A stretch of DNA of 64,000 bases from Phycisphaerales bacterium JB060 (GCA_044440025.1 JBITAF010000033.1:702-64701), one strand, 5' to 3'. Positions 1 to 64,000 are shown, numbered from the stretch's first letter. Program-made: numbers and translations. Notes: generated by a model from the sequence alone, not told the origin.

Positions 1-478
1 CGCTCAGCGCCGACGCCGCGGCATACACCAGGTGCAGCGTGCCCAGCGCCTCGGCGTGCACGATCGCGGTGGGATCGACGATCGCCTCCACGCCCACGCC
101 GTCCGGCCGGTCCAAGCCCAGCATGCCCAGCAGCTGGCGGTGCACGATCGCACGCTGGGGCGCAAAGGTCACGAGCGTGAACGGCGCTCCGGACGACGCG
201 ACCGGCGGCAGCGCGTCGGCTTCGAGCGACGCCCGCAGCCGCGAGACCTCCAGCACCGTGCCCGACGTCACAGAGATCACCTCCAGCGACACACCGCTCA
301 GGACCACCACCTGCCCGGCCTGGGCTTGCGCGTCGGTGAAGGTCGCCGTCGCGGTCGACGCGGTCAGCGTCGTGCCGCTCACGCTGGCCGTGCCAGACGC
401 CAGGCGTCGCCCCGCCCACAGCGCATCGGTGAACGCGTGCGGCTCGATCGCCAGCATCTCCCTGTCGTGTCCAAACAT
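1..478 (-). CDS. Phage-associated hypothetical protein immediately downstream of the capsid gene; 3' end cut by the window edge
   Basis: Absent from the ORF track because it runs off the window. Reverse-strand reading from ATG (CAT at 476-478) gives MFGHDREMLAIEPHAFTDALWAGRRLASG... AAGGAG lies 6 nt upstream. Co-oriented with the capsid gene. Confidence 0.5.
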   Translation of the reverse strand, partial: MFGHDREMLAIEPHAFTDALWAGRRLASGTASVSGTTLTASTATATFTDAQAQAGQVVVLSGVSLEVISVTSGTVLEVSRLRASLEADALPPVASSGAPFTLVTFAPQRAIVHRQLLGMLGLDRPDGVGVEAIVDPTAIVHAEALGTLHLVYAAASALS

Positions 479-526
479 CGCCTGCTCCTTGCGCGCCGGT
501 GCGCGCTGCGTTGTGTTCTGCAAACC

Positions 527-552
527 CGCGGGCCGGTGTTACCCGACCCGCG
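527..552 (-). terminator. GC-rich hairpin between the capsid gene and the next head gene (possible attenuator)
   Basis: CGCGGGCCGG / loop TGTTAC / CCGACCCGCG (9 of 10 bp paired). On the minus strand it is followed by GGTTTG. Only a weak U tract. Confidence 0.3.
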
Positions 553-607
553 AGCCGGCGGCCGCCCCCACACGAAACCGCCGAGCCCTTCGCATGCCCG
601 ATGGGCA

Positions 608-1780
608 CTAGCTGGTGGCCAGCCCGCTAATCAGGCCGTGCGCGTTCTCGTTGCGCATCTCGACCGTGTACTCACCGATGACCTGACCCATGGCCGCGTC
701 GCCCGTGGCCGCCAGCGGCTTGTAGTGGAAGCTGCGGCCTTCAAGCGGCATAACTTCGATGCGGCTGGAATCCAGCAGCAGCAGGCTGTCGGCGGGCATC
801 CATCGCGACACGACCACGCGGCAGACGCCGAAGTCGCTCTCGTACACGCTCACCAGGTCGCTGTAGCGGTCATCGCTGGGGCCGTAGCGGCGCGACGAAG
901 TCAGGAAGGCGTTGATGCGGCGCTTCTGGAGCCCGCCGCACACGATGGTGTCGATCGGCCCCGACGACTGTTCCCACACCTCACGCAGGGCGGCGTTGAG
1001 CACTTCCTCGGTCAGCCCGTCCGAGCCGGCGCCCGAACCACCGGGAATGGACCCCTCGCCCGGCTCAAAAAGATTGGTCTCCAGGCCATGGATCAGGCCG
1101 TTCATCGAGCGGCGGACCGATCCCGAGCCCTGGGGTGTGCTGGTGGGCGCCACGCCGTTGATGATGCAGTTCTCCAAGTCGCGCAGCAGTTCGCGCATTC
1201 GCTCCTGCTTCTGGTAGTCCAGCTCGTCGGCGATGCCGTGTGCGCGCACGGCCTGCATCGAGCCGGAGACTTCCACCGCCGCGGTGAAGATCTGCGTGTA
1301 GTTGCTCTTGCGCACGCGGTTGGTGAAGCGGGCGTCGGGGGCCTCGGCGCCTTCGAGTGCCGCGTTGCCCAGGATGGTCAGCACCATCCCCTCTGCCACG
1401 GCGATCGCGTCGGTGCTGCCGTAGCTGCGCACCACTGTCAGCGTGTCGCTGGCGATGCCGGTGACCAGCATGACCTCGGGGCCCTCGCCGGGGCGGACCA
1501 GGTCTCCCACGCGGAAGCGCGAGCCGTCGTCGACGGTGATGGTGGTGTCGGTCAGGGCGGTGGGCGTGAACGACTGGGCGGCCACTACACCGGTATTGGG
1601 CAGCAACTCGTCCTCGATCCACTCGTGCACGGTGCTGGCGGCCGCGCGCCGGGCGTCGCCCAGGTGGTCCAGCAGCGGGGTTTCGAAGGGGCTGACGATG
1701 CCGATGATGTCCGAGACGTCCTCGACCAGTTCGGGCAGCGTGCTGCCGGCCGAGAAGGTTGCCTTTCCAGTGAATGCCAT
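608..1780 (-). CDS. Phage major capsid protein (HK97-fold, SU10/DUF5309-like)
   Basis: 390 aa ORF. N-terminal region MAFTGKATF...IVSPFETPLLDHLG matches the ISPxETPf signature I recall for this capsid family. AAGGAG RBS upstream. Follows the scaffold and portal genes. Confidence 0.8.
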   Translation of the reverse strand: MAFTGKATFSAGSTLPELVEDVSDIIGIVSPFETPLLDHLGDARRAAASTVHEWIEDELLPNTGVVAAQSFTPTALTDTTITVDDGSRFRVGDLVRPGEGPEVMLVTGIASDTLTVVRSYGSTDAIAVAEGMVLTILGNAALEGAEAPDARFTNRVRKSNYTQIFTAAVEVSGSMQAVRAHGIADELDYQKQERMRELLRDLENCIINGVAPTSTPQGSGSVRRSMNGLIHGLETNLFEPGEGSIPGGSGAGSDGLTEEVLNAALREVWEQSSGPIDTIVCGGLQKRRINAFLTSSRRYGPSDDRYSDLVSVYESDFGVCRVVVSRWMPADSLLLLDSSRIEVMPLEGRSFHYKPLAATGDAAMGQVIGEYTVEMRNENAHGLISGLATS

Positions 1781-1841
1781 GCGAGACTCCTTTGATCAGT
1801 TTCGTGGCGTGCGAGTCGTGAGCGGGGGCATGGGCGTGGTG

Positions 1842-2318
1842 CTACTGCCCGCGTCGCAGGCGGAGGTACTTCATGAGGGCGCGCCTGTCGCCGGTGGCAC
1901 GTGCGTCGTCGTGCGCACGGTCGACCCCCGCGCGACCCGGCGCGCCCTGGGAGGGATGGCTCGGGCTCATCGCCGAAGCACGCATCGAGCTGGCCCGGAA
2001 GAGTGCCGGCCGCTCGCGCTGGAGTTGGGCGATCACGCGGCTGGGCGTGGCGTCCTGGTCGCGCTCCAGCCGGCTCTCGACCAGCAGCGCCAGCGATTCG
2101 GTGTCGATGGCGCCCGCCTGGGCCAGGCCTCGCTCGATGGTGCCGCGGCGTTCGAGCCGGGCGGACTGCTGACGCAGGTCCTCGAGCTGGGCGTCTCGGG
2201 CGCGGAGCTGGTCGGCCAGGTCGCTGGCCATCTGCGTGCGCTCGGCGAGTGCCTCGCGAAGGTCGTTGTCGGTGCCGTCGTTGACATCGGCATTGGTGTC
2301 GGGCGTGTTCTCAGGCAT
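1842..2318 (-). CDS. Phage scaffolding-like protein (acidic, coiled-coil)
   Basis: 158 aa with Glu/Arg/Leu/Gln-rich helical repeats (LADQLRARDAQLEDLRQQSARLE). Sits between portal and capsid. Its start overlaps the portal stop (ATGCCTGA). GGAGAA RBS. Confidence 0.6.
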   Translation of the reverse strand: MPENTPDTNADVNDGTDNDLREALAERTQMASDLADQLRARDAQLEDLRQQSARLERRGTIERGLAQAGAIDTESLALLVESRLERDQDATPSRVIAQLQRERPALFRASSMRASAMSPSHPSQGAPGRAGVDRAHDDARATGDRRALMKYLRLRRGQ

Positions 2319-3786
2319 TGGTGTTCTCCGTATTGGGTGCGGGCTGGGCGTAGCCGAGCTCGGCCATCACGCGCTCGGGGTCGATGCCCAGGTCGGTCTT
2401 GCGGCGGGCGTTCACCAGCCGGTCTTCCTGATCCAGGTCGATGGCGTCGGGCCAGTGCACTGTGACCTTGCGGTCCTGGGGCTCGGTGGCCAGGGTTCCC
2501 GCGCGGTCGAGGGCTTCGAGGATGAGGGCGATCATCCGCGCCACGCCGGCCCAGTAGCCCACGCGCTTGCGGCGCGTCTTGCTCAGCAGGCCCAGCATGG
2601 TCACCCGCAGCGCGTTGCCGCTGGAAAGATTGCCGATCTTGGCGCGAACGACACCGGCGGCGATGGGTGGCACGCCCGAGGTCTTGTCCATGGCCTCGCG
2701 GATGTCCTCGACGTGCAGCGTCTCGCTGGGCGAATCGGCATCGCCGCCGAAGGCCGTGACCTGGGCGTCGGGGTTGTCGGTGCTCAGCACGCGGCCGGGG
2801 CCGATGCGGACCTGGCCGAAGCCCTCGATGCCCTTGGCCAGGTACATCTTGAAGCTCTGCATGGTCACGCGGGCGGCGCGGTCGCTCAGGCGCGTGTTCA
2901 GTTCGTCCTGCAGTGGCACGAGCGGCTCGACCTCGCCCACGCCGGCGTAGCACAGCGGCTGGGGAATGTTCTGGATGTGCACAATCGGCACGCGGCCCGG
3001 CGAGGCGCGGTTGGGTCCTTCGGCGACCAGCTCGCCGTCGACGTAGACCTGTCGCCATGCGCCGCTGAGCAGTTCGGTGACGCGCTGGGTCTCCAGCGTG
3101 GCGGTTCGGCTGTTGGCGTGGCGGTCGTGCTCGTCGGTCTGCGAGGTGCGCCGGGTGAAGTCGATGGCGTAGGCCTCGAGGCGGCGATAGTCGCCCGCAT
3201 CGACGATGGGCACGCCGCGGGTGGGGTCGATGGCCTCGACGCGGATGGCCTCGGCGAGCACCTCGCCGGGGAGTTCAAGGAGCGAGTCCAGGTCTGGGGC
3301 GAGCGCTGTCAGACGCTCGATGTCGCAGCGGAGCAGCAGGTCGACGTGGCCGTAGACGTGGCCCAGGAGCAGTGCGTCGTGCAGCAGCGCGAGCCCACCC
3401 GAGGCTTCCCACACCGCGTCGAGGGCCGATTCGATGTTGCGTCGCTCTTCGGCCTTGCCGGCATTGCTGAGCAGCACGAGCGGCTCGGGCAGCATGAAGT
3501 CGACCATGGTGTGGATGCGCCAGGCGATGTCGTTCTCGATGACGACCTCGCTGGCGGCGGCGTCGACCATGCGGTCTTCCGACCACGGATCCCACGCGCC
3601 GCGGAGGCGGGGTGGTAGGCCGGCGGCTTGCGGGAGTTCGCCTCCGGGGCGGGTTGGCTCGTTTCGGAAGTAGCCCCAGAGCCAGCGCAGCCGCGGCGCG
3701 ACGTCGCGCTCGTGCTCGGCCAGGATGATCTCGAGGGCCTGCGGCGACAGGGTGGTGTCGGTGAAGGGTGCGAGATTGAACGCCAC
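2311..3786 (-). CDS. Phage portal protein (SPP1 Gp6-like)
   Basis: Size and pattern fit a portal (VIENDIAWRIHTMVDFM, PLVPLQDELNTRLSDRA, GNALRVTMLGLLSKTRRKR). I place the start at GTG 3786, 5 nt after AAGGGAGG, rather than at the track start 3846. Confidence 0.8.
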   Translation of the reverse strand: MAFNLAPFTDTTLSPQALEIILAEHERDVAPRLRWLWGYFRNEPTRPGGELPQAAGLPPRLRGAWDPWSEDRMVDAAASEVVIENDIAWRIHTMVDFMLPEPLVLLSNAGKAEERRNIESALDAVWEASGGLALLHDALLLGHVYGHVDLLLRCDIERLTALAPDLDSLLELPGEVLAEAIRVEAIDPTRGVPIVDAGDYRRLEAYAIDFTRRTSQTDEHDRHANSRTATLETQRVTELLSGAWRQVYVDGELVAEGPNRASPGRVPIVHIQNIPQPLCYAGVGEVEPLVPLQDELNTRLSDRAARVTMQSFKMYLAKGIEGFGQVRIGPGRVLSTDNPDAQVTAFGGDADSPSETLHVEDIREAMDKTSGVPPIAAGVVRAKIGNLSSGNALRVTMLGLLSKTRRKRVGYWAGVARMIALILEALDRAGTLATEPQDRKVTVHWPDAIDLDQEDRLVNARRKTDLGIDPERVMAELGYAQPAPNTENTNA

Positions 3787-4008
3787 GGTGACCTCCCTTG
3801 GACAAGGGCGTTGGGTGGTGGCCCCGTGAACTCGGGGGGCCTTCACCCAACAGGCGGTCGGACGGATGGCGGCGCGCCGGGGCGGTTGTCAGAACGGCCC
3901 ATCGTGCGGGTTCGGCCCGGAAAATACCGGGCTCTGATGGATTTCGATTCTGGGCGTTCGCGGCCGGTCATCGTGCCATGCGGTGCGCACGGCCGCGGCG
4001 ATGTGGCC

Positions 4009-4938
4009 TCAGTGCTTGGGAATCAGGTTAACCTGGTCTTCATCCTCGGCCGCCTCTCGCTGGGCGGTGGCGACGGTTTCGAACTCGAGGGTAGTGTGGA
4101 GGATGTTCCAGTTGGCCCGGCAGCGCTGGCGGATGGCGTGCTTGATGGGCTCGATGTCGGCCAGCTTCGTGCGATCGGTGACGACATGGGCCTCGAGGAG
4201 GATGGTCTGGGGGTCGAGCGCCCAGATGTGGAGGTGATGGATGTCCTGCACGTAGTCGATGGTGGCCAGATCGTCGGCGACGGCCCGCAGGTCGAGCTCG
4301 TGCGGCACGCCCTGCATGAGGATGCGCGTGGTGTGGCCCGACATCTTAAAGGCCTGCACGACCATGTAGGCGGCGATCATGAAGGCGATCATGGGGTCGA
4401 CCCAGAACCAATCGAAGAAGTAGACCAGCGCGCCGGCCAGGATGGCGCCCACGCTGCTGGCGGCATCGGCCAGCTTGTGGATCATCGCGGCGCGCGTGCC
4501 CAGGCTTTCGCCGGCGAGCTTGGCCGTCAGCCAGGCACTTACCAGGTCGATGACCAGCGCGATGCCGGCGACGATCATGATGACCAGGCCGATGACCGGC
4601 TCTGGGTTGAGCAGCCGCTGGATGCCCTCGAGGATGAGGAAGCCCGCGGTGACGACGAGCAGGATGAGGTTCGCCTGGGCCCCGACGATGTCGGCTCGCT
4701 TGTAGCCGAAGGTATTGCGCTCGTCGGCGGGCTTCTTGGCGATGCGGCGGCCCACCAGGGCGACCACCAGCGAGCCGGCGTCGGCGAGGTTATGTAGGCC
4801 GTCGGCGATAAGTGCGAGGCTGCCCGAGAAGACGCCGGCGATGATCTCGACGACGGTGAGCAGCACGTTGATGACGACCGCCCAGATGAGGGGGCCGTCG
4901 CCCATCTGTTCGATTTCGTGGTGATGGTCGTGGGACAT
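4009..4938 (-). CDS. Cation diffusion facilitator family metal efflux transporter (CzcD-like)
   Basis: His-rich start MSHDHHHE, six TM segments, the HNLADA and HKLADA motifs, and the C-terminal domain IHHLHIW. Start chosen at the internal ATG (CAT 4936-4938). Confidence 0.9.
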   Translation of the reverse strand: MSHDHHHEIEQMGDGPLIWAVVINVLLTVVEIIAGVFSGSLALIADGLHNLADAGSLVVALVGRRIAKKPADERNTFGYKRADIVGAQANLILLVVTAGFLILEGIQRLLNPEPVIGLVIMIVAGIALVIDLVSAWLTAKLAGESLGTRAAMIHKLADAASSVGAILAGALVYFFDWFWVDPMIAFMIAAYMVVQAFKMSGHTTRILMQGVPHELDLRAVADDLATIDYVQDIHHLHIWALDPQTILLEAHVVTDRTKLADIEPIKHAIRQRCRANWNILHTTLEFETVATAQREAAEDEDQVNLIPKH

Positions 4939-4961
4939 GGCGCCCGCCCGTGGGTGGGAGC

Positions 4962-5228
4962 TCAGCCCGTCGTTTCGGCCTTGGGCTCTTCGAGGATTTC
5001 GACGGCCGAGAAGCGGTCGAGGTTGAGGACCACGAGTTCGCCGTCCTTCTTTCGGAGTTCGACGCGGTCGATCCAGACCTTGTTGTCTCGGGTGTGGGCG
5101 AACCACGAGCCGGACTTTTCCTGCCCGACGCGGACGACGACGCCCTCGACGGTGGAGACCATCGTGCCGCTCAGGCGGGGGAACTGCTGGGTAATACGCA
5201 CCTTGGCGCCGGGGGTGAGGTTCTCCAT
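4962..5228 (-). CDS. Small conserved hypothetical protein (88 aa)
   Basis: C-terminal part of track ORF 4962..5813, starting MENLTPGAKVRITQQF. Plausible globular composition. Divergent from der. No clear RBS. Confidence 0.5.
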   Translation of the reverse strand: MENLTPGAKVRITQQFPRLSGTMVSTVEGVVVRVGQEKSGSWFAHTRDNKVWIDRVELRKKDGELVVLNLDRFSAVEILEEPKAETTG

Positions 5229-5312
5229 AGCGGGCGATGGTAGGGGGTGATCGGCGGCCGGGGTGGCCGCTGGGGCGGGGGGTGGCCGGTTGGCCGGGAT
5301 ACGATTGGGCCT

Positions 5313-7001
5313 ATGCCTATACCACGGATCGCGATTGTGGGCCGGCCCAACGTGGGCAAGAGCTCGCTGATGAACATGCTGGCCAGCTCGAAGGTGTCGA
5401 TCGTCGACGACATGCCGGGGGTGACGCGCGATCGCGTGACGAAGATCATCGATCTGGAGCACAGCGAGGGGAAGCCCGAGCGGCCCGTCGAACTGACCGA
5501 CACGGGGGGTTATGGGGTCTACGTGGCCGAAGGCGGCCGGTATGACGAGGTGGGGGCCGACCTGTCGACCCTGACCGACGACGTGGAGGGGCAGATCGAG
5601 GCGGCGGTGGCCAATGCCGACCTGATTTTGTTCTGCGTGGACGTGCAGGCCGGGCTGACGCCGCGGGACGAGGAGATCGCCCGGCTGCTGCGAGAACAGA
5701 AGCTGGGTCGGAAGGACCGTGCCCACCTGGCGACGCTGGACCCGAGCCTGGGCAAGCGGGCCCCGGTGCACGTGGTGGCGACGAAGGTGGACGGGCCCAA
5801 GTGGGAGACCCACGCCTACGAGATGAGCGCCCTGGGCTTCGGCGAGCCACTGATGTGCAGCGCCAAGAACAACTACATGCGGCGCGACCTGAGCGACCGG
5901 CTATATGAACTCTTGCCGGCCGAAGACGAGACGGCCAGCACGCCTCCGGCGGACCTGTCCATCGCGGTCATCGGCAAGCGTAACGCGGGCAAGAGCACGC
6001 TGGTGAACGCCCTGGCGGGGGCCGAGAGGGTGATCGTGTCGGAGATTGCCGGCACGACGCGTGACGCGATCGACGTGCTGGTCGAGAAGGACGGCAAGCG
6101 GATCATTGTGATCGACACGGCGGGCATGCGGCGGAAGAAGAGCTTCCAGGGGCGCGTGGAGTGGTTCGCCTATGACCGCGTGCAGCGGGCGGTGGACCGC
6201 GCCGACGTGGTGCTGCTGATGGTCGACGCCACCGAGCCGACCAGCCAGGTGGATCAGCAGTTGGCGATGCTGTGCCAGAACGCGTTCAAGCCGACGATCA
6301 TCGGCGTGAACAAGTGGGACCTGGCCGAGGGACAGACCGACGACAAGGGGCGGCCCGTGACGCCCGAGCGGTACGAGAAGTACGTGCGCGAGGGCTTCAA
6401 GGGACTGCCGTTTGCGCCCATCGCGCTCTTGAGCGCCAAGGAGGGGCTGAACGTCGGCGGCGTGCTCGACCTGGCGTTCGACCTCAAGAAGCAGGCCCAC
6501 GAGCGGGTGTCGACGGGGGCGCTCAATCGCTTGGTGCGGAGTATTTTGGAAAAGCGCGGGCCCAGCAACAAGCTTGGTACGCTGGCGCGGGTGTTCTACG
6601 TGGCGCAGGTGGGCACGGCTCCGCCGACGATCGCGATGGTGGTGAACGAGCCCAAGCTCTTCACGCCCAACTACATGCGCTACCTGATGAATCGACTGCG
6701 CGAGCAGGCGCCGTTCGACGAGGTTCCCTTCCGCGTGTTCGTGCGCAGCCGCAAGCAGTTCGACAAGCGTCGCGAGCAGGCCGAGCGGCGCGACCAGAAG
6801 GGCATGATCGACACGAGCGCGTTCGATCGCGGCGAGGACCTTGAACTGACGCCCGAGGAGATCGAGATCCTGTTCCGCATTCCCGGTGAGGGCGACGAGG
6901 GAGAGACATTCGTCGATGAGGACGGCATCGGTGGCGAGGTGTTCGACGACGCCGAGGTATTCGTTTTCGGTGACGAGGAGGAAGAGGATAACCGCCGATA
7001 A
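5313..7001 (+). CDS. der: Ribosome-associated GTPase Der/EngA with a long acidic C-terminal tail
   Basis: Two G domains (IAIVGRPNVGKSS, DTGG; IAVIGKRNAGKST, DTAG, NKWD) plus a KH-like domain. Start at ATG 5313 (MPIPRIAIVG). Confidence 0.95.
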   Translation: MPIPRIAIVGRPNVGKSSLMNMLASSKVSIVDDMPGVTRDRVTKIIDLEHSEGKPERPVELTDTGGYGVYVAEGGRYDEVGADLSTLTDDVEGQIEAAVANADLILFCVDVQAGLTPRDEEIARLLREQKLGRKDRAHLATLDPSLGKRAPVHVVATKVDGPKWETHAYEMSALGFGEPLMCSAKNNYMRRDLSDRLYELLPAEDETASTPPADLSIAVIGKRNAGKSTLVNALAGAERVIVSEIAGTTRDAIDVLVEKDGKRIIVIDTAGMRRKKSFQGRVEWFAYDRVQRAVDRADVVLLMVDATEPTSQVDQQLAMLCQNAFKPTIIGVNKWDLAEGQTDDKGRPVTPERYEKYVREGFKGLPFAPIALLSAKEGLNVGGVLDLAFDLKKQAHERVSTGALNRLVRSILEKRGPSNKLGTLARVFYVAQVGTAPPTIAMVVNEPKLFTPNYMRYLMNRLREQAPFDEVPFRVFVRSRKQFDKRREQAERRDQKGMIDTSAFDRGEDLELTPEEIEILFRIPGEGDEGETFVDEDGIGGEVFDDAEVFVFGDEEEEDNRR

Positions 7002-7049
7002 GGGCGAACTGTCCGAGAATCGCGCCCGAAGCATGGCCGTACGAAAGAA

Positions 7050-7094
7050 GGCGTGGCCAGGGGCCGGGGGATGAGTCCGGTCGCTGGCCACGCC
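7050..7094 (+). terminator. Stem-loop downstream of der
   Basis: GGCGTGGCCAG ... CTGGCCACGCC gives an 11-bp stem with a 23-nt loop. No T tract. Confidence 0.35.
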
Positions 7095-7268
7095 TGGTGT
7101 GGCGAACCTGGTGAACGCGGGTTTGAGCGTTAGGTCATGTTAAACCCTGCCAAGCTCGCTCCCTCTCCTTCACACTTCTATTCGATAAACCACTGTGCCG
7201 GTTCCATTGTTCGGAGCAATCGCTAACATTTTGGACTTCTGTTCGGCGTGGTTTCGTGCGAACGTGTG

Positions 7269-8156
7269 TTAGCAGCCCGTGGCGAAGGCGTTCTGGAAGG
7301 TCAAGAAGTCGAAGATGGTGAGCCGGCCGTCGCCGTCCAGGTCGGCCCGGCGATCGCCGGCGTCGAAGGCGTTCTGAAAAGCCAGGAAGTCGAAGATGTC
7401 CAGCACGCTGTTGCCGTCGAAATCGGCGATGCATTGCATGGCGCCAAGGCCTTGCGGTGCATCGGCGGTGCTGGCACGGAGCGACATGGCGCCGGTGGCG
7501 ATGTCGATCTCCCAGAGCCGGCGGCCGTTCTCGGTCATGACCAGATCGCCGCCGGCCTCAAAGGCGATGCTGCCCGGCGCGCTGCCTGCGATGCCCATGC
7601 TCAGCCCGACGGTGGCGACCACCGCGCCTGAACTGGCGTCGATCTTCAGCAGGTCGGGAATCGTGCCCGGTCCGCTCGAGGTGATGCCGTAGAAAAAGCC
7701 GTCGCGGCGGTTGTAGTCCAGGCCGAAGAGCCGCGGGAGAGCTGGGCCGCCGAGCGAAGTGGTCATTCCGGTCGTGGTGCTGACGATCGCCAGCGAGCTA
7801 TCGGGTGCGATGCCAAAGAGCTGGCCACCGGGCCCGAAGCTGATCGATGCGAACACGTTCCCGCCGATGTGTACGGCCAGGCCCGTGGCGGGATCGACGC
7901 GGCTGAGCCCCTCGTCGCCCGCGGGGCTGTTGTTGATGACGAAGATGTCGCCCCTGCCATTCACGGCCATGCTGATCGGCGTGGTGTAGCGCGCGGGGTC
8001 TGGGTTCAGAGGGCCGATGGTGGTGACCGTGGCGCCGGTGGCGGTGTCGAAGATGTACAGGCTGTCGGTGCTGGAATCGACGGCGTACATGCGGTCGGCT
8101 GAGGCTGTGGTGGCCAGTCCGGCCAGGGTCAGGATGGTCAGCGAGGTGCGAAGCAT
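7269..8156 (-). CDS. Secreted beta-propeller-like protein with a C-terminal GC-type dockerin domain
   Basis: Signal peptide MLRTSLTILTLAGLATTASA. Two EF-hand-like repeats (DFDGNSVLDIFDFLAFQNAFDAG and DLDGDGRLTIFDFLTFQNAFATGC), ending in Gly-Cys. Confidence 0.85.
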   Translation of the reverse strand: MLRTSLTILTLAGLATTASADRMYAVDSSTDSLYIFDTATGATVTTIGPLNPDPARYTTPISMAVNGRGDIFVINNSPAGDEGLSRVDPATGLAVHIGGNVFASISFGPGGQLFGIAPDSSLAIVSTTTGMTTSLGGPALPRLFGLDYNRRDGFFYGITSSGPGTIPDLLKIDASSGAVVATVGLSMGIAGSAPGSIAFEAGGDLVMTENGRRLWEIDIATGAMSLRASTADAPQGLGAMQCIADFDGNSVLDIFDFLAFQNAFDAGDRRADLDGDGRLTIFDFLTFQNAFATGC

Positions 8157-8233
8157 GGTCTATCTCCTTGCGATCTGGTTCCCGGGGACGAAAAAGTGCG
8201 TCCCGGTAGGAAACCAAGCGGCAAGGGATCGGT

Positions 8234-9127
8234 TCAGTCACGCGAATCTGTCGGAAGATCGCCAGGGTAGCGGATCCACTCCAAGCATAAGCCCATGGGC
8301 CCGGCGGTTGGGCCGGCGCGGCGCCGGTCGGTGCTGGCCAGGATGGCGGGGATGTCGGTGGGCTGCATCCGCCCCCGCCCCACCTCGTGCAGCGTACCAG
8401 CGATGATGCGCACCATGTTGTAGAGGAAGCCGCTGCCCGTGGCGGTGATGCGCACGCGGTGCTCGGCGGCGCGTTCGACGGTCAGTTCGTAGATGGTGCG
8501 CACGGTGGTCTGGCGATCGTGGTGGATCTGGGTAAAGGCGGCGAAGTCGTGCTCGCCCACGAGGTGTGCCGCGGCCATGGCCATGCGTTCAGCGTCGAGT
8601 TCGTGGTGGGTGTGGGTGACGTACCGGCGGTCGAACAGGGGGCGGCGGTGGTGGTCGTGGAAGGTGTATGTATAGGCCTTACGCTGGGCGTCGCCGATGG
8701 GGTTGAAGGCGTCGTGGGTCGGCTGGGCGTGGGTGACGAGAACGTCGTCGGGCAGACGGCCGTTGACGGCCCGGATGAGTGATTCCACGCCTCGCTCGAT
8801 CGGCCAGCCTCCGCCGTGACGGGCCGGGTCGGCGCCGTCGGTGCAAGTGAAGGCCGCGGTCTGCCCCCGCGCGTGGACGCCCGCGTCGGTGCGGCTGGCG
8901 CCGGTGAGATTGATGGGCTCGCGGACGACCTGGCGGACGGCCTGCTCGACGACCGCCTGGACCGTGCGCAGGGCGACGCGGCCCGGCGGGGCTGGCAGTG
9001 ATGGGTCGGCCAGGCGGACCGAGCCGGTGGAAGGGGGTTGGTTGGGATCCGGGGCGGGTGGTTCCTGCTTCTGCCAGCCGCAGAAGTCGGTGCCGTCATA
9101 GGCGATGGTGAGGCGGTAGGTGGGCAC
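8234..9127 (-). CDS. truA: tRNA pseudouridine(38-40) synthase TruA
   Basis: YRLTIAYDGTDFCGWQKQ and the catalytic motif RTDAGVHA. Start set at GTG (CAC 9125-9127). The track ORF extends spuriously to 9727. Confidence 0.85.
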   Translation of the reverse strand: MPTYRLTIAYDGTDFCGWQKQEPPAPDPNQPPSTGSVRLADPSLPAPPGRVALRTVQAVVEQAVRQVVREPINLTGASRTDAGVHARGQTAAFTCTDGADPARHGGGWPIERGVESLIRAVNGRLPDDVLVTHAQPTHDAFNPIGDAQRKAYTYTFHDHHRRPLFDRRYVTHTHHELDAERMAMAAAHLVGEHDFAAFTQIHHDRQTTVRTIYELTVERAAEHRVRITATGSGFLYNMVRIIAGTLHEVGRGRMQPTDIPAILASTDRRRAGPTAGPMGLCLEWIRYPGDLPTDSRD

Positions 9128-9250
9128 GGCGTGAGGGTATTGGCCCGATGTCGGGTTGGCTGGCAATAGGTTGCCGGGCTGGCCGTTGGGCTGGGCAGAC
9201 CGGCCCGGGGGCGGCCGGCGATCCAGAACGCATGAAGAGGAGGCTTCGCG

Positions 9251-9721
9251 ATGACTAGGACTCTTTCGATGTGGACCGCGCTGGTGGCGATTCTCGTGGG
9301 CACGGCGGGTGCGTCCGCCCAGGGCGTGGGCACCGACTCGCCCGATCCGGTGGTCGTGGCCCAGCGCTGCGTGGCGCAGTTTGAGCAAGTCCGAGACCGG
9401 ACGGTGGACGGTGTCGCCGCCGCGACGCGGGGGGCGACTGGCCGTATCGCACGGCTGGACGCCGATGGGGCGCCCGATCGGGTGATCATCGCCGTGGGCA
9501 ACACGGGCGTGGATCGCGTGCAGGCCATCGGGCGGGCGGGCTCGGCTCGCATCGCCCGCGGTTCCGACCACTGCACGCGCCTGCTGCGACGCCTCGGGGC
9601 CGACCGTGCGCTGATCGTCCGCGTGCAGGGCGCGGCCGATGGTTTCCAGGAGGACATCCGCAACGCCGTGCGGCGAGGGACCGCAGCGATCCGCCAGGCC
9701 GTGGCCGACGCGATCGGCTGA
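9251..9721 (+). CDS. Secreted hypothetical protein
   Basis: GAGGAGG RBS at 9236-9242. Signal peptide MWTALVAILVGTAGASAQG. Followed by a rho-independent terminator. Confidence 0.55.
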   Translation: MTRTLSMWTALVAILVGTAGASAQGVGTDSPDPVVVAQRCVAQFEQVRDRTVDGVAAATRGATGRIARLDADGAPDRVIIAVGNTGVDRVQAIGRAGSARIARGSDHCTRLLRRLGADRALIVRVQGAADGFQEDIRNAVRRGTAAIRQAVADAIG

Positions 9722-9767
9722 GCGCATCAGGCATCACAACTCTGAAGCCCCGAGCTTCTTGACTCGG

Positions 9768-9800
9768 CACCCCGCCTGGGGAGGGCGGGGTGTTTCATTT
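9768..9800 (+). terminator. Rho-independent terminator
   Basis: CACCCCGCC / TGGGGAG / GGCGGGGTG followed by TTTCATTTT. Confidence 0.6.
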
Positions 9801-9894
9801 TAATGGACGGGAACTGGAAGTTGACTGTGATTTGATTTCCAGGCGAATCAGAATGCGTTTGATGTGGGGCGTGGGTGAGCATCCATCCGCGCGG

Positions 9895-10362
9895 TCATGC
9901 GTGCTGATGGCCCCGGCGACGTTTCTTTATGCGCGCTCGCACTGCCATTAGTATGAGAATGCCCACCATGACTGCCATCAGGCCGATGGCAGCGAACGCC
10001 ACGACCTGGCCGGCGATGAAGATGATGCGGCCGTCACCGGTCAGCATCATGGGATCGCGTAGCCGGGCATCGGGTGAGATAGTGCGGATGTGTGAGACGA
10101 TCGAGGCGTGGTTGTTCGGCAGCGTGTACGTGCGATGCGTGCCTGCGCCAAAGTCGATCTCGTACACGGTTGCGTCCGCAGCCGAACGAGACGCGTGGGC
10201 TATGAAGAAGTAATCGTCGTCATTGGTGCAGGCGACGACCTGGCTGAACGGAATCTGCAACTGTTCGTCTGAAGGCGTATTGATAGCAATCCAGTCATCA
10301 ACGATGAAGAGCTCATAGCCGGATCCCAGTTGGCCCGCGCTCTCTCCGAACTTCGGCTGCAT
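9895..10362 (-). CDS. Hypothetical protein with a C-terminal TM anchor, in a visibly lower-GC segment
   Basis: 155 aa ORF. TM segment IIFIAGQVVAFAAIGLMAVMVGILILMAV followed by the basic tail RARIKKRRRGH. Confidence 0.55.
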   Translation of the reverse strand: MQPKFGESAGQLGSGYELFIVDDWIAINTPSDEQLQIPFSQVVACTNDDDYFFIAHASRSAADATVYEIDFGAGTHRTYTLPNNHASIVSHIRTISPDARLRDPMMLTGDGRIIFIAGQVVAFAAIGLMAVMVGILILMAVRARIKKRRRGHQHA

Positions 10363-10426
10363 TGGATAACCCCCTACGATGAGCCGAGGGGTTTACGTGC
10401 TCGTTCTGTGCGAAGTTCGGCTCGCC

Positions 10427-11275
10427 TTACGCCGCGCTCGACTTTCGTGCATTCATCACCCGCTCGGCGTACTTGTTCATGCCGTCGCGGAGCTGCTCGA
10501 AGCTTTCCAGCACGTAGAGGATCGGCTGGTAGTGATCGATCTCGAAGGGGGTCTCGCAGACGCGGTCCATGTCGAAGGGGCGGCGGTCGACGTTCTGGCT
10601 GTGCAGGGCGTGCTCGCTCTCGCCCAGGCTGCTGATCAGCCCGCTGCCGTAGAGCTTGGTGCGGCCGCCTTCTTTGATGAGCCCGAACTCGACGGTGAAC
10701 CAGAACAGGCGGCCCAGCCGCTCGATGTGGTAGGGATCCTCGCAGTGCAGGGCGGCCTTGCCATAGGTTTGCAGGAACTCGGCGAACACGTCGTCGGCGT
10801 GCAGGGGCACGTGGCCGAAGATGTCGTGGAAGATGTCCGGCTCGGGCAGGTAATGCATGAGGCGCCTGGGCCGCATGGTGATGGTGGTGGGGAACTCGCG
10901 GTTGGCCAGGCAGGCGAAGAAGGCCTTGGCGGGCAGGTAGCCCGGCACGGGCCGGCTCTGCCATCCAGTGCGCTGGGCCAGGTTGGCGTTGATGGCGGCG
11001 ACCTCGGGCACGCTGTCGCCGGGCAGGCCGATGGCCTTCATGCCCTCGAGGAAGACGGTGGAAGCCTGCTCGTCGAGGGTCTTGAAGCGCTCGTGGTAGA
11101 GGGTCCGCCATACCTCGTGGTTTTCCTGGGTATAGAGGTCCATGTTCTGGGTGATGAAGAACTTGGAGGTGTCGATCTCGCTGGAGGGCTGGAAGGGGGC
11201 CTTATCGGCGGCGGCCTGGGCCAGGCGGGCCTCGTCGCTGTCGATGACCTTGCTGTACTCGATATCGCCTCGCAT
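10427..11275 (-). CDS. phhA: Phenylalanine-4-hydroxylase (biopterin-dependent aromatic amino acid hydroxylase)
   Basis: Iron-binding signature PEPDIFHDIFGHVPLH plus FWFTVEFGL and YGSGLISS. Confidence 0.9.
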   Translation of the reverse strand: MRGDIEYSKVIDSDEARLAQAAADKAPFQPSSEIDTSKFFITQNMDLYTQENHEVWRTLYHERFKTLDEQASTVFLEGMKAIGLPGDSVPEVAAINANLAQRTGWQSRPVPGYLPAKAFFACLANREFPTTITMRPRRLMHYLPEPDIFHDIFGHVPLHADDVFAEFLQTYGKAALHCEDPYHIERLGRLFWFTVEFGLIKEGGRTKLYGSGLISSLGESEHALHSQNVDRRPFDMDRVCETPFEIDHYQPILYVLESFEQLRDGMNKYAERVMNARKSSAA

Positions 11276-11577
11276 GGTGGTCCCTCCGGCTGTGCCTGTC
11301 GGTGTTATTTAAAGATGATACACGGGGAGTACGGCCGGCTTCGAGTGCGGCCGGTTCGTCCGATAAAACCTGCAGCCCGCGCGACCCTTTGTGCTCTGGG
11401 GTTCGTAGTCGGCCCTCTCACCAGATAGGATCGTGGCCAACCGACAGGTGTTGGCGGGGTGCGCCGGGCTGGCGCATCGCTGGAGGCTGGTGGGACGGCC
11501 CGCCCGCCGCGGCCCCGATCGGGGAGGGCCCCGGGCGCAACGCCGGATTCTGGAACAGATTCGAAGGAGGCACGAGG

Positions 11578-13017
11578 ATGCTCGGTCGCACAGGTCAGTT
11601 TGTCCCGGCGAGTCGCTGGGTGTTTGGCGCGGGCGTGATGGCCGCGTCGGTCTGCATGGTCTCGCCGGTGATAGCGCAGGAGGGCGAGGTCGCCCGTCAG
11701 CGGTTGGAAGAGTCGCGAGAGGCCATCGGCAAGCTCAAGACGCTCCAGTACACCGGCACGGTGGACAGCGAGGGCCCGCTGCTGGGCATGATCGAGGAGC
11801 TCAACAGCACCGTCTGGATGGAGCGGGTGGGCGAGGGCGAGGCCTCCGAATGGAACCATCGCCGCCAGGGCTCAACCAGGGTTCGCAACCCGGCCACGGG
11901 TGAGACCGAGACCGTTGAGTTCGACGTGGTGCGCAAGGGCCCCAACGTCACGTACGTTGCCCACGACCTGCGCACCGTCTACGAGCGGTTCCACCGCGCC
12001 GCTAGGCATCGCAGCATCACCGTGGCCCAGACCGGCTGGATCGGCGAGTTCGCCGACAACACGCCATTCGAGCGCGAGCTGACCATGCCCGAGGTGAAGC
12101 TGACGCTGAACATCGGCGGCGACACCGTGGACGGCGATGTGTGCGACGTGGTCGAGGTGGCCTTCGGCGATCAGCGGCAGCTTGTCCGCTGGTCCATCAG
12201 CCAGGAGACCGACCTGCCCCGCCGCAAGCAGACCCGCCTGGGCACCGACAACATGCAGACCTACACGATCACGAACATCGCGGTCGACAGGGAACTGCCC
12301 GAGGACATCTTCACCCTGCCTACACCCGAGGGCTACGCCAAGAACACCACCGTTCGACGCAGCGCCCGCGAGATGGGCGGACCCAGCGCCACGCCCAACT
12401 ACCCGGCGGCCAAGCCCTTTACCGTGACCATCGCCGAGGGGCCGGGCAAGGGCGAGGAGGTCAGCCTGGAGAGCCTCAAGGGTAATGTGGTGGTGCTGGA
12501 CTTCTGGACCGGATGGTCGAGCACCTCCAAGGACTCGCGCGGCGACATCCAGGAGATCGCCGAACACTTCGAGGATGAGGACGTGAGGGTGCTGAGCATG
12601 ACCTGGCGCGAGCGCGGGCGGGTCCAGGCCGGCATCGATGCTTGGAAGGCCAGCGACGCGACCTACCCGCTGGCGACCGGCGCCGACTCGGTGGCCCTGG
12701 AGTACGCCGTCAGCAGCTTCCCCACCGTGTTCGTGATCACCAAGGATGGCAAGCTCGTGTACTCGATGACGGAGTACAACGAGGAGACCTTCAAGACCGG
12801 CATCGTCGAGGCCGTGCAGAAGGCCCTGGATGGCGGTTTCGCCAGCGGCTCCCCGACCACGACCACCATGCAGCCGGGAAACCAGACGGGCAATCAGACC
12901 ACCGAAGAGGGCGGCAACCAGTCCAACGGTAATCAGTCCGGCGGGAACGGTAACCAGTCGGGTGGCAATGGCAACCAGTCCGGCGGTAACCAGTCGGGTG
13001 GCAACCAGCCCAAGTAA
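11578..13017 (+). CDS. Secreted LolA-like / thioredoxin-fold (TlpA-like, CXXC lost) protein with a GNQ(S/T)-repeat tail
   Basis: AAGGAGG RBS precedes ATG 11578. Signal peptide ends in VIAQEG. The redoxin block VVVLDFWTGWSSTSKD has WSSTS where WCxxC is expected. C-terminal tail GNQTGNQTTEEGGNQSNGNQSGGNGNQSGG. Confidence 0.75.
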   Translation: MLGRTGQFVPASRWVFGAGVMAASVCMVSPVIAQEGEVARQRLEESREAIGKLKTLQYTGTVDSEGPLLGMIEELNSTVWMERVGEGEASEWNHRRQGSTRVRNPATGETETVEFDVVRKGPNVTYVAHDLRTVYERFHRAARHRSITVAQTGWIGEFADNTPFERELTMPEVKLTLNIGGDTVDGDVCDVVEVAFGDQRQLVRWSISQETDLPRRKQTRLGTDNMQTYTITNIAVDRELPEDIFTLPTPEGYAKNTTVRRSAREMGGPSATPNYPAAKPFTVTIAEGPGKGEEVSLESLKGNVVVLDFWTGWSSTSKDSRGDIQEIAEHFEDEDVRVLSMTWRERGRVQAGIDAWKASDATYPLATGADSVALEYAVSSFPTVFVITKDGKLVYSMTEYNEETFKTGIVEAVQKALDGGFASGSPTTTTMQPGNQTGNQTTEEGGNQSNGNQSGGNGNQSGGNGNQSGGNQSGGNQPK

Positions 13018-13061
13018 GGCACACGCACCAGACAGTTAGTCGTACAAGTACACACAAGAAT

Positions 13062-13087
13062 GCCCGCGGCCGAGTCTGGTCGCGGGC
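13062..13087. terminator. Bidirectional hairpin between convergent genes
   Basis: GCCCGCG / 12-nt loop / CGCGGGC with T-rich flanks on both strands. Confidence 0.5.
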
Positions 13088-13108
13088 GTTCTGGTTTGTC
13101 AGGTTTCG

Positions 13109-13729
13109 TTACGCGTCCGACTGCGACATCGGGGCCGCTTTGGGAGCGCTGAGACCCTTGCTGTAGATGCCCGATCGATCAAAGCAGCAGGCCCTTCGCT
13201 TGCCGCTGGCGAGCATCGAGCAGGCCGAGTCGATCCGCCGGGTGCGGGTCTCTGCCTTCTTTGCCGAAACGATCCAGTGGATCCAATCCCGGCGCGCTAT
13301 CGCGGTGATGTCTTTCCACACCGCTCGCGCCTCGGGTGCGGCCGCCAGAGCCTTGCGGAGATCTGACGGTACCTTCGGTTCCGGCTCGACCTCCACCGGC
13401 GTGATCTCGAGCGAGACCGTGTCGCCCGCGCTGGCGCTCGCGCCGTCGAGCATCTTCTTGGTGACCTTGAGCCAGTGGCTCGCCTGGCCGTCCGGCTCGA
13501 GCGTGGCCTGGAAGGCAAATCCGTTGATGGTGCCGTCCACGGAAGCCATGCCCCGGGCTGGCAGCTTCGCACTCGCGGTCTTTGGCAGGATGAGGAACGC
13601 CCATGAGCCGGGCTTAGAGGACTCTGCCGGTTCGACGAGCTTTGCGCGGAAGCGGATTGGAGAAACAGCCCGCGCCCCCTTGTTCGAGGGCTTGGGCTTG
13701 TTCTTCTTGCTTACCTTGTGTTGAGCCAT
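13109..13729 (-). CDS. DUF1905 / YdeI (OmpD-associated) family protein
   Basis: The C-terminal 206 aa of track ORF 13109..14992, from MAQHKVSKKNK. Contains WAFLILPK...VDGTINGFAFQATL and DWIHWIVSAKKAETRTRRI. Confidence 0.8.
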   Translation of the reverse strand: MAQHKVSKKNKPKPSNKGARAVSPIRFRAKLVEPAESSKPGSWAFLILPKTASAKLPARGMASVDGTINGFAFQATLEPDGQASHWLKVTKKMLDGASASAGDTVSLEITPVEVEPEPKVPSDLRKALAAAPEARAVWKDITAIARRDWIHWIVSAKKAETRTRRIDSACSMLASGKRRACCFDRSGIYSKGLSAPKAAPMSQSDA

Positions 13730-13749
13730 GCTTTGGCCCCGGCGTGTGC

Positions 13750-16497
<2,748 letters not shown>

Positions 16498-16648
16498 CGG
16501 CAGCGCGTCCTATACTCGGCTTTTGGTTGGATACTCGCCAGGCCTCATCGCGCGATGCGGGCCTGCCTAGCGTGAAGGTTTGCCGCGGGAAAGCCGGGCG
16601 GCAGGTTTTCGATCGCTTGGAGTTGGATCTTAGAGGACCTATCCGCCC

Positions 16649-17887
16649 TTGACGAGCGCACCAATCGAATCCGTCCCCGATCCGACCGCCGGTGCTTGCT
16701 CACTTGAGACGCTGGGCCGGTTGGACAATGAACGTCCGATAGCCGCACTTGTTCGAGGCGATCGGGCCTTGGTGCACGGGTGCGGCCCGTGGCAGGAAGC
16801 CCGGGGCCATGGGCTGACACCCCAGGGCGACACCGCGTTCGCGGGCTTTGTTTCGTACGAGATCGGACGCGTGCTCGAGCCCACCAGCACCGCCCCCCGG
16901 CCCGGCGCCATGCCCGAGAACGCCCGGCCCGATTCGGCGTGGGGCCTTGGAGGCTGGGCGGCGCTTGAGGCGTGCCCCGAGCCAGCGATCCACCCGTGCG
17001 AGGGACGCACAGAAGAACGGGCGTACCGCCTGGGCGCGATGCGGAGTGCCTGGGGGCGCACGCGGTACGTCGATGCCGTCGCCCGAGCGATCGAGCTCAT
17101 CCACGCCGGTGATATGTATCAGGTGAACCTGACGCACGCGCTGGTCGGTCGCTTCGAGGGCTCGACGCGCGCGCTCTTTGCTGATCTTGCGCAAGCGGCC
17201 TCCCCGGCGATGGGGTGCTACCTGGAACTCCCCCCGCTTCCCGACGGCCGCCGCCGCGCAGTCCTGAGCCTGAGCCCCGAGCTACTCCTGCGCTACGACG
17301 CCGCGACACGCACATTAACGACCGAACCCATGAAGGGCACGCGCCCGGCCACCGATGCCGGCCTGGACGACCTGCGCGAGGCCGAGAAAGACAAGGCCGA
17401 ACTGGCGATGATCGTCGACCTTATGCGCAACGATCTGGGACGCGTGAGCACCATCGGCAGCGTGCGCGTCGACCAGCCGAGAATACTCGAACGCCACGGC
17501 CCGGCCGAGGATGGCGTGTGGCAAGCCAGCGCGCGCGTGAGCGGCCGACTGCAAGATGGCCTTTCGCTCGATGACGCCTTGCGCGCCACGCTGCCCGCGG
17601 GGTCGATCACCGGCGCCCCGAAGGTGCGCGCGATGCAGGTCATCCACCAAATGGAGCCCACGCCGCGCGGGCCGTACTGCGGGGCCATTGGCATCATCGA
17701 CGCCCACGGCAATGCCGAGTTGGCCGTGGGCATCCGCACGGCCGTGGTGGTGGGCGACGAGCTTCGGTATTCGGTGGGCGCGGGCGTTGTGGCCCAGAGC
17801 GAGCCGCAGGCCGAGTGGGCCGAGACGCTGTCCAAGGCCGGTCCGCTGCGCGCTATCGGCGCGGTCATCGAGGACGATACCCCGTGA
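16649..17887 (+). CDS. pabB: Aminodeoxychorismate / anthranilate synthase component I family (PabB-like)
   Basis: Chorismate-binding signature PAGSITGAPKVRAMQVI...RGPYCGAIG. TTG start. Short N-terminus. Confidence 0.75.
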   Translation: MTSAPIESVPDPTAGACSLETLGRLDNERPIAALVRGDRALVHGCGPWQEARGHGLTPQGDTAFAGFVSYEIGRVLEPTSTAPRPGAMPENARPDSAWGLGGWAALEACPEPAIHPCEGRTEERAYRLGAMRSAWGRTRYVDAVARAIELIHAGDMYQVNLTHALVGRFEGSTRALFADLAQAASPAMGCYLELPPLPDGRRRAVLSLSPELLLRYDAATRTLTTEPMKGTRPATDAGLDDLREAEKDKAELAMIVDLMRNDLGRVSTIGSVRVDQPRILERHGPAEDGVWQASARVSGRLQDGLSLDDALRATLPAGSITGAPKVRAMQVIHQMEPTPRGPYCGAIGIIDAHGNAELAVGIRTAVVVGDELRYSVGAGVVAQSEPQAEWAETLSKAGPLRAIGAVIEDDTP

Positions 17888-18372
17888 CGCGCGTGCTGGC
17901 AGACCTGGTGGACGTGTACGTGCTGCGGGAGCGCGAGGCCGTCGAGTTCCTCCAGCTCCGCCGAACCGCCCAGCCCATGGCCGGCTCGTGGCAGCCGGTG
18001 ATGGGGCACATCGAGCCCGACGAGAGCGCCGTTGCGGCGGCCGTGCGCGAGCTGGGCGAAGAGGTCGGGCTGGAGCCGGGCGACGCGGCGTGGCGTGGCT
18101 TCTGGCAGCTCGAAGAGGTGCCCCCCTACTTCGTCACCGCGCTCGACGCCGTGGTGCTCTCGCCGCGCTTCGCCGTGCTCGTCGATGCGGCCTGGGCGCC
18201 CGACCTGACCGGCGAGGACACGCACGACGCCCACCGCTGGGTCCGCGCGGTCGATACTGAAACGAGCTTCTTGTGGCCCGGCCAGTGGCGGGCGTGCGCC
18301 GAGGCGGCCAGCCTGCTCGCTATGCGCGGATCCGAGCTCGAGCGGGCGTTGCGGCTGCCTCCCGAGGCATGA
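17884..18372 (+). CDS. NUDIX hydrolase, translationally coupled to pabB
   Basis: Nudix box GHIEPDESAVAAAVRELGEEVGL. The GTG start overlaps the pabB stop (GTGA). Confidence 0.8.
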   Translation: MTRVLADLVDVYVLREREAVEFLQLRRTAQPMAGSWQPVMGHIEPDESAVAAAVRELGEEVGLEPGDAAWRGFWQLEEVPPYFVTALDAVVLSPRFAVLVDAAWAPDLTGEDTHDAHRWVRAVDTETSFLWPGQWRACAEAASLLAMRGSELERALRLPPEA

Positions 18373-19507
18373 CCGCCGCTGGGCGCAGGCTCGGCATGAG
18401 CGGGAAGGTGTCGGCCTCGAGGCCCAGGATGCGCGGGGCCTCGACCCATGGCGCCAGGGCCTGCGCACCCAGGCCACGGCCGTGCATCTCGGCCAGCGCG
18501 TCGAGCATCGGGCCGGGCGAGAGCGTGCCGATGACCAGGCGGTCGGCGTCCTGCGTGTCGTCGACGATCTCGACGCCCGCCTCTGTCAGCGCCCGCCGCA
18601 CGGCCCACGCGTGCTTGCCCTCGTGCATGAGGCGTGCGGTCTCGAAGCGTTCTGCGCCCAGCGAGCGCTCGACGGCCTCGCGTGCGTGATACAGCCCGAC
18701 GAACCGCTCGAAGTGGTGTTCGCTCAGCGGCCGGCGCTCGAGCGAGCGTCGGATGCTGCGCAGCTCGGCCAGCCCCTGGCGGAAGCCCTCGACGGCGTTT
18801 TCCTTCTCGGCGATCCAAGCGCAGCGGCGGATGTGGTCGCGGCGGAGCGCGGCGCGATCGTGCCGGGGCGTTGTTCGCTCGATCACCACGCCGGTGTTGC
18901 GCGTCACCAGCCGCAGCAGGAGATTCATGTCTCGACCGGTGGCCGACTTGCGGTGCAGCACGCGGAACCATGGGCTCATCTCGGTCCGCCAACCCGCGTC
19001 GATGAGCCGGGCGCTCAGGTCGTGCTCCTCGGCATAGTACAGGAACGACTGGTCGTAGCCGCCCGTATCGATAAACGCGCGCTTGCGCACCGCCGCCCCA
19101 CAACCCACAAGCACCTCGGGCAGCCCGCCCCGCTCGCGCGAGCCGTCGGGCAGCGTGATATCGGCCATCACCACGGCCACGTCGTCGGCCGCACGCTCCA
19201 GCACGTGCAGATGTCCCAGGTCCCTCGGCGCACTGTCATCATCGAGCATGACCAGCCAGTCATGCCGCGCCGCGGCCGCCGCGTGGTTACGGGCCGAGGC
19301 CGCGTAGTTGCGACCCAGCCGCACCACGCGCACGGGGATGGACACCTCGGGCAGCGTGTCGCGCACCGGCACGTCCGAGGCGTTGTCGGCGATGACGATC
19401 TCGACCGGGCTGGTGGCGTCCTTGTGCAGCGCGTCGAGCGTGCACAGCGTGGCGGCCAGCTCGTCGGGCCGGTTGCGCGTGCACGTGACGTACGAGATAG
19501 CGGTCAT
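18320..19507 (-). CDS. Family 2 glycosyltransferase with a C-terminal extension
   Basis: ISYVTCTRNRPDEL, VIADNASD and MLDDDS (DxD). The start ATG overlaps the upstream gene's stop (ATGA at 19504-19507). Confidence 0.8.
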   Translation of the reverse strand: MTAISYVTCTRNRPDELAATLCTLDALHKDATSPVEIVIADNASDVPVRDTLPEVSIPVRVVRLGRNYAASARNHAAAAARHDWLVMLDDDSAPRDLGHLHVLERAADDVAVVMADITLPDGSRERGGLPEVLVGCGAAVRKRAFIDTGGYDQSFLYYAEEHDLSARLIDAGWRTEMSPWFRVLHRKSATGRDMNLLLRLVTRNTGVVIERTTPRHDRAALRRDHIRRCAWIAEKENAVEGFRQGLAELRSIRRSLERRPLSEHHFERFVGLYHAREAVERSLGAERFETARLMHEGKHAWAVRRALTEAGVEIVDDTQDADRLVIGTLSPGPMLDALAEMHGRGLGAQALAPWVEAPRILGLEADTFPLMPSLRPAAVMPREAAATPARARIRA

Positions 19508-21273
19508 GAGGCGGCCCTCGCTTCCGTGCGTTGGGCGTCGTCGCGGTACACCAGGTGGGCGGCGGCCAGCCGATCGATCATGCCGTCCATGGCCCCACGG
19601 GTCACGGTAGCCAGCCCCGGCCTGGACATCGCTTCGGCCTCGGCCATGGCCGCAAGGATGGCGGCGATAGGCAGGTGGGCCTGGGTGTCGCATGCCAACG
19701 CGTGGGCCCCGACGAGGCCCGCCGTCGCCGCCGCCAGCACCGCCGCATCGGCGCCGCAGGAGTCCAGCGGCAGCGGAGCCAGGCTGGGCACCGGCTGGGC
19801 GCGGACGCGCGTCGGCCAGCCATCGCCGGTGTCCACCGCCTCGGTCAGACGATCGAATGCCAGTAAGCCCTCGGCCCCTAACCCGACGATTGCGGTCCGC
19901 GCCTGCGCCGCGTCCATGGCCGACCACGCCGACGAGGTCAGGCTGCCCGCCGGATTGGCCACCGCGCGGCGCAGGTCGGGCTCGGCCACGCAGAGCAGAT
20001 CGGCATGGCGGATCGCCAGTGGGCTCGCCCCGCGTGCCTGCGCGCTGGCCGTCAGGATGCACGAGCGCTCCCGTAGCAACTCGCCGATCGTTCGCGAGAC
20101 CGACCCCGCCAGCAGCCCCAGCCCCTGGTCGGCAACGCATACGGCGTCGACCCGTGGCGCCAACCCGGCCACCGCCGATGTGATCGATTCGCGCAGGCTG
20201 GCGTCGGCGGCGATGGGTCGCGCGTGGTCCACGGTCATCAGTCGCTGGGTACCCGCCACGAAGTGCTCCACAACCAGCGGCTCGGGCGTGGGCGGCAAGG
20301 CCCAGAGCGTCACGCCAGCGTCTCGCAGGCGGGCGGCAAAGCCCTCCCCCGCGGGTCCGGTGGGCGGCATGGTCAGCAGTGTGGGGGTAAGCCCAAGGGC
20401 CGCAAGATGCGCCGCGACCCCCGCCGCGCCCGCGTCGAAGCGGCGCTCCCCGGCCGGCCGCAGGGTCATCACGGGCTCGCGGGCGGTCATCTGGGGCGCC
20501 TGGCAAACCCGGTATACCTCTTGAACAGATTCGCCCACGACCAGTACCCGCCGCCCCCGGGCCGCGTCGAGCACCTCGCCCAGGCGGGCGGTGCCGACAC
20601 CGGGCTGACGGAGGATCTGGGCCAGTGCGCCCGCCGAGGCCTCTACCCCGGTGTCACGCCCGCCCTCCAGCGCGGCGATCAACGCCGTCGAACTGAACAC
20701 GATGTCGCCCGACGAGAACACCACTCGGCCTCCCGCGGCCTCCACGGCCGATCGCTCGGCGGCGAAGCGCGGATCGTTATTGGACTCGTACTCCCGGCCC
20801 TTGACATAGATGTCCGGCTCAATGGCCGCCAGGATGCCCTCGGCGGTCGGGTCGTCCACAATGTGGACGGCATCCACCATGTCCAGACTCGCCAGGTTCT
20901 CTGCCCGAAGACCGTGGGGAATCAGCGGCCGCCCGGCTCCCTTCCTGATGCCCCGATCGGCCGTGATCGTCACAAGCAGGGCGTCTCCCTGGGCCCTTGC
21001 CCATCGCAGGTGCCGTACGTGCCCGGGATGGACGATGTCGAAGCAGCCGTGGCACTGGACCAGTCGCTGACCTCGCTGTCGGAGATCGGCACGCCAGGCC
21101 AGCAGCTCGGCGTGGCCACGGATGGCCGGATGGCGAGGTTGGTTGCTCACATCGGGTTTATCGGCACCAAAATCGGGGCGAGTGAAGTGAAGATGCCGGT
21201 CGTTTGGGCCGAAACTGCTTGAGAATGACTTCGAGGATTGCCCCGCCCGACGCCGTGGGTCGTTCCGCATCAA
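19504..21273 (-). CDS. Bifunctional HldE/RfaE-like protein, N-terminal cytidylyltransferase-like domain and C-terminal PfkB-like sugar kinase domain
   Basis: HxGH nucleotidyltransferase motif GCFDIVHPGHVRHL is N-terminal. A ribokinase-like fold follows (RVLVVGE..., late DSCGADAAV). The exact start is uncertain. Confidence 0.7.
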   Translation of the reverse strand: MMRNDPRRRAGQSSKSFSSSFGPNDRHLHFTRPDFGADKPDVSNQPRHPAIRGHAELLAWRADLRQRGQRLVQCHGCFDIVHPGHVRHLRWARAQGDALLVTITADRGIRKGAGRPLIPHGLRAENLASLDMVDAVHIVDDPTAEGILAAIEPDIYVKGREYESNNDPRFAAERSAVEAAGGRVVFSSGDIVFSSTALIAALEGGRDTGVEASAGALAQILRQPGVGTARLGEVLDAARGRRVLVVGESVQEVYRVCQAPQMTAREPVMTLRPAGERRFDAGAAGVAAHLAALGLTPTLLTMPPTGPAGEGFAARLRDAGVTLWALPPTPEPLVVEHFVAGTQRLMTVDHARPIAADASLRESITSAVAGLAPRVDAVCVADQGLGLLAGSVSRTIGELLRERSCILTASAQARGASPLAIRHADLLCVAEPDLRRAVANPAGSLTSSAWSAMDAAQARTAIVGLGAEGLLAFDRLTEAVDTGDGWPTRVRAQPVPSLAPLPLDSCGADAAVLAAATAGLVGAHALACDTQAHLPIAAILAAMAEAEAMSRPGLATVTRGAMDGMIDRLAAAHLVYRDDAQRTEARAAS

Positions 21274-21280
21274 GAACTAC

Positions 21281-22678
21281 GTGACCGGGGAGTCGGACAT
21301 GACACAGATTTCAGACGCATTGGTGCTGGTGTTCGATGAGGGCTCGACGCTGGTGCAGCTCGAGCTCAACGGGTCGCTGGAGCGACACCGCGCCCTGTGG
21401 ACGCAGATCGGCAGGCGGCATGGCCGGCTGATCCTGGTCACGCACGATCGCGGAGACCAAGCCAAACGGGCGGCCGAGCTGGCCCAGTCTCTCGGGGCCA
21501 CTTGCGTGTGCGACGATCGCTGCACGCAGGTCCACGAGCACCAGGATCGGGCCGCCAGCACGGTTGCGGATCTGCTCAAGGACGCCAGGAGCGCGGTCGT
21601 GCAGTCGGTGGGCCTGATGGCCGCGCCGACGGCCCTGGCTGTCGCCTCCGGGTTGCAAAAGGCCGGCCTGAAGACCGCCCTGCTGGCCGAGGGTGCCGAC
21701 CTCTGGAGTCGGCAATCCATCTGCGAGTTCGGTTCCACATCTCGGGCCGCCCTGGAGGCGGCCTACCGCGAGCAACTGGCATGCACGTCGGCCCACGTCG
21801 TGCTGGCTGGATGCGAGCCGGTGGCAGACGACCTGGTGTGGCGGTTCAACCTTTCGGCCGAGCGGGTACGGGTTGTTCCGATGCCTGTGATCGCCGATAC
21901 GTGCTGCATTCGGGCCGAGCAACGCGACAAGAACACCATCCTCGCGTTCGGGCCGGCTACCAAGCGGGCCAGGCTGAACCTGGTGGTGGATGCCGTCGCT
22001 TCCCTCAGAAAGACCGATTGGCCCGACGCAAAGCTGCGGATTCTGATGGACGGCCCCGAGACACCCGCGCTCCAGGAGCAGGCCGACCGGCTGGACGTGC
22101 CCCTGGAGATCATCACGAGCCCGACCGCCGACGATGCAGATCGGGCGCTCAAGTCCTGTGCCCTCATGGTCTACACGGCGACGAGCGAGACCAACCCCCC
22201 GGCGGTCTACGAGGCGATGTCGGTGGGCCCGGCGGTCGTGCTGGCCGTCGACCCACTGTGCGCCCTCCAGGTGGTCCATGGGGTCTCTGGCCTTCGCATG
22301 CCCGCCGAGGCCGAGGCCATCGCCCGTGCCATCGGCGGTTTGCTCATGGACGGCCCCTGGCGCGACGCCCTGGGCGGGGCTGGCCGCGAGCGGGCGTATC
22401 AGAGCCACTCCAGCCCAGCCGTGGCCGATGCCATGACCGAGGCGCAGATCGCCGCCCTCGAGATTGCCGCGAGCGGTGAGACCAAGATCAGCTCGGCCCT
22501 CATTCTGGCCGGAGATGGCCTGGCAGACCTGAACCCCAGCGACGGTGCGGCGGCGTGGGCCCGGGCCATCGGCGACTCGCTCGACCGTATGGACGGCGAC
22601 CGCGAGGCGTACCTCACTGCGATCTGCGACGCGCTTGAAGGCATGCGGGGCAAGAAGCGTCGTGTGCCGGCGGCCTAG
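21281..22678 (+). CDS. GT-B fold glycosyltransferase (GT4/GT1-like)
   Basis: C-terminal EX7E-type region SETNPPAVYEAMSVG. Divergent from the HldE-like gene. ATG 21299 is an alternative start. Confidence 0.7.
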   Translation: MTGESDMTQISDALVLVFDEGSTLVQLELNGSLERHRALWTQIGRRHGRLILVTHDRGDQAKRAAELAQSLGATCVCDDRCTQVHEHQDRAASTVADLLKDARSAVVQSVGLMAAPTALAVASGLQKAGLKTALLAEGADLWSRQSICEFGSTSRAALEAAYREQLACTSAHVVLAGCEPVADDLVWRFNLSAERVRVVPMPVIADTCCIRAEQRDKNTILAFGPATKRARLNLVVDAVASLRKTDWPDAKLRILMDGPETPALQEQADRLDVPLEIITSPTADDADRALKSCALMVYTATSETNPPAVYEAMSVGPAVVLAVDPLCALQVVHGVSGLRMPAEAEAIARAIGGLLMDGPWRDALGGAGRERAYQSHSSPAVADAMTEAQIAALEIAASGETKISSALILAGDGLADLNPSDGAAAWARAIGDSLDRMDGDREAYLTAICDALEGMRGKKRRVPAA

Positions 22679-22799
22679 CAGCGTTATCGGCCGGCAAGAA
22701 CTGCGCACGCGCCGCGAAGGCTGTCAGAATGTGTCGGTTGGCGTCGGTTGTGACGATACTGAGGGTGCCAGGGGCAAGGACCGCCCCGGTAGATTGGGG

Positions 22800-23144
22800 A
22801 TGATCCGCATGGATGAGCGCAGCCAGAACCTCGATCGCCGCCGCTTCCGGCGGACGACCGTCAACCGTGCCGGCAAGGTGTTCGTTCGCCGAGCCCTGCG
22901 ATACCTGCCCGTGCGGGCGCTGGACGTATCGCTGGGCGGCCTCCTTCTGGAGGTCAAGAGCGACCGTCCGCTGATGGTTGGCGAGATGCTGGAAGTGATC
23001 ATCGGCGATGGCAGCCGGGCGGTGGTGGACGCCGAGGATGTTGTCGAAGCCCACATCGCCCATGTCGCGATCGCTGAAGATGGCACGCAGCGTGTCGGCC
23101 TGGCCTTTGCGCACGAAGGGGCCATGGCCGCCGTTGCGGCCTGA
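22800..23144 (+). CDS. PilZ domain protein
   Basis: c-di-GMP binding motifs RRFRRT (RxxxR) and DVSLGG (D/NxSxxG). Start at the internal ATG 22800. Confidence 0.7.
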   Translation: MIRMDERSQNLDRRRFRRTTVNRAGKVFVRRALRYLPVRALDVSLGGLLLEVKSDRPLMVGEMLEVIIGDGSRAVVDAEDVVEAHIAHVAIAEDGTQRVGLAFAHEGAMAAVAA

Positions 23145-23283
23145 TTCGGGCTTGCCTGGGCACAATCCGCCCCGGCCGAGCACGATTTTTCCGCGAGCCA
23201 GCAATCTTTTTCCGCCGAACGGCGTAATGGCCGATTCCCAGGGCCGTGCGCGATGATCGCGTGCCTGCGGAGGGCCTAGGGCC

Positions 23284-24429
23284 TTGAGCGACGTAGCTCT
23301 GACAACACCGGACCTGGGCCGACCGCGATGGACAGTCTCGCCTGGCCTGGGGCTGGTGGCGTGCGGTGTGGCATGCCTGCTGGCCGCCGATGCGAGCTTC
23401 GGGCAGGTCCAGAGTGCCCCACCCATGGGCGAGGGCGTCAAGGCCCTGACAACCAGTGACTGGCTGGCCATCATCATCCGCGTGGCGGCCCCGCTGGTGA
23501 TTGTCATCCTGTTCCTGGCCGACTTCATCCGCCCTGGGTCGTTCCAGCGGGCGGGCAAGCGCGACGTGGTGGCCTACCAGTGGCCCGTGTGGCTCTTCGG
23601 CGCCTTCGTTGTGGTGTCGGCCCAGATCTTCGGCGCCCAAGCCTTCGGCCAGATCACCCAGGTGTGGGAGTGGCTTGCCGGCCAGGGCGGCCCGGTGCAG
23701 CCGCTGGGCGAGAGCGAGACCCGCGACGAGGCATTGACCCAACTTGGCGCCGTCATCTTCGGCGCCTTCGCCGGTGGGGTGATGGTCTACTTGCTCAACA
23801 AGCGCGAGCACGACGAGGGCATGCGGTTCGGCGCTGGGGATATCCCACTTGGGCTCTTGGCCGTCGTCATCGCCTTTCCCGTGGTGGCCGCCACGGGCGA
23901 GGTCTCCCGCCTGGTGTTCGAGTACGCCAGCGGCGAGAAGCAGAGCACGATCGCCCACGCCACGCTTGAACTGATCCGCCAGAACTCGGACGATCCGTGG
24001 ACCTGGGTCGTCATCGCCACGGCCGTCCTGGGCGCCGCCATCATCGAGGAACTCATCTTCCGGGCCTTCGTGCAGACCGCCTTGCTGCGGATGCTGGGCT
24101 CGGCGTGGCTGGCGGTCATCCTCACCAGCGCGGTGTTCGCGTTGGTCCACACATCCGGTGGGCAGGTGCCCTGGCACGCCGTTCCGGCGTTGTTCGTGCT
24201 GGGGCTGGCCATCGGCATCGCGTACGAGCGGTTCAAGGGGCTGGGCGTGCCCATTGCGATGCACGCGGGCTTCAACGCCATCAACATCGCCCTGGTGCTG
24301 TGGATGGCCGACCCCACACCCGCCCCACCCACGCAGTACGACGAGCGGGGCGTGCCCATCACCCAGCCCGAGGCCGGCCAGCAGCCGCCCGCGACCCCGC
24401 CCGCCGGCACGCCGGGGGGCCAGCCTTAA
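23284..24429 (+). CDS. CPBP family intramembrane glutamic endopeptidase (CAAX protease / Abi-like)
   Basis: Motifs IEELIFRAF, FALVH and HAGFNAI in a polytopic membrane protein. TTG start is uncertain. Confidence 0.8.
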   Translation: MSDVALTTPDLGRPRWTVSPGLGLVACGVACLLAADASFGQVQSAPPMGEGVKALTTSDWLAIIIRVAAPLVIVILFLADFIRPGSFQRAGKRDVVAYQWPVWLFGAFVVVSAQIFGAQAFGQITQVWEWLAGQGGPVQPLGESETRDEALTQLGAVIFGAFAGGVMVYLLNKREHDEGMRFGAGDIPLGLLAVVIAFPVVAATGEVSRLVFEYASGEKQSTIAHATLELIRQNSDDPWTWVVIATAVLGAAIIEELIFRAFVQTALLRMLGSAWLAVILTSAVFALVHTSGGQVPWHAVPALFVLGLAIGIAYERFKGLGVPIAMHAGFNAINIALVLWMADPTPAPPTQYDERGVPITQPEAGQQPPATPPAGTPGGQP

Positions 24430-24444
24430 GCCATCCCGATTTGT

Positions 24445-26985
24445 TTGCGGCGGCCAACTGCTGTACTGTCCGGGGCTTTGGGAACAGCGCGCACAACCTG
24501 GGGATTCCACGCCGGGCGTCTGGCCCGCGGGCTGGCTGTGGCGGTGCTGCTGGCCGCCGCGGGTGGTGCGCACGCCCAGGCGCCCACGGCCGATCAGGAT
24601 TCCCTCGAGCAGGTCACCGGGCCGCTTGCCGAGCTGGCCGACCGGCGCGTGCGGGCCATCGTGCTGCGTCAGCCGGCCGACAACGGCGCGTTCGCGCCGC
24701 TGGAGCCCACGCTTGAGACTATGGCGCGTCAGCAGATCCGAACGGCTGCGGGCTCGGCCCTTGATCCCCAGATGCTGCTTCGCGACCGGCGGACGCTGGA
24801 CCGGCTTGGGCGGTTCCGGCGGATCGTGGTCGAGGCGGTGCCCCAGGACGACGGGTCGGTGGTGGTGGTGTTCACGCTGGACCCCCAGCCGCTGATCTTC
24901 GTGGTGCAGCCGGTGGGCAACCGGGCGCTGAGCGACCAGAAGATCTCGGCGCTGACCGAGGTGCTGGTGCTCAACCCGGTCGACCCGGTGCTGATCCAGA
25001 ACGTGGCGCGCGATATCGAGCGTGCCTACGCGCTGGAGGGCTACACCGAGGCGCAGGTGACCGCCGATCTGTCGGAGATCGAGCAGACCGGTCAGCTCTT
25101 CCTGCGCGTGCGCGAGGGCAGCCGCCTGCGCGTCACGGGCGTGCGGTTCGAGGGCAACGAGGTGTTCAGCGACCGGCAGCTCCGCTCGCAGGTCGATCTG
25201 GCGACGTACAAGCCCGTGTTCGAGAAGGGACGCTTCGACGAGGCCCAGGCCGAGGCCGACGTGCAGGCGCTGCTGCGGTTCTATCGCGACCGCGGGTACA
25301 TCGACGTGCGGGCGGGCTGGCAGCGCATCGACGCGCCCAACAACCGCGAGGTCATCGTGGTGTACCACGTGTCCGAGGGCGAGCGGTACACCGTGCGCGA
25401 TGTGCTTGTCGAGTACGCCGACCAGGGCGTGGTGGACGGCTTCGTGCCCCGCCTGAGCCCCGAGCAGGTGCGCGGGCTGATGAGCATCAAGACCGGGGAC
25501 GTCTACAACGCCTCGCTCATCCAGCGGGGGGTGGACGACATCTACGCCGCACTGACGCGCATGGGCTACACCACCTGCGTGGTGCAGACCGAGGACCTGA
25601 CCGACGCCCAGGAGAACCTGGTCGACCTGCGCGTCCAGATCCGCCAGGGCCCGGCCAGCCGCGTCGGGCTCATCAACGTCATCGGCAACCAGATCACCCA
25701 GATCCGCGTGGTCATGCGGTACATCGAGCTCGAGCCGGACACCCCCGCGGACATCCACGAGCGGGTGCCGGTCGAGGACTCGGCCGGCCAGCGCACGCGC
25801 GAGCAGCTCGAGCAGACGCGGTTCTTCGGCCCCCTGGCCCGCCCGGACATCCGCGTGGTGCTGCAGGACCCCACCGGCCCGAGCAACCACCGCGACATCC
25901 TCATCAGCCTGGAGGAGGCCCGCACGGCCAACTTCGCCATCGGGGCGGCCCTGAGCAGCGATTCGGGCGTCATCGGCCAGCTCAGCATCAGCGAGAGCAA
26001 CTTCGACATCACCGACTGGCCCGAGAGCTTCGACGAGTTCATCGGGCGGCGGTCGTTCCGCGGCGGCGGGCAGCGCGCGTCGATCAGCCTCCAGCCGGGC
26101 ACCATCAGCGAACGCTACCAGGTGTCCTTCGGCGAGCCCCAGCTGCTGGAGAGCAACTACAGCCTGGACACCAGCGGCTACTACCGCTCCTTCGACTTTG
26201 ACGACTTCGACGAGGCGCGCGTGGGCGGCACGCTGGCCCTGGGCCGGGCCTTCGGCAGCCAGTGGCGGGCCGGGCTGTCCACCAGGCTCGAGCAGGTGCG
26301 CATCAGCGACATCCAGCCCGACCGCCCGGTGGATCTGTTCGACTCCAGCGGCACCAGCCTCATCGACGTGCTGGGGCTCACGCTCTCGCGCTCCAGCTTC
26401 GACCACCCCTACCTGCCCACGCGCGGCTCGGCCCTGCGCGTCAGCCTCGAGCAGGCCGGCATCCTCACCGACGACTGGGACTTCACCCGCCTGCGGGGCA
26501 GCGGCGTGGTCTACGTGCCCATCCAGGAGGACTTCCTGGGCCGCGCCACGGTGGCCAACTTCTCGGGCCGCTTCGGCTACATCCCCGATTCCCCGGACGA
26601 CGTGCCCATCTTCGAGCGGCTCAACGCGGGGGGGGCCAACTTCCGCGGCTTCGGCGTGCGCGGCATCGGGCCGGTGGGCGTGCGCAACGACACGGGGCAG
26701 CTGGGCGGCGACCAGGTGGGCGGCACGTGGGAGCTGTACCTGGGCGCCGAGATCCAGCAGCCCATCTTCAACGAGAACTTCCGGCTGGTCTTCTTCACCG
26801 ACATGGGCACGGTCACCAACCGCCCGGGCTTTGACCACTGGCGCCTCAGCGTGGGCACCGGCCTGCGCCTGACCGTGCCCGCGCTGACCCCCGTGCCGCT
26901 GGCCTTCGATTTTGGTTTCCCCGTGCTCAAGGAGCCCACCGACGACACGCGGATCTTCACGTTTACCGTTGAGGTGCCGTTCTAG
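24445..26985 (+). CDS. bamA: Outer membrane protein assembly factor BamA
   Basis: 846 aa. Repeated POTRA-like units (RVTGVRFEGNEVFSDRQLRSQV, FYRDRGYIDV) and a C-terminal beta-barrel ending in F. Start uncertain. Confidence 0.9.
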   Translation: MRRPTAVLSGALGTARTTWGFHAGRLARGLAVAVLLAAAGGAHAQAPTADQDSLEQVTGPLAELADRRVRAIVLRQPADNGAFAPLEPTLETMARQQIRTAAGSALDPQMLLRDRRTLDRLGRFRRIVVEAVPQDDGSVVVVFTLDPQPLIFVVQPVGNRALSDQKISALTEVLVLNPVDPVLIQNVARDIERAYALEGYTEAQVTADLSEIEQTGQLFLRVREGSRLRVTGVRFEGNEVFSDRQLRSQVDLATYKPVFEKGRFDEAQAEADVQALLRFYRDRGYIDVRAGWQRIDAPNNREVIVVYHVSEGERYTVRDVLVEYADQGVVDGFVPRLSPEQVRGLMSIKTGDVYNASLIQRGVDDIYAALTRMGYTTCVVQTEDLTDAQENLVDLRVQIRQGPASRVGLINVIGNQITQIRVVMRYIELEPDTPADIHERVPVEDSAGQRTREQLEQTRFFGPLARPDIRVVLQDPTGPSNHRDILISLEEARTANFAIGAALSSDSGVIGQLSISESNFDITDWPESFDEFIGRRSFRGGGQRASISLQPGTISERYQVSFGEPQLLESNYSLDTSGYYRSFDFDDFDEARVGGTLALGRAFGSQWRAGLSTRLEQVRISDIQPDRPVDLFDSSGTSLIDVLGLTLSRSSFDHPYLPTRGSALRVSLEQAGILTDDWDFTRLRGSGVVYVPIQEDFLGRATVANFSGRFGYIPDSPDDVPIFERLNAGGANFRGFGVRGIGPVGVRNDTGQLGGDQVGGTWELYLGAEIQQPIFNENFRLVFFTDMGTVTNRPGFDHWRLSVGTGLRLTVPALTPVPLAFDFGFPVLKEPTDDTRIFTFTVEVPF

Positions 26986-27033
26986 AGCCTCCAGTCCCGC
27001 GCCGCCCTTCGCCAAGCCCCCATCGGAGATGCC

Positions 27034-28125
27034 ATGCCCCTGAACCACTACGTCACCCTGGGCCGCAGCGGCCTGCGCGTGAGCCCGTTCTGCCTTGGAA
27101 CGATGACCTTCGGCAAGGAGTGGGGCTGGGGCAGCGACGTTCAGACCTCCAACAAGGTCATCACGACGTTCCTCGACGCGGGCGGCAACTTCCTGGACAC
27201 CGCCAACATGTACACCAAGGGCCACAGCGAGGTGGTCATCGGCGACTACTTCCACGGCGGCCCGGGTGACGGCAAGCGCGACCGCGTGGTCATCGCCACC
27301 AAGTTCCTTGGCAACATGTACATGGGCGACCCCAACGGCGGCGGTGCCTCGCGCAAGACCATCTACGAGAGCTGCGAGCAGAGCCTGCGGCGTCTCAAGA
27401 CCGACTACATCGACCTCTACTGGATGCACTTCCACGACACGCACACGCCCATCGACGAGACGATGCGCGCGCTCGATGACCTGGTACGCTCAGGAAAAGT
27501 TCGTTACATCGGCTTCAGCGACACGCCCGCGTGGAAGGTCGTGCAGGCCCAGTACGAGGCGATCTTCCGCAGCTGGTCGCCGCTGATCGCCCTGCAGATC
27601 GAGTACTCGCTGCTGGAGCGCACGGTCGAGCATGATCTCATGCCCATGGCTCGCGAGATGGGCCTGGGCGTCACGCCGTGGAGCCCGATCAAGGGCGGCA
27701 TCCTCAGCGGCAAGTACACCCGCGAGAACACGCCCAAGGAGGGCGAGGGCCGGTATAAGGAGGACAGCCGGTACCTCACCGAGAAGACGTTCAAGATCGT
27801 CGACGCGCTGATCGAGATCGGCAAGGCGCACGACGCGAGCGCCGCGCAGGTCGCCTTCAAGTGGGTGCAGGACCGCGAGGGCGTGGCCTCCACCATCATC
27901 GGCGCGCGGAAGCTCGACCAGCTCGAGGACAACCTGAAGGCCCTGGACCTGGAGCTGACCGAGGACGAGACCAAGCGGCTCGACGAGCTGAGCGCCCCCG
28001 ACCCGATCTTCCCCCACTCGTTCCTGGCGGGCATCCACAACGCCATCCAGGGCGGCACGACGGTTAACGGCGTGCCGAGCGAGGCGCCCAAGATGGCCCC
28101 CCAATCCGACGACGAGCGCTGGTAG
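27034..28125 (+). CDS. Aldo/keto reductase
   Basis: GLRVSPFCLGTMTFG, DTANMY, and LYWMHFHD with typical AKR spacing. Confidence 0.9.
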   Translation: MPLNHYVTLGRSGLRVSPFCLGTMTFGKEWGWGSDVQTSNKVITTFLDAGGNFLDTANMYTKGHSEVVIGDYFHGGPGDGKRDRVVIATKFLGNMYMGDPNGGGASRKTIYESCEQSLRRLKTDYIDLYWMHFHDTHTPIDETMRALDDLVRSGKVRYIGFSDTPAWKVVQAQYEAIFRSWSPLIALQIEYSLLERTVEHDLMPMAREMGLGVTPWSPIKGGILSGKYTRENTPKEGEGRYKEDSRYLTEKTFKIVDALIEIGKAHDASAAQVAFKWVQDREGVASTIIGARKLDQLEDNLKALDLELTEDETKRLDELSAPDPIFPHSFLAGIHNAIQGGTTVNGVPSEAPKMAPQSDDERW

Positions 28126-28144
28126 GGGGCTCCGCTGCGCGGGT

Positions 28145-28501
28145 TCGGGTCGGACGCGGCCCAGGCCGGAGCAGAAACGGGCCAAGTCAGAGCAGACCTG
28201 GGGCAGGCCAGGGCAGACCCGGGTCAGGTCAGAGCGGACCTGGGCCAGGTCAGAGCAGACCTGGGTCATGTCAGAGCGGACCTGGGCCGGGTCAGAGCAG
28301 ACCCGTGTCAGGTCAGAGCAGGCCTGGGTCGGGTCAGAGCAGACCTGGGGCAAGTCAGAGCAGACCTGGGTCATGTCAGAGCAGACCTGGGCCGGGTCAG
28401 GGCAGACCTGGGTCATGTCAGAGCAGGCCTGGGCCGGGTCAGAGCAGACCTGGGGCAAGTCAGAGCAGACCTGGTCGAAGTCAGCGCAGGTCTGGCTCGC
28501 G
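28145..28501. repeat. Tandem array of a 21-bp unit, about 14 well-conserved copies (28187-28480) plus 3 degenerate flanking copies
   Basis: Consensus TCAGAGCAGACCTGGGYCRKG read directly. Lies between the convergent 3' ends of the AKR gene and pyrC. No unique spacers. Confidence 0.9.
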
Positions 28502-28548
28502 CGGGCACGGCGACGGCCGGAGAGGGCCCGAGAACCGGCGCGGGCCGC

Positions 28549-29886
28549 TCAGCCCAGCTCGTGGGCGAAGCGCGCCGGCGTCCCCCGGTGCATCGGGTCG
28601 AAGCGGCCGGCCTCGAACACCGTCCGCCCCCCGACGATCGTGCGGACGACCCTCCCCTTCAGCGTCTGGCCGTGCCAGGGGCTCCAGCGGCACTTGGTCA
28701 GCTGCTCGTCGTCCCGGACGGTGTGGGTCTTGTTGAGGTCGACCAGGGCCAGGTCGGCGTCGTAGCCGGGGATGATCGAGCCCTTGTTCACGATGCGCCA
28801 GGTCTTCGCGGGCGCGGCGCACATCCAGTCGACGACCTGCTCGAGCGTGCAGCGGCCCCGGTGCATCGCCGTCAGCATGACGGCCAGCGAGTTCTCGACC
28901 GCCGGCATGCCGCTGGGGCTCTTGGGATAGGGCTGCTTCTTCTCTTCGAGGGTGTGCGGCGCGTGGTCGGTGGCGACGACTTCCAGGACACCGTCGCGGA
29001 GTGCTTGCCATAAGGCGTCCACGTCGGCGCGCGTCTTGATCGAGGGGTTCATCTGGATGCGCGTGCCCAGGCGGTCGTAGTCGTCGACCGTAAACCACAA
29101 ATGGTGCGTGCACGCCTCGGCGGTGATGATGCCCGGATGGCTCTCGTGCGCGGCGGCGATCAATGGGATCTCGTCGGCGGTCGAGACGTGCAGCACGTGG
29201 AAGCGGTGCTGGTGCCGCGTGGCCAGGTCGATGGCGCGGGCCGTCGAGATGCGCGCGGCGGCGTGGTCGCGGATCTTGGAGTGATCGTGGACCGTGGTGC
29301 CGCCGCCGAGCCGTTCCGAGTTCGCCCGCACCGTCGCCTCGTCCTCGCAGTGGGCGGTCAGGGGCAGCGTGGTTTCGGCGAAGATGCGTTCGAGGGCCTC
29401 CTGCTGGTCGACCAGGAGATCGCCCGTGCTCGAGCCGATGAAGATCTTGATGCCCGGCGTCCGCGTGGCGGTCTTGAGGTCCTCGATGTTGTCGGGCGTG
29501 GCGCCGATGTAGAAGCCGTAGTTCACCACGCACCTGTCGGCGGCCAGTTCGAGCTTGTGGTCCACGCCCGCCTGCGTGATGGCATTCGGAACAGTATTGG
29601 GCATCTCCAGGAAGGTCGTGACCCCGCCCTTGGCGCAGGCGAGGCTGGCGGTGTGCAGGTTCTCCTTGTGCGTCATGCCCGGCTCGCGGAAGTGCACCTG
29701 GTCGTCGATGACGCCGGGGATCAGGTGCAGGCCTGCCGCGTCGATGACCTCGTCGGCGTGGGCGGATGGCGCGGGGTCGATGTCGAGGATGGCCCCATGG
29801 CCAAGGAGGACCGAGGCGCGGCGCGTGCCATCGGGCAGCACGCAAATGGCGTTGATGATGCGGACTCTGGCGGCGGTGGGGGGCAT
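28549..29886 (-). CDS. pyrC: Dihydroorotase (cyclic amidohydrolase family)
   Basis: [11 protein letters not shown] metal-binding motif and the [12 protein letters not shown] and VATDHAPH signatures. Confidence 0.85.
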
Positions 29887-29943
29887 GGTCGTTCCTTGGT
29901 CGGGGCGTGGGATCGACCTAGGCTAGCCAAGAGGAACGCGATC

Positions 29944-30792
29944 ATGGCACCCACAACCCGGCGAAAGAGCGCCCAGCCCCCGATTACCGACGCCCAGATC
30001 GAGCTGGCCGCCCAGGCCGCGCGGTGCGTGGTCGAGACCCACGAGGCCATCGTCGGCTTCCTGAAGCACGGCCAGACGCTCGCCGAGATCGACCGATTCG
30101 TGGGCGAGACCCTGGCGAAGATGGGCGCCAAGAGCTGCTTCAAGGGCTACCGCGCCGGCCGCCACCCGCCCTTCCCCGCCCACGCATGCCTGAGCGTGAA
30201 CGAGACGGTCGTCCACGGCCACCCGGGCAGCCACCAGGCGCCCCTGAAGGAGGGCGACGTCCTGAAGGTTGACATCGGCGTGAGCAAGCAGGGCTGGATC
30301 GGCGACGCGGCGTACACCTACAGCTTCGGCCAGCCCGACGAGACCACCCGCGCGCTCATGGACTGCGGCAAGGAGGCCCTGCGCCTGGGCATCGAGGCCA
30401 TGCAGCCCGGGGCCGAGCTCGTCGAGTGGGCCCGGGCCATCCAGCACCACGTCGAGAAGGTTTGTAAGTTCCACATGGTGCGGGGCTTGGGCGGCCACGG
30501 CTATGGCCGCACGCTGCACGCCCCGCCGTTTATCTCGAATACCGTCCCGGCCGTGGCCGCGCTCGAGTGGCGCGAGGCGCACCACAAGTTCACCCCCGGC
30601 ATGCTGCTGGCCGTCGAGCCCATGATCGCCGTGGGCACCGGCCGGATCACCCAGCACGGCAACGCCTGGCCGCTGGATATTGCCGATGGAAGCCAGAGCG
30701 TGCACTACGAGGCCGACGTCCTGATTACCGAGGACGGCCCCAGGAACCTGACCGCCGGGCTCGAGCAACTGCCCGACGTTATATCCAGGTAG
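29944..30792 (+). CDS. map: Type I methionine aminopeptidase
   Basis: VHGHP, DIGV...GWIGDAA, GHGYGRTLH and VEPMI metal-ligand blocks. Start at ATG 29944. Confidence 0.9.
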   Translation: MAPTTRRKSAQPPITDAQIELAAQAARCVVETHEAIVGFLKHGQTLAEIDRFVGETLAKMGAKSCFKGYRAGRHPPFPAHACLSVNETVVHGHPGSHQAPLKEGDVLKVDIGVSKQGWIGDAAYTYSFGQPDETTRALMDCGKEALRLGIEAMQPGAELVEWARAIQHHVEKVCKFHMVRGLGGHGYGRTLHAPPFISNTVPAVAALEWREAHHKFTPGMLLAVEPMIAVGTGRITQHGNAWPLDIADGSQSVHYEADVLITEDGPRNLTAGLEQLPDVISR

Positions 30793-30859
30793 CGGGGTGC
30801 AACGCCGCCACGGCCATCGCGGTATACGCCTGCGGAGCAAGGAGCAAACGAAGGAGGCG

Positions 30860-31534
30860 ATGATGCCGAAGGTCGGAGTGATCCTCAGCGGGTGCGGCGT
30901 GTACGACGGGTCGGAGATCCACGAGGCGGTGGCCGTGCTGCACGCGCTGGACCGCCACGGCGCCCAGGCGGTGTGCCTGGCCCCGGAGATGGAACTCGAG
31001 GAGATCAACCACCTCAACCAGCAGCCCACCGGCAAGAAGCGCAGCGTGTTGATGGAGGCCGCCCGCATCGCCCGCGGCGACGTCACGCCCCTGGCCAAGG
31101 TCAAGGGAAGCGACTTCGACGCCATCGTGCTGCCGGGCGGGTTCGGGGCGGCCAAGAACCTGTGCGACTTTGCCAGCAAGGGGCCCGACTGCACCGTGAA
31201 CGAGCAGGTCGCCCGCGTGCTCAAGGAAGCCCAGCAGGCCGGCCGGCCGCTGGGCTTTGCGTGCATCAGCCCGGCCGTCGCAGCCCGCGTCTTCGGCAAG
31301 GACCTGGGTCCCAACCTGACCATCGGCCGCGACAAGGGCACGGCCGACGGGCTAGAGGCCATGGGCGCGACCCACCAGAACTGCGAGGGCGACGGCATCG
31401 TCGTGGACAACCGCCACCGCATCGTCTCGACCCCCGCCTACATGTGCGACCAGCCCATCGGGGCGGTCTTCACGGGCATCGGCGCGATGGTGGACAAGGT
31501 GATGGAGATGGTTCAGCAGCCGGCGGCGGTGTAG
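30860..31534 (+). CDS. elbB: Isoprenoid biosynthesis glyoxalase ElbB (DJ-1/PfpI superfamily)
   Basis: KVGVILSGCGVYDGSEIHEAV, LPGGFGAAKNL and FACISP. AAGGAGG RBS at 30851-30857. Confidence 0.85.
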   Translation: MMPKVGVILSGCGVYDGSEIHEAVAVLHALDRHGAQAVCLAPEMELEEINHLNQQPTGKKRSVLMEAARIARGDVTPLAKVKGSDFDAIVLPGGFGAAKNLCDFASKGPDCTVNEQVARVLKEAQQAGRPLGFACISPAVAARVFGKDLGPNLTIGRDKGTADGLEAMGATHQNCEGDGIVVDNRHRIVSTPAYMCDQPIGAVFTGIGAMVDKVMEMVQQPAAV

Positions 31535-31538
31535 GGCG

Positions 31539-32210
31539 GTGGCCCTGCCCGCTCGGAAGCTCGTGCCGATCTGGGCGTGGGTGCTGGCGATCGCCGCGGC
31601 AGTTGCATGGGCGGTGGGTGTTCCCATAGCCGTTGCACTCCTGCAAGACTATTCGTACTGGAGCCGCACGAGGTCGGCCGAGCCGGCGGCCATGCCGTCC
31701 TGGCTGGTGGGCCGCAACGCGCACACGCCGACGTCCGCTGAGTATGCGTTGCCCGGTTCGCTCGTGCGAAGGTACGAGCGGCAGGCCACCACGACCTGGC
31801 GCAACGGCGAGTATGAAATGTTCTACGAAGAGGTCCAGTTCGGCTGGCCCTTCAAGTCGCTGATGGTCGGCAGCGTCGGTGCGCGGCACGTGTCGGGCAC
31901 ACCGCCGGCGACCGAACTCGAGTTCGTGACGGTCCTCGATGGTCGCGTTGGCTGGCGCAAGGGTCTCGTCCTTGGTCGTGGCTCAGGGGGCTCGCCGAAG
32001 GTCATCCCGCTCGCCCCGAAGTGGGGCTTGCTTGCCAACGTGCTCGTGGTCTGCGCTCCGATCTTGCTGGTTGTCGCCGGTTGGCGGTGGATGACCGCGA
32101 AGCGGCGGCTTTCTGCCGGGCAATGCCCGAGTTGCGGCTACGAGGGCGTGGCATCCACCGGCTCATGCTCAGAGTGCGGATGGGGCGTAGCCGCCAGCCC
32201 CGCCCAATGA
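31539..32210 (+). CDS. Membrane protein with a C-terminal zinc ribbon
   Basis: Two TM segments and a C-terminal CPSCGYEG...CSECGW. GTG start. Confidence 0.55.
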   Translation: MALPARKLVPIWAWVLAIAAAVAWAVGVPIAVALLQDYSYWSRTRSAEPAAMPSWLVGRNAHTPTSAEYALPGSLVRRYERQATTTWRNGEYEMFYEEVQFGWPFKSLMVGSVGARHVSGTPPATELEFVTVLDGRVGWRKGLVLGRGSGGSPKVIPLAPKWGLLANVLVVCAPILLVVAGWRWMTAKRRLSAGQCPSCGYEGVASTGSCSECGWGVAASPAQ

Positions 32211-32236
32211 AAACGCCCGCTTCTCAGCGGGCGTTT
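32211..32236. terminator. Bidirectional rho-independent terminator
   Basis: Perfect 10-bp stem AAACGCCCGC / TTCTCA / GCGGGCGTTT. T-rich on the minus strand after the tRNA (TTTTCATT). Confidence 0.7.
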
Positions 32237-32240
32237 CAAG

Positions 32241-32330
32241 CGGAGCGGGAGGGATTCGAACCCTCGGTACCGGTAAAACCAGTACACCGGATTAGCAATC
32301 CGGCCCCTTCAGCCTCTCGGGCACCACTCC
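32241..32330 (-). tRNA. tRNA-Ser (anticodon GCU), type II with a long variable arm; CCA not encoded
   Basis: Manual fold: acceptor GGAGTGG/CCGCTCC (one G-U pair), anticodon stem CCGGA/TCCGG with loop TTGCTAA, variable arm GTACTGG-TTTTA-CCGGTAC, T arm GAGGG-TTCGAAT-CCCTC, discriminator G. Confidence 0.9.
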
Positions 32331-32371
32331 GTGTGGCCGGGACATCGGCGTCCCGACGGGCCCGCATGGTA

Positions 32372-32986
32372 TCAGCCAGCCGGGGCCGCGTCATGCTTCC
32401 CAGTCGGATCGCTTTTGGCCACCTCTTGAGACAACCCCACGGCGGCCAGTTGCTGGCGGTACAGCCCCAGCGTGTCGTCGTCGAAGGCGCACAGGATGAT
32501 CCGCCCCAGGTGCGGGAGGGGGTCGGGCTGCTCGTCCGTGGGGGCGATGGCCCGTGCCAGCGTCCGCACGGCGATGATCGCCGCGTACTCGGCCGGGAAG
32601 CCGAACGTGCCGGTCGAGATGGCCGGGAAGGCGATCGAGGGGATCTTGCCCTTGCGGCAGAGCTCCAGGCAGGCCTGATAACACGCTGCCAGTGTGTCGT
32701 CCTCGCCGCTACGGCCGTTGACCCAGACCGGGCCCACGGTGTGGATCACGCAGCGGGCGGGCAACTCGAAGGCACGGGTCACCACGGCGTGCCCGGGCAG
32801 GCACCGCACGCCGGGGCGGATCTCGGGCAGGTCCAGGCAGGCGTCCTCGAGCCGGGGGCCGGCGGCCCGGTGGATGGCCCCGCATACCCCGCCACCGGGG
32901 GCCAGCATCTCGTTGGCCGCGTTGACGATCGCGTCGACGCGGAGCGTCGTGATGTCGTCTTGGATGGCCTCGATCACCGGCGCCAT
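32372..32986 (-). CDS. Macro domain protein (O-acetyl-ADP-ribose deacetylase, YmdB-like)
   Basis: DITTLRVDAIVNAANEMLAPGGGVCGAIHRAAGP and VIHTVGPVW. Start at the internal ATG (CAT 32984-32986), preceded by GGAG. Confidence 0.9.
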   Translation of the reverse strand: MAPVIEAIQDDITTLRVDAIVNAANEMLAPGGGVCGAIHRAAGPRLEDACLDLPEIRPGVRCLPGHAVVTRAFELPARCVIHTVGPVWVNGRSGEDDTLAACYQACLELCRKGKIPSIAFPAISTGTFGFPAEYAAIIAVRTLARAIAPTDEQPDPLPHLGRIILCAFDDDTLGLYRQQLAAVGLSQEVAKSDPTGKHDAAPAG

Positions 32987-33023
32987 AGGCTGCTCCGTCC
33001 CCTTTCGAGTGTGCACGAAAAGC

Positions 33024-33713
33024 CTAGCGCTTGAAGAGCACCGCGTTGCCCGTGTCCAGCACCGCGATCGGCACGCCGTGCCGATCGGCGAACGCGTCCA
33101 CGGCTCGTTTGCACCCGGGAAAGTCCCCGTTGGGCCATGGCCCGTAGTCGTCGACCACCAGCACCCCACCCGACGACAGCCTGGGGTAGAAGTACGCAAG
33201 CGAGTCCATCGTTGGGTCGTGCAGATCGACATCCACGTGCACGAAGCGATACGCCTGCTCGGGAAGCTCGTCGAAGGCGTCCGGGATCCAGCCCTTGATG
33301 AATGTGACGCCGGGGAAGTCCGACAGCGTCCGCCGGGCGAGTTCCAGTGATGTGTCGGCAAATCGGCCGGCGTACTCGTGCCGCTCGTCGGCCTCGGTGG
33401 GTTCGCCCAGGCCCTCGAACGAATCGATGGCGATGTGGCCGGTGCCGTCGAACTGGGGGTTCTCGGCCCGCATCATCTCGCAGAGCACGTACGACGCCAG
33501 CCCGCGGTACACGCCCGCCTCGGCGGTCACGCCCGGCACGCCGCGGGTGAGCGCGAACATCTGGGCCAGGTGGTAGAAGCGCGGCCGGCGCCAGGCGTTG
33601 TCGCGCATGCCCGTGCGGGCGAGCCCGGCCTCGTAGCGGCGGGTGAACGCTCCGTCGGCGTCGATAATCCGGGGCTGCACGGGCTCATCGATGCTGATCG
33701 CGGGGGCATGCAT
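33024..33713 (-). CDS. Class I SAM-dependent methyltransferase (TylF/MycF-like)
   Basis: GVTAEAGVYRG, IAIDSFEG, HVDVDL and GGVLVVDDY fit the macrocin-O-methyltransferase-like fold pattern. Confidence 0.75.
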   Translation of the reverse strand: MHAPAISIDEPVQPRIIDADGAFTRRYEAGLARTGMRDNAWRRPRFYHLAQMFALTRGVPGVTAEAGVYRGLASYVLCEMMRAENPQFDGTGHIAIDSFEGLGEPTEADERHEYAGRFADTSLELARRTLSDFPGVTFIKGWIPDAFDELPEQAYRFVHVDVDLHDPTMDSLAYFYPRLSSGGVLVVDDYGPWPNGDFPGCKRAVDAFADRHGVPIAVLDTGNAVLFKR

Positions 33714-33761
33714 GCCAAGAGCATCGACGGCTAGGCGCGGCGGCCTTGAGCCAAACCATCC

Positions 33762-35810
33762 TCATCCGTCCTCGTTGTCTTCCTGGGCTTGGCCGGTTTC
33801 CTGCGTTTGGCCATCGGCCATCCAGCGGTTGTTGTCGGGCTCGACGTCGGGCAGCAGGCCCTGCGGATCGACGATGGCCCGGCGCAGGGTGCGACCGTCC
33901 AGGGTCACCTCGAAGCTGCGCTCGCGCGTGGTCGCCCAGGTCTGAACGGGGTAGAACCGCCGATCGAACGAGCCGTCGTCGAACTGCACGATGACCTCGG
34001 CGGGCATCACCATCTCGCCCAGCGACCGCACGGTGATCGTCGCGGTGGGCACGTAGGGCTCGCCGCCCTCACCCTCGGTTTCGGTTGCCTCGGTTGCCTC
34101 GGGCGCCTCGCTGAAGGATACCTCGATGGCCTGGTCCAGCGTGCCGTCCTCAATGAACCACTGGCGGAAGAACCAGGCAAGGTCGGCCCCCGCCGCGTCT
34201 TCCATGGTGCGGTAGAAGTCCGCCGGCCGGGGGCTCTTGAAGGCCCATCGGCGGACGTACTCGCGGAAGGCGTAGTCGAAGCGCTCGGGCCCCAGCACGA
34301 CCTCGCGCAGCAGGTGCAGGCCCATGGCGGGCTTGCGGTACTGCAGGCGGCCGCGCAGGCCGGGCAGGTTGCGATCGGGGAAGACGTCGATGGGCTGGCT
34401 GCGGCCGCGCGCGAGCTGCAGGGTCTGCCGCCGCGCCCGGCCGGGGTCGAGCTCGCGCCCGCGGAACTCGGCCAGCGAGTGCATGTTGATGAAGGTGTTG
34501 AAGCCCTCGTCCATCCAGGCGTGCCGCCGCTCGTCGGTGTTCACGATCATCGGGAACCACGTGTGCCCCACCTCGTGGTCGGTCACGCCCAGCGGCCCGC
34601 GGCCCGTGCGCCCGCCGCAGAAGATGATCATCGGGTACTCCATCCCGCCCTCGGGCCCGTTGACGTTGGTCATGAGCGGGTAGGGGTACGGATAAAGGAA
34701 GTCGCTGTAGAACTCCACGCTGTGGGCGACATACTGCGTGCTGCCGCCCAGTTCGGCCTCGGGCTTCCAGGCGTCGGCCTCGGTGGGGTAGAGCGACTGG
34801 CACAGGACGGTCTTGTCCTTGCCGTTCAGATCCTTGATGGTCACGCCGCACGCGTCCCAGATGAACGCGTCGCTGGCGGCCCACGCGAACGTGCGGATGT
34901 TCTCGCCGCGGAACCGCCACGTCAGCGGGCCGTCGCCCTTGGGACGTGACGCGGGATCGCCGACCTCCTCGGCCGTGCGGATCATCACCGTGTCTCGGCT
35001 GCCCTTGGCCTCTTCGAGCCGTCGTCGTTGCGTGGGTGTCAGCACCTCGCGCGGGTTCTGCAGCACGCCCGAGCCGGCCACCAGGTAGCTCCGCGGCACG
35101 GTGATGCTGACCTCGTAATCCCCGAAGTTCGTGTAGAACTCGCCGTTGCCCGCGTAGGGCAGCGTGTTCCAGCCATACACGTCGTCGTAGTTGCAGACGT
35201 GGGGGAACCACTGGGCGTACTCGAAGATCCGGCCCTGCTCCACGTCCTCGGCCCCCAGGCGGCGCAGGTAGGGCGGCATGTCGAAGGCGAACTCGAGCTC
35301 GAACACGAACCGGCCGCCGGGTTGGATGGGCCGGGGCAGCTCCACCCGGCACAGCGTGTCGTAGATGTGGAACTCCAGATCCCTGCCGCCCGAGCGGATG
35401 TGGGGGATGTCGTACCCGCCGTTGAACGGCTCGTCCATCTGCCGCATCGCCCCGCCGCGCGTGCGGCTGCGGGTGCCGATGCTGTCCTGCCGGAACAGGT
35501 TCTGCTCGAGCTGGAGCCAGATGAAGGTCAGCTCGTCGGGCGAGTTGTTGTGGTATGTGGCCTTGAGGGTCGCGCTCAGCCGCTGGCTCTCGGCGTCCAG
35601 CGTGGCGTCGATCTCGTAGTCCACCCGCTGCTGCCAGTACTGCGGCCCGGGCGCCCCCGAGCCCAGGCGGAAGGCGTTGGGCGTGGGCAGGTCGAGCGGG
35701 GCGAAGGCCTCGTAGGGGCGTTCCTCACCCGCCTGATTGCCCGTTTGGTTACCCGTCTGGGCGATGGCAGGGGCGGTCAGCACGAGCAGACAAGCAAGCA
35801 GTGTTCGCAT
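33762..35810 (-). CDS. Secreted M1 family metallopeptidase
   Basis: HEVGHTWF...WMDEGF (the HExxH+E zinc site). Signal peptide MRTLLACLLVLTAPAIAQ followed by TGNQTGNQ. GGAG RBS before ATG 35810. Confidence 0.9.
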   Translation of the reverse strand: MRTLLACLLVLTAPAIAQTGNQTGNQAGEERPYEAFAPLDLPTPNAFRLGSGAPGPQYWQQRVDYEIDATLDAESQRLSATLKATYHNNSPDELTFIWLQLEQNLFRQDSIGTRSRTRGGAMRQMDEPFNGGYDIPHIRSGGRDLEFHIYDTLCRVELPRPIQPGGRFVFELEFAFDMPPYLRRLGAEDVEQGRIFEYAQWFPHVCNYDDVYGWNTLPYAGNGEFYTNFGDYEVSITVPRSYLVAGSGVLQNPREVLTPTQRRRLEEAKGSRDTVMIRTAEEVGDPASRPKGDGPLTWRFRGENIRTFAWAASDAFIWDACGVTIKDLNGKDKTVLCQSLYPTEADAWKPEAELGGSTQYVAHSVEFYSDFLYPYPYPLMTNVNGPEGGMEYPMIIFCGGRTGRGPLGVTDHEVGHTWFPMIVNTDERRHAWMDEGFNTFINMHSLAEFRGRELDPGRARRQTLQLARGRSQPIDVFPDRNLPGLRGRLQYRKPAMGLHLLREVVLGPERFDYAFREYVRRWAFKSPRPADFYRTMEDAAGADLAWFFRQWFIEDGTLDQAIEVSFSEAPEATEATETEGEGGEPYVPTATITVRSLGEMVMPAEVIVQFDDGSFDRRFYPVQTWATTRERSFEVTLDGRTLRRAIVDPQGLLPDVEPDNNRWMADGQTQETGQAQEDNEDG

Positions 35811-35934
35811 GGATATCTCCGAAAGGGGCTCAGGAGCATGGTACCCGTTCGGGCCGATCGGCTCGGCACGCGGGCTTGGCACGCCGGATACCATCCCCTT
35901 CGCCCCCGATCGACCCGCGACGAGGACCCCGCCC

Positions 35935-37008
35935 ATGCCCGCCACCGCCATGACCGAGATCGAGCACCCCGCCCTGCTCAAGCCCCAGCCATTCCCCGAC
36001 TTTGCGGATTGGCAGGAGCCCGCGCGCGAGGGCGAACGCGAGATCCCCTTCCGCGAGGCCCTCCGCGAGGCCATGAACTTCGCCATGCGCGAGGACGAGC
36101 GCGTCTTCCTGCTGGGCGAGGAGGTCGCCGAGTACAACGGGGCCTACAAGGTCAGCCAGGGCATGCTCGACGAGTTCGGGCCCAAGCGCATCATCGACAC
36201 CCCCATCAGCGAGAACGGCTTCGCGGGCATGGCCATCGCCGCCGCCATGGGCGGCCTGCGCCCCATCGTCGAGTTCATGAGCTGGTCGTTCAGCCTCGTC
36301 GCTGCCGACCAGATCCTCAACAACGCCCCCAAGATGCTGTACATGTCCGGCGGGCAGTGGGGCTGCCCCATCGTCTTCCGCGGCAACGACGGCGCGGGCG
36401 GCCAGCTCGGCAGCACCCATAGCTGGTGCGTCGAGGGCCTCTACAGCAACGTCCCGGGCGTCAAGATCGTGATCCCCTCCAATGGCCTGGACGCCAAGGG
36501 CCTGCTGCGAACCTCCATCGCCGACCCCGACCCGGTCTTCTTCCTCGAGAGCGAGCGCATGCTGGGCGACACCATGCACGTGCCCGAGGAGGACTACTTC
36601 ATCCCCTTCGGCAAGGCCCGGCTGGCTCGCGAGGGCGACGCCTGCACGATCGTCAGCTTCGGCCGCCCGGTCAACTTCTGCCTGGAGGCCGCCGACAAGC
36701 TGGCCGAGGACGGCATCGAGGTCGACGTGCTGGACATGCGGACCATCCGCCCGCTGGATATTGACGCGGTCATCGAGAGCGTGAAGAAGACCAACCGCGT
36801 GGTCGTCGTCGACCAGAGCTGGCCCTTTGCCGGCGTCTCCAGCGAGGTCATCACCCAGATCATCGAGCACGCCTTCGACTGGCTCGACCACCAGCCGGTC
36901 CGCGTGAACACGGCCGACGTGCCCACGCCGTACGCGAAGAACCTGGAGGCGGAGTACCTGCCCAATGCCAATCGCATCGTGGAAGCGGTGAAGGGTGTGG
37001 TGCGGTGA
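35935..37008 (+). CDS. pdhB: Pyruvate dehydrogenase E1 component beta subunit
   Basis: FLLGEEVAEYNGAYKVSQG, IDTPISENGFAGMAIGAA-like and GSTHSW blocks. Start at ATG 35935 or ATG 35950. Confidence 0.9.
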   Translation: MPATAMTEIEHPALLKPQPFPDFADWQEPAREGEREIPFREALREAMNFAMREDERVFLLGEEVAEYNGAYKVSQGMLDEFGPKRIIDTPISENGFAGMAIAAAMGGLRPIVEFMSWSFSLVAADQILNNAPKMLYMSGGQWGCPIVFRGNDGAGGQLGSTHSWCVEGLYSNVPGVKIVIPSNGLDAKGLLRTSIADPDPVFFLESERMLGDTMHVPEEDYFIPFGKARLAREGDACTIVSFGRPVNFCLEAADKLAEDGIEVDVLDMRTIRPLDIDAVIESVKKTNRVVVVDQSWPFAGVSSEVITQIIEHAFDWLDHQPVRVNTADVPTPYAKNLEAEYLPNANRIVEAVKGVVR

Positions 37009-37490
37009 GGCCCGTTGATCGGGATATTCCGGTCGACCGCGACGCTCGGCGCCGTCTGGCGTTCGCAGTGCGCCGCCTCTTGGCGGGTATCAGCACTAAT
37101 TATGAGTTTGATGATACGTGGTGCGAGTTGGAGTCGTTCGATCCAGCGATTCATTCGGTGTATTACGAGGGTCTTTGGACCCTGTACAGCGACCGGCACG
37201 AGCACCGACTGATCGGCAGACATGCGCCGAGTCGTGAGACTCGCGAAGCCTGCGCACGATTACTGCTCTTCTTGTACACCGACCAGCCTTACGAGTGGCC
37301 AGCCTCATCCATCTTGGACGGATGCCTGCTTTCGGTCTTGACGCTGGGCTGGAGCGCCCGCCGGACTGCTGAGAGGAAGCGTCGCGAAGCCGAGCTTGCC
37401 GGATTTGATCTGAGCGTCTGGCCCTTCCGCGACCGGGCCGCACTTACACTTGCCCAATCGAACCCCACACTGCTCAACGGGGCAGCCTGA
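37005..37490 (+). CDS. Hypothetical protein inserted between PDH E1-beta and E2
   Basis: 161 aa. The GTG start overlaps the pdhB stop (GTGA). The segment is visibly lower in GC. No motif recognised. Confidence 0.5.
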
Positions 37491-37506
37491 CCTCGGAGAC
37501 CTCGCA

Positions 37507-38889
37507 ATGGCGATCACTGTCACGATGCCGCGACTTTCGGACACCATGGAAGTGGGCACCGTGGTGCAGTGGCACGTCAAGGAAGGCGACACCGTCTCCC
37601 CCGGCGATGTCCTGGCCGACATCGAGACCGATAAGGCCACCATGGAGCTCGAGGCCTTCGACGAGGGCACCGTCGCCAAGCTGGCCGCCAAGCAGGGCGA
37701 CGCGGTGAACGTGGGCGACCCGATCGTGATCCTGGCCGAAGAGGGTGAAGACGTAGCCGAGGCCGCCAAGGGTGGGGGTGCTGCCAAGGCCGAGTCGAAG
37801 AGCGAAGGCAAGGCCGAAGCAAAGAGCGAGAGCAAGTCAGAGTCCGCGTCGAAGACCGAGTCCAAGAGCAAGCAGGCCGAGGCCGCTGATTCGGGCAGGT
37901 CTTCCGCGTCGACCGCCACCGCAACCGCCCCGGCGTCCAACGGCAGCGCCAACGGTGCGGCCTCGGGCGGCGACGGCGGACGCATCTTCGCCAGCCCCCT
38001 GGCCAAGAAGATCGCCGGCGAGCACAACGTCGACCTGGCGGGCATCGACGGCACCGGCCCCAGCGGCCGCATCGTCAAGAAGGACGTCGAGCAGGCCCTC
38101 GAATCCGGCGGCGCTCGTTCGCAGCCCTCGCGCTCCGCGCCCGCCCAGCCCGAGCTGCCGCCCATCGGCGCGGCCCTGGAAGACAACACCGTCACGCTCA
38201 GCAACATGCGCGGCACCATCGCCAAGCGCCTGGTGCAGAGCAAGCAGTCGATCCCGCACTACCAGGTCACCGTCGAGGTCGACATGGACGCCCTGCTGGA
38301 CCTGCGCGAGCAGCTCAACGAGCAGCTCCAGGCCCAGGGCGTCAAGCTCACGGTCAACGACTTCCTGGTTCGCGCCTGCGCCCTGGCGATGCACCAGCAC
38401 CCGTTCGTGAACTCGTCCTGGGACGACTCGGGCAAGCAGGCCGCCATCCGCCAGCACGGCAGCGTCAACATCGGCGTGGCCGTCGCCCTGCCCGAAGAGC
38501 GCGGCGGCGGGCTGGTCGTCCCCGTCCTCCAGGGCACCGACCGCATGGGCCTGCGCACCATCTCCAGCGAGACGCGGCGCCTCGCCAAGAAGGCCCGCGA
38601 GAAGGGCCTGAGCGTCGAGGACATGGAAGGCTCGACCTTCACCATCAGCAACCTGGGCATGTTCGGCGTGTCGCACTTCACCGCCATCATCAACCCGCCC
38701 AACGCCTGCATCCTGGCCGTCGGCGCCGCGAGCGAGATCCCGGTCGTCCGCGACGGCCAGCTCATGATCGGCAGCGTCATGAGCATGACCATGTCCAGCG
38801 ACCACCGCATCGTCGACGGCGCCATGGCCGCGCAATACCTCAACACCGTCAAGGGCATGCTCGAGGCGCCCGCGACGCTGCTGGTCTAA
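37507..38889 (+). CDS. pdhC: Dihydrolipoamide acetyltransferase (PDH E2)
   Basis: Lipoyl domain with [13 protein letters not shown], an E3-binding domain ([12 protein letters not shown]), and a catalytic domain with [10 protein letters not shown]. Confidence 0.9.
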
Positions 38890-38898
38890 GCCCCCCGC

Positions 38899-39429
38899 GT
38901 GCACGCGCCGGCGGTCACCATCCGTGCCGAGCGAGCCGAGGACGTGGACGCCATCGACCGCGTCCTGCGCGCCGCCTTCCCGACCGCCGACGAAGCCGAG
39001 TTGGTCAGGCAATTGCGCACCGACGGCGACCTGCGCGTCTCGCTCGTCGCAGAGCTCGATGGCGCCGTCGTCGGCTGCGTCGCGATCAGCCCGGTGACCA
39101 TCGACGGCGAATCGTGCGAGGGCGTGGGCCTCGCGCCCGTCGCGGTGCTGCCGAGCCATCAAGGCCGCGGCATCGGCGCCACGCTCGTCGCCGCCGCCCT
39201 GGCGGCGTGCTGGGGCGCCGCCTTCTGCGTCGTGCTGGGCGAGCCGGCCTACTACCGCCGCTTCGGCTTCCGGCGCGCCGCGAAGTTCGGCCTCTCGAGC
39301 ATCTACAACGCCGGCGACGCATTCATGGCCCTGGCGCTGCCGCATGGGGCGTTGCCGGAGGGCGGGGGCGTGGTCCGATACGCACGAGCATTCGACGCCC
39401 TCGGCGAAGGAAGTGTAAGCAGCCGCTAG
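38899..39429 (+). CDS. GNAT family N-acetyltransferase
   Basis: Acetyl-CoA motif VLPSHQGRGIGATLV. GTG start. Confidence 0.8.
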   Translation: MHAPAVTIRAERAEDVDAIDRVLRAAFPTADEAELVRQLRTDGDLRVSLVAELDGAVVGCVAISPVTIDGESCEGVGLAPVAVLPSHQGRGIGATLVAAALAACWGAAFCVVLGEPAYYRRFGFRRAAKFGLSSIYNAGDAFMALALPHGALPEGGGVVRYARAFDALGEGSVSSR

Positions 39430-39450
39430 CTTTTCCCACTACACTCCCAG

Positions 39451-40368
39451 ATGCCAGCCGCCCCGGGAGGCCCCATGACCGACTCTGACCCCACGCCATC
39501 CAAGCCCGCCAAGCCCCGCAAGTGGCGCCGCCGCCTGCGCCGCGGTGTGCTGGGCCTGCTGGCGGTCGTGGGCCTGTTCGCCCTGGCCTCGTGCATCCAC
39601 CTGGACCGCGCCAACCCCGCCTACCCCGCCACCAACGCCGAGGTCGACGACGCCATCGAGGCCATGAAAGACGACCCCGTGGGCCTGGACCGCCCCGTGG
39701 TCGTCCTCAGCGGCTGGCGCAGCCCCAGCCTCACCGGCCGCTCGCTGGCCGGTCGCATCAGGAAGGTCACCGGGGCCGGCGAGGGCCGGGTCACGTCCAT
39801 CTCGTACACCTGGCAGGCCGGCATCCCCGAGATCGCCGCCACCGTCGCCCAGAAGGTCGCCGACGAGTACGGCACCACGACCGACCCGGCCACCGGCCAG
39901 CGGTGGACCACCGAGGTCGACGTCGTGGCCATCTCCATGGGCGGGCTGGTGGCTCGCACGGCCTGGGCCGAGCCGGCGGCCGTCGGCCGCGACCCCGGCG
40001 TGCGGCTGAACATCAAGACCCTCTACACCCTGGGCAGCCCCCACCGCGGGGCGAAGCTGGCCACGTGGATCCGCCTGGATGAATCCGCCCGCCAGATGAA
40101 GCCCGGCAGCGACTTCCTGGCCGACCTGGACGCGGCCACCCTGGGCGGGGCCCACGACCTCCGCATTGTCCCCTACGCCACCCTGCGCGACTCGTGGGTG
40201 GGCGCCACCAACGCGGCCCCCCACGGCCAGGAGCCCATCTGGGTGCCCGGCCGCATCGTCCTGAGCCACCACCTGATCTCCCTGGACGACCGCATCCTGG
40301 CCGACCTGGGCCGCCGATTGCGGGGGGAGGCGCCACTGGCCGAACCGTCCGCTCCGCCAAGGGATTAG
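39451..40368 (+). CDS. Alpha/beta hydrolase (lipase/PGAP1-like)
   Basis: N-terminal TM/signal region and the nucleophile elbow VVAISMGGLV (GxSxG-type). Confidence 0.7.
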   Translation: MPAAPGGPMTDSDPTPSKPAKPRKWRRRLRRGVLGLLAVVGLFALASCIHLDRANPAYPATNAEVDDAIEAMKDDPVGLDRPVVVLSGWRSPSLTGRSLAGRIRKVTGAGEGRVTSISYTWQAGIPEIAATVAQKVADEYGTTTDPATGQRWTTEVDVVAISMGGLVARTAWAEPAAVGRDPGVRLNIKTLYTLGSPHRGAKLATWIRLDESARQMKPGSDFLADLDAATLGGAHDLRIVPYATLRDSWVGATNAAPHGQEPIWVPGRIVLSHHLISLDDRILADLGRRLRGEAPLAEPSAPPRD

Positions 40369-40409
40369 AACCCCGAGTTGGCGTGCAAACTCGCGACCTC
40401 TAAGGTTCG

Positions 40410-41363
40410 ATGACCGGAAACTGGGAGCACGCCATGGCAAATAAGTCCGCGAACTGGCCCGACATCACCATCGGCACTTGGGCCGAAACCGCCAAGGCAG
40501 TGCACCTCTACAGCCAGGTGCTTGGCAAGGTCCGCCTGGTTACCACGCCGTGGACCAACCACTCGTGGCACGTGCCGCTCTACGTAAATGCTCGCGGCCT
40601 GACCACCTCGTTGATGTTCCACCGGGGTGTGGCCTTCGAGATGCGGCTCGATCTGGTGACGCACGAGGCCGTGATCGAATCGACGAGCGGGCAGGTGCGC
40701 CGTGTCGAACTCGCACCGTCATCGGTCGCCGGTTTCTATCGCTCGGTAATGGACGAGTTGCACGCCATCGGCGTCGACGTGCGCATCCACACAACACCCA
40801 GCGAGATCGCCGACGCCGTTCCGTTCGAGCGGGATGATCGACCGCGCCCGTACGACCGCGACGCCGTCACACGCTTCTGGCACGCGCTGGTCTGCATGCA
40901 ACAGGTCTTCCAGGACTTCCGGTCCGACTTTCGCGGCAAGTGCAGCCCGGTGCACTTCTTCTGGGGCAGCTTCGATCTGGCCGTCACGCGGTTCTCTGGC
41001 CGCACCGCACCGCCACACCCAGGCGGCGTGCCCAACTTCCCCGACTGGGCGGCGCGCGAGGCATATTCCCACGAGGTCAGCAGCGCGGGCTTCTGGCCCG
41101 GCGGGGATGGAACCGACGCGATCTTCTACTCATACGCCTACCCAAAACCCGACGGCTTCGAGAACGCCGCCGTCGAGCCCAATGCGTCGACCTGGTCCGA
41201 TGCGCTGGGCGAGTTCGTCCTGCCCTACGACGCCGTGCGAGCCTCGGACAAGCCCGATGCGGCCCTCAAGGGCTTCCTGGAATCGACCTATCGGGCCGCC
41301 GCCGATGCCGCCGGATGGGATCGTGAAGCGCTGGAGTGTAATCTTCCCGCCGACGCCCGCTGA
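40410..41363 (+). CDS. DUF5996 family protein
   Basis: Recalled family signature LGKVRLVTTPWTNHSWHVPLYVNARGLTTS. ATG 40434 is an alternative start. Confidence 0.75.
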   Translation: MTGNWEHAMANKSANWPDITIGTWAETAKAVHLYSQVLGKVRLVTTPWTNHSWHVPLYVNARGLTTSLMFHRGVAFEMRLDLVTHEAVIESTSGQVRRVELAPSSVAGFYRSVMDELHAIGVDVRIHTTPSEIADAVPFERDDRPRPYDRDAVTRFWHALVCMQQVFQDFRSDFRGKCSPVHFFWGSFDLAVTRFSGRTAPPHPGGVPNFPDWAAREAYSHEVSSAGFWPGGDGTDAIFYSYAYPKPDGFENAAVEPNASTWSDALGEFVLPYDAVRASDKPDAALKGFLESTYRAAADAAGWDREALECNLPADAR

Positions 41364-41375
41364 CACGGGCCGGGC

Positions 41376-42785
41376 TCACTCACCGACGACGCGCTTGCGT
41401 CGCAGCACGTGGTGATAGTGCCGCGCAAAACGGTGTGCCTCGTCGCGCACCTGCTGGCACAAGCGCAGCCCGAAGTTCTCGCGTCCAAGCCGGATCGGCT
41501 CGCTCCGCTCCTGCACGTGGATGAGTTCTTCCTTTTTGGCCAGTGAGATCACCATTGGCGCGGGCACGTCCATCTCGCGCAGCGCTTCCATCGCCGCGTG
41601 CAACTGCCCCAGCCCCCCATCGATCAGGATCACGTCGGGATACAGCTCGTGCCCGGCCCCGGCCTCGCGATACCTCCGCGAGATCACCTCGCGGATGGAC
41701 GCATAATCATCGTTGCCCGTGCCCTTGATCTTGTACCGCCGATACTCGCTCTTGAATGGCCGGCCGTCGACGAAGCACACCTTGCTGGCCACCGTCTCGT
41801 TGCCGCCCAGGTGCGCGATGTCGAAGCCCTCGACAACCCTCGGCGGCTCGTCGAGCCCCAGCGTCTTCTGCAGGCTGCGCATGCCCTTCTCGGGCTCGAC
41901 GTAGCCGATCTCGGTCTCGGGCTGCCAGCCATCGCGCTTGCTCGAGCGCTCCTCCAGTTTCTCGATCGCCGCGATCTGGTCGCGCAGCTCCGCCGCCCGT
42001 TCGAACTCCAGCTTCTCGCTCGCCTCGACCATCTCCTTGCGCAACTCGCGGAGCATCTGGCTGCGCTTGCTGCCCATGAACCGCACGAAGCGATCCACCT
42101 GCTCGCCATAGGCCGTCAGCGTCACCTTCTCAGCGCACGGCGCCGTGCATTGGCCGATGCTGTACAAGAGGCAAGGCCGGAAGTACTTGTTCTTCGGATC
42201 TCCCTCCACGATGTCCAGCTTGCAGTCGCGGAACTTGAACACCCGCTGGGCCACCTGCACCGCCTCGCGCAGCGCGCCCGCGTTCACGAACGGGCCGAAC
42301 ACCTTCGCGCCCTTCATGTACTCGGGCGTCGTGCCATCGGGCCGTACGCCCGCGGGGTTGCGCGTCACGAATACCCGCGGGAAGTCCTCGCGCTGCGTGA
42401 CGACCAGGTATGGGAATGTTTTGTCGTCGGTCAGCCGGACGTTGAACCGTGGGCGGATGTCCTTGATGAGCCTGTTCTCGGTCAGCAGCGCCTCGAACTC
42501 GGTCTCGCACTCGATGAACTCGAAATCCTGAACAACGTCGAGCATCGGGCCCTTGGCCGGCCCCAGGTCGGTGCTGGGCACGAAGTAGCTGGCTACACGG
42601 TCGGGCAGCTTGCGCGCCTTGCCAACGTACACCACCACGTCCTTGGCATCTTTCATCAGATACACGCCCGGCACCGTCGGCAGCGAGCGCGCACGCTTCA
42701 GCAGCCGAGCCAGCCGCTCGGTCCGCTCGTCGGCATCCTCCTGATCGGTCCAGAAGTTCTCGTCACTCACCTGTTCGTCGGCCAC
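41376..42785 (-). CDS. uvrC: Excinuclease ABC subunit C, short form without the C-terminal (HhH)2 domain
   Basis: GIY-YIG domain (GVYLMKDAKDVVVYVGKA), UVR domain (LEFERAAELRDQIAAIEKL), and an RNase H-like domain (GFDIAHLGG...RDEAHRFA). The ORF ends about 20 aa after the last motif. Confidence 0.9.
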   Translation of the reverse strand: MADEQVSDENFWTDQEDADERTERLARLLKRARSLPTVPGVYLMKDAKDVVVYVGKARKLPDRVASYFVPSTDLGPAKGPMLDVVQDFEFIECETEFEALLTENRLIKDIRPRFNVRLTDDKTFPYLVVTQREDFPRVFVTRNPAGVRPDGTTPEYMKGAKVFGPFVNAGALREAVQVAQRVFKFRDCKLDIVEGDPKNKYFRPCLLYSIGQCTAPCAEKVTLTAYGEQVDRFVRFMGSKRSQMLRELRKEMVEASEKLEFERAAELRDQIAAIEKLEERSSKRDGWQPETEIGYVEPEKGMRSLQKTLGLDEPPRVVEGFDIAHLGGNETVASKVCFVDGRPFKSEYRRYKIKGTGNDDYASIREVISRRYREAGAGHELYPDVILIDGGLGQLHAAMEALREMDVPAPMVISLAKKEELIHVQERSEPIRLGRENFGLRLCQQVRDEAHRFARHYHHVLRRKRVVGE

Positions 42786-42812
42786 AGCCCGATTGTACGA
42801 CCGCCGCCCGCC

Positions 42813-43358
42813 TCACCCGCCCGGGCGCGCGCCGCGCATGGAGGTATCCCTCTTTCCCGACCGCGCCGAATCGGCCTCGGCCGACATCGCGCGTTCCTGA
42901 TCATGCTGCTGCACCATGGCCGCGGGGTTCAGCGTGCCCTGGCGCTCAGCCTTGGCCCGCTCGGCCGCTGCACGCAGCGCCGCATCGCGTTCCAGGTCGG
43001 CGGTGGTCAGCCCCGTGCCTCGGAACATCCCGAGGCCGAACACCAGCACCAGCACCACGACCAGCACCAGCGACGCTCCGGCCCCGAACGCGGCAACGAC
43101 CAGCTTGGGGCTCATCGACCCACCCTCGAAGCCCTCGCGCCACGCCGTCACGCGCTCGCCCCAGCGATCACGCAGCGGCGGCTTGTCGCCGGCACGCTGG
43201 AAGCGCTCGAACAGCCCGCCGGTGGCCACGCGGTTGCTCAGCCGTCGCTTGGCCTCGCCGCCGGCGTTGAGCGCGCCATCGATCTTGCGACCAATCTCCG
43301 CGAAGCTGTCCTCGAACTCACGCCTGCCCATGGGGCCCTCCAGCCGCTCCCACTCCAT
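42813..43358 (-). CDS. Hypothetical single-pass membrane protein
   Basis: TM segment LVVAAFGAGASLVLVVVLVLVFGLGMF. Start at MEWERLEG (CAT 43356-43358) or MGRREF (43331). Confidence 0.45.
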   Translation of the reverse strand: MEWERLEGPMGRREFEDSFAEIGRKIDGALNAGGEAKRRLSNRVATGGLFERFQRAGDKPPLRDRWGERVTAWREGFEGGSMSPKLVVAAFGAGASLVLVVVLVLVFGLGMFRGTGLTTADLERDAALRAAAERAKAERQGTLNPAAMVQQHDQERAMSAEADSARSGKRDTSMRGARPGG

Positions 43359-43428
43359 TGTATCGGAAACCAGCGGGGATCGGACCACCACTCGCACGCC
43401 CGAAAACGCTGCCGAGATACACTGGTCC

Positions 43429-44340
43429 ATGCCCGACGACGCCCCAGCCGAGCCCGAGCTGCTCGACCACGCCCCGCCAGGGGCCATGTGCCTTGGCTGC
43501 CGCTACGACATCAGCGGCATGGACATCCGCGCCAAGTGCCCCGAGTGCGGCGACCGCATCGCGCCCTCGGTCAACTTCATCAGTCTTGAGCATTCGCCGC
43601 CTCCCTTCCTGGCCGCCCTCGACTCGGCCACCCGCGGACTCAACAAGGCCTCGCTCATCGCGGTGTCCGGCCTGGCACTGCTCTGCGCCAGCTACGCGCT
43701 CAGCGGCAAGGGCCTGCCCCCGCGGGCCGTCTTCTTCGGCACGATCTTCGGCACCGCACTGCTGTTGGTCTCTCTCGGTGTTGCCGGCGTGCATCAGTGG
43801 GCGCTCACCGCCGAGCGGCGGCCGGGCGAGGAGCAGAAAGCCAAGGCCTTCCGCACGGCTATCCGCGTCATGCTCGGCATCGCCGCGGGTACGGCCGTTG
43901 TCTCCTGCGTGCTGTTTGCGCTCTCCGGCGCGGGCCGGTTTCCGATGACTACAAACGGGATGAACTTCTTCCTCATCCTCTGGATGTCCTTCGTATTCGT
44001 GCCCGCCTATACCGTGTTCTACCTGCAACTGCTCGCCCAGCGAAGCCGCCACCTCAGCCCGAAGGTGCTCATGGGCCTGGCCCTGGTGTGCATGGCGCCC
44101 ATGATCACAATGCCCCAGATCCTTTCCTTCGGCAGCGGGGGCATCCTGAAACTCTTCGGCGTGCCATATACCAGCCGGCTTCCCGCGACCGGTCTGTTGC
44201 CGATCGATTCCGCGTACGTCTGGCCGCTCTCGATGGCGGTGAGCATCGTCGTCGCCCTTATTGCCATCGCCTACTTCCGCAAGGGCCTGGGCTTTACCGC
44301 TACTTCGGAAGGTCAACCCCCCGCATCCCCCCGTTCGTAG
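43429..44340 (+). CDS. Polytopic membrane protein with an N-terminal zinc ribbon
   Basis: CLGCRYDISGMDIRAKCPECG followed by at least 6 TM segments. Start at the internal ATG 43429. Confidence 0.6.
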   Translation: MPDDAPAEPELLDHAPPGAMCLGCRYDISGMDIRAKCPECGDRIAPSVNFISLEHSPPPFLAALDSATRGLNKASLIAVSGLALLCASYALSGKGLPPRAVFFGTIFGTALLLVSLGVAGVHQWALTAERRPGEEQKAKAFRTAIRVMLGIAAGTAVVSCVLFALSGAGRFPMTTNGMNFFLILWMSFVFVPAYTVFYLQLLAQRSRHLSPKVLMGLALVCMAPMITMPQILSFGSGGILKLFGVPYTSRLPATGLLPIDSAYVWPLSMAVSIVVALIAIAYFRKGLGFTATSEGQPPASPRS

Positions 44341-45280
44341 CCCAGAAGTACAGCGGGAACTCGCCATCGGTCCCCGCCGATCCACCAAGGGCCTCCACGC
44401 CCGAAGGCCGCCGGCTCGGGTACAGAGGCATCAGGTCGCTGGGCTGGATGCGCCCGCCCGGCAGGAACGCGTCGCTGCCGGTCGCCGCCTCGCCGATCTT
44501 CCGCATGTCGGCCTGCCGGACACCACCGTCCCCTGTCGCCACGTGCGGCCTGGCCTCGGGGTTGCACCAGCTTGGCGACATCTTCTGTCTCGTCGCCCCG
44601 CCGCCGCTGATGGCCACGCGGTTGTTCTTCGCAAAGTCGGCCCGCTCCCACAGCAGCACCTTGTCGGCCGGCTGGGCCATGCTCGCCGCCGACATCGGCG
44701 CCAGCGTGCCAGGCCCCATCGCCGCCCGCGTGCCAGCCCCAAAGCGGCTGGGCGCGCTCCACATCGTCGGGCTCATGTAATAGCTCGAGGGCCACAGGTA
44801 CAACCCGTCCCGGCTGTCTTGCAACGAGCGGTACTGCGCGAGCTGGTCGAGCGCCAGCCGGTCGGCCGGCGAGAACTGCACCTCGGTGTCCCTTCCGCCC
44901 TGCGAGTTCCAGTCGCTCAGCCACGAGTACCAGTACACCCCGAAGAACTCTGTGCTCCACTCCGGCGCTGTGGGCACCTCGAAGTTCCAAACCGGCTCGT
45001 CCTGCGTGGTGTGCAGCGCATCGCTCCACACCGAGCCGGGCACGCGCCGCGCTCGGGCATCGGTTTCCGGGTCGAACGGCGTGGGGAAGAACCGCTGCTC
45101 GTGCTCGTACAACATGAGCAACTGCGACAGGCTCCGCAGATTCGCCACGCCCACCGTCGACCGCGCCGTCAGCCGGGCCCCCGCCAACGCGGGAATCAGG
45201 ATGCCCATCAGGATCCCGATAATCGAGATCACCACCAGCAGCTCGATCAGCGTGAAGCCACGCGCCCTGTCCGAAGCCAT
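44300..45280 (-). CDS. Prepilin-type N-terminal cleavage/methylation domain protein (DUF1559-like pseudopilin)
   Basis: MASDRARGFTLIELLVVISIIGILMGILIPAL. Its 3' end overlaps the convergent gene by 41 nt. Confidence 0.85.
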   Translation of the reverse strand: MASDRARGFTLIELLVVISIIGILMGILIPALAGARLTARSTVGVANLRSLSQLLMLYEHEQRFFPTPFDPETDARARRVPGSVWSDALHTTQDEPVWNFEVPTAPEWSTEFFGVYWYSWLSDWNSQGGRDTEVQFSPADRLALDQLAQYRSLQDSRDGLYLWPSSYYMSPTMWSAPSRFGAGTRAAMGPGTLAPMSAASMAQPADKVLLWERADFAKNNRVAISGGGATRQKMSPSWCNPEARPHVATGDGGVRQADMRKIGEAATGSDAFLPGGRIQPSDLMPLYPSRRPSGVEALGGSAGTDGEFPLYFWATNGGMRGVDLPK

Positions 45281-45459
45281 CAGGCCCCCTTTGACCATCC
45301 CAAAGCCGATGCGATCCACCCCCCACACCGTACTACGCCCTGCCACGCTTCGGGTTGCATGCCGGTTTCCCAGACGCCGGCCTCCACCCTATTGAGACTC
45401 CGTCTCAACACGATACCATGTGCTTCGATTTTTCCATGCACCAAGGAGCCGCCCCGCCT

Positions 45460-46419
45460 ATGCCCCTCCGAGCAGCCCTCCCCGCGTTCTGTGCCGCCCT
45501 TGCCCTTATCTTCCTGGCCGCGTGCGAGGAACAAGCCGATCCCGCGGCCACTCCCAGCACTTCCACCACCTCGACCCAGCAGGCCACTCCCCGGGATCCA
45601 CAGCCCGCGAGCGAGACGGCCGACACCCCCCGCGTGGCCGCCCTGTTGCCCTTCGCCGCCGACCAGCTCATCGCCCTGGGCGTCCAGCCCGTCCTCGTCC
45701 CCGCCCTCCGCGGCGGGCAGCCCGAGGCCTGGCAGGGCATCGAGACGGGCGCCCTCGACCATTCGGTGGGCCCCAATCTCGAGCAGCTCATCGCCGCCGA
45801 CCCCGACGTGGTCATCATGAGCGCCGTCTACACCCAGTTCGTGCCCCAGATCGAATCGACCACCGACGCCCGCATCATCACCATGGACGCCGACACGCTC
45901 GAAGACGTCCGCACCCACACGCGCACCATCGGCGAACTTGTCGGTAAGCCCGACCAGGCCGACGCATGGATCGCCGACTTCAACGCGCAAATGGCCTCCA
46001 GCGAACCCGTCGAATCCGCCGGCGACCCCATCAGCGTGCTGGCCGTACTTGGCTCACCGCAGTCCTTCTATGCCTTCCTCCCCGACAGCTACATGGGCGA
46101 CCTGGTCGAGACCGCCGGCGGGCGACTCATTACCAGCGACATGACCGGCCATCGCTTCTATCGCGGTATGGCTCCGTTGAGCATGGAAGCCGTCGTGCAG
46201 AAGGACCCCGATGTGATCCTGGTGGTGTTCCACGGCCCCGAGCGCGCGGCCCGCGCATTGTTCGATCGTGATCCGCTGTGGGGGGAACTGACCGCCATCA
46301 AGGACGACCACATCGCCTTCCTGTCCGAAGACCTCTTCGCCATGCGCGCGGGCTCGCAGGCCGCAACCGCGCTCGAGAACGTTCGCACCGCCATCGAGAA
46401 CGCCAAGCCCAGCCCCTGA
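45460..46419 (+). CDS. ABC transporter substrate-binding lipoprotein (FecB/BtuF-like, iron-chelate or cobalamin class)
   Basis: AAGGAG at 45443-45448, then ATG 45460. Lipobox LIFLAAC. Periplasmic binding fold blocks VAALLPFAADQLIALGV and PDVVIM. Confidence 0.8.
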   Translation: MPLRAALPAFCAALALIFLAACEEQADPAATPSTSTTSTQQATPRDPQPASETADTPRVAALLPFAADQLIALGVQPVLVPALRGGQPEAWQGIETGALDHSVGPNLEQLIAADPDVVIMSAVYTQFVPQIESTTDARIITMDADTLEDVRTHTRTIGELVGKPDQADAWIADFNAQMASSEPVESAGDPISVLAVLGSPQSFYAFLPDSYMGDLVETAGGRLITSDMTGHRFYRGMAPLSMEAVVQKDPDVILVVFHGPERAARALFDRDPLWGELTAIKDDHIAFLSEDLFAMRAGSQAATALENVRTAIENAKPSP

Positions 46420-46426
46420 ACGACGA

Positions 46427-47476
46427 ATGACCACCCTTTCGGCGGGCCAGCAAGCGACGATCACCCCCGCCACGCGGCCCGCGTGGCGTCGCTTCGTGAC
46501 GCCCGCCGCCATCGTGCTCATCCTCGTGCTTGGGCTCGCCCTATCGCTCGCGCTCGGAGCCGTCCGCATCCCGCTGGCCGACGTCGTCGCCACGCTCACC
46601 GGCTCGGGCGAGGGCACGAGCGAACGCATCATCATGAACGCCCGCCTGCCGCGAGCACTGGTCGCATTGCTGGCCGGCGCCAACCTCGCCGTCGCCGGCG
46701 TGCTGCTCCAGGGCGTCACACGCAACCCCCTCGCAGACCCGGGCATCATCGGCGTGACTGCTGGCGCGGGTGTCAGCGCCACCGTCGTGCTGGCGGCATT
46801 CCCAGGCGCCGCCCACGCCCTGCCCCTGGCCGCCTTCCTGGGCGCCATGGCCTCGGCCGTCTTCGTCTACGCCGTAAGCTGGACGCCCGGCGGCGCGGGC
46901 AAGGGTGGCACGAGCCCCGTCCGCATGGTCCTCGCGGGCGTGGCCGTCAACGCCATCCTCGGCGCCGTCATCGGCGTGCTCATCACCGCGTTCGCCGACC
47001 GCATCCCCGCCGTCATGTTCTGGACCGCCGGCTCCTTCAACGGCCGCGGCTGGAGCCACCTCTGGATGGTGCTGCCCTACTCCATCGTGGGCCTCACGAT
47101 CGCGTTCCTCCTCCGCTCACGCGTGCGCATCCTCGAACTGGGCGATGACACCGCCAGCACCATGGGCATCTCGGTCGAACGAACGCGCCTGCTCGCCTTC
47201 GCCGCCGCCGCCCTGCTTGCCGGCTCGGCCGCCAGCGTTGCCGGCCTGGTCGGCTTCGTCGGCCTGGTGGTTCCCCACCTGGTCCGCCTGGCCATGGGCT
47301 CCAACCGCCTGATCGTGCCCGTCAGCGCCTTCGCCGGCGGCGCATTGCTCTTGTGGGCCGACCTCGCCGCCCGTACCGTGCTCGCTCCGAGCGAGTTGCC
47401 CGTGGGCGTCGTCACCGGCCTCGTCGGCGGCCCGTACTTCATCTTTTTGCTCTACAAATCCGGGTGGCTGCGATGA
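46427..47476 (+). CDS. FecCD-family ABC permease
   Basis: ARLPRALVALLAGANLAVAGVLLQGVTRNPLADPGIIG and 9-10 TM segments. Confidence 0.9.
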   Translation: MTTLSAGQQATITPATRPAWRRFVTPAAIVLILVLGLALSLALGAVRIPLADVVATLTGSGEGTSERIIMNARLPRALVALLAGANLAVAGVLLQGVTRNPLADPGIIGVTAGAGVSATVVLAAFPGAAHALPLAAFLGAMASAVFVYAVSWTPGGAGKGGTSPVRMVLAGVAVNAILGAVIGVLITAFADRIPAVMFWTAGSFNGRGWSHLWMVLPYSIVGLTIAFLLRSRVRILELGDDTASTMGISVERTRLLAFAAAALLAGSAASVAGLVGFVGLVVPHLVRLAMGSNRLIVPVSAFAGGALLLWADLAARTVLAPSELPVGVVTGLVGGPYFIFLLYKSGWLR

Positions 47477-48333
47477 CACTCCAGGCCCACGACCTCGCGA
47501 TCGACCTCCCGCCCCGCCGCGTGCTTGCCGGCGTGAACGTCACGATCGAGCCGGGGGAGATGGTCGCCATCGTCGGTCCCAACGGCTCGGGCAAGTCCAC
47601 GCTCCTGCGCGCCCTGGCGGGCCTGCTCCGCCCCGCCGCTGGCAGCGTCACGCTCGACGCCAAACCCCTGCACCGCTACCCCAAGCGCGCCCTGGCCCGC
47701 CGCCGCGGCCGGCTCGCCCAATCGGCCGACCTCCCCCAGCTCACGACCGTGCGCGAACACGTGGCCATGGGCCGCCACGCCCACGCCAGCGCCCTCAGCG
47801 CCCTCTTCAAGTCGGGAGACCAGCAGGCCCATATCGCCGCCATCGACACCGCCATGGACCGCTGCGGCATCGCCCACCTGGCCGACCGCCGCATGGAGGC
47901 CCTCTCCGGCGGCGAGCGCCAACGCGTCCGCCTGGCCACCACACTCGCCCAGGAGCCCGCCGTCCTCATGCTCGACGAGCCGCTGACGGGCCTGGACATC
48001 GAGCACCAGCTCAGCCTGCTCGACCTGCTCAAGGAACTCAACACCGCCACCGGCGTCACCGTCATCTGCGTCATCCACGAACTGGGCTTGGCCCTGCGGC
48101 ACTTCCCCCGCATCCTGGCCGTCCACGACGGCGGTATCGCGGCGGATGGCACGGGCCGCCAGGTCATGACCACCCCCACCCTCCGCACCGTCTTCGGCGT
48201 CGAGGGCTGCGCCTGCTACGACCTGCCCGACCACCCCGTGGTCGTCTGCAAGAGCCCTGGAGACTGCGCTGCCGGTCGCGAACTGCCCCAGGTCATAACC
48301 CCTAGCCTCGACCGCCAGCCAATCACCCGATAA
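47473..48333 (+). CDS. ABC transporter ATP-binding protein (FecE-like)
   Basis: GPNGSGKSTLL, LSGGERQRV and LMLDEP. The ATG overlaps the permease stop (ATGA). Confidence 0.9.
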   Translation: MTLQAHDLAIDLPPRRVLAGVNVTIEPGEMVAIVGPNGSGKSTLLRALAGLLRPAAGSVTLDAKPLHRYPKRALARRRGRLAQSADLPQLTTVREHVAMGRHAHASALSALFKSGDQQAHIAAIDTAMDRCGIAHLADRRMEALSGGERQRVRLATTLAQEPAVLMLDEPLTGLDIEHQLSLLDLLKELNTATGVTVICVIHELGLALRHFPRILAVHDGGIAADGTGRQVMTTPTLRTVFGVEGCACYDLPDHPVVVCKSPGDCAAGRELPQVITPSLDRQPITR

Positions 48334-48418
48334 CGCCTAACGCGCAAATCCTGCGCTCCCGACAAGTTTTTGGCGAATCGAACTCAAGCGGCCCCAGGAC
48401 ACGTTCGATAACCCGGGT

Positions 48419-49549
48419 ATGGCACCCCAGAATACCAACCAAGCCGTCGCTCACAGCGAGAACAAGAGCCAGCCCAAGGCCGCCCAGGCCAGCAGCGGAC
48501 GCCAGCCCTTCAAGCTCACGGCCCTGCACCCCAGAGCCGGCAAGGCGTCGTCGGCCGGCATCGCCCCAAACCTGCTGGGCGAGCTCGCCGGCCTGGTGCC
48601 CGGCAGCCTCACGAGCGGCTACGGCCCGGACCTTGGCATGCTCCCCAAGGCCAAGCCCGAGCAGCCCCAGCGGGACAAGCCGGCAACGCCCAGCCAGAAG
48701 CGCAAGTCCAAGGCCAGCACCGAGAGCAAGCCCCAGCCCGCCAAGCGCATGACCGCCGAAGAGGCCCGCGCCTTCCTCATGGGCTCCCAGGCCCCCGCCG
48801 GCGCCAACCCCGAGCCCCGGCCCATGCGCACCCCGCCCATTCCCAAGAGCATCCGCGACCTGCGCCTGCCAGGCTTCACCAGCGTCTACGAGCTGCTCCC
48901 AGACGAGCCGCGACTGTTCGCCCTCGAGTCGGTCTACGGCCGGTGGGACGGCAAGATCCTCGTCCTCGACTCGGCGCCCACCCACGTCCAGGTCGTCAAG
49001 GCCCGACTGGAGCGCAAGACCCTGCGTCCGTACTGCCAGCACGAGACCCCAGCCACCTACGGGCTGGCCCGCCTGGCCTTTCCCCTGGCCAGCCGCGGCG
49101 TGCTCGCGGGCACCGTCTACGGCCCGCTGCTGGTCAACTCCAACGGCCGCGACGACCTGCGTGCCAAGCGAGACGAGCACCGCAAGGCCGTCGCGCCCAC
49201 CCTGCGATTCGTCATCAAGAACATGCCCAACGTCAAGGCCGTGGTCTGCCTGGGCGTCACCGCGTATGAGTTTGTGCTGCACGCCATGACCGGCAAGGTC
49301 AGCAAGCCCGACACGCTCCCCCGCTGGCCCCAGGACTTCGACGCCACCGAGCCCGTGCGACCCATCTTCGGCGGGCCCACCGTCTTCCTCACCTGCCGCA
49401 CCTCGCCCGACGCCATCCACCGCCGCGGCGGGGAGACCAAGGCCGTCGAAGACTGGCAGGCCGTCGCCGACCACCTGGCCCACCAGGAACGCCCCCGCGC
49501 CCTCAAGAGCCTGGGCCGGGGCAAGGTCATCCGCGACGAAGCGGCCTAG
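48419..49549 (+). CDS. Hypothetical protein: disordered Lys/Pro-rich N-terminal half plus a UDG-superfamily-like C-terminal domain with degenerate motifs; paralog of the next gene
   Basis: Residues from PPIPKSIRDLRLPGFTSVYELLPDEPRLFALES align with the start of the next ORF. The motif positions read VLDSAP and CRTSPDA. Confidence 0.55.
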   Translation: MAPQNTNQAVAHSENKSQPKAAQASSGRQPFKLTALHPRAGKASSAGIAPNLLGELAGLVPGSLTSGYGPDLGMLPKAKPEQPQRDKPATPSQKRKSKASTESKPQPAKRMTAEEARAFLMGSQAPAGANPEPRPMRTPPIPKSIRDLRLPGFTSVYELLPDEPRLFALESVYGRWDGKILVLDSAPTHVQVVKARLERKTLRPYCQHETPATYGLARLAFPLASRGVLAGTVYGPLLVNSNGRDDLRAKRDEHRKAVAPTLRFVIKNMPNVKAVVCLGVTAYEFVLHAMTGKVSKPDTLPRWPQDFDATEPVRPIFGGPTVFLTCRTSPDAIHRRGGETKAVEDWQAVADHLAHQERPRALKSLGRGKVIRDEAA

Positions 49550-49604
49550 AAGCACAACTCCACCCCAACGAGGCCCGGGCGCAAGCCCGGGCTTTCACAC
49601 TTCA

Positions 49605-50243
49605 ATGAGCACCACGCCGCCAATCCCGGAAACGATTCGGAACCTGAGGGTGGATGGCTACACCAACGTCTACGAACTTGTACCAGACGCAACACGGCTC
49701 TTTGGCACCGAATCGCTCTTTGGAGACTGGCAATCGCCGGTGTTGCTGCTTGCTCAAGACTTTGCCAACTCAAGCTTTATCCGCAGGCGGATCGAAACGA
49801 ATCACCACGATCCCTACAGCCACGATTGCATGCTGCGCACCAACAAGAACCTGTATCGACTTGCGCGCGATGTCGTAACTGACGGTGCCCTATACGGGTC
49901 GGCTTTGGGTCCAATGCTCAAAGACACCGATGGCATGAGCACCTCACTTCCCAATCGAAAAAAAGCCTTTCAAGCCGCATCAGTAATCCTGCGATTCACG
50001 ATCAGGAACATGCCGAATCTCCGTACCATCGTCTGCATGGGCGGTGTCGCGTGTTCATCGATCCAACACACGTTCTTTCCGACCAGCTCGCACGCGTTGC
50101 CATTCAAGCCGGGCCAAGCACCAATACCACTCCCAGGGAGTGACATACTCGTCTTCACGACCTTTCATCCGGCGGCCCGGGTGAGCACGGAACGCGCTCA
50201 TGAAGCCTGGCGCGCTATCGCCCGTACCTCCCGGGCGGGCTGA
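49605..50243 (+). CDS. Uracil-DNA glycosylase superfamily-like protein (atypical motif A)
   Basis: Order of blocks resembles family-4-type UDGs: VLLLAQDFAN (motif A position), LYGSALGPML, TIVCMGGVA, VFTTFHPAARV (HPAA-type motif B). The segment is visibly lower in GC. Confidence 0.55.
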   Translation: MSTTPPIPETIRNLRVDGYTNVYELVPDATRLFGTESLFGDWQSPVLLLAQDFANSSFIRRRIETNHHDPYSHDCMLRTNKNLYRLARDVVTDGALYGSALGPMLKDTDGMSTSLPNRKKAFQAASVILRFTIRNMPNLRTIVCMGGVACSSIQHTFFPTSSHALPFKPGQAPIPLPGSDILVFTTFHPAARVSTERAHEAWRAIARTSRAG

Positions 50244-50277
50244 ACCTGCCATGCCCCCTCTTCCCAATGCCTAATCC

Positions 50278-51147
50278 CTAATCCCCAATCCCTATCTTCC
50301 GCGTCACGCTCACCGCCGGATACAACCCCGACACCCGTTCCCTGGGCTCGACCCGCGCCCGGTGCCGGGGGTTCAGCGGCTGGAGCCGGATCAACTCCTC
50401 GCCGTCGCCCGACCGCTCGAAGTACACCCGCTTGAACGTCGTCTCGCTATCGGGCTCGATCAGCCTCGCGAAGCAGTCCATCCCGTCGCGCACCTCGCGC
50501 CCGGGGCTGAAGATCACCACGTCGCCCTCGCGGTACGTTGGCTCCATGCTGTCCCCGGTAATGCGCGCGGCGAACGCGTCGGGGTCGCCAAGCTCGGGCG
50601 CCGCCACGTAGCTGTCGGCCACACGAGCCGGATACCCAAGATCGGTGAACTCGGCCGCCTGCCCCGCCGGCACCAGGTTAATCAGCGGCACCGCCCGCGG
50701 CAGCAGCGCCTCGACCTTCTCGCCCTCGCCCGATGTCCCCCCCTGGGGCGCGATGCGATCCACCAGCCGCGCCAGCACGCCAGACTCGAACGCCCGATCG
50801 AGCCCGCCAGGCCCGGCCGCTCGCAGCATGGCCGCGAGCTGCCGGGCCGCCTGCCCCTGCTCGCGCCGCTCGGCCAGCTCCTCGCGCACCACCGCGGGCG
50901 TGCTCTGCATCGCCAGCATCTCGCGCAGGGAGCCCGGCTCCATCTCCAGCGCCCGCTCAAGCCCGGCCAGCACACGCTCGGTCGGCGCCCCCCGCTTGCC
51001 GCGCTCCAGCAGCGAGAGGTACCCCTTCGTGCACCCCGCCCGCTCGGCCGTTTCGCGCAAACTCAGGCCCAGCCGCAGCCGGCGATCCCGCAGGCGTTCG
51101 CCGAACCCGCTCGCCGAATCATCATTGCTGATGTCCGCTCCGGACAT
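50278..51147 (-). CDS. CI/LexA-like repressor: XRE-family HTH plus S24 peptidase domain
   Basis: HTH region LSLRETAERAGCTKGYLSLLERG. S24 serine motif ITGDSMEP and lysine region TFKRV. GGAGGGAG RBS before ATG 51147. Confidence 0.85.
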   Translation of the reverse strand: MSGADISNDDSASGFGERLRDRRLRLGLSLRETAERAGCTKGYLSLLERGKRGAPTERVLAGLERALEMEPGSLREMLAMQSTPAVVREELAERREQGQAARQLAAMLRAAGPGGLDRAFESGVLARLVDRIAPQGGTSGEGEKVEALLPRAVPLINLVPAGQAAEFTDLGYPARVADSYVAAPELGDPDAFAARITGDSMEPTYREGDVVIFSPGREVRDGMDCFARLIEPDSETTFKRVYFERSGDGEELIRLQPLNPRHRARVEPRERVSGLYPAVSVTRKIGIGD

Positions 51148-51202
51148 GGCCCGCTCCCTCCGATACCCGCCGTAGGCGTCCCAATGGCGGTTTCTGCGTT
51201 CC

Positions 51203-51299
51203 ATCGCCACCGAACTGCGCAATCTGGTGGCGATACCAAACATTAGCCTTGCATTTGTTTGCAATCCAGTCGACAATAGGGCGTCAGTATCCTGGATTG
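51203..51299. promoter_or_regulatory. Divergent control region with three inverted repeats (candidate operators)
   Basis: ATCGCCACC(51203-11)/GGTGGCGAT(51226-34). TTGCA(51249-53)/TGCAA(51260-64). CAATCCAG(51262-69)/CTGGATTG(51292-99). GGAG RBS at 51307-51310. Confidence 0.4.
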
Positions 51300-51319
51300 A
51301 GTAAACGGAGCGCAACGCC

Positions 51320-51757
51320 ATGCAGACAAGACTGGACGACGCCGCCCTGGATATGCGCAGAAAGCAGCGACGGGCCCTGGTCACCCGCGTGCTGGACGCC
51401 GCCGACCACCTGCCCCCGGAAGAACGCCAGCTTCTCATCGCAATCTACGGCCGCGGCATGGCTGTCAGCGAGGCCGCCGCCATGCTGGGAACCCCCGAGC
51501 GCCAGCTCCGCCGACGCGTGCGGGCCCTGGTCCGCCGGGTGTGCGACCCCACGTTCGACGCCGCCGTCCGCCTGAGCCCGGACATGCCCCGCCAGCTCCG
51601 CCAGGTCGCCCAGCTCAAGGCCATCGAGGGCCTGCCCATGCGGCAGATCGCCCAAAGGCTGGGCGTGAGCTACCACACCGTTCGCAAGCACTACGACGCA
51701 TTCCGCGCCCTGATCGAGGCCGCCGGCTCGCGCTCCACGCCCGGGAGTGCCGCGTGA
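51320..51757 (+). CDS. DNA-binding protein with two tandem sigma-70 region-4-like HTH units (candidate small terminase or late activator)
   Basis: LPPEERQLLIAIYGRGMAVSEAAAMLGTPERQLRRRV and LRQVAQLKAIEGLPMRQIAQRLGVSYHTVRKH. Confidence 0.7.
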   Translation: MQTRLDDAALDMRRKQRRALVTRVLDAADHLPPEERQLLIAIYGRGMAVSEAAAMLGTPERQLRRRVRALVRRVCDPTFDAAVRLSPDMPRQLRQVAQLKAIEGLPMRQIAQRLGVSYHTVRKHYDAFRALIEAAGSRSTPGSAA

Positions 51758-52452
51758 ACGCCCGCGTCGCCCACGCCCGCGCCCTGTTCGCCCTGCCCGT
51801 GGGCAGCGCCGAGCCCTGCCGCCGCAGCGCCCTGCGCGCCGCCCGCGATTCCGCCCGCTCGCTCGCGCAGCTCGAGCCCGGCCAGATCGCCCTGCTCACC
51901 GGCCCCAGCGGCAGCGGAAAGAGCACCGCCATCGCGATGCTCCGCCGCCGGCTTGCGCGCATGGGACGCACCATTGTCCGCCCGCCCGCGCACCTGTCCA
52001 GTCGCCGGCCCACCATCGAGCACGTGGGCGATAACCTCGACCAGGCACTTGGACTGCTCGGCGCCGCCGGCCTGGCCGAGGCATCCCTGCTCGTGCGTCC
52101 GGCCGGCCGACTGAGCACCGGCCAGCTCGCGCGCCTGACCATCGCCGCTGCCATGGACCGCTGCACGCCCGGCTGCGTGCTCATCGTCGACGAGTTCGCC
52201 GCCACGCTCGATGCGCCCACCGCCCACTCGATGGCCCACGCTCTGGCGCGCTGGTGCCGACGCAAGCGCATCACGCTGGTTGCCTGCAGCGCTCGAGAAG
52301 ACACGCTCGAAGCGCTCGCGCCCGACCTGCTCGTCGTCCTGCCCCTGCCCGGCGATCGCCCGTCGCCGCCCCTCGTCATCACCCGCGCCCCCGCGGAGCC
52401 ATGCCGTGGCACACGCCTCGCTCGTCCGCCGATTCCGCGTCCTGCGCACTGA
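51754..52452 (+). CDS. Soluble ABC-type ATPase (no permease partner)
   Basis: Walker A LLTGPSGSGKST, signature-like LSTGQLARL, and Walker B CVLIVDEFAATLD. The GTG start overlaps the upstream stop (GTGA at 51754-51757). Confidence 0.7.
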   Translation: MNARVAHARALFALPVGSAEPCRRSALRAARDSARSLAQLEPGQIALLTGPSGSGKSTAIAMLRRRLARMGRTIVRPPAHLSSRRPTIEHVGDNLDQALGLLGAAGLAEASLLVRPAGRLSTGQLARLTIAAAMDRCTPGCVLIVDEFAATLDAPTAHSMAHALARWCRRKRITLVACSAREDTLEALAPDLLVVLPLPGDRPSPPLVITRAPAEPCRGTRLARPPIPRPAH

Positions 52453-53080
52453 CCCCATCACCATCGAAACCGGCACGTATGACGACCTTCGCGCGCTGTC
52501 GCGCTACCACTACGTGGCCGGTCGGCCCGGGCCCATCACCCGTATCCTGCGCGCGAGCGCCGGCGGCGAGACCGTGGGCGTGCTGGCCGCGTCGATGCCG
52601 ACCCTCAACGGTCGGTGGCGCAGCATCGCCTGGCCGGGCGACTACGACACGCCCGACAAGCGCGCCAACGCCCTGCGCCTCAACCACGACGTCCGCGTGA
52701 TCTCGCGCGTCATCGTCGACCCGCGGTACCGCGGCCGCGGCGTCGCTGTCCGGCTCGTGCGCGCGTACCTGGACGCCCCGTGCACCGAGCGCACCGAAGC
52801 CCTGGCCGCCATGGCCCACGCGTGCCCCTTCTTCGAGCGAGCCGGCATGGAGCGGATCGACCTGCCGCCGAGCAAGGCCGACGCAAAGCTGCTGCGCGCC
52901 ATGGCCCGCCACGGCGTCGAGCCGGCCGACCTGCTCGCGAGCCTGCCCGCGGCGATCACCCCGAGCCTGCGCGCGTGGGCCGGGGCCCGAAAGCTCCGCG
53001 GCGGCGACATCGCCGCGCGGGCATTTGCGCTGCTCACCCACCCACCCGTCGCCCACGTGCACAAACGGAGCCAGCCGTGA
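52406..53080 (+). CDS. GNAT-fold acetyltransferase-like protein
   Basis: Acetyl-CoA motif VIVDPRYRGRGVAVRLV. The start is tentatively GTG 52406, a 47-nt overlap with the ATPase gene. Confidence 0.6.
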   Translation: MAHASLVRRFRVLRTDPITIETGTYDDLRALSRYHYVAGRPGPITRILRASAGGETVGVLAASMPTLNGRWRSIAWPGDYDTPDKRANALRLNHDVRVISRVIVDPRYRGRGVAVRLVRAYLDAPCTERTEALAAMAHACPFFERAGMERIDLPPSKADAKLLRAMARHGVEPADLLASLPAAITPSLRAWAGARKLRGGDIAARAFALLTHPPVAHVHKRSQP

Positions 53081-54525
53081 CGCCGCTGCCGGCGCGGCCG
53101 GCGACGATCGAAGAATTGGCCGCCTGCGTTCGCGCGGCCCTGGACGTGCGCCTGAGCGACAAGCCGCTGGCGTACCTCGCGCACGCGTTCTTTGCCGACC
53201 ACATGCCCGATGCGCTCGGCAACACCGCCGACGACCCGATCGACGCCGTCGTGTGGGCCAACCGCGGGGGCGGCAAAACGTTCCTGGGCGCCGTCGCCAC
53301 GCTGCTCGACCTGGTGTACAAGCCCGGCATCGAGGTGCGCATCCTGGGCGGCTCGCTCGAGCAGGCCCAGCGCATGCACGCGCACCTGCGGCATCTCATC
53401 CGGCGCCCGGCCGTGAGCGACCTGGTCGAGGGACGCGTGACCGATCGACGGGTCGAGCTGATCAACGGGTCGAGGCTCGAGCTGCTCGCCCAATCGCAGG
53501 CGTCGGTCCGTGGCACGCGCATCCAGAAGCTGCGCTGCGACGAGGTCGAGCTGTTCGACCCGGCCGTGTGGGAGGCCGCCCAGCTCACCACGCGCAGCAA
53601 GACCGTCGAGTACGACGGCAAGCCATACACCATCCGCGGCTCCATCGAGGCGCTCAGCACGATGCACCGCTCGCACGGCCTCATGCGCGACGTGGTCGAC
53701 CAGGCCAACGCGGGCACGCGGCGGCTGTTCAAGTGGGGCGTGGTCGACGTGCTCGATCGCTGCGATGAGCAGTATCAGTGCGACGGCTGCCCGCTGTGGA
53801 ACGAGTGCCAGGGCTCGGCCAAGCGCGACGACCGACCGGCGGGGCACCTGTCGATCGCCGACGCGATCTCGCTGAAGGGGCGTGTATCGCTGAGCACGTG
53901 GGACGCCGAGATGCGCTGCGAGCGGCCCAAGAGCGACGACGCCGTGCTGCCCGAGTTCGATCGGGCCGTGCACGTGCGCGAGATACCGGACATCGACGAA
54001 GACTGGCAATGGGTGCTGGGCATGGACTTCGGGTATCGCTCGCCGACGGTGATCGTGTGGGGCGCGCTCAGCCCCGAGGGCATGCTGCACATCGTGCGCG
54101 AGCGCGTGGCGAGCCGGTGCCTGCTGGCCGAGCACATCGACGCGATGCTTGAAGACGAGTCGCAGAAGCCGAGCTGGATCGGCATCGACCCCGCCGGCTG
54201 GCAGGGCAACGCGCAGACGGGCCTCAGCGACGCCCAGCAGATCCAACGCGCGGGCCTGAGCGTGCGCGCCCGGCGCACCACCATCCGCGCCGGGCTCGAC
54301 CTGCTGCGCGCCCGCTTGCGCCCGGCGACCGGCGAGCCCACGCTGTTCATCTCCCCCGACTGCCCGCACCTGATCGAGAGCCTGGAGCGTTACCACTACG
54401 ACATGCAGCGGCCGATGAGCGAGGAGCCGGCCAAGGACGGCCCCGACCACGCCGTCGATGCGCTGCGATACCTGGTGACGAACCTGGATCGGCCCGGGGC
54501 GCTGAAGGCGGGGAGTTACTTGTGA
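53077..54525 (+). CDS. Phage terminase large subunit
   Basis: Walker A WANRGGGKTF and Walker B LRCDEVE. Nuclease acidic residues GMDFGY, GIDPAG and DHAVDALRY. The GTG overlaps the GNAT stop (GTGA at 53077-53080). The track ORF extends spuriously to 52615. Confidence 0.85.
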   Translation: MTPLPARPATIEELAACVRAALDVRLSDKPLAYLAHAFFADHMPDALGNTADDPIDAVVWANRGGGKTFLGAVATLLDLVYKPGIEVRILGGSLEQAQRMHAHLRHLIRRPAVSDLVEGRVTDRRVELINGSRLELLAQSQASVRGTRIQKLRCDEVELFDPAVWEAAQLTTRSKTVEYDGKPYTIRGSIEALSTMHRSHGLMRDVVDQANAGTRRLFKWGVVDVLDRCDEQYQCDGCPLWNECQGSAKRDDRPAGHLSIADAISLKGRVSLSTWDAEMRCERPKSDDAVLPEFDRAVHVREIPDIDEDWQWVLGMDFGYRSPTVIVWGALSPEGMLHIVRERVASRCLLAEHIDAMLEDESQKPSWIGIDPAGWQGNAQTGLSDAQQIQRAGLSVRARRTTIRAGLDLLRARLRPATGEPTLFISPDCPHLIESLERYHYDMQRPMSEEPAKDGPDHAVDALRYLVTNLDRPGALKAGSYL

Positions 54526-54543
54526 GCCAGCTATGCTGAGGTC

Positions 54544-55437
54544 GTGCCCGCGAAACCAACAACCTGGCGCAAACGCCCGCGGCGCAAGCCTGTGGCCGAG
54601 TTCGTGTGCTGGAGCGACATCGGACGCAGCATGCGGTCGCGCCTGCTCTGTACGGGGCTCGCGGATTGGCACAAGGAGGGCGCCGCCCGGGTTCAAGCCA
54701 TCAGCCCGAAGCGGGGCCATTCGAACCCGCAGGCGAGTCGGGTGTTTCATCCCTGCAAGAAGTGCGGCGCGAAACGCATCGATCTCGTTGAACAGCCAGT
54801 CGACATCACGCTATTGGATCAGACGTATGGCGGCGACAAGCTTGACGCGAGCAAGCTGCGGAATCTTCGAGTCTCGATTCCATTGCAATGGCCCGTCGCG
54901 GTTGTGAGTCTACAAGCAATGGATGCACTGGCGCCTTACCTGGATGACGGATTCCTCATCGGCAACGTCCATCTGATCACGGGCGAGAAGCTGGGCGGCT
55001 TTCGCAGCATGCTCGATCGGAAGCACATACCGCACCGGACGAAATACACGAAGGAATGGTTCAAGTACTCTGGCAGCGCTCAGTTTGGACGATGTGGGCA
55101 CTGCGATCGATTGCGGTGTCACCTGACGATGGGCGGCACCTACATCCTTGAGCGCGAGATTCCCGGCACCGGCGTCCGGTTCGATGGGCTTGGCCTGACC
55201 GTGGAACGGGGCGTGGCCGAGAAGCTGGACTTGTTCAACAAGCGTTTGTGGCCGGGTGGGCAGTGGTACACCATCCCCGTGTTCGACGAGCGACTCGACC
55301 CCATCCCCGAGCCCTGGCCGCGCACCTGGAGCGAGTTGGCGCAAGGCGTGGCGCGCAACGGCGACTTTCCGTTCGACGAACTCGGCACGTGGACCGAGAA
55401 GCTGCGGCGGGATGTGGAGTCGCAGGAACCAGGTTGA
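54544..55437 (+). CDS. Hypothetical Cys-motif protein (CKKCG ... CGHCD), visibly lower-GC cargo-like gene
   Basis: 297 aa ORF directly after the terminase. Weak resemblance to double-CXXCG motif proteins. The N-terminal 30-60 aa and the start are uncertain. Confidence 0.5.
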   Translation: MPAKPTTWRKRPRRKPVAEFVCWSDIGRSMRSRLLCTGLADWHKEGAARVQAISPKRGHSNPQASRVFHPCKKCGAKRIDLVEQPVDITLLDQTYGGDKLDASKLRNLRVSIPLQWPVAVVSLQAMDALAPYLDDGFLIGNVHLITGEKLGGFRSMLDRKHIPHRTKYTKEWFKYSGSAQFGRCGHCDRLRCHLTMGGTYILEREIPGTGVRFDGLGLTVERGVAEKLDLFNKRLWPGGQWYTIPVFDERLDPIPEPWPRTWSELAQGVARNGDFPFDELGTWTEKLRRDVESQEPG

Positions 55438-55453
55438 TCGCGCCGGCCACGCT

Positions 55454-55792
55454 TCAGTGCCTGAACAACCGGTACACCATCAGGATGCCGCCGCTGAGCA
55501 GCGCGCCGGCGATGAGGCCGACGATGCCGCCCATGGCGGCGCCCCAGCCGGGGCCGATCTCTTCGGGGGCCATGAACGCGCCGACGCCGGCGGCGAGGGC
55601 GATGCTGGCCAGGATGAAGACGGCCTGGAAGAGGTTGTCCTTCACGCGCAGGTTGGGCCCGACGGCTACGTCGGCGACGATCTCGTGCGTGGCGGCCCGC
55701 CTGCGCGGCGTGCGGCCCTTCGGCACGGGCGGGGGGCCGGGCTTGTGGCCTTCGTCGGGAACGGGCGGGGGGCCATCGGGGTGGTGTGCCAT
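55454..55792 (-). CDS. Small membrane protein (Pro-rich N-terminus, two TM segments)
   Basis: MAHHPDGPPPVP... followed by FQAVFILASIALAAGVGAF and GGIVGLIAGALLSGGILMV. The track ORF continues upstream through the repeat array (to 56152), which I treat as noncoding. Confidence 0.55.
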   Translation of the reverse strand: MAHHPDGPPPVPDEGHKPGPPPVPKGRTPRRRAATHEIVADVAVGPNLRVKDNLFQAVFILASIALAAGVGAFMAPEEIGPGWGAAMGGIVGLIAGALLSGGILMVYRLFRH

Positions 55793-55848
55793 GGTGGGCG
55801 ATGGTATCGGCGGGTGGACCGGGGGTGTTCTGGGGGTGCGGGGATGGC

Positions 55849-56075
55849 TCCGGGCGCGCCCTGAAAGGCTTGGGCCGTGGCCCGAGCGATTCCGGGCGCG
55901 CCCTGGGAGGCTTGGGCCGTGGCCCGAACGGCTCCGGGCGCGCCCTGGGAGGCCTAGGCCGTGGCCCGAGCGGTTCCGGGCGCGCCCCGAGAGGCTTGGG
56001 CCACGGCCTGAGCGGTTTCGGGCGCGCCCTGAGAGGCTTGGGCCGCGCCCTGAGCGGTTCAGGCCGTGGCCCGCG
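55849..56075. repeat. Tandem array of a 42-bp unit, 5 full copies plus a partial copy, each with the palindrome GGGCGCGCCC
   Basis: Units at 55849, 55891, 55933, 55975 and 56017. Consensus TCCGGGCGCGCCCTGRGAGGCTTGGGCCGTGGCCCGAGCGGT. Lies in a divergent intergenic region. Confidence 0.9.
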
Positions 56076-56157
56076 GGGCGTGCGCGGCGGCGCACGCGGG
56101 CTTCCCGGGGGCGATGCGCAGTTCCTGCGCGTCCGGCGGGGGCGGCTAGCATCGGGC

Positions 56158-56808
56158 ATGAAGCCGAGCAACCCCTGCCCGCGTGCCCTTCTGGTGCTGC
56201 CCCTGCTTGCGTTGCGGGCCCTGCTGGCCCTGCCCGCCTGCGAGGAGGCGGCGATCGAGGAGCGGGCCGTGCCCGAGGGGGCCGAGACCATCGCCGAGCC
56301 GCCCCAGACCCAGACCCAGACCCAGACCGAGCCCGCCGCGGCGGCCGAGGCGGCAGATGGGCAGCCGGCCTTCGCCGAGGACGCCGAGGCGTGGCCCTGG
56401 GCGGCGCCGGCGGGCTGGCGCCGCGTCGACCAGGAGCGGCCGATGCGTCTGGCGACGTACGTGATCGAATCGGGCGACGCCGGGGACGCGGTGGAGGTCG
56501 CCATCAGCCGGTTCCCCGGGGACGTGGGCGGCATGCTGGCCAACGTGAACCGCTGGCGCGGGCAGGTGGGGCTGGCGCCGGTGGCGTCGGGCGAGCTGGA
56601 CGGCATGATGGAGCGCTTCGAGAACCCCGGCTTCGTGGGGCACACGATGCGGCTGGAGGGGCCCGAGGGGCACATGCTGGTGGCCAGCATCCATGAGGCC
56701 GCACAGGACCGGACGTGGTTCGTGCGGGTGACCACCGATGCGGCGGCGGCCGACGCGGTCCAGGACGAGGTGTTCGCCTTCGCGCGCACGTTCGGGGCCG
56801 GAGGCTGA
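56158..56808 (+). CDS. Hypothetical lipoprotein, first gene of the ccsBA-nrfHA cluster
   Basis: Signal peptide and lipobox LLALPAC. QTQTQT linker. Conserved-looking block LANVNRWRGQVGL. Confidence 0.7.
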   Translation: MKPSNPCPRALLVLPLLALRALLALPACEEAAIEERAVPEGAETIAEPPQTQTQTQTEPAAAAEAADGQPAFAEDAEAWPWAAPAGWRRVDQERPMRLATYVIESGDAGDAVEVAISRFPGDVGGMLANVNRWRGQVGLAPVASGELDGMMERFENPGFVGHTMRLEGPEGHMLVASIHEAAQDRTWFVRVTTDAAAADAVQDEVFAFARTFGAGG

Positions 56809-56820
56809 TAGGCTGCGGGC

Positions 56821-59760
56821 ATGCCCGTGCGCCGACTGCTGGAGCCGCTGGCGTCGCTGCGACTGACCGTCGTGCTGCTGGCGCTGTCGATGGTGCTGAT
56901 CTTCGTGGGCACGCTTGCCCAGACGCGGGTGGGCGTGTGGGAGGCGGTGGACTCGTACTTCCGCGGCTTCGTGGCGTGGGTGGACCTGTCGCTGTTCGTG
57001 CCCGAGGCTGGGGGCGCGGTGCCGATGCCCGGCGGGGCGACGCTGGGGGTGCTGCTGCTGGTGAACCTGGTGGCGGCGCACGCGGTGCGCTTCAAGCTGT
57101 CGTGGCGACGCGTGGGCATGATCCTCATCCACGGCGGGCTGATCGTGCTGCTGGCCGGCGAGTTCGCTGCGGCGTGGCTGGCCGACGAGGGGCTGATGGC
57201 CATCGACGAGGGGGCCACGAGCCAGTACTACGAGGACGTGCGCTCGGTCGAGCTGGCGGTGATCGATCCGTCGCCGGAGGGTGAGGACCGGGTGGTGACG
57301 GTGCCGGCGTCGATGCTGCGCTCGGCGGTGGACGGCGAGGCGATTGCGCATGCGTCGCTGCCGTTCGAGGTCGAGGTGCTGCGGTGGATGCCCAACGCGC
57401 GGCTGCTGCGTGGCGATGGGCCCGATGCGCCCTCGGTGGCGGATCGCGGCGTGGGGCTCGAGGCGGTGGCGCAGCAGCGGCCGCCGGTGCGGGGGGTCGA
57501 TGGTGCGCAGAGCGATGCGCCCGCGGCGTACGTGCGGCTGACGCGCGATGGTGAAGACCTGGGGACGTGGCTGGTATGGGCCGGGCTGGTGGGCTCGCAG
57601 CGCGTGGCGGTCGATGGCCAGCACTACGGCCTGGCGCTGCGGTACGCGCGGACGTACCTGCCCTATCGCCTGACGCTGCACGACTTCCGCCACGACACGT
57701 TCACGGGGACCAGCATCGCGCGGAACTTCTCGAGCGACGTGCGGCTGGTGGATGAGGGGCGGGGGGTTGATCGGGACGTCCGCATCTGGATGAACAACCC
57801 GCTGCGCTACCGCGGGGCGACGTTCTATCAGGCGTCGTACAAGCCCGACGGCAACGGGACGGGATTGCAGGTGGTGCGCAACCCCGGGGCGGCGTTGCCG
57901 TACGTGGCGTGCGGGCTGGTGTCGGCCGGGCTGCTGCTGCACTTCTCCCTGGCGATGACCACCTACCTGCGCCGGCGCGGCAAGCGGCTGGCCAGGGAGG
58001 GCGCGCCGGGGGCGCGGCGCTCGGCGTGGGGGTCGATCTGGCCGTGGGCGGTGGGCGTGCTGGGGGTTGGGCTCGCGTTGGCGGCGCTGGCGCGGCCGGT
58101 GGGCTATGGCGATTACGATCTGGACACGTTCGGGCGGCTGCCGGTCTCGGCCGGCGGGCGGATCAAGCCGATGGACACGGCGGCCCGGCACGCCCTGATG
58201 GTCGCTGGCGGTCGGCAGTCGGTGGGCGGGCGGGAGCCGATGCCGGCGGTGGCGTACCTGGCCGGGCTGGTGGCCAACCCCGAGACGGTGGCCCACCTGC
58301 CGGTGGTGCGCGTGGACCACCCCGGCGTGCTGGCGCTGCTGGAGCTGGCGCCCGAGGACGGCGGGCGGCTTGGACTGGATGCGATCGAGCCGCACTGGCA
58401 GACGGTGGCCGAGCAGGCCCACCGGGCGATGGACATCGACGCGAAGCGGCGCGATCCGTTCCAGCGGGCGGTGCTCGGGCTCTATACGGCCGTCGACACG
58501 CTGCTGGCCCATGCGCAGCTGCGCGAGCCGTTCGTCGTGCCGCCGCTGGGTCCCGATGGCCAGTGGCGCAGCTTCCACGGGGTGCTGGTCGGCGACGACC
58601 CGTTCGGCCGGGGGGCTTCGCCCGAGGACGTGCACCCCACCGTGGCGTACATGGTCGCCATGATGACCGCCTACGGCGAGGGCGACGCGGCGGGCTTCAA
58701 CGACGCGGCGGCGGGCTACGAGGCGCTGCTGCGAGACTCGATGCCCGGGGTGATGCGGAAGATGGACATCGAGATCATCTTCAACCGGGCCCGGCCGTTC
58801 GTGGGGACCGCGTCGGTGTACGTGCTGGCGTTCGTGCTGCTGTGTGGGTCGCTGCTGATGCGGGCGCGCGCGGGCGACCACGTGGCGGACAGGAGCGAGC
58901 CCTTGCGGCGCTCGGCGGTGGCGCTCTTGTGGGGCGGGCTGCTGGTGCACACGGCGGCCATCGCGGTGCGGATCTATCTGCAGGACCGCCCGCCGGTGAC
59001 GAACCTGTACTCGTCGGCCATCTTCGTGGGGTGGGCGTCGGTGCTGTTCGCGCTGGTGCTCGAGAAGCTGCAGCCGCTGGGCGTGGCGGCGCTGGGGGCG
59101 GCCAGCGTGGGCTTCGCGACGCTGGTGGTGGCGCACAACTTAGGCGACGACGGCGACACGATGCAGATGATGCAGGCGGTGCTGGACAGCAACTTCTGGC
59201 TGGCCACGCACGTGGTGACCATCACGCTGGGCTACTCGGCGACGTTCCTGGCCGGGGCGCTGGGCGCCTTGTATCTCGTGCTGGGCGTGTTCACGAGGCT
59301 GCTGACGCGCGAGCGGGCCCGGGCGCTGGGGCGGATGGTGTACGGCGTGGTGTGCTTCGCGCTCTTGTTGAGCTTCGTGGGCACGGTGCTGGGGGGCATC
59401 TGGGCCGACCAGAGCTGGGGCCGCTTCTGGGGGTGGGACCCCAAAGAGAACGGGGCGGCGCTTGTTGTGCTGCTCAACGCGATTATTTTGCACGCGCGGT
59501 GGGGCGGGATGGTCCGTGCGCGGGGCGTCATGGTGCTGGCGGTGGCGGGCAACATCGTGACGGCGTGGAGCTGGTTTGGCACCAACATGCTGGGGGTGGG
59601 GCTGCACTCGTACGGATTCATGGACTCGGCGGCGATGGTGCTGATCGGTTTCGTGGCGGCGCAGTTCGTGCTTATGTCGCTGGGGCTGCTGCCGACGCGG
59701 GCGTGGCGCAGCCCAGTTGACATGGCGTCTCAACGAGAGCCCGCTGGGGATGTGGCGTAG
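56821..59760 (+). CDS. ccsBA: Fused system II cytochrome c synthase CcsBA (ResB-like plus CcsA)
   Basis: N-terminal ResB-like region LRLTVVLLALSMVLIFVGTLAQ. C-terminal CcsA WWD motif WGRFWGWDPKENGA. 979 aa. Confidence 0.9.
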   Translation: MPVRRLLEPLASLRLTVVLLALSMVLIFVGTLAQTRVGVWEAVDSYFRGFVAWVDLSLFVPEAGGAVPMPGGATLGVLLLVNLVAAHAVRFKLSWRRVGMILIHGGLIVLLAGEFAAAWLADEGLMAIDEGATSQYYEDVRSVELAVIDPSPEGEDRVVTVPASMLRSAVDGEAIAHASLPFEVEVLRWMPNARLLRGDGPDAPSVADRGVGLEAVAQQRPPVRGVDGAQSDAPAAYVRLTRDGEDLGTWLVWAGLVGSQRVAVDGQHYGLALRYARTYLPYRLTLHDFRHDTFTGTSIARNFSSDVRLVDEGRGVDRDVRIWMNNPLRYRGATFYQASYKPDGNGTGLQVVRNPGAALPYVACGLVSAGLLLHFSLAMTTYLRRRGKRLAREGAPGARRSAWGSIWPWAVGVLGVGLALAALARPVGYGDYDLDTFGRLPVSAGGRIKPMDTAARHALMVAGGRQSVGGREPMPAVAYLAGLVANPETVAHLPVVRVDHPGVLALLELAPEDGGRLGLDAIEPHWQTVAEQAHRAMDIDAKRRDPFQRAVLGLYTAVDTLLAHAQLREPFVVPPLGPDGQWRSFHGVLVGDDPFGRGASPEDVHPTVAYMVAMMTAYGEGDAAGFNDAAAGYEALLRDSMPGVMRKMDIEIIFNRARPFVGTASVYVLAFVLLCGSLLMRARAGDHVADRSEPLRRSAVALLWGGLLVHTAAIAVRIYLQDRPPVTNLYSSAIFVGWASVLFALVLEKLQPLGVAALGAASVGFATLVVAHNLGDDGDTMQMMQAVLDSNFWLATHVVTITLGYSATFLAGALGALYLVLGVFTRLLTRERARALGRMVYGVVCFALLLSFVGTVLGGIWADQSWGRFWGWDPKENGAALVVLLNAIILHARWGGMVRARGVMVLAVAGNIVTAWSWFGTNMLGVGLHSYGFMDSAAMVLIGFVAAQFVLMSLGLLPTRAWRSPVDMASQREPAGDVA

Positions 59761-59837
59761 ACGGATCGGGGTTGTCGATCTAGCCTGACGATGGCCGCGC
59801 GTGGCTGGCGGCACGAATCGAGCTCGAAGGGGAGGCC

Positions 59838-60359
59838 ATGTCGACGACGGCGGGCAACCGATCATCGCAGGATGGCCGCCGCGCGTGGCGGCGCGGCCTG
59901 CTGGCCCAGCTCGGTTTTCTGCCGATCGCCGTGGCGGTGGTCGTGGGCATGCTGGCGGGGATCGGGGCGTTCACCTTCGGGTACGGCGAGGGCTGGGCGT
60001 ACCTGTCCAACGATCCCGCCGCGTGCGCCAACTGCCACGTGATGCAGGACCACTACGACGCGTGGCAGCACTCCAGCCACCACGCCGTGGCCACGTGCAA
60101 CGACTGCCACCTGCCCCACGACTTCGTGGGCAAGTGGGTGACCAAGGCCGACAACGGTTTTTTTCACTCGCTGGCGTTCACCACCGGGGGGTTCCACGAG
60201 CCCATCCAGATCAAGCCTCGAAACGCGCGGGTGACCCAGGGCGCGTGCCTGCACTGCCATAGCGACTTCGTGCACACCATGCTGCCGGCCGAGGCGGGCG
60301 GCGACATGCTCTCGTGCGTGCGGTGCCACAGCGACGTGGGGCACGACGAGCGTGACTGA
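59838..60359 (+). CDS. nrfH: Tetraheme NapC/NirT-family quinol dehydrogenase NrfH
   Basis: N-terminal TM segment and four CXXCH motifs (CANCH, CNDCH, CLHCH, CVRCH). Confidence 0.9.
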   Translation: MSTTAGNRSSQDGRRAWRRGLLAQLGFLPIAVAVVVGMLAGIGAFTFGYGEGWAYLSNDPAACANCHVMQDHYDAWQHSSHHAVATCNDCHLPHDFVGKWVTKADNGFFHSLAFTTGGFHEPIQIKPRNARVTQGACLHCHSDFVHTMLPAEAGGDMLSCVRCHSDVGHDERD

Positions 60360-60411
60360 CCGTGACCGAGCAAAACCGAACACGACCGACCGTGACGAAC
60401 GGAGACACACC

Positions 60412-62094
60412 ATGAGCGACACCCAGCCAACCCAACCCGACGCCCGGCGGGTGCGCGCCCGCCGGTTCTTCCTGTTCGGCTCGGTGCTGGCGGCGTCGGC
60501 GGTGGCCATGTTCGTGGTCACCATCGTGCTGGTGACGATGTTCCAGCACAAGCAGGACGCGCGCACGCCGTTCATCCGCGTGGTGGAGGTCGACGAGGCC
60601 ACCACCGACCCCAGGCCCTGGGGGCTCAACTGGCCCCACCAGTACGACGGGTACATGCGCACGGCCGAGGGCGTGCAGCACGGCGGCTCGAGCGCGCTGG
60701 CGGCCAGCAAGCTGGAGGAGAGCCCCTGGCTGCGGCGGCTGTACGCGGGCTACGCCTTCAGCCTGGACTACCGCGAGGCCCGCGGGCACGCGTACATGCT
60801 GTACGACCAGACGGCCACCGAGCGGGTGACCAGGCGCCAGCAGAGCGGGGCGTGCCTGCACTGCCACGCGTCGAACACCGTGGCGTACCGTCGGGTGGGG
60901 CTGGAGGCGATGGGGCTGGACGCCTCCGACGAGGCGCTGGCGGCCGAGTTCAACATGCCCGCCGTCATCCGCGGGTTCGAGGAGGTCAGCCGCAGGCCCT
61001 ACCACGAGGTGCTGGCGATCCTGGCCCAGTCGCCCGATGGCACGCCCGACAACGACGCGCCGCTGCACCCGCGGCTGGACCAGCCCAATGAGTTGGAGAC
61101 GCCCGCGGGGCACATCGACCTGGGCAACGCCCACCCGGTGAGCTGCATCGATTGCCACGACCCGCAGACGATGGCCATCCGCGTGACGCGGCCGGGGTTC
61201 ATGCAGGGCATTGGCGCGCTGGCGGCCAGCGACGAGCCGGTGCCGCACATGCCCAGCATCGACCGCTGGCGCCAGGGGAGCCGCGACGAGCCGTACGACC
61301 CCAACGCCCTGGCCACGCGGCAGGAGATGCGCTCGTTCGTGTGCGGGCAGTGCCACGTGGAGTACTACTGCGCCGACAAGATGACGCTGACCTTCCCCTG
61401 GGGCAACGGCCTGAGGGTCGAGCAGATCGAGCGGTTCTGGGACGAGACGACCTTCCCCGATGATGGCGCGGGCTTCTACGACTACGCCCACGGCGAGACC
61501 GGGGCGAAGCTGTACAAGGCCCAGCACCCCGAGTTCGAGCTGTGGGCCCAGGGCGTCCACGCGGCCAACGGGGTGAGCTGCGCCGACTGCCACATGCCCT
61601 ACGAGCGCCAGGGCGCGATGAAGGCCAGCAGCCACCACGTGCAGAGCCCGCTGCTGAATGTCAACAACGCGTGCCAGCAGTGCCACAACATCCCCGAAAG
61701 CGAGATCATCGCCAACGTGCGGACGATCCAGGACCGCACGGTGGCGCTCATGGAGCGGGCCGCGGGCGCGATGACCGACATGCTCGACGCGGTGATGGAG
61801 GCCAAGGCCGCCGGCGCGACCGAGGAGCAGCTCGCGCCGGTGTACGAGATGCAGCGCAAGGCGATGTGGCGGCTGGACTACATCTCCAGCGAGAACAGCA
61901 AGGGCTTCCACGCCAGCCAGGAGGCCGCCCGCATCCTGGGCGAGAGCATCGACTACAGCCGCCGGGCCCAGGCCATGGCCCTGCGGCTGCGGGCCCCCGA
62001 GGCCCCCAGCACCGAGGGCATCCCCACCGAGGGCGTGCAGGGCGTGACGCCCGCGGGCGAGGCGCCGATCGAGGGGGCGGTGGAGCCGGGGTGA
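60412..62094 (+). CDS. nrfA: Pentaheme cytochrome c nitrite reductase NrfA (all five motifs CXXCH)
   Basis: CLHCH, CIDCH, CGQCHVEYY, CADCH and CQQCH, plus KAQHPEFELW. GGAGA RBS before ATG 60412. Confidence 0.9.
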   Translation: MSDTQPTQPDARRVRARRFFLFGSVLAASAVAMFVVTIVLVTMFQHKQDARTPFIRVVEVDEATTDPRPWGLNWPHQYDGYMRTAEGVQHGGSSALAASKLEESPWLRRLYAGYAFSLDYREARGHAYMLYDQTATERVTRRQQSGACLHCHASNTVAYRRVGLEAMGLDASDEALAAEFNMPAVIRGFEEVSRRPYHEVLAILAQSPDGTPDNDAPLHPRLDQPNELETPAGHIDLGNAHPVSCIDCHDPQTMAIRVTRPGFMQGIGALAASDEPVPHMPSIDRWRQGSRDEPYDPNALATRQEMRSFVCGQCHVEYYCADKMTLTFPWGNGLRVEQIERFWDETTFPDDGAGFYDYAHGETGAKLYKAQHPEFELWAQGVHAANGVSCADCHMPYERQGAMKASSHHVQSPLLNVNNACQQCHNIPESEIIANVRTIQDRTVALMERAAGAMTDMLDAVMEAKAAGATEEQLAPVYEMQRKAMWRLDYISSENSKGFHASQEAARILGESIDYSRRAQAMALRLRAPEAPSTEGIPTEGVQGVTPAGEAPIEGAVEPG

Positions 62095-62125
62095 CCGGCA
62101 TCTGGGGCGCTCGGGGAATGGTCCC

Positions 62126-62291
62126 GGGGCTTCCGGAAACGTTCCGGGGGGCTCCCCGAAGAGTTCCGGGGCTTCCGCGGAAGGGTTCGGGGACGCCGGG
62201 AAAGGTTCCGGGGCTTCCGGGAATGTTCCGGGGAGCTCCCCGGAAGGCTTGGGGGCTTCCGGGGAAGGCTTCCGGCGTCCCCGGGAGGGCC
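62126..62291. repeat. Tandem array with a 20-22 bp period (about 8 units) carrying short GC palindromes
   Basis: Units of the type GGGGCTTCCGGRAANGTTCC. Palindromes seen: TTCCGGAA, TTCCGCGGAA and GGGGAGCTCCCC. Confidence 0.8.
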
Positions 62292-62335
62292 TTTCGCGCA
62301 GGTCTTGCGCGTTGGGGCGGGGGCTGGGGGGCCTT

Positions 62336-62503
62336 CCGGTGCGCGCACCGAAGGGCGTGCGCAGGTGCGGGAACGTCCCGGTGCGCGCACCCGAGGCTTA
62401 CGCAGCTGCGAAAACGTTCCGGTGCGCGCACCGAAGGGCTTGCGCAACTGCGGGAACGTTCCGGTGCGCGCACCGGAAGGCTCACGCAGCTGCGGAAATC
62501 GTC
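62336..62503. repeat. Tandem array of a 42-bp unit, 4 copies, each with the 12-bp palindrome GGTGCGCGCACC
   Basis: Units at 62336, 62378 (41 bp), 62419 and 62461. Consensus CCGGTGCGCGCACCGAAGGGCTTGCGCAGCTGCGGGAACGTT. Confidence 0.9.
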
Positions 62504-62596
62504 TCCACCCGCCCCCACGGCCCCCCAGCCCCGATTCCATATCCGGACGCGCAGGGTTTGCGCGGGGGGTGGGGTGTCCCGGGGGTATGGGCGAAT

Positions 62597-62616
62597 ATTT
62601 CAGATATTTTTGAAAT
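62597..62616. promoter_or_regulatory. AT-rich inverted repeat upstream of the GbsR/MarR-like gene (candidate operator/promoter)
   Basis: ATTTCA-GATATTTT-TGAAAT is the only AT-rich patch in an otherwise GC-rich spacer. Confidence 0.35.
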
Positions 62617-62657
62617 CAATGGTGGACCCAGCGGCCATCGAGCGCGATACTGGGGGT

Positions 62658-63254
62658 ATGGACCCCGTCCCAGGACCCACCAGCGACCCCACCGACGACC
62701 TGCGGGAGGCACAAGACACCTTCATCGCCGCGTGGGGGCAGATGGCCGGGGCCTGGGGCATCAGCCGCACCATGGCCGAGGCCCACGCCCTGCTCTTCGT
62801 CACCGGCCGGGCCCTGAACACCGACGAGGTGATGGAGCGGCTCCAGATCTCGCGCGGCAACGCGTCGATGTCGCTGCGGGCGCTCCTCGAGTGGGGCATC
62901 GTCAGCAAGGCCCACAAGCGCGGCGACCGCAAGGAGTACTTCCAGGCCGAGCAGGACGTATGGGCCATGTTCCGCGCCATCGTGCGCGAGCGATTGAAGC
63001 GCGAGGTCGAGCCGCTGATCGCCCAGCTCCACGAGATCCGCGACCTGACGGGCATCAAGCAGGAGGCGGCGAAGAAGCGGGCCATCAAGAGCACGTCCAG
63101 GGCCGCCGGCCAGGCCGACCTGGACGAGCATAATGCCCGGCTCGACGAGCTGGTGGACTTCTTCGTGACCGTCGACCAGCTCGGCCAGCGCTTCGCCAGC
63201 CCCCAGGGACGCGGGCTGCGCGTGGCCGCCAAGATGCTGGCGAAGGTGACGTGA
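62658..63254 (+). CDS. GbsR/MarR-family winged-helix transcriptional regulator
   Basis: LQISRGNASMSLRALLEWGIVSKAHKRGDRKEYFQAEQDVW matches the GbsR-type wHTH pattern. ATG 62619 is an alternative start. Confidence 0.8.
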   Translation: MDPVPGPTSDPTDDLREAQDTFIAAWGQMAGAWGISRTMAEAHALLFVTGRALNTDEVMERLQISRGNASMSLRALLEWGIVSKAHKRGDRKEYFQAEQDVWAMFRAIVRERLKREVEPLIAQLHEIRDLTGIKQEAAKKRAIKSTSRAAGQADLDEHNARLDELVDFFVTVDQLGQRFASPQGRGLRVAAKMLAKVT

Positions 63255-63405
63255 TGGAGCGGATCCGGACACCATGACCACCGCGCACACGAGCACGGGT
63301 TTCGAGCGCCGCGTCCGACGCGGGCGGCCACCGCGCGCGGCGTGCCTGCGTCTGTGCTGGTCGGTCTCGCCAAGCGCCCTTGGTCGGACGGGCCGCGGGC
63401 CGCTG

Positions 63406-63696
63406 ATGGTCGAGCTCGAACTCCGCGAATCCCAGCCCGCGCGCGTGACCCTGAATGGCGAGGCGTACGAGCCCGCGGCCGCCTGGGCGAGCGCCTGGGA
63501 CGGCACGCTGGCCATCGGCCGGGTGGGATCGGGCCAGGGCGAGGGCCTGGTCATCGCCCAGGCGCTGCCGCTGGCGGTGGTGGTGCTGGAAGTCGACGAT
63601 GCGGAGCGGCCGCTGCATGTGGCGTGCGATCTGCCGAGGGTGCTCGGCCTGGCGGGCGGCCGCTACGAGCTGGTCGCCGGCGGGCTGATGGGCTAG
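63406..63696 (+). CDS. Hypothetical protein (weak call)
   Basis: ORF in the only gap-filling frame after the regulator. No motif recognised. Start uncertain (63274 or 63406). Confidence 0.3.
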   Translation: MVELELRESQPARVTLNGEAYEPAAAWASAWDGTLAIGRVGSGQGEGLVIAQALPLAVVVLEVDDAERPLHVACDLPRVLGLAGGRYELVAGGLMG

Positions 63697-64000
63697 CACC
63701 CAGCGTCGAACGCCGTCTGGAACGCCAGGAAGTCGAAGATCGTCAGCTCGCCGTCGCCGTCAAAGTCGGCGAGCATGTCGCCGGCGTCGAAGAGGTTCTG
63801 GAAGGTGAGGAAGTCGAAGATGGTGAGGGCGCCGTCGGCGTCGAGGTCGGCCGGGCAGATCAGGCAGCGCACGTCGTACGCGTAGGCCGCGCCGTATCGC
63901 GTGTAATCCGGGTCCAGCACGTACGCCTCGGGCGCGCCGATCACGATGCGGTCGCCCTCGACCGCGCTGATGAAGCCGAAGGCGGTGGCCTCGGGGTGCG
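63693..64000 (-). CDS. Secreted repeat protein with a C-terminal GC-type dockerin domain; 5' end outside the window
   Basis: The frame stays open to the window edge (…GDRIVIGAPEAYVLDP…). C-terminus DLDADGALTIFDFLTFQNLFDAG and DFDGDGELTIFDFLAFQTAFDAGC. Confidence 0.8.
   Translation of the reverse strand, partial: HPEATAFGFISAVEGDRIVIGAPEAYVLDPDYTRYGAAYAYDVRCLICPADLDADGALTIFDFLTFQNLFDAGDMLADFDGDGELTIFDFLAFQTAFDAGC

Follow-up and report, generated by a model that had tools for sequence, protein, structure and literature searches.

In SSU5-like phage-plasmids (Klebsiella pJN2-26, Salmonella SSU5), Rhizobium RHEph10-like and Pseudomonas nickie-like phages, genes for an ABC-type ATPase and a GNAT-type protein lie upstream of the large terminase gene (TerL) in the fixed order ParB-ParB-ABC-GNAT-DNA-binding-TerL-portal. 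The module is preceded by a helicase gene (-), begins with ParB, ParB/MTase and the ABC ATPase, and runs on through a small gene, a GNAT-type 'ABC transporter ATP-binding subunit', a second small gene and the DNA-binding protein to TerL and the portal. Gene transfer agents (GTAs) of the RcGTA type descend from phages, are passed on vertically throughout a large clade, evolve under purifying selection and are regulated by host stress. Where a GNAT is coupled with an ABC ATPase, acylation of a DNA base is the predicted activity (PMC7824862, section 3.4.7, citing Iyer et al. 2013); that section presents the system as a prediction only, never assayed, with Tenacibaculum phage pT24 as the example. 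There is also a precedent for a co-opted phage S24 repressor that governs a divergent unit (PMC13148647).

The locus analysed here lies in a 64-kb stretch of Phycisphaerales DNA, referred to as the window. The ATPase and GNAT genes next to TerL had been taken for an undescribed arrangement, which they are not, the pair being known upstream of TerL and portal in the three phage groups above. What is unusual about the locus is a divergent XRE-S24 repressor, together with its predicted operator, and vertical conservation throughout the order. We consider it probable that the five genes represent a domesticated, repressor-controlled remnant of the immunity and packaging-initiation segment of a temperate phage, which has become chromosomally fixed in the Phycisphaerales (Planctomycetota).

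Operon layout and divergent control region

The features of the locus are as follows (coordinates are those of the window).

50278..51147, minus strand: putative self-cleaving repressor (LexA/CI-like) of 289 aa, XRE-HTH plus Peptidase_S24 (Pfam HTH_31/HTH_3, Peptidase_S24)
51148..51319, no strand: divergent control region with dyad, promoter-like block and Shine-Dalgarno sequence
51198-51215, control region: GTTC-N10-GAAC dyad, candidate operator
51249-51254 and 51272-51277, control region: promoter-like TTGCAT and GACAAT, 17 nt apart
51307-51310, control region: GGAG Shine-Dalgarno sequence
51320..51757, plus strand: HTH protein of 145 aa with two sigma-70 region-4-like units, first gene of the operon
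51754..52452, plus strand: soluble ABC-type ATPase of 232 aa (ABC_tran), homologue of phage 'ABC transporter' proteins
52406..53080, plus strand: predicted GNAT-fold acyltransferase of 224 aa (Acetyltransf_10/_1), partner of the ATPase
53077..54525, plus strand: full-length TerL of 482 aa, ATPase plus RNase H-like nuclease (Terminase_6C, phrog_2)

The four plus-strand ORFs are present at these coordinates. The identities given to them in the earlier note were all correct (Pfam, phrog, motif and fold matches), and its single overlap-linked four-gene operon is borne out by the ORF coordinates and by the overlaps themselves. Direct reading of the sequence places the HTH stop and the ATPase start in the GTGA at 51754-51757, and the GNAT stop and the TerL start in the GTGA at 53077-53080. 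Between them, the ATPase and GNAT genes overlap by 47 nt, from the GTG start of GNAT at 52406 to the TGA stop of the ATPase at 52450-52452; this early GNAT start is supported by an N-terminal helix (xxSLVRRF) that is conserved in distant orthologues. Each of the four start codons is preceded by GGAG at a distance of 6-9 nt, third-position GC in the claimed frames is 0.86-0.93, and neither a promoter nor a terminator was detected in the interior of the operon. Start/stop overlaps of 4 nt are commonplace in bacterial operons and those seen here are not kept in distant orthologues, the GNAT-TerL gap measuring 86 nt in Tepidisphaera (L001) and the HTH-ABC gap 90 nt in L002. The overlaps therefore mark the genes as members of one operon that are probably coupled in translation. 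They do not show a fixed stoichiometry, and the 'stoichiometric co-expression' previously read into them went too far. Judged from the genomes compared, conservation of the gene order over more than 70 of them is a feature far beyond chance.

The divergent XRE-S24 repressor gene had gone unmentioned in the earlier note, as had the order-wide conservation. Its start was placed at the ATG at 51147, with GGAGGGAG just before. The gene adjoins the operon in 71 loci, and the cleavage site Ala161-Gly162 together with Ser200 and Lys239 is kept in 65-68 of 71 orthologues. The predicted operator has the consensus tGTTCaC-N6-GTGAACa, which is found exactly in 41 of the 72 orthologous intergenic regions and with one mismatch in 13 more; with 54 of 72 divergent regions carrying the dyad with at most one mismatch, most orthologues have kept this predicted palindromic operator in their divergent promoter. 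When 1.34 Mb were scanned, 41 of 47 occurrences of the dyad fell in the 21.7 kb that these intergenic regions make up. The remaining six lie in ~1.3 Mb of flanking sequence, and none of them is obviously placed at a structural gene cluster. The only GTTC-N10-GAAC of the window is the one at 51198-51215; the six closest relatives have not kept it and have the promoter-like block in common instead. Since the subclade to which the window belongs does not conserve the consensus operator, the site used by the repressor here is uncertain.

Proteins encoded by the operon

TerL has the two-domain fold of a large terminase, with an N-terminal ASCE ATPase and a C-terminal RNase H-like nuclease. The top Foldseek match of its AF2 model (pLDDT 85.6) was the full-length TerL of phage D6E (TMq 0.67/TMt 0.79, ~465 columns), followed by T4 gp17, HK97 and Sf6. 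Walker A (G64-G-G-K67-T68), Walker B (D155-E156) and the nuclease residues D317, D371, D457 and D461 are invariant, as scored over 16-24 orthologues and also in phage relatives, and the nuclease Asp residues align to 5oe8. By alignment the enzyme is intact, as had been claimed. A Cys4 cluster (C229, C235, C238, C244) is invariant across Phycisphaerales and portal-linked phage relatives, and a conserved SVRG arginine before Walker B is likewise shared with the portal-linked cousins. TerL identity exceeds 50% across the order Phycisphaerales, with a dN/dS of 0.12-0.21.

The ATPase carries, in translation, the Walker A motif GPSGSGKST, the signature LSTGQ and the Walker B motif LIVDEF, all three kept in 68-71 of 71 orthologues. 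At the H-loop position, His is found in 47 of the 71 and Arg in the window, and ATP turnover of the window protein may therefore be slow. The protein (dN/dS 0.22-0.40) matches phrog_11143 and phrog_293, as well as genes of pT24 and of Nonlabens P12024S, and shares, over its full length, 28-35% identity with its ABC homologues in SSU5-like, RHEph10-like and nickie-like phages, a range of identity into which the ABC proteins of 24 IMG/VR contigs also fall. There is in addition a marginal Pfam match to NAT10_TcmA_helicase (E 0.009).

The GNAT protein matches phrog_886 (E 2e-13), is ~30% identical to gp0054 of pJN2-26 (E 6e-13) and has conserved the acyl-CoA-binding-type R-x-x-G-x-G/A motif as RYRGRGVA (dN/dS 0.16-0.33). 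Its AF2 model (pLDDT 91) retrieved GNAT folds from the PDB in Foldseek, generic matches only, among which TmcA (2zpa) ranked eighth. The ABC and GNAT genes are adjacent here and fused in P12024S and in the metagenomic phage contig L166 (JGI 3300054967 Ga0556622_001906); in L166, the GNAT half of this fusion is 37% identical to the window protein.

In the HTH protein, Sigma70_r4_2 and Sigma70_r4 (Pfam) each match two stretches, as does TIGR02937 (sigma70-ECF). Orthologues are found in 61 loci at E≤1e-5, with a dN/dS of 0.09-0.38, and the second unit resembles a sigma-r4 protein encoded at the same position in L166 (hhalign E 6e-5). The protein is not similar to the DNA-binding protein encoded before TerL in pJN2-26, and its match to phrog_7067 is a weak local one restricted to the HTH (E 6e-5, 24 residues). 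It had been proposed that the operon has no recognisable small terminase (TerS) and that the HTH protein and its neighbours take its place. The first part stands: a TerS family search gave no match in the operon. As to the second, the HTH protein shows neither a TerS family match nor a post-HTH oligomerisation domain and is best matched by sigma region 4. It is probably not a TerS substitute, given that in L166 the sigma-r4 gene sits upstream of ABC::GNAT and a different gene of 171 aa directly precedes TerL.

Distribution, phage relatives and descent

Nearly all of the ~80 Phycisphaerales genomes examined contain the five-gene cassette, with its order kept in ~70-80 loci, and TerL is encoded by at least 554 species representatives. 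The cassette is flanked by housekeeping genes (UvrC, an ABC importer, cytochrome c biogenesis and NrfHA in the window; UbiA, MarR, MetRS and DUF6677 in relatives), which vary between species yet are partly syntenic. The search for structural genes covered up to 10 kb from the cassette in 86 loci (1.47 Mb) as well as the 64-kb window, and yielded no portal, protease or capsid gene. Neither integrase, att site, flanking tRNA and replication genes nor TerS and ParB homologues were found in these loci and the window.

These data bear directly on the earlier framing of the locus as the packaging operon of a resident prophage, satellite or PICI-like element. All parts are phage-derived, and the repressor and operon layout resembles a prophage immunity region. 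However, the gene body of such an element, from integrase, att site and adjacent tRNA to replication and structural genes, is absent from the window and the 86 related loci, the same truncated gene set stands in differing housekeeping contexts in ~80 species, and purifying selection on it is strong, so that a resident prophage, satellite or PICI-like operon is highly improbable. It is scarcely credible that the cassette is a functionless, decaying prophage remnant with the ATPase and GNAT as unrelated morons. The structural genes have indeed been lost and ABC-GNAT is missing from two lineages, but dN/dS across all four operon genes (0.09-0.40) is in the range of purifying selection, the catalytic residues of TerL, ABC, GNAT and S24 are invariant over the entire order, TerL keeps its >50% identity over hundreds of species, and ABC-GNAT is linked with TerL in independent phage groups. 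Both readings are already contradicted, that of decay by the data on selection and conservation. The two lineages concerned (L033 and L061) keep S24-HTH-TerL without ABC-GNAT, which argues that the core function does not require the pair.

A search by gene order found ABC-GNAT together with TerL in ~78 Phycisphaerales loci and in several phage groups; as far as gene content and order can tell, the pair is functionally linked to TerL and does not consist of random morons. The TerL nuclease domain is 32% identical to that of the TerL in the SSU5/RHEph10/nickie-type module, and the TerLs of L166-type phages are 36-40% identical to the cassette TerL. The gene order of L166 is S24 ... sigma-r4, ABC::GNAT, ParB, 171-aa gene, TerL, portal, protease, capsid, and the only L166 proteins with homologues in the 1.47 Mb of Phycisphaerales loci are S24, ABC::GNAT and TerL. 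From its genes, L166 looks like the ancestral type of the cassette. Under the domestication that we favour, the ancestor would have been a temperate phage of this type, from which ParB, the small gene before TerL and all structural genes were lost. The gene identities, the homology to phage modules, the conservation of the genes and of their catalytic residues throughout the order, and the lack of structural genes within 10 kb can all be read directly from the sequences.

Possible cellular roles and comparison with known systems

That purifying selection maintains the cassette argues for its exaptation, and since it is intact in hundreds of species without nearby capsid genes, the bacteria probably use it. 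Candidate cellular roles are the packaging arm of a GTA, interference with phages and damage-induced DNA processing. In a possible course of events, the repressor would bind the dyad and keep the operon off until a RecA*-type signal of DNA damage or infection triggers Ala-Gly autocleavage and hence derepression. The HTH protein might then guide the system to DNA or activate further promoters, and a dimer of the ABC protein would spend ATP on loading or positioning the GNAT, which would acylate DNA or a protein partner with acyl-CoA as the donor. Finally, TerL would cut and translocate the DNA. We suggest, tentatively and with rather less than even confidence, that the Phycisphaerales have exapted a complete terminase motor-nuclease, usually with an ATP-dependent acyltransferase, under an SOS-like self-cleaving repressor and with no need for adjacent capsid genes, for use in a DNA-cutting and translocating response or as a GTA arm. 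If this is true, it would mean a capsid-independent response to damage or infection that cuts and translocates DNA or, alternatively, the command and packaging arm of a GTA of the Planctomycetota that is dispersed and yet to be discovered.

The cassette could, in its entirety, serve a GTA or other domesticated particle yet to be discovered as its arm for induction and packaging. The head and tail genes would lie at other chromosomal loci and be switched on by the sigma-r4 HTH protein, TerL packaging DNA into those capsids. Every feature of the portal-linked phage TerLs, the Cys4 cluster and the SVRG arginine among them, is retained in the cassette TerL, the order-wide conservation under purifying selection resembles the behaviour of GTAs, a sigma-like HTH protein as the first gene product could act on remote promoters, and an SOS-type control fits a stress-triggered release of particles. 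Nevertheless, we think this unlikely, as no portal, protease or capsid homologue was found within 10 kb in the 86 loci or in the 64-kb window and there are only six extra dyads in the flanks. To our knowledge, TerL adjoins the portal gene in every GTA described so far, and we found no report in the literature of a GTA in Planctomycetes.

Phage-derived parts are commonly recycled for defence. Upon infection or induction of a prophage, a host TerL, with ABC-GNAT, might compete for or poison the packaging of related L166-type phages, or degrade DNA, as anti-phage interference or abortive infection, with the repressor perhaps adding superinfection immunity. Phages related in TerL to the extent given above and with homologous S24 and ABC::GNAT do exist in GC-rich hosts, and in PADLOC-DB 2.0 the ATPase gave weak, partial matches to mad3 and PDC-M07A. 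These matches cover generic ABC motifs only, however, GNAT and TerL found no match in that database, no defence genes neighbour the cassette, and it occurs throughout the lineage at a single, partly syntenic locus, not patchily or in association with islands. A role in defence is accordingly quite doubtful.

The domesticated phage segment that we propose can be set beside several known systems. With RcGTA-type elements it would share, by analogy, phage descent, order-wide inheritance, purifying selection and a putative regulation by host stress; GTAs are nonetheless defined by a head-tail cluster with TerL adjoining the portal, and none was seen in the 86 loci and the window. TmcA/NAT10, in which a GNAT modifies a nucleobase at the expense of ATP (cytidine N4 acetylation in RNA), offers another analogy, with a helicase-type P-loop ATPase there and an ABC-type one here. 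Since the similarity of the GNAT to TmcA is no better than to generic GNATs, the parallel is one of analogy only. The predicted DNA-acylation system has the same pairing of GNAT and ABC domains, in fused as well as split forms; as described in the section cited it is phage-borne with ParB or helicase partners, whereas the pair here is chromosomal and goes together with TerL and an S24 repressor, without ParB. The known lineage-fixed S24 phage-type repressor resembles ours, as far as the sequence goes, in its self-contained divergent unit and in a palindromic operator, which is predicted for most orthologues of the cassette, within a divergent promoter; the cargo there consists of repair genes, while the putative cargo here is a terminase operon. 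The module of the SSU5-like, RHEph10-like and nickie-like phages has homologous ABC, GNAT and TerL genes in the same order on one strand. Only these phages have the two ParB-like genes, a TerS-like DNA-binding gene directly before TerL, the portal and the virion module, their TerLs are without the Cys4 cluster, and only the cassette has the sigma-r4 HTH as first gene and the divergent S24 repressor. L166 and its IMG/VR relatives combine XRE-S24, sigma-r4, a fused ABC and GNAT and a TerL of the Cys4 subtype with 36-39% identity in the same order as the cassette, to which L166 adds ParB, the 171-aa gene, a Mu-type portal and protease-like, decoration and major capsid proteins.

The operon and its products

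Four consecutive genes make up the operon:

51320-51757, + strand: HTH protein composed of two sigma-70 region-4 units
51754-52452, + strand: ABC-type ATPase with a Walker A motif, an LSTGQ signature and a DEF Walker B
52406-53080, + strand: GNAT, recognized by Pfam, an AF2 model and Foldseek
53077-54525, + strand: large terminase TerL, recognized by comparing its AF2 model with phage D6E TerL and by its invariant catalytic residues

All four ORFs lie where the earlier note had placed them, and reading of the sequence bore out the overlaps it described: GTGA at 51754-51757 and 53077-53080, and 47 nt between the GNAT start (GTG at 52406) and the ATPase stop (52450-52452). The genes form one operon, since in addition to these overlaps a GGAG is found 6-9 nt 5′ of each start codon, third-position GC is 0.86-0.93 in all the claimed frames, and a consensus scan detected neither promoter-like nor terminator-like sites on the + strand. 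The window is a chromosome segment with a GC content of 69%. The two sites that the scan did return are both on the - strand, within the HTH (51334-51347) and ATPase (51973-52000) genes, and show no excess over shuffled controls. Start/stop overlaps of this kind are ordinary in bacteria. Because those of the operon are absent from distant orthologues, they indicate coupling rather than fixed stoichiometry, and the stoichiometric co-expression previously read from them is not upheld.

The gene identities proposed earlier were confirmed. The TerL model (pLDDT 85.6) superposes over its full length on phage D6E TerL (TM 0.67/0.79), followed among structural matches by T4 gp17, HK97 and Sf6. No variation is seen in the Walker A Lys, the Walker B Asp-Glu or the nuclease aspartates, in agreement with the claim that the enzyme is catalytically intact; a Cys-x5-Cys-x2-Cys-x5-Cys cluster that lies between its domains is likewise invariant. 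For the GNAT, a Pfam match, an AF2 model with pLDDT 91 and GNAT folds in Foldseek agree, and the CoA-binding motif RYRGRGVA is conserved. A TmcA- or Mom-like nucleobase substrate gains no support, as the Foldseek matches are to generic GNATs and do not set TmcA and Mom apart. The HTH profile gave weak sigma-r4 and generic HTH matches in the PDB and no others; NCBIfam returned generic ABC, sigma and GNAT matches alone for the cassette proteins. At residue 181 of the ATPase ('CSAREDT', in the region of 52294) the window has Arg in place of the H-loop His, as do 12 other orthologues; His is retained by 47 of 71 orthologues and by all 23 viral homologues. This substitution may mean that the ATPase of the window subclade acts as an ATP-bound switch and not as a fast hydrolase.

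The divergent repressor and neighbouring genes

A gene absent from the earlier account lies directly upstream of the operon:

50278-51147, - strand, divergent: XRE-HTH plus Peptidase_S24 protein, from domain matches

The residues for self-cleavage (Ala-Gly site, Ser nucleophile, Lys base) are kept in 65-68 of 71 orthologues, which identifies the product as a predicted LexA/CI-type autocleaving repressor. The divergent regions contain a 20-bp palindrome (consensus tGTTCaC-N6-GTGAACa) centred ~100 nt upstream of the HTH start. Its GTTC-N10-GAAC core is exact in 41 of 72 loci and has one mismatch in 13 more, and 41 of the 47 occurrences of the core in 1.34 Mb fall within 21.7 kb of divergent intergenic regions. 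The single GTTC-N10-GAAC of the window (51198-51215) is inside the divergent region but is not kept in the six nearest relatives, which instead share a TTGCAT-17-GACAAT promoter-like block (51249-51277) and a GGAG leader. We rejected a TTGCA-N6-TGCAA palindrome at ~51250-51265 as a local operator, its right half not being conserved in four of the loci compared (L008-L011); the sequence is more likely to be a -35 element.

Further genes surround the repressor and operon:

48419-49549 and 49605-50243, + strand: paralogous pair with a common motif such as PIP(K/E)(S/T)IR(D/N)LR...VYEL(L/V)PD
54544-55437, + strand: ORF directly 3′ of TerL, GC 0.62, GC3 0.77, without a family match
45295-48333 and 59784-62094: importer (Peripla_BP_2 / FecCD / ABC_tran), and NapC/NirT-type NrfH with cytochrome c552 NrfA; ordinary chromosomal neighbours

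The paralogues, the second of which has a much lower GC content (0.57 versus 0.71), occur only in the closest relatives of the window and thus lie outside the cassette. They gave no Pfam, PHROG, NCBIfam or PDB match, and a UDG-like identity was dropped for want of support from any of the four. The ORF 3′ of TerL, which is lower in GC, has no conserved counterpart in relatives: in CP098402 its position is taken by a Tricorn/PD40-repeat gene. The ORF is probably a recent insertion. Further downstream, a 42-nt unit repeated five times with 87% matches (55849-56060) lies inside long overlapping ORFs of both strands and encodes Gly/Arg/Pro/Ser-rich 14-aa repeats; neither ORF has a family match.

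Conservation and chromosomal setting

Homologues number 259 for the GNAT and more than 2,489 for TerL; among the matches listed, those carrying a name are all Phycisphaerae or Planctomycetota, and many are on Mb-scale contigs. When one genome per GTDB species was scanned, at least 554 genomes had a TerL relative. The best 80 of these are titled Phycisphaerae or Planctomycetota with few exceptions, three being labelled 'Cyanobacteria bacterium CYA', 'bacterium NORP141' and 'uncultured bacterium'. By tblastn of the window proteins against the collected loci, TerL was found in 86, GNAT in 79, ABC in 78, S24 in 71 and HTH in 61, and the HTH-ATPase-GNAT-TerL order of the window recurs, always as S24(-) / HTH-ABC-GNAT-TerL. 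Two loci, L033 (1109-3194) and L061 (9429-11572), have S24-HTH-TerL with 170-300 nt from HTH to TerL, leaving no room for ABC-GNAT. The pair has been lost in these two lineages while the rest was kept, and is therefore accessory. In another locus (L048, 8358-9749) a phage ABC::GNAT fusion, that of contig L166, aligns as a single 493-aa HSP with 36% identity, which suggests that some orthologues encode ABC and GNAT as a fusion, or at least in the same reading frame.

The genes flanking the window cassette, conserved only in its closest relatives, include UvrC, a pilin-like gene, the Fe/B12-type ABC importer (whose ATPase is unrelated to that of the cassette), cytochrome c biogenesis and NrfH/NrfA; elsewhere UbiA, MarR, Met-tRNA synthetase and DUF6677 are recurrent neighbours. 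The sole tRNA of the window is 19 kb from the cassette. Comparing the four operon genes with six close relatives gave dN/dS values of 0.12-0.21 for TerL, 0.16-0.33 for GNAT, 0.22-0.40 for ABC and 0.09-0.38 for HTH. A terminase gene could belong to a resident prophage or be a functionless remnant of one, and both are contradicted by the context and the selection data. The same data contradict a satellite, for which a packaging-specificity switch had been suggested earlier: the flanks are housekeeping genes, homologues of structural genes are missing from the window and the related loci searched, and dN/dS is low.

Some viral contigs show other arrangements of the terminase. In about ten IMG/VR contigs (L090-L094, L099, L106, L116, L128, L129) the TerL relative is split into two same-strand ORFs, a nuclease-only ORF (~168 aa) lying 2-4 kb upstream of an ATPase-only ORF (~315 aa, with the Cys4 cluster), with ParB-like genes nearby (7514-8020 and 9797-10744 in L092). 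As the nuclease ORF comes first, the domain order is permuted, which neither an intron nor an intein would produce. In the viral-classed contig L088 (IMGVR_UViG_3300034175_000195, 561-2351) a GNAT is followed by a Phycisphaerales-type TerL-like ORF (35% and 50% identity) that stops just past the Cys cluster and so lacks the nuclease domain; truncation of the copy, a frameshift or the inclusion of host DNA from the edge of a prophage could each explain this.

Phage relatives and possible roles

A search of 50% clusters for more distant TerL relatives led to P0364 on L166, a 35-kb metagenomic contig of 70% GC that encodes, in order, XRE-S24, a sigma70_r4 protein (110 aa), an ABC::GNAT fusion (536 aa), ParB, a 171-aa ORF, TerL, a Mu-type portal, a protease-like protein, decoration and major capsid proteins. 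The fusion shares 33% identity with the ATPase of the window and 37% with its GNAT, and the TerLs are 36-39% identical. On L168, a second relative, TerL is followed by a portal; no portal could be identified in the viral contig L125. The Cys4 cluster and every catalytic residue of the window TerL recur in these portal-linked relatives. With every L166 protein as query, a search of the window and 1.47 Mb of Phycisphaerales loci found homologues for S24 (67 loci), ABC::GNAT (78) and TerL (86), and none for ParB, the 171-aa gene, portal, protease, decoration, capsid or the downstream genes. L166 is likely to represent the ancestor type of the cassette. By hhalign, its r4 protein is similar to the second of the two r4 units in the window HTH (E 6e-5, probability 65%). 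The HTH had been thought to stand in place of a small terminase; since in L166 the r4 gene precedes ABC::GNAT and the 171-aa gene adjoins TerL, a regulator or DNA-targeting factor is more likely.

The ATPase-GNAT pair had been regarded as undescribed in a packaging module. In PHROG, the GNAT matches phrog_886 and the ATPase phrog_11143 and phrog_293. By tblastn the ATPase finds 'ABC transporter' genes of SSU5-like phage-plasmids and of Rhizobium RHEph10-like, Pseudomonas nickie-like, Stenotrophomonas, Nonlabens and Tenacibaculum phages; among the matches listed, the TerL nuclease domain also finds SSU5-like phage-plasmids (Klebsiella, Salmonella). The GNAT gave no tblastn match to GenBank phages at 1e-3, and its phage link is seen only through PHROG profiles and the ATPase. 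The Klebsiella phage-plasmid pJN2-26, RHEph10 and nickie share a fixed order: helicase(-) / ParB, ParB/MTase, ABC ATPase, small ORF, GNAT-type, small ORF, DNA-binding, TerL, portal. Their ATPases are 28-30% identical to that of the window over the full length; pairwise, the GNAT is 30% identical to its counterpart (E 6e-13) and the TerL nuclease domain 32% (E 9e-12), and the window HTH shows no similarity to the DNA-binding protein upstream of TerL. IMG/VR holds 24 further contigs with ABC and then an adjacent GNAT. The pair is different in Nonlabens phage P12024S, where it is fused and lies in the replication module, away from TerL. According to section 3.4.7 of Iyer et al. (Viruses 2021, PMC7824862), a GNAT paired with an ABC ATPase had been predicted to place an uncharacterised acyl group on a DNA base; phage pT24 is the example given. 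From these modules and this prediction the pairing beside TerL is not new, its activity being a predicted one; nor are the two genes random morons without TerL co-occurrence.

The cassette is portal-less, phage-derived and repressor-linked, conserved order-wide and under purifying selection. In our model, the repressor would silence the operon until its autocleavage is triggered by a RecA*-type signal. The HTH protein would then target DNA or promoters, the ABC dimer might couple ATP to acyl transfer by the GNAT, with DNA or a partner protein as acceptor, and TerL would cut and translocate DNA. Three options lead for its role: a GTA-like system that is dispersed, its structural genes lying elsewhere; interference with phages or abortive infection; and a DNA-processing function induced by damage. 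PADLOC gave no convincing defence-system match for the cassette proteins.

Large terminases are held to be strictly viral or GTA packaging enzymes that act on a portal. A TerL that is catalytically intact, has no capsid genes close by, is more than 50% identical across hundreds of species of a single bacterial order and stands under a LexA-like switch would represent a rare long-term cellular domestication of a packaging motor. The cassette also offers a genetic handle on the predicted DNA-acylating ABC-ATPase and GNAT pair, which precedes the terminase in tractable phages, namely the SSU5-like phage-plasmids of Klebsiella, Salmonella and E. coli and Pseudomonas phage nickie. The literature searched yielded nothing on a terminase cassette in Phycisphaerae, a GTA in Planctomycetes or an orphan terminase under SOS control. 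Phages are known to carry the parts and to link ABC-GNAT with TerL; the chromosomal, capsid-less, S24-controlled, order-wide form was absent from the papers searched. A close precedent for an S24 repressor with divergent genes is the Francisella FddR protein, which was co-opted from a phage, binds a palindrome and regulates its own gene along with divergent ones (PMC13148647). The cassette would be the second example, after FddR, of a co-opted phage S24 repressor defining a self-contained damage-responsive unit.
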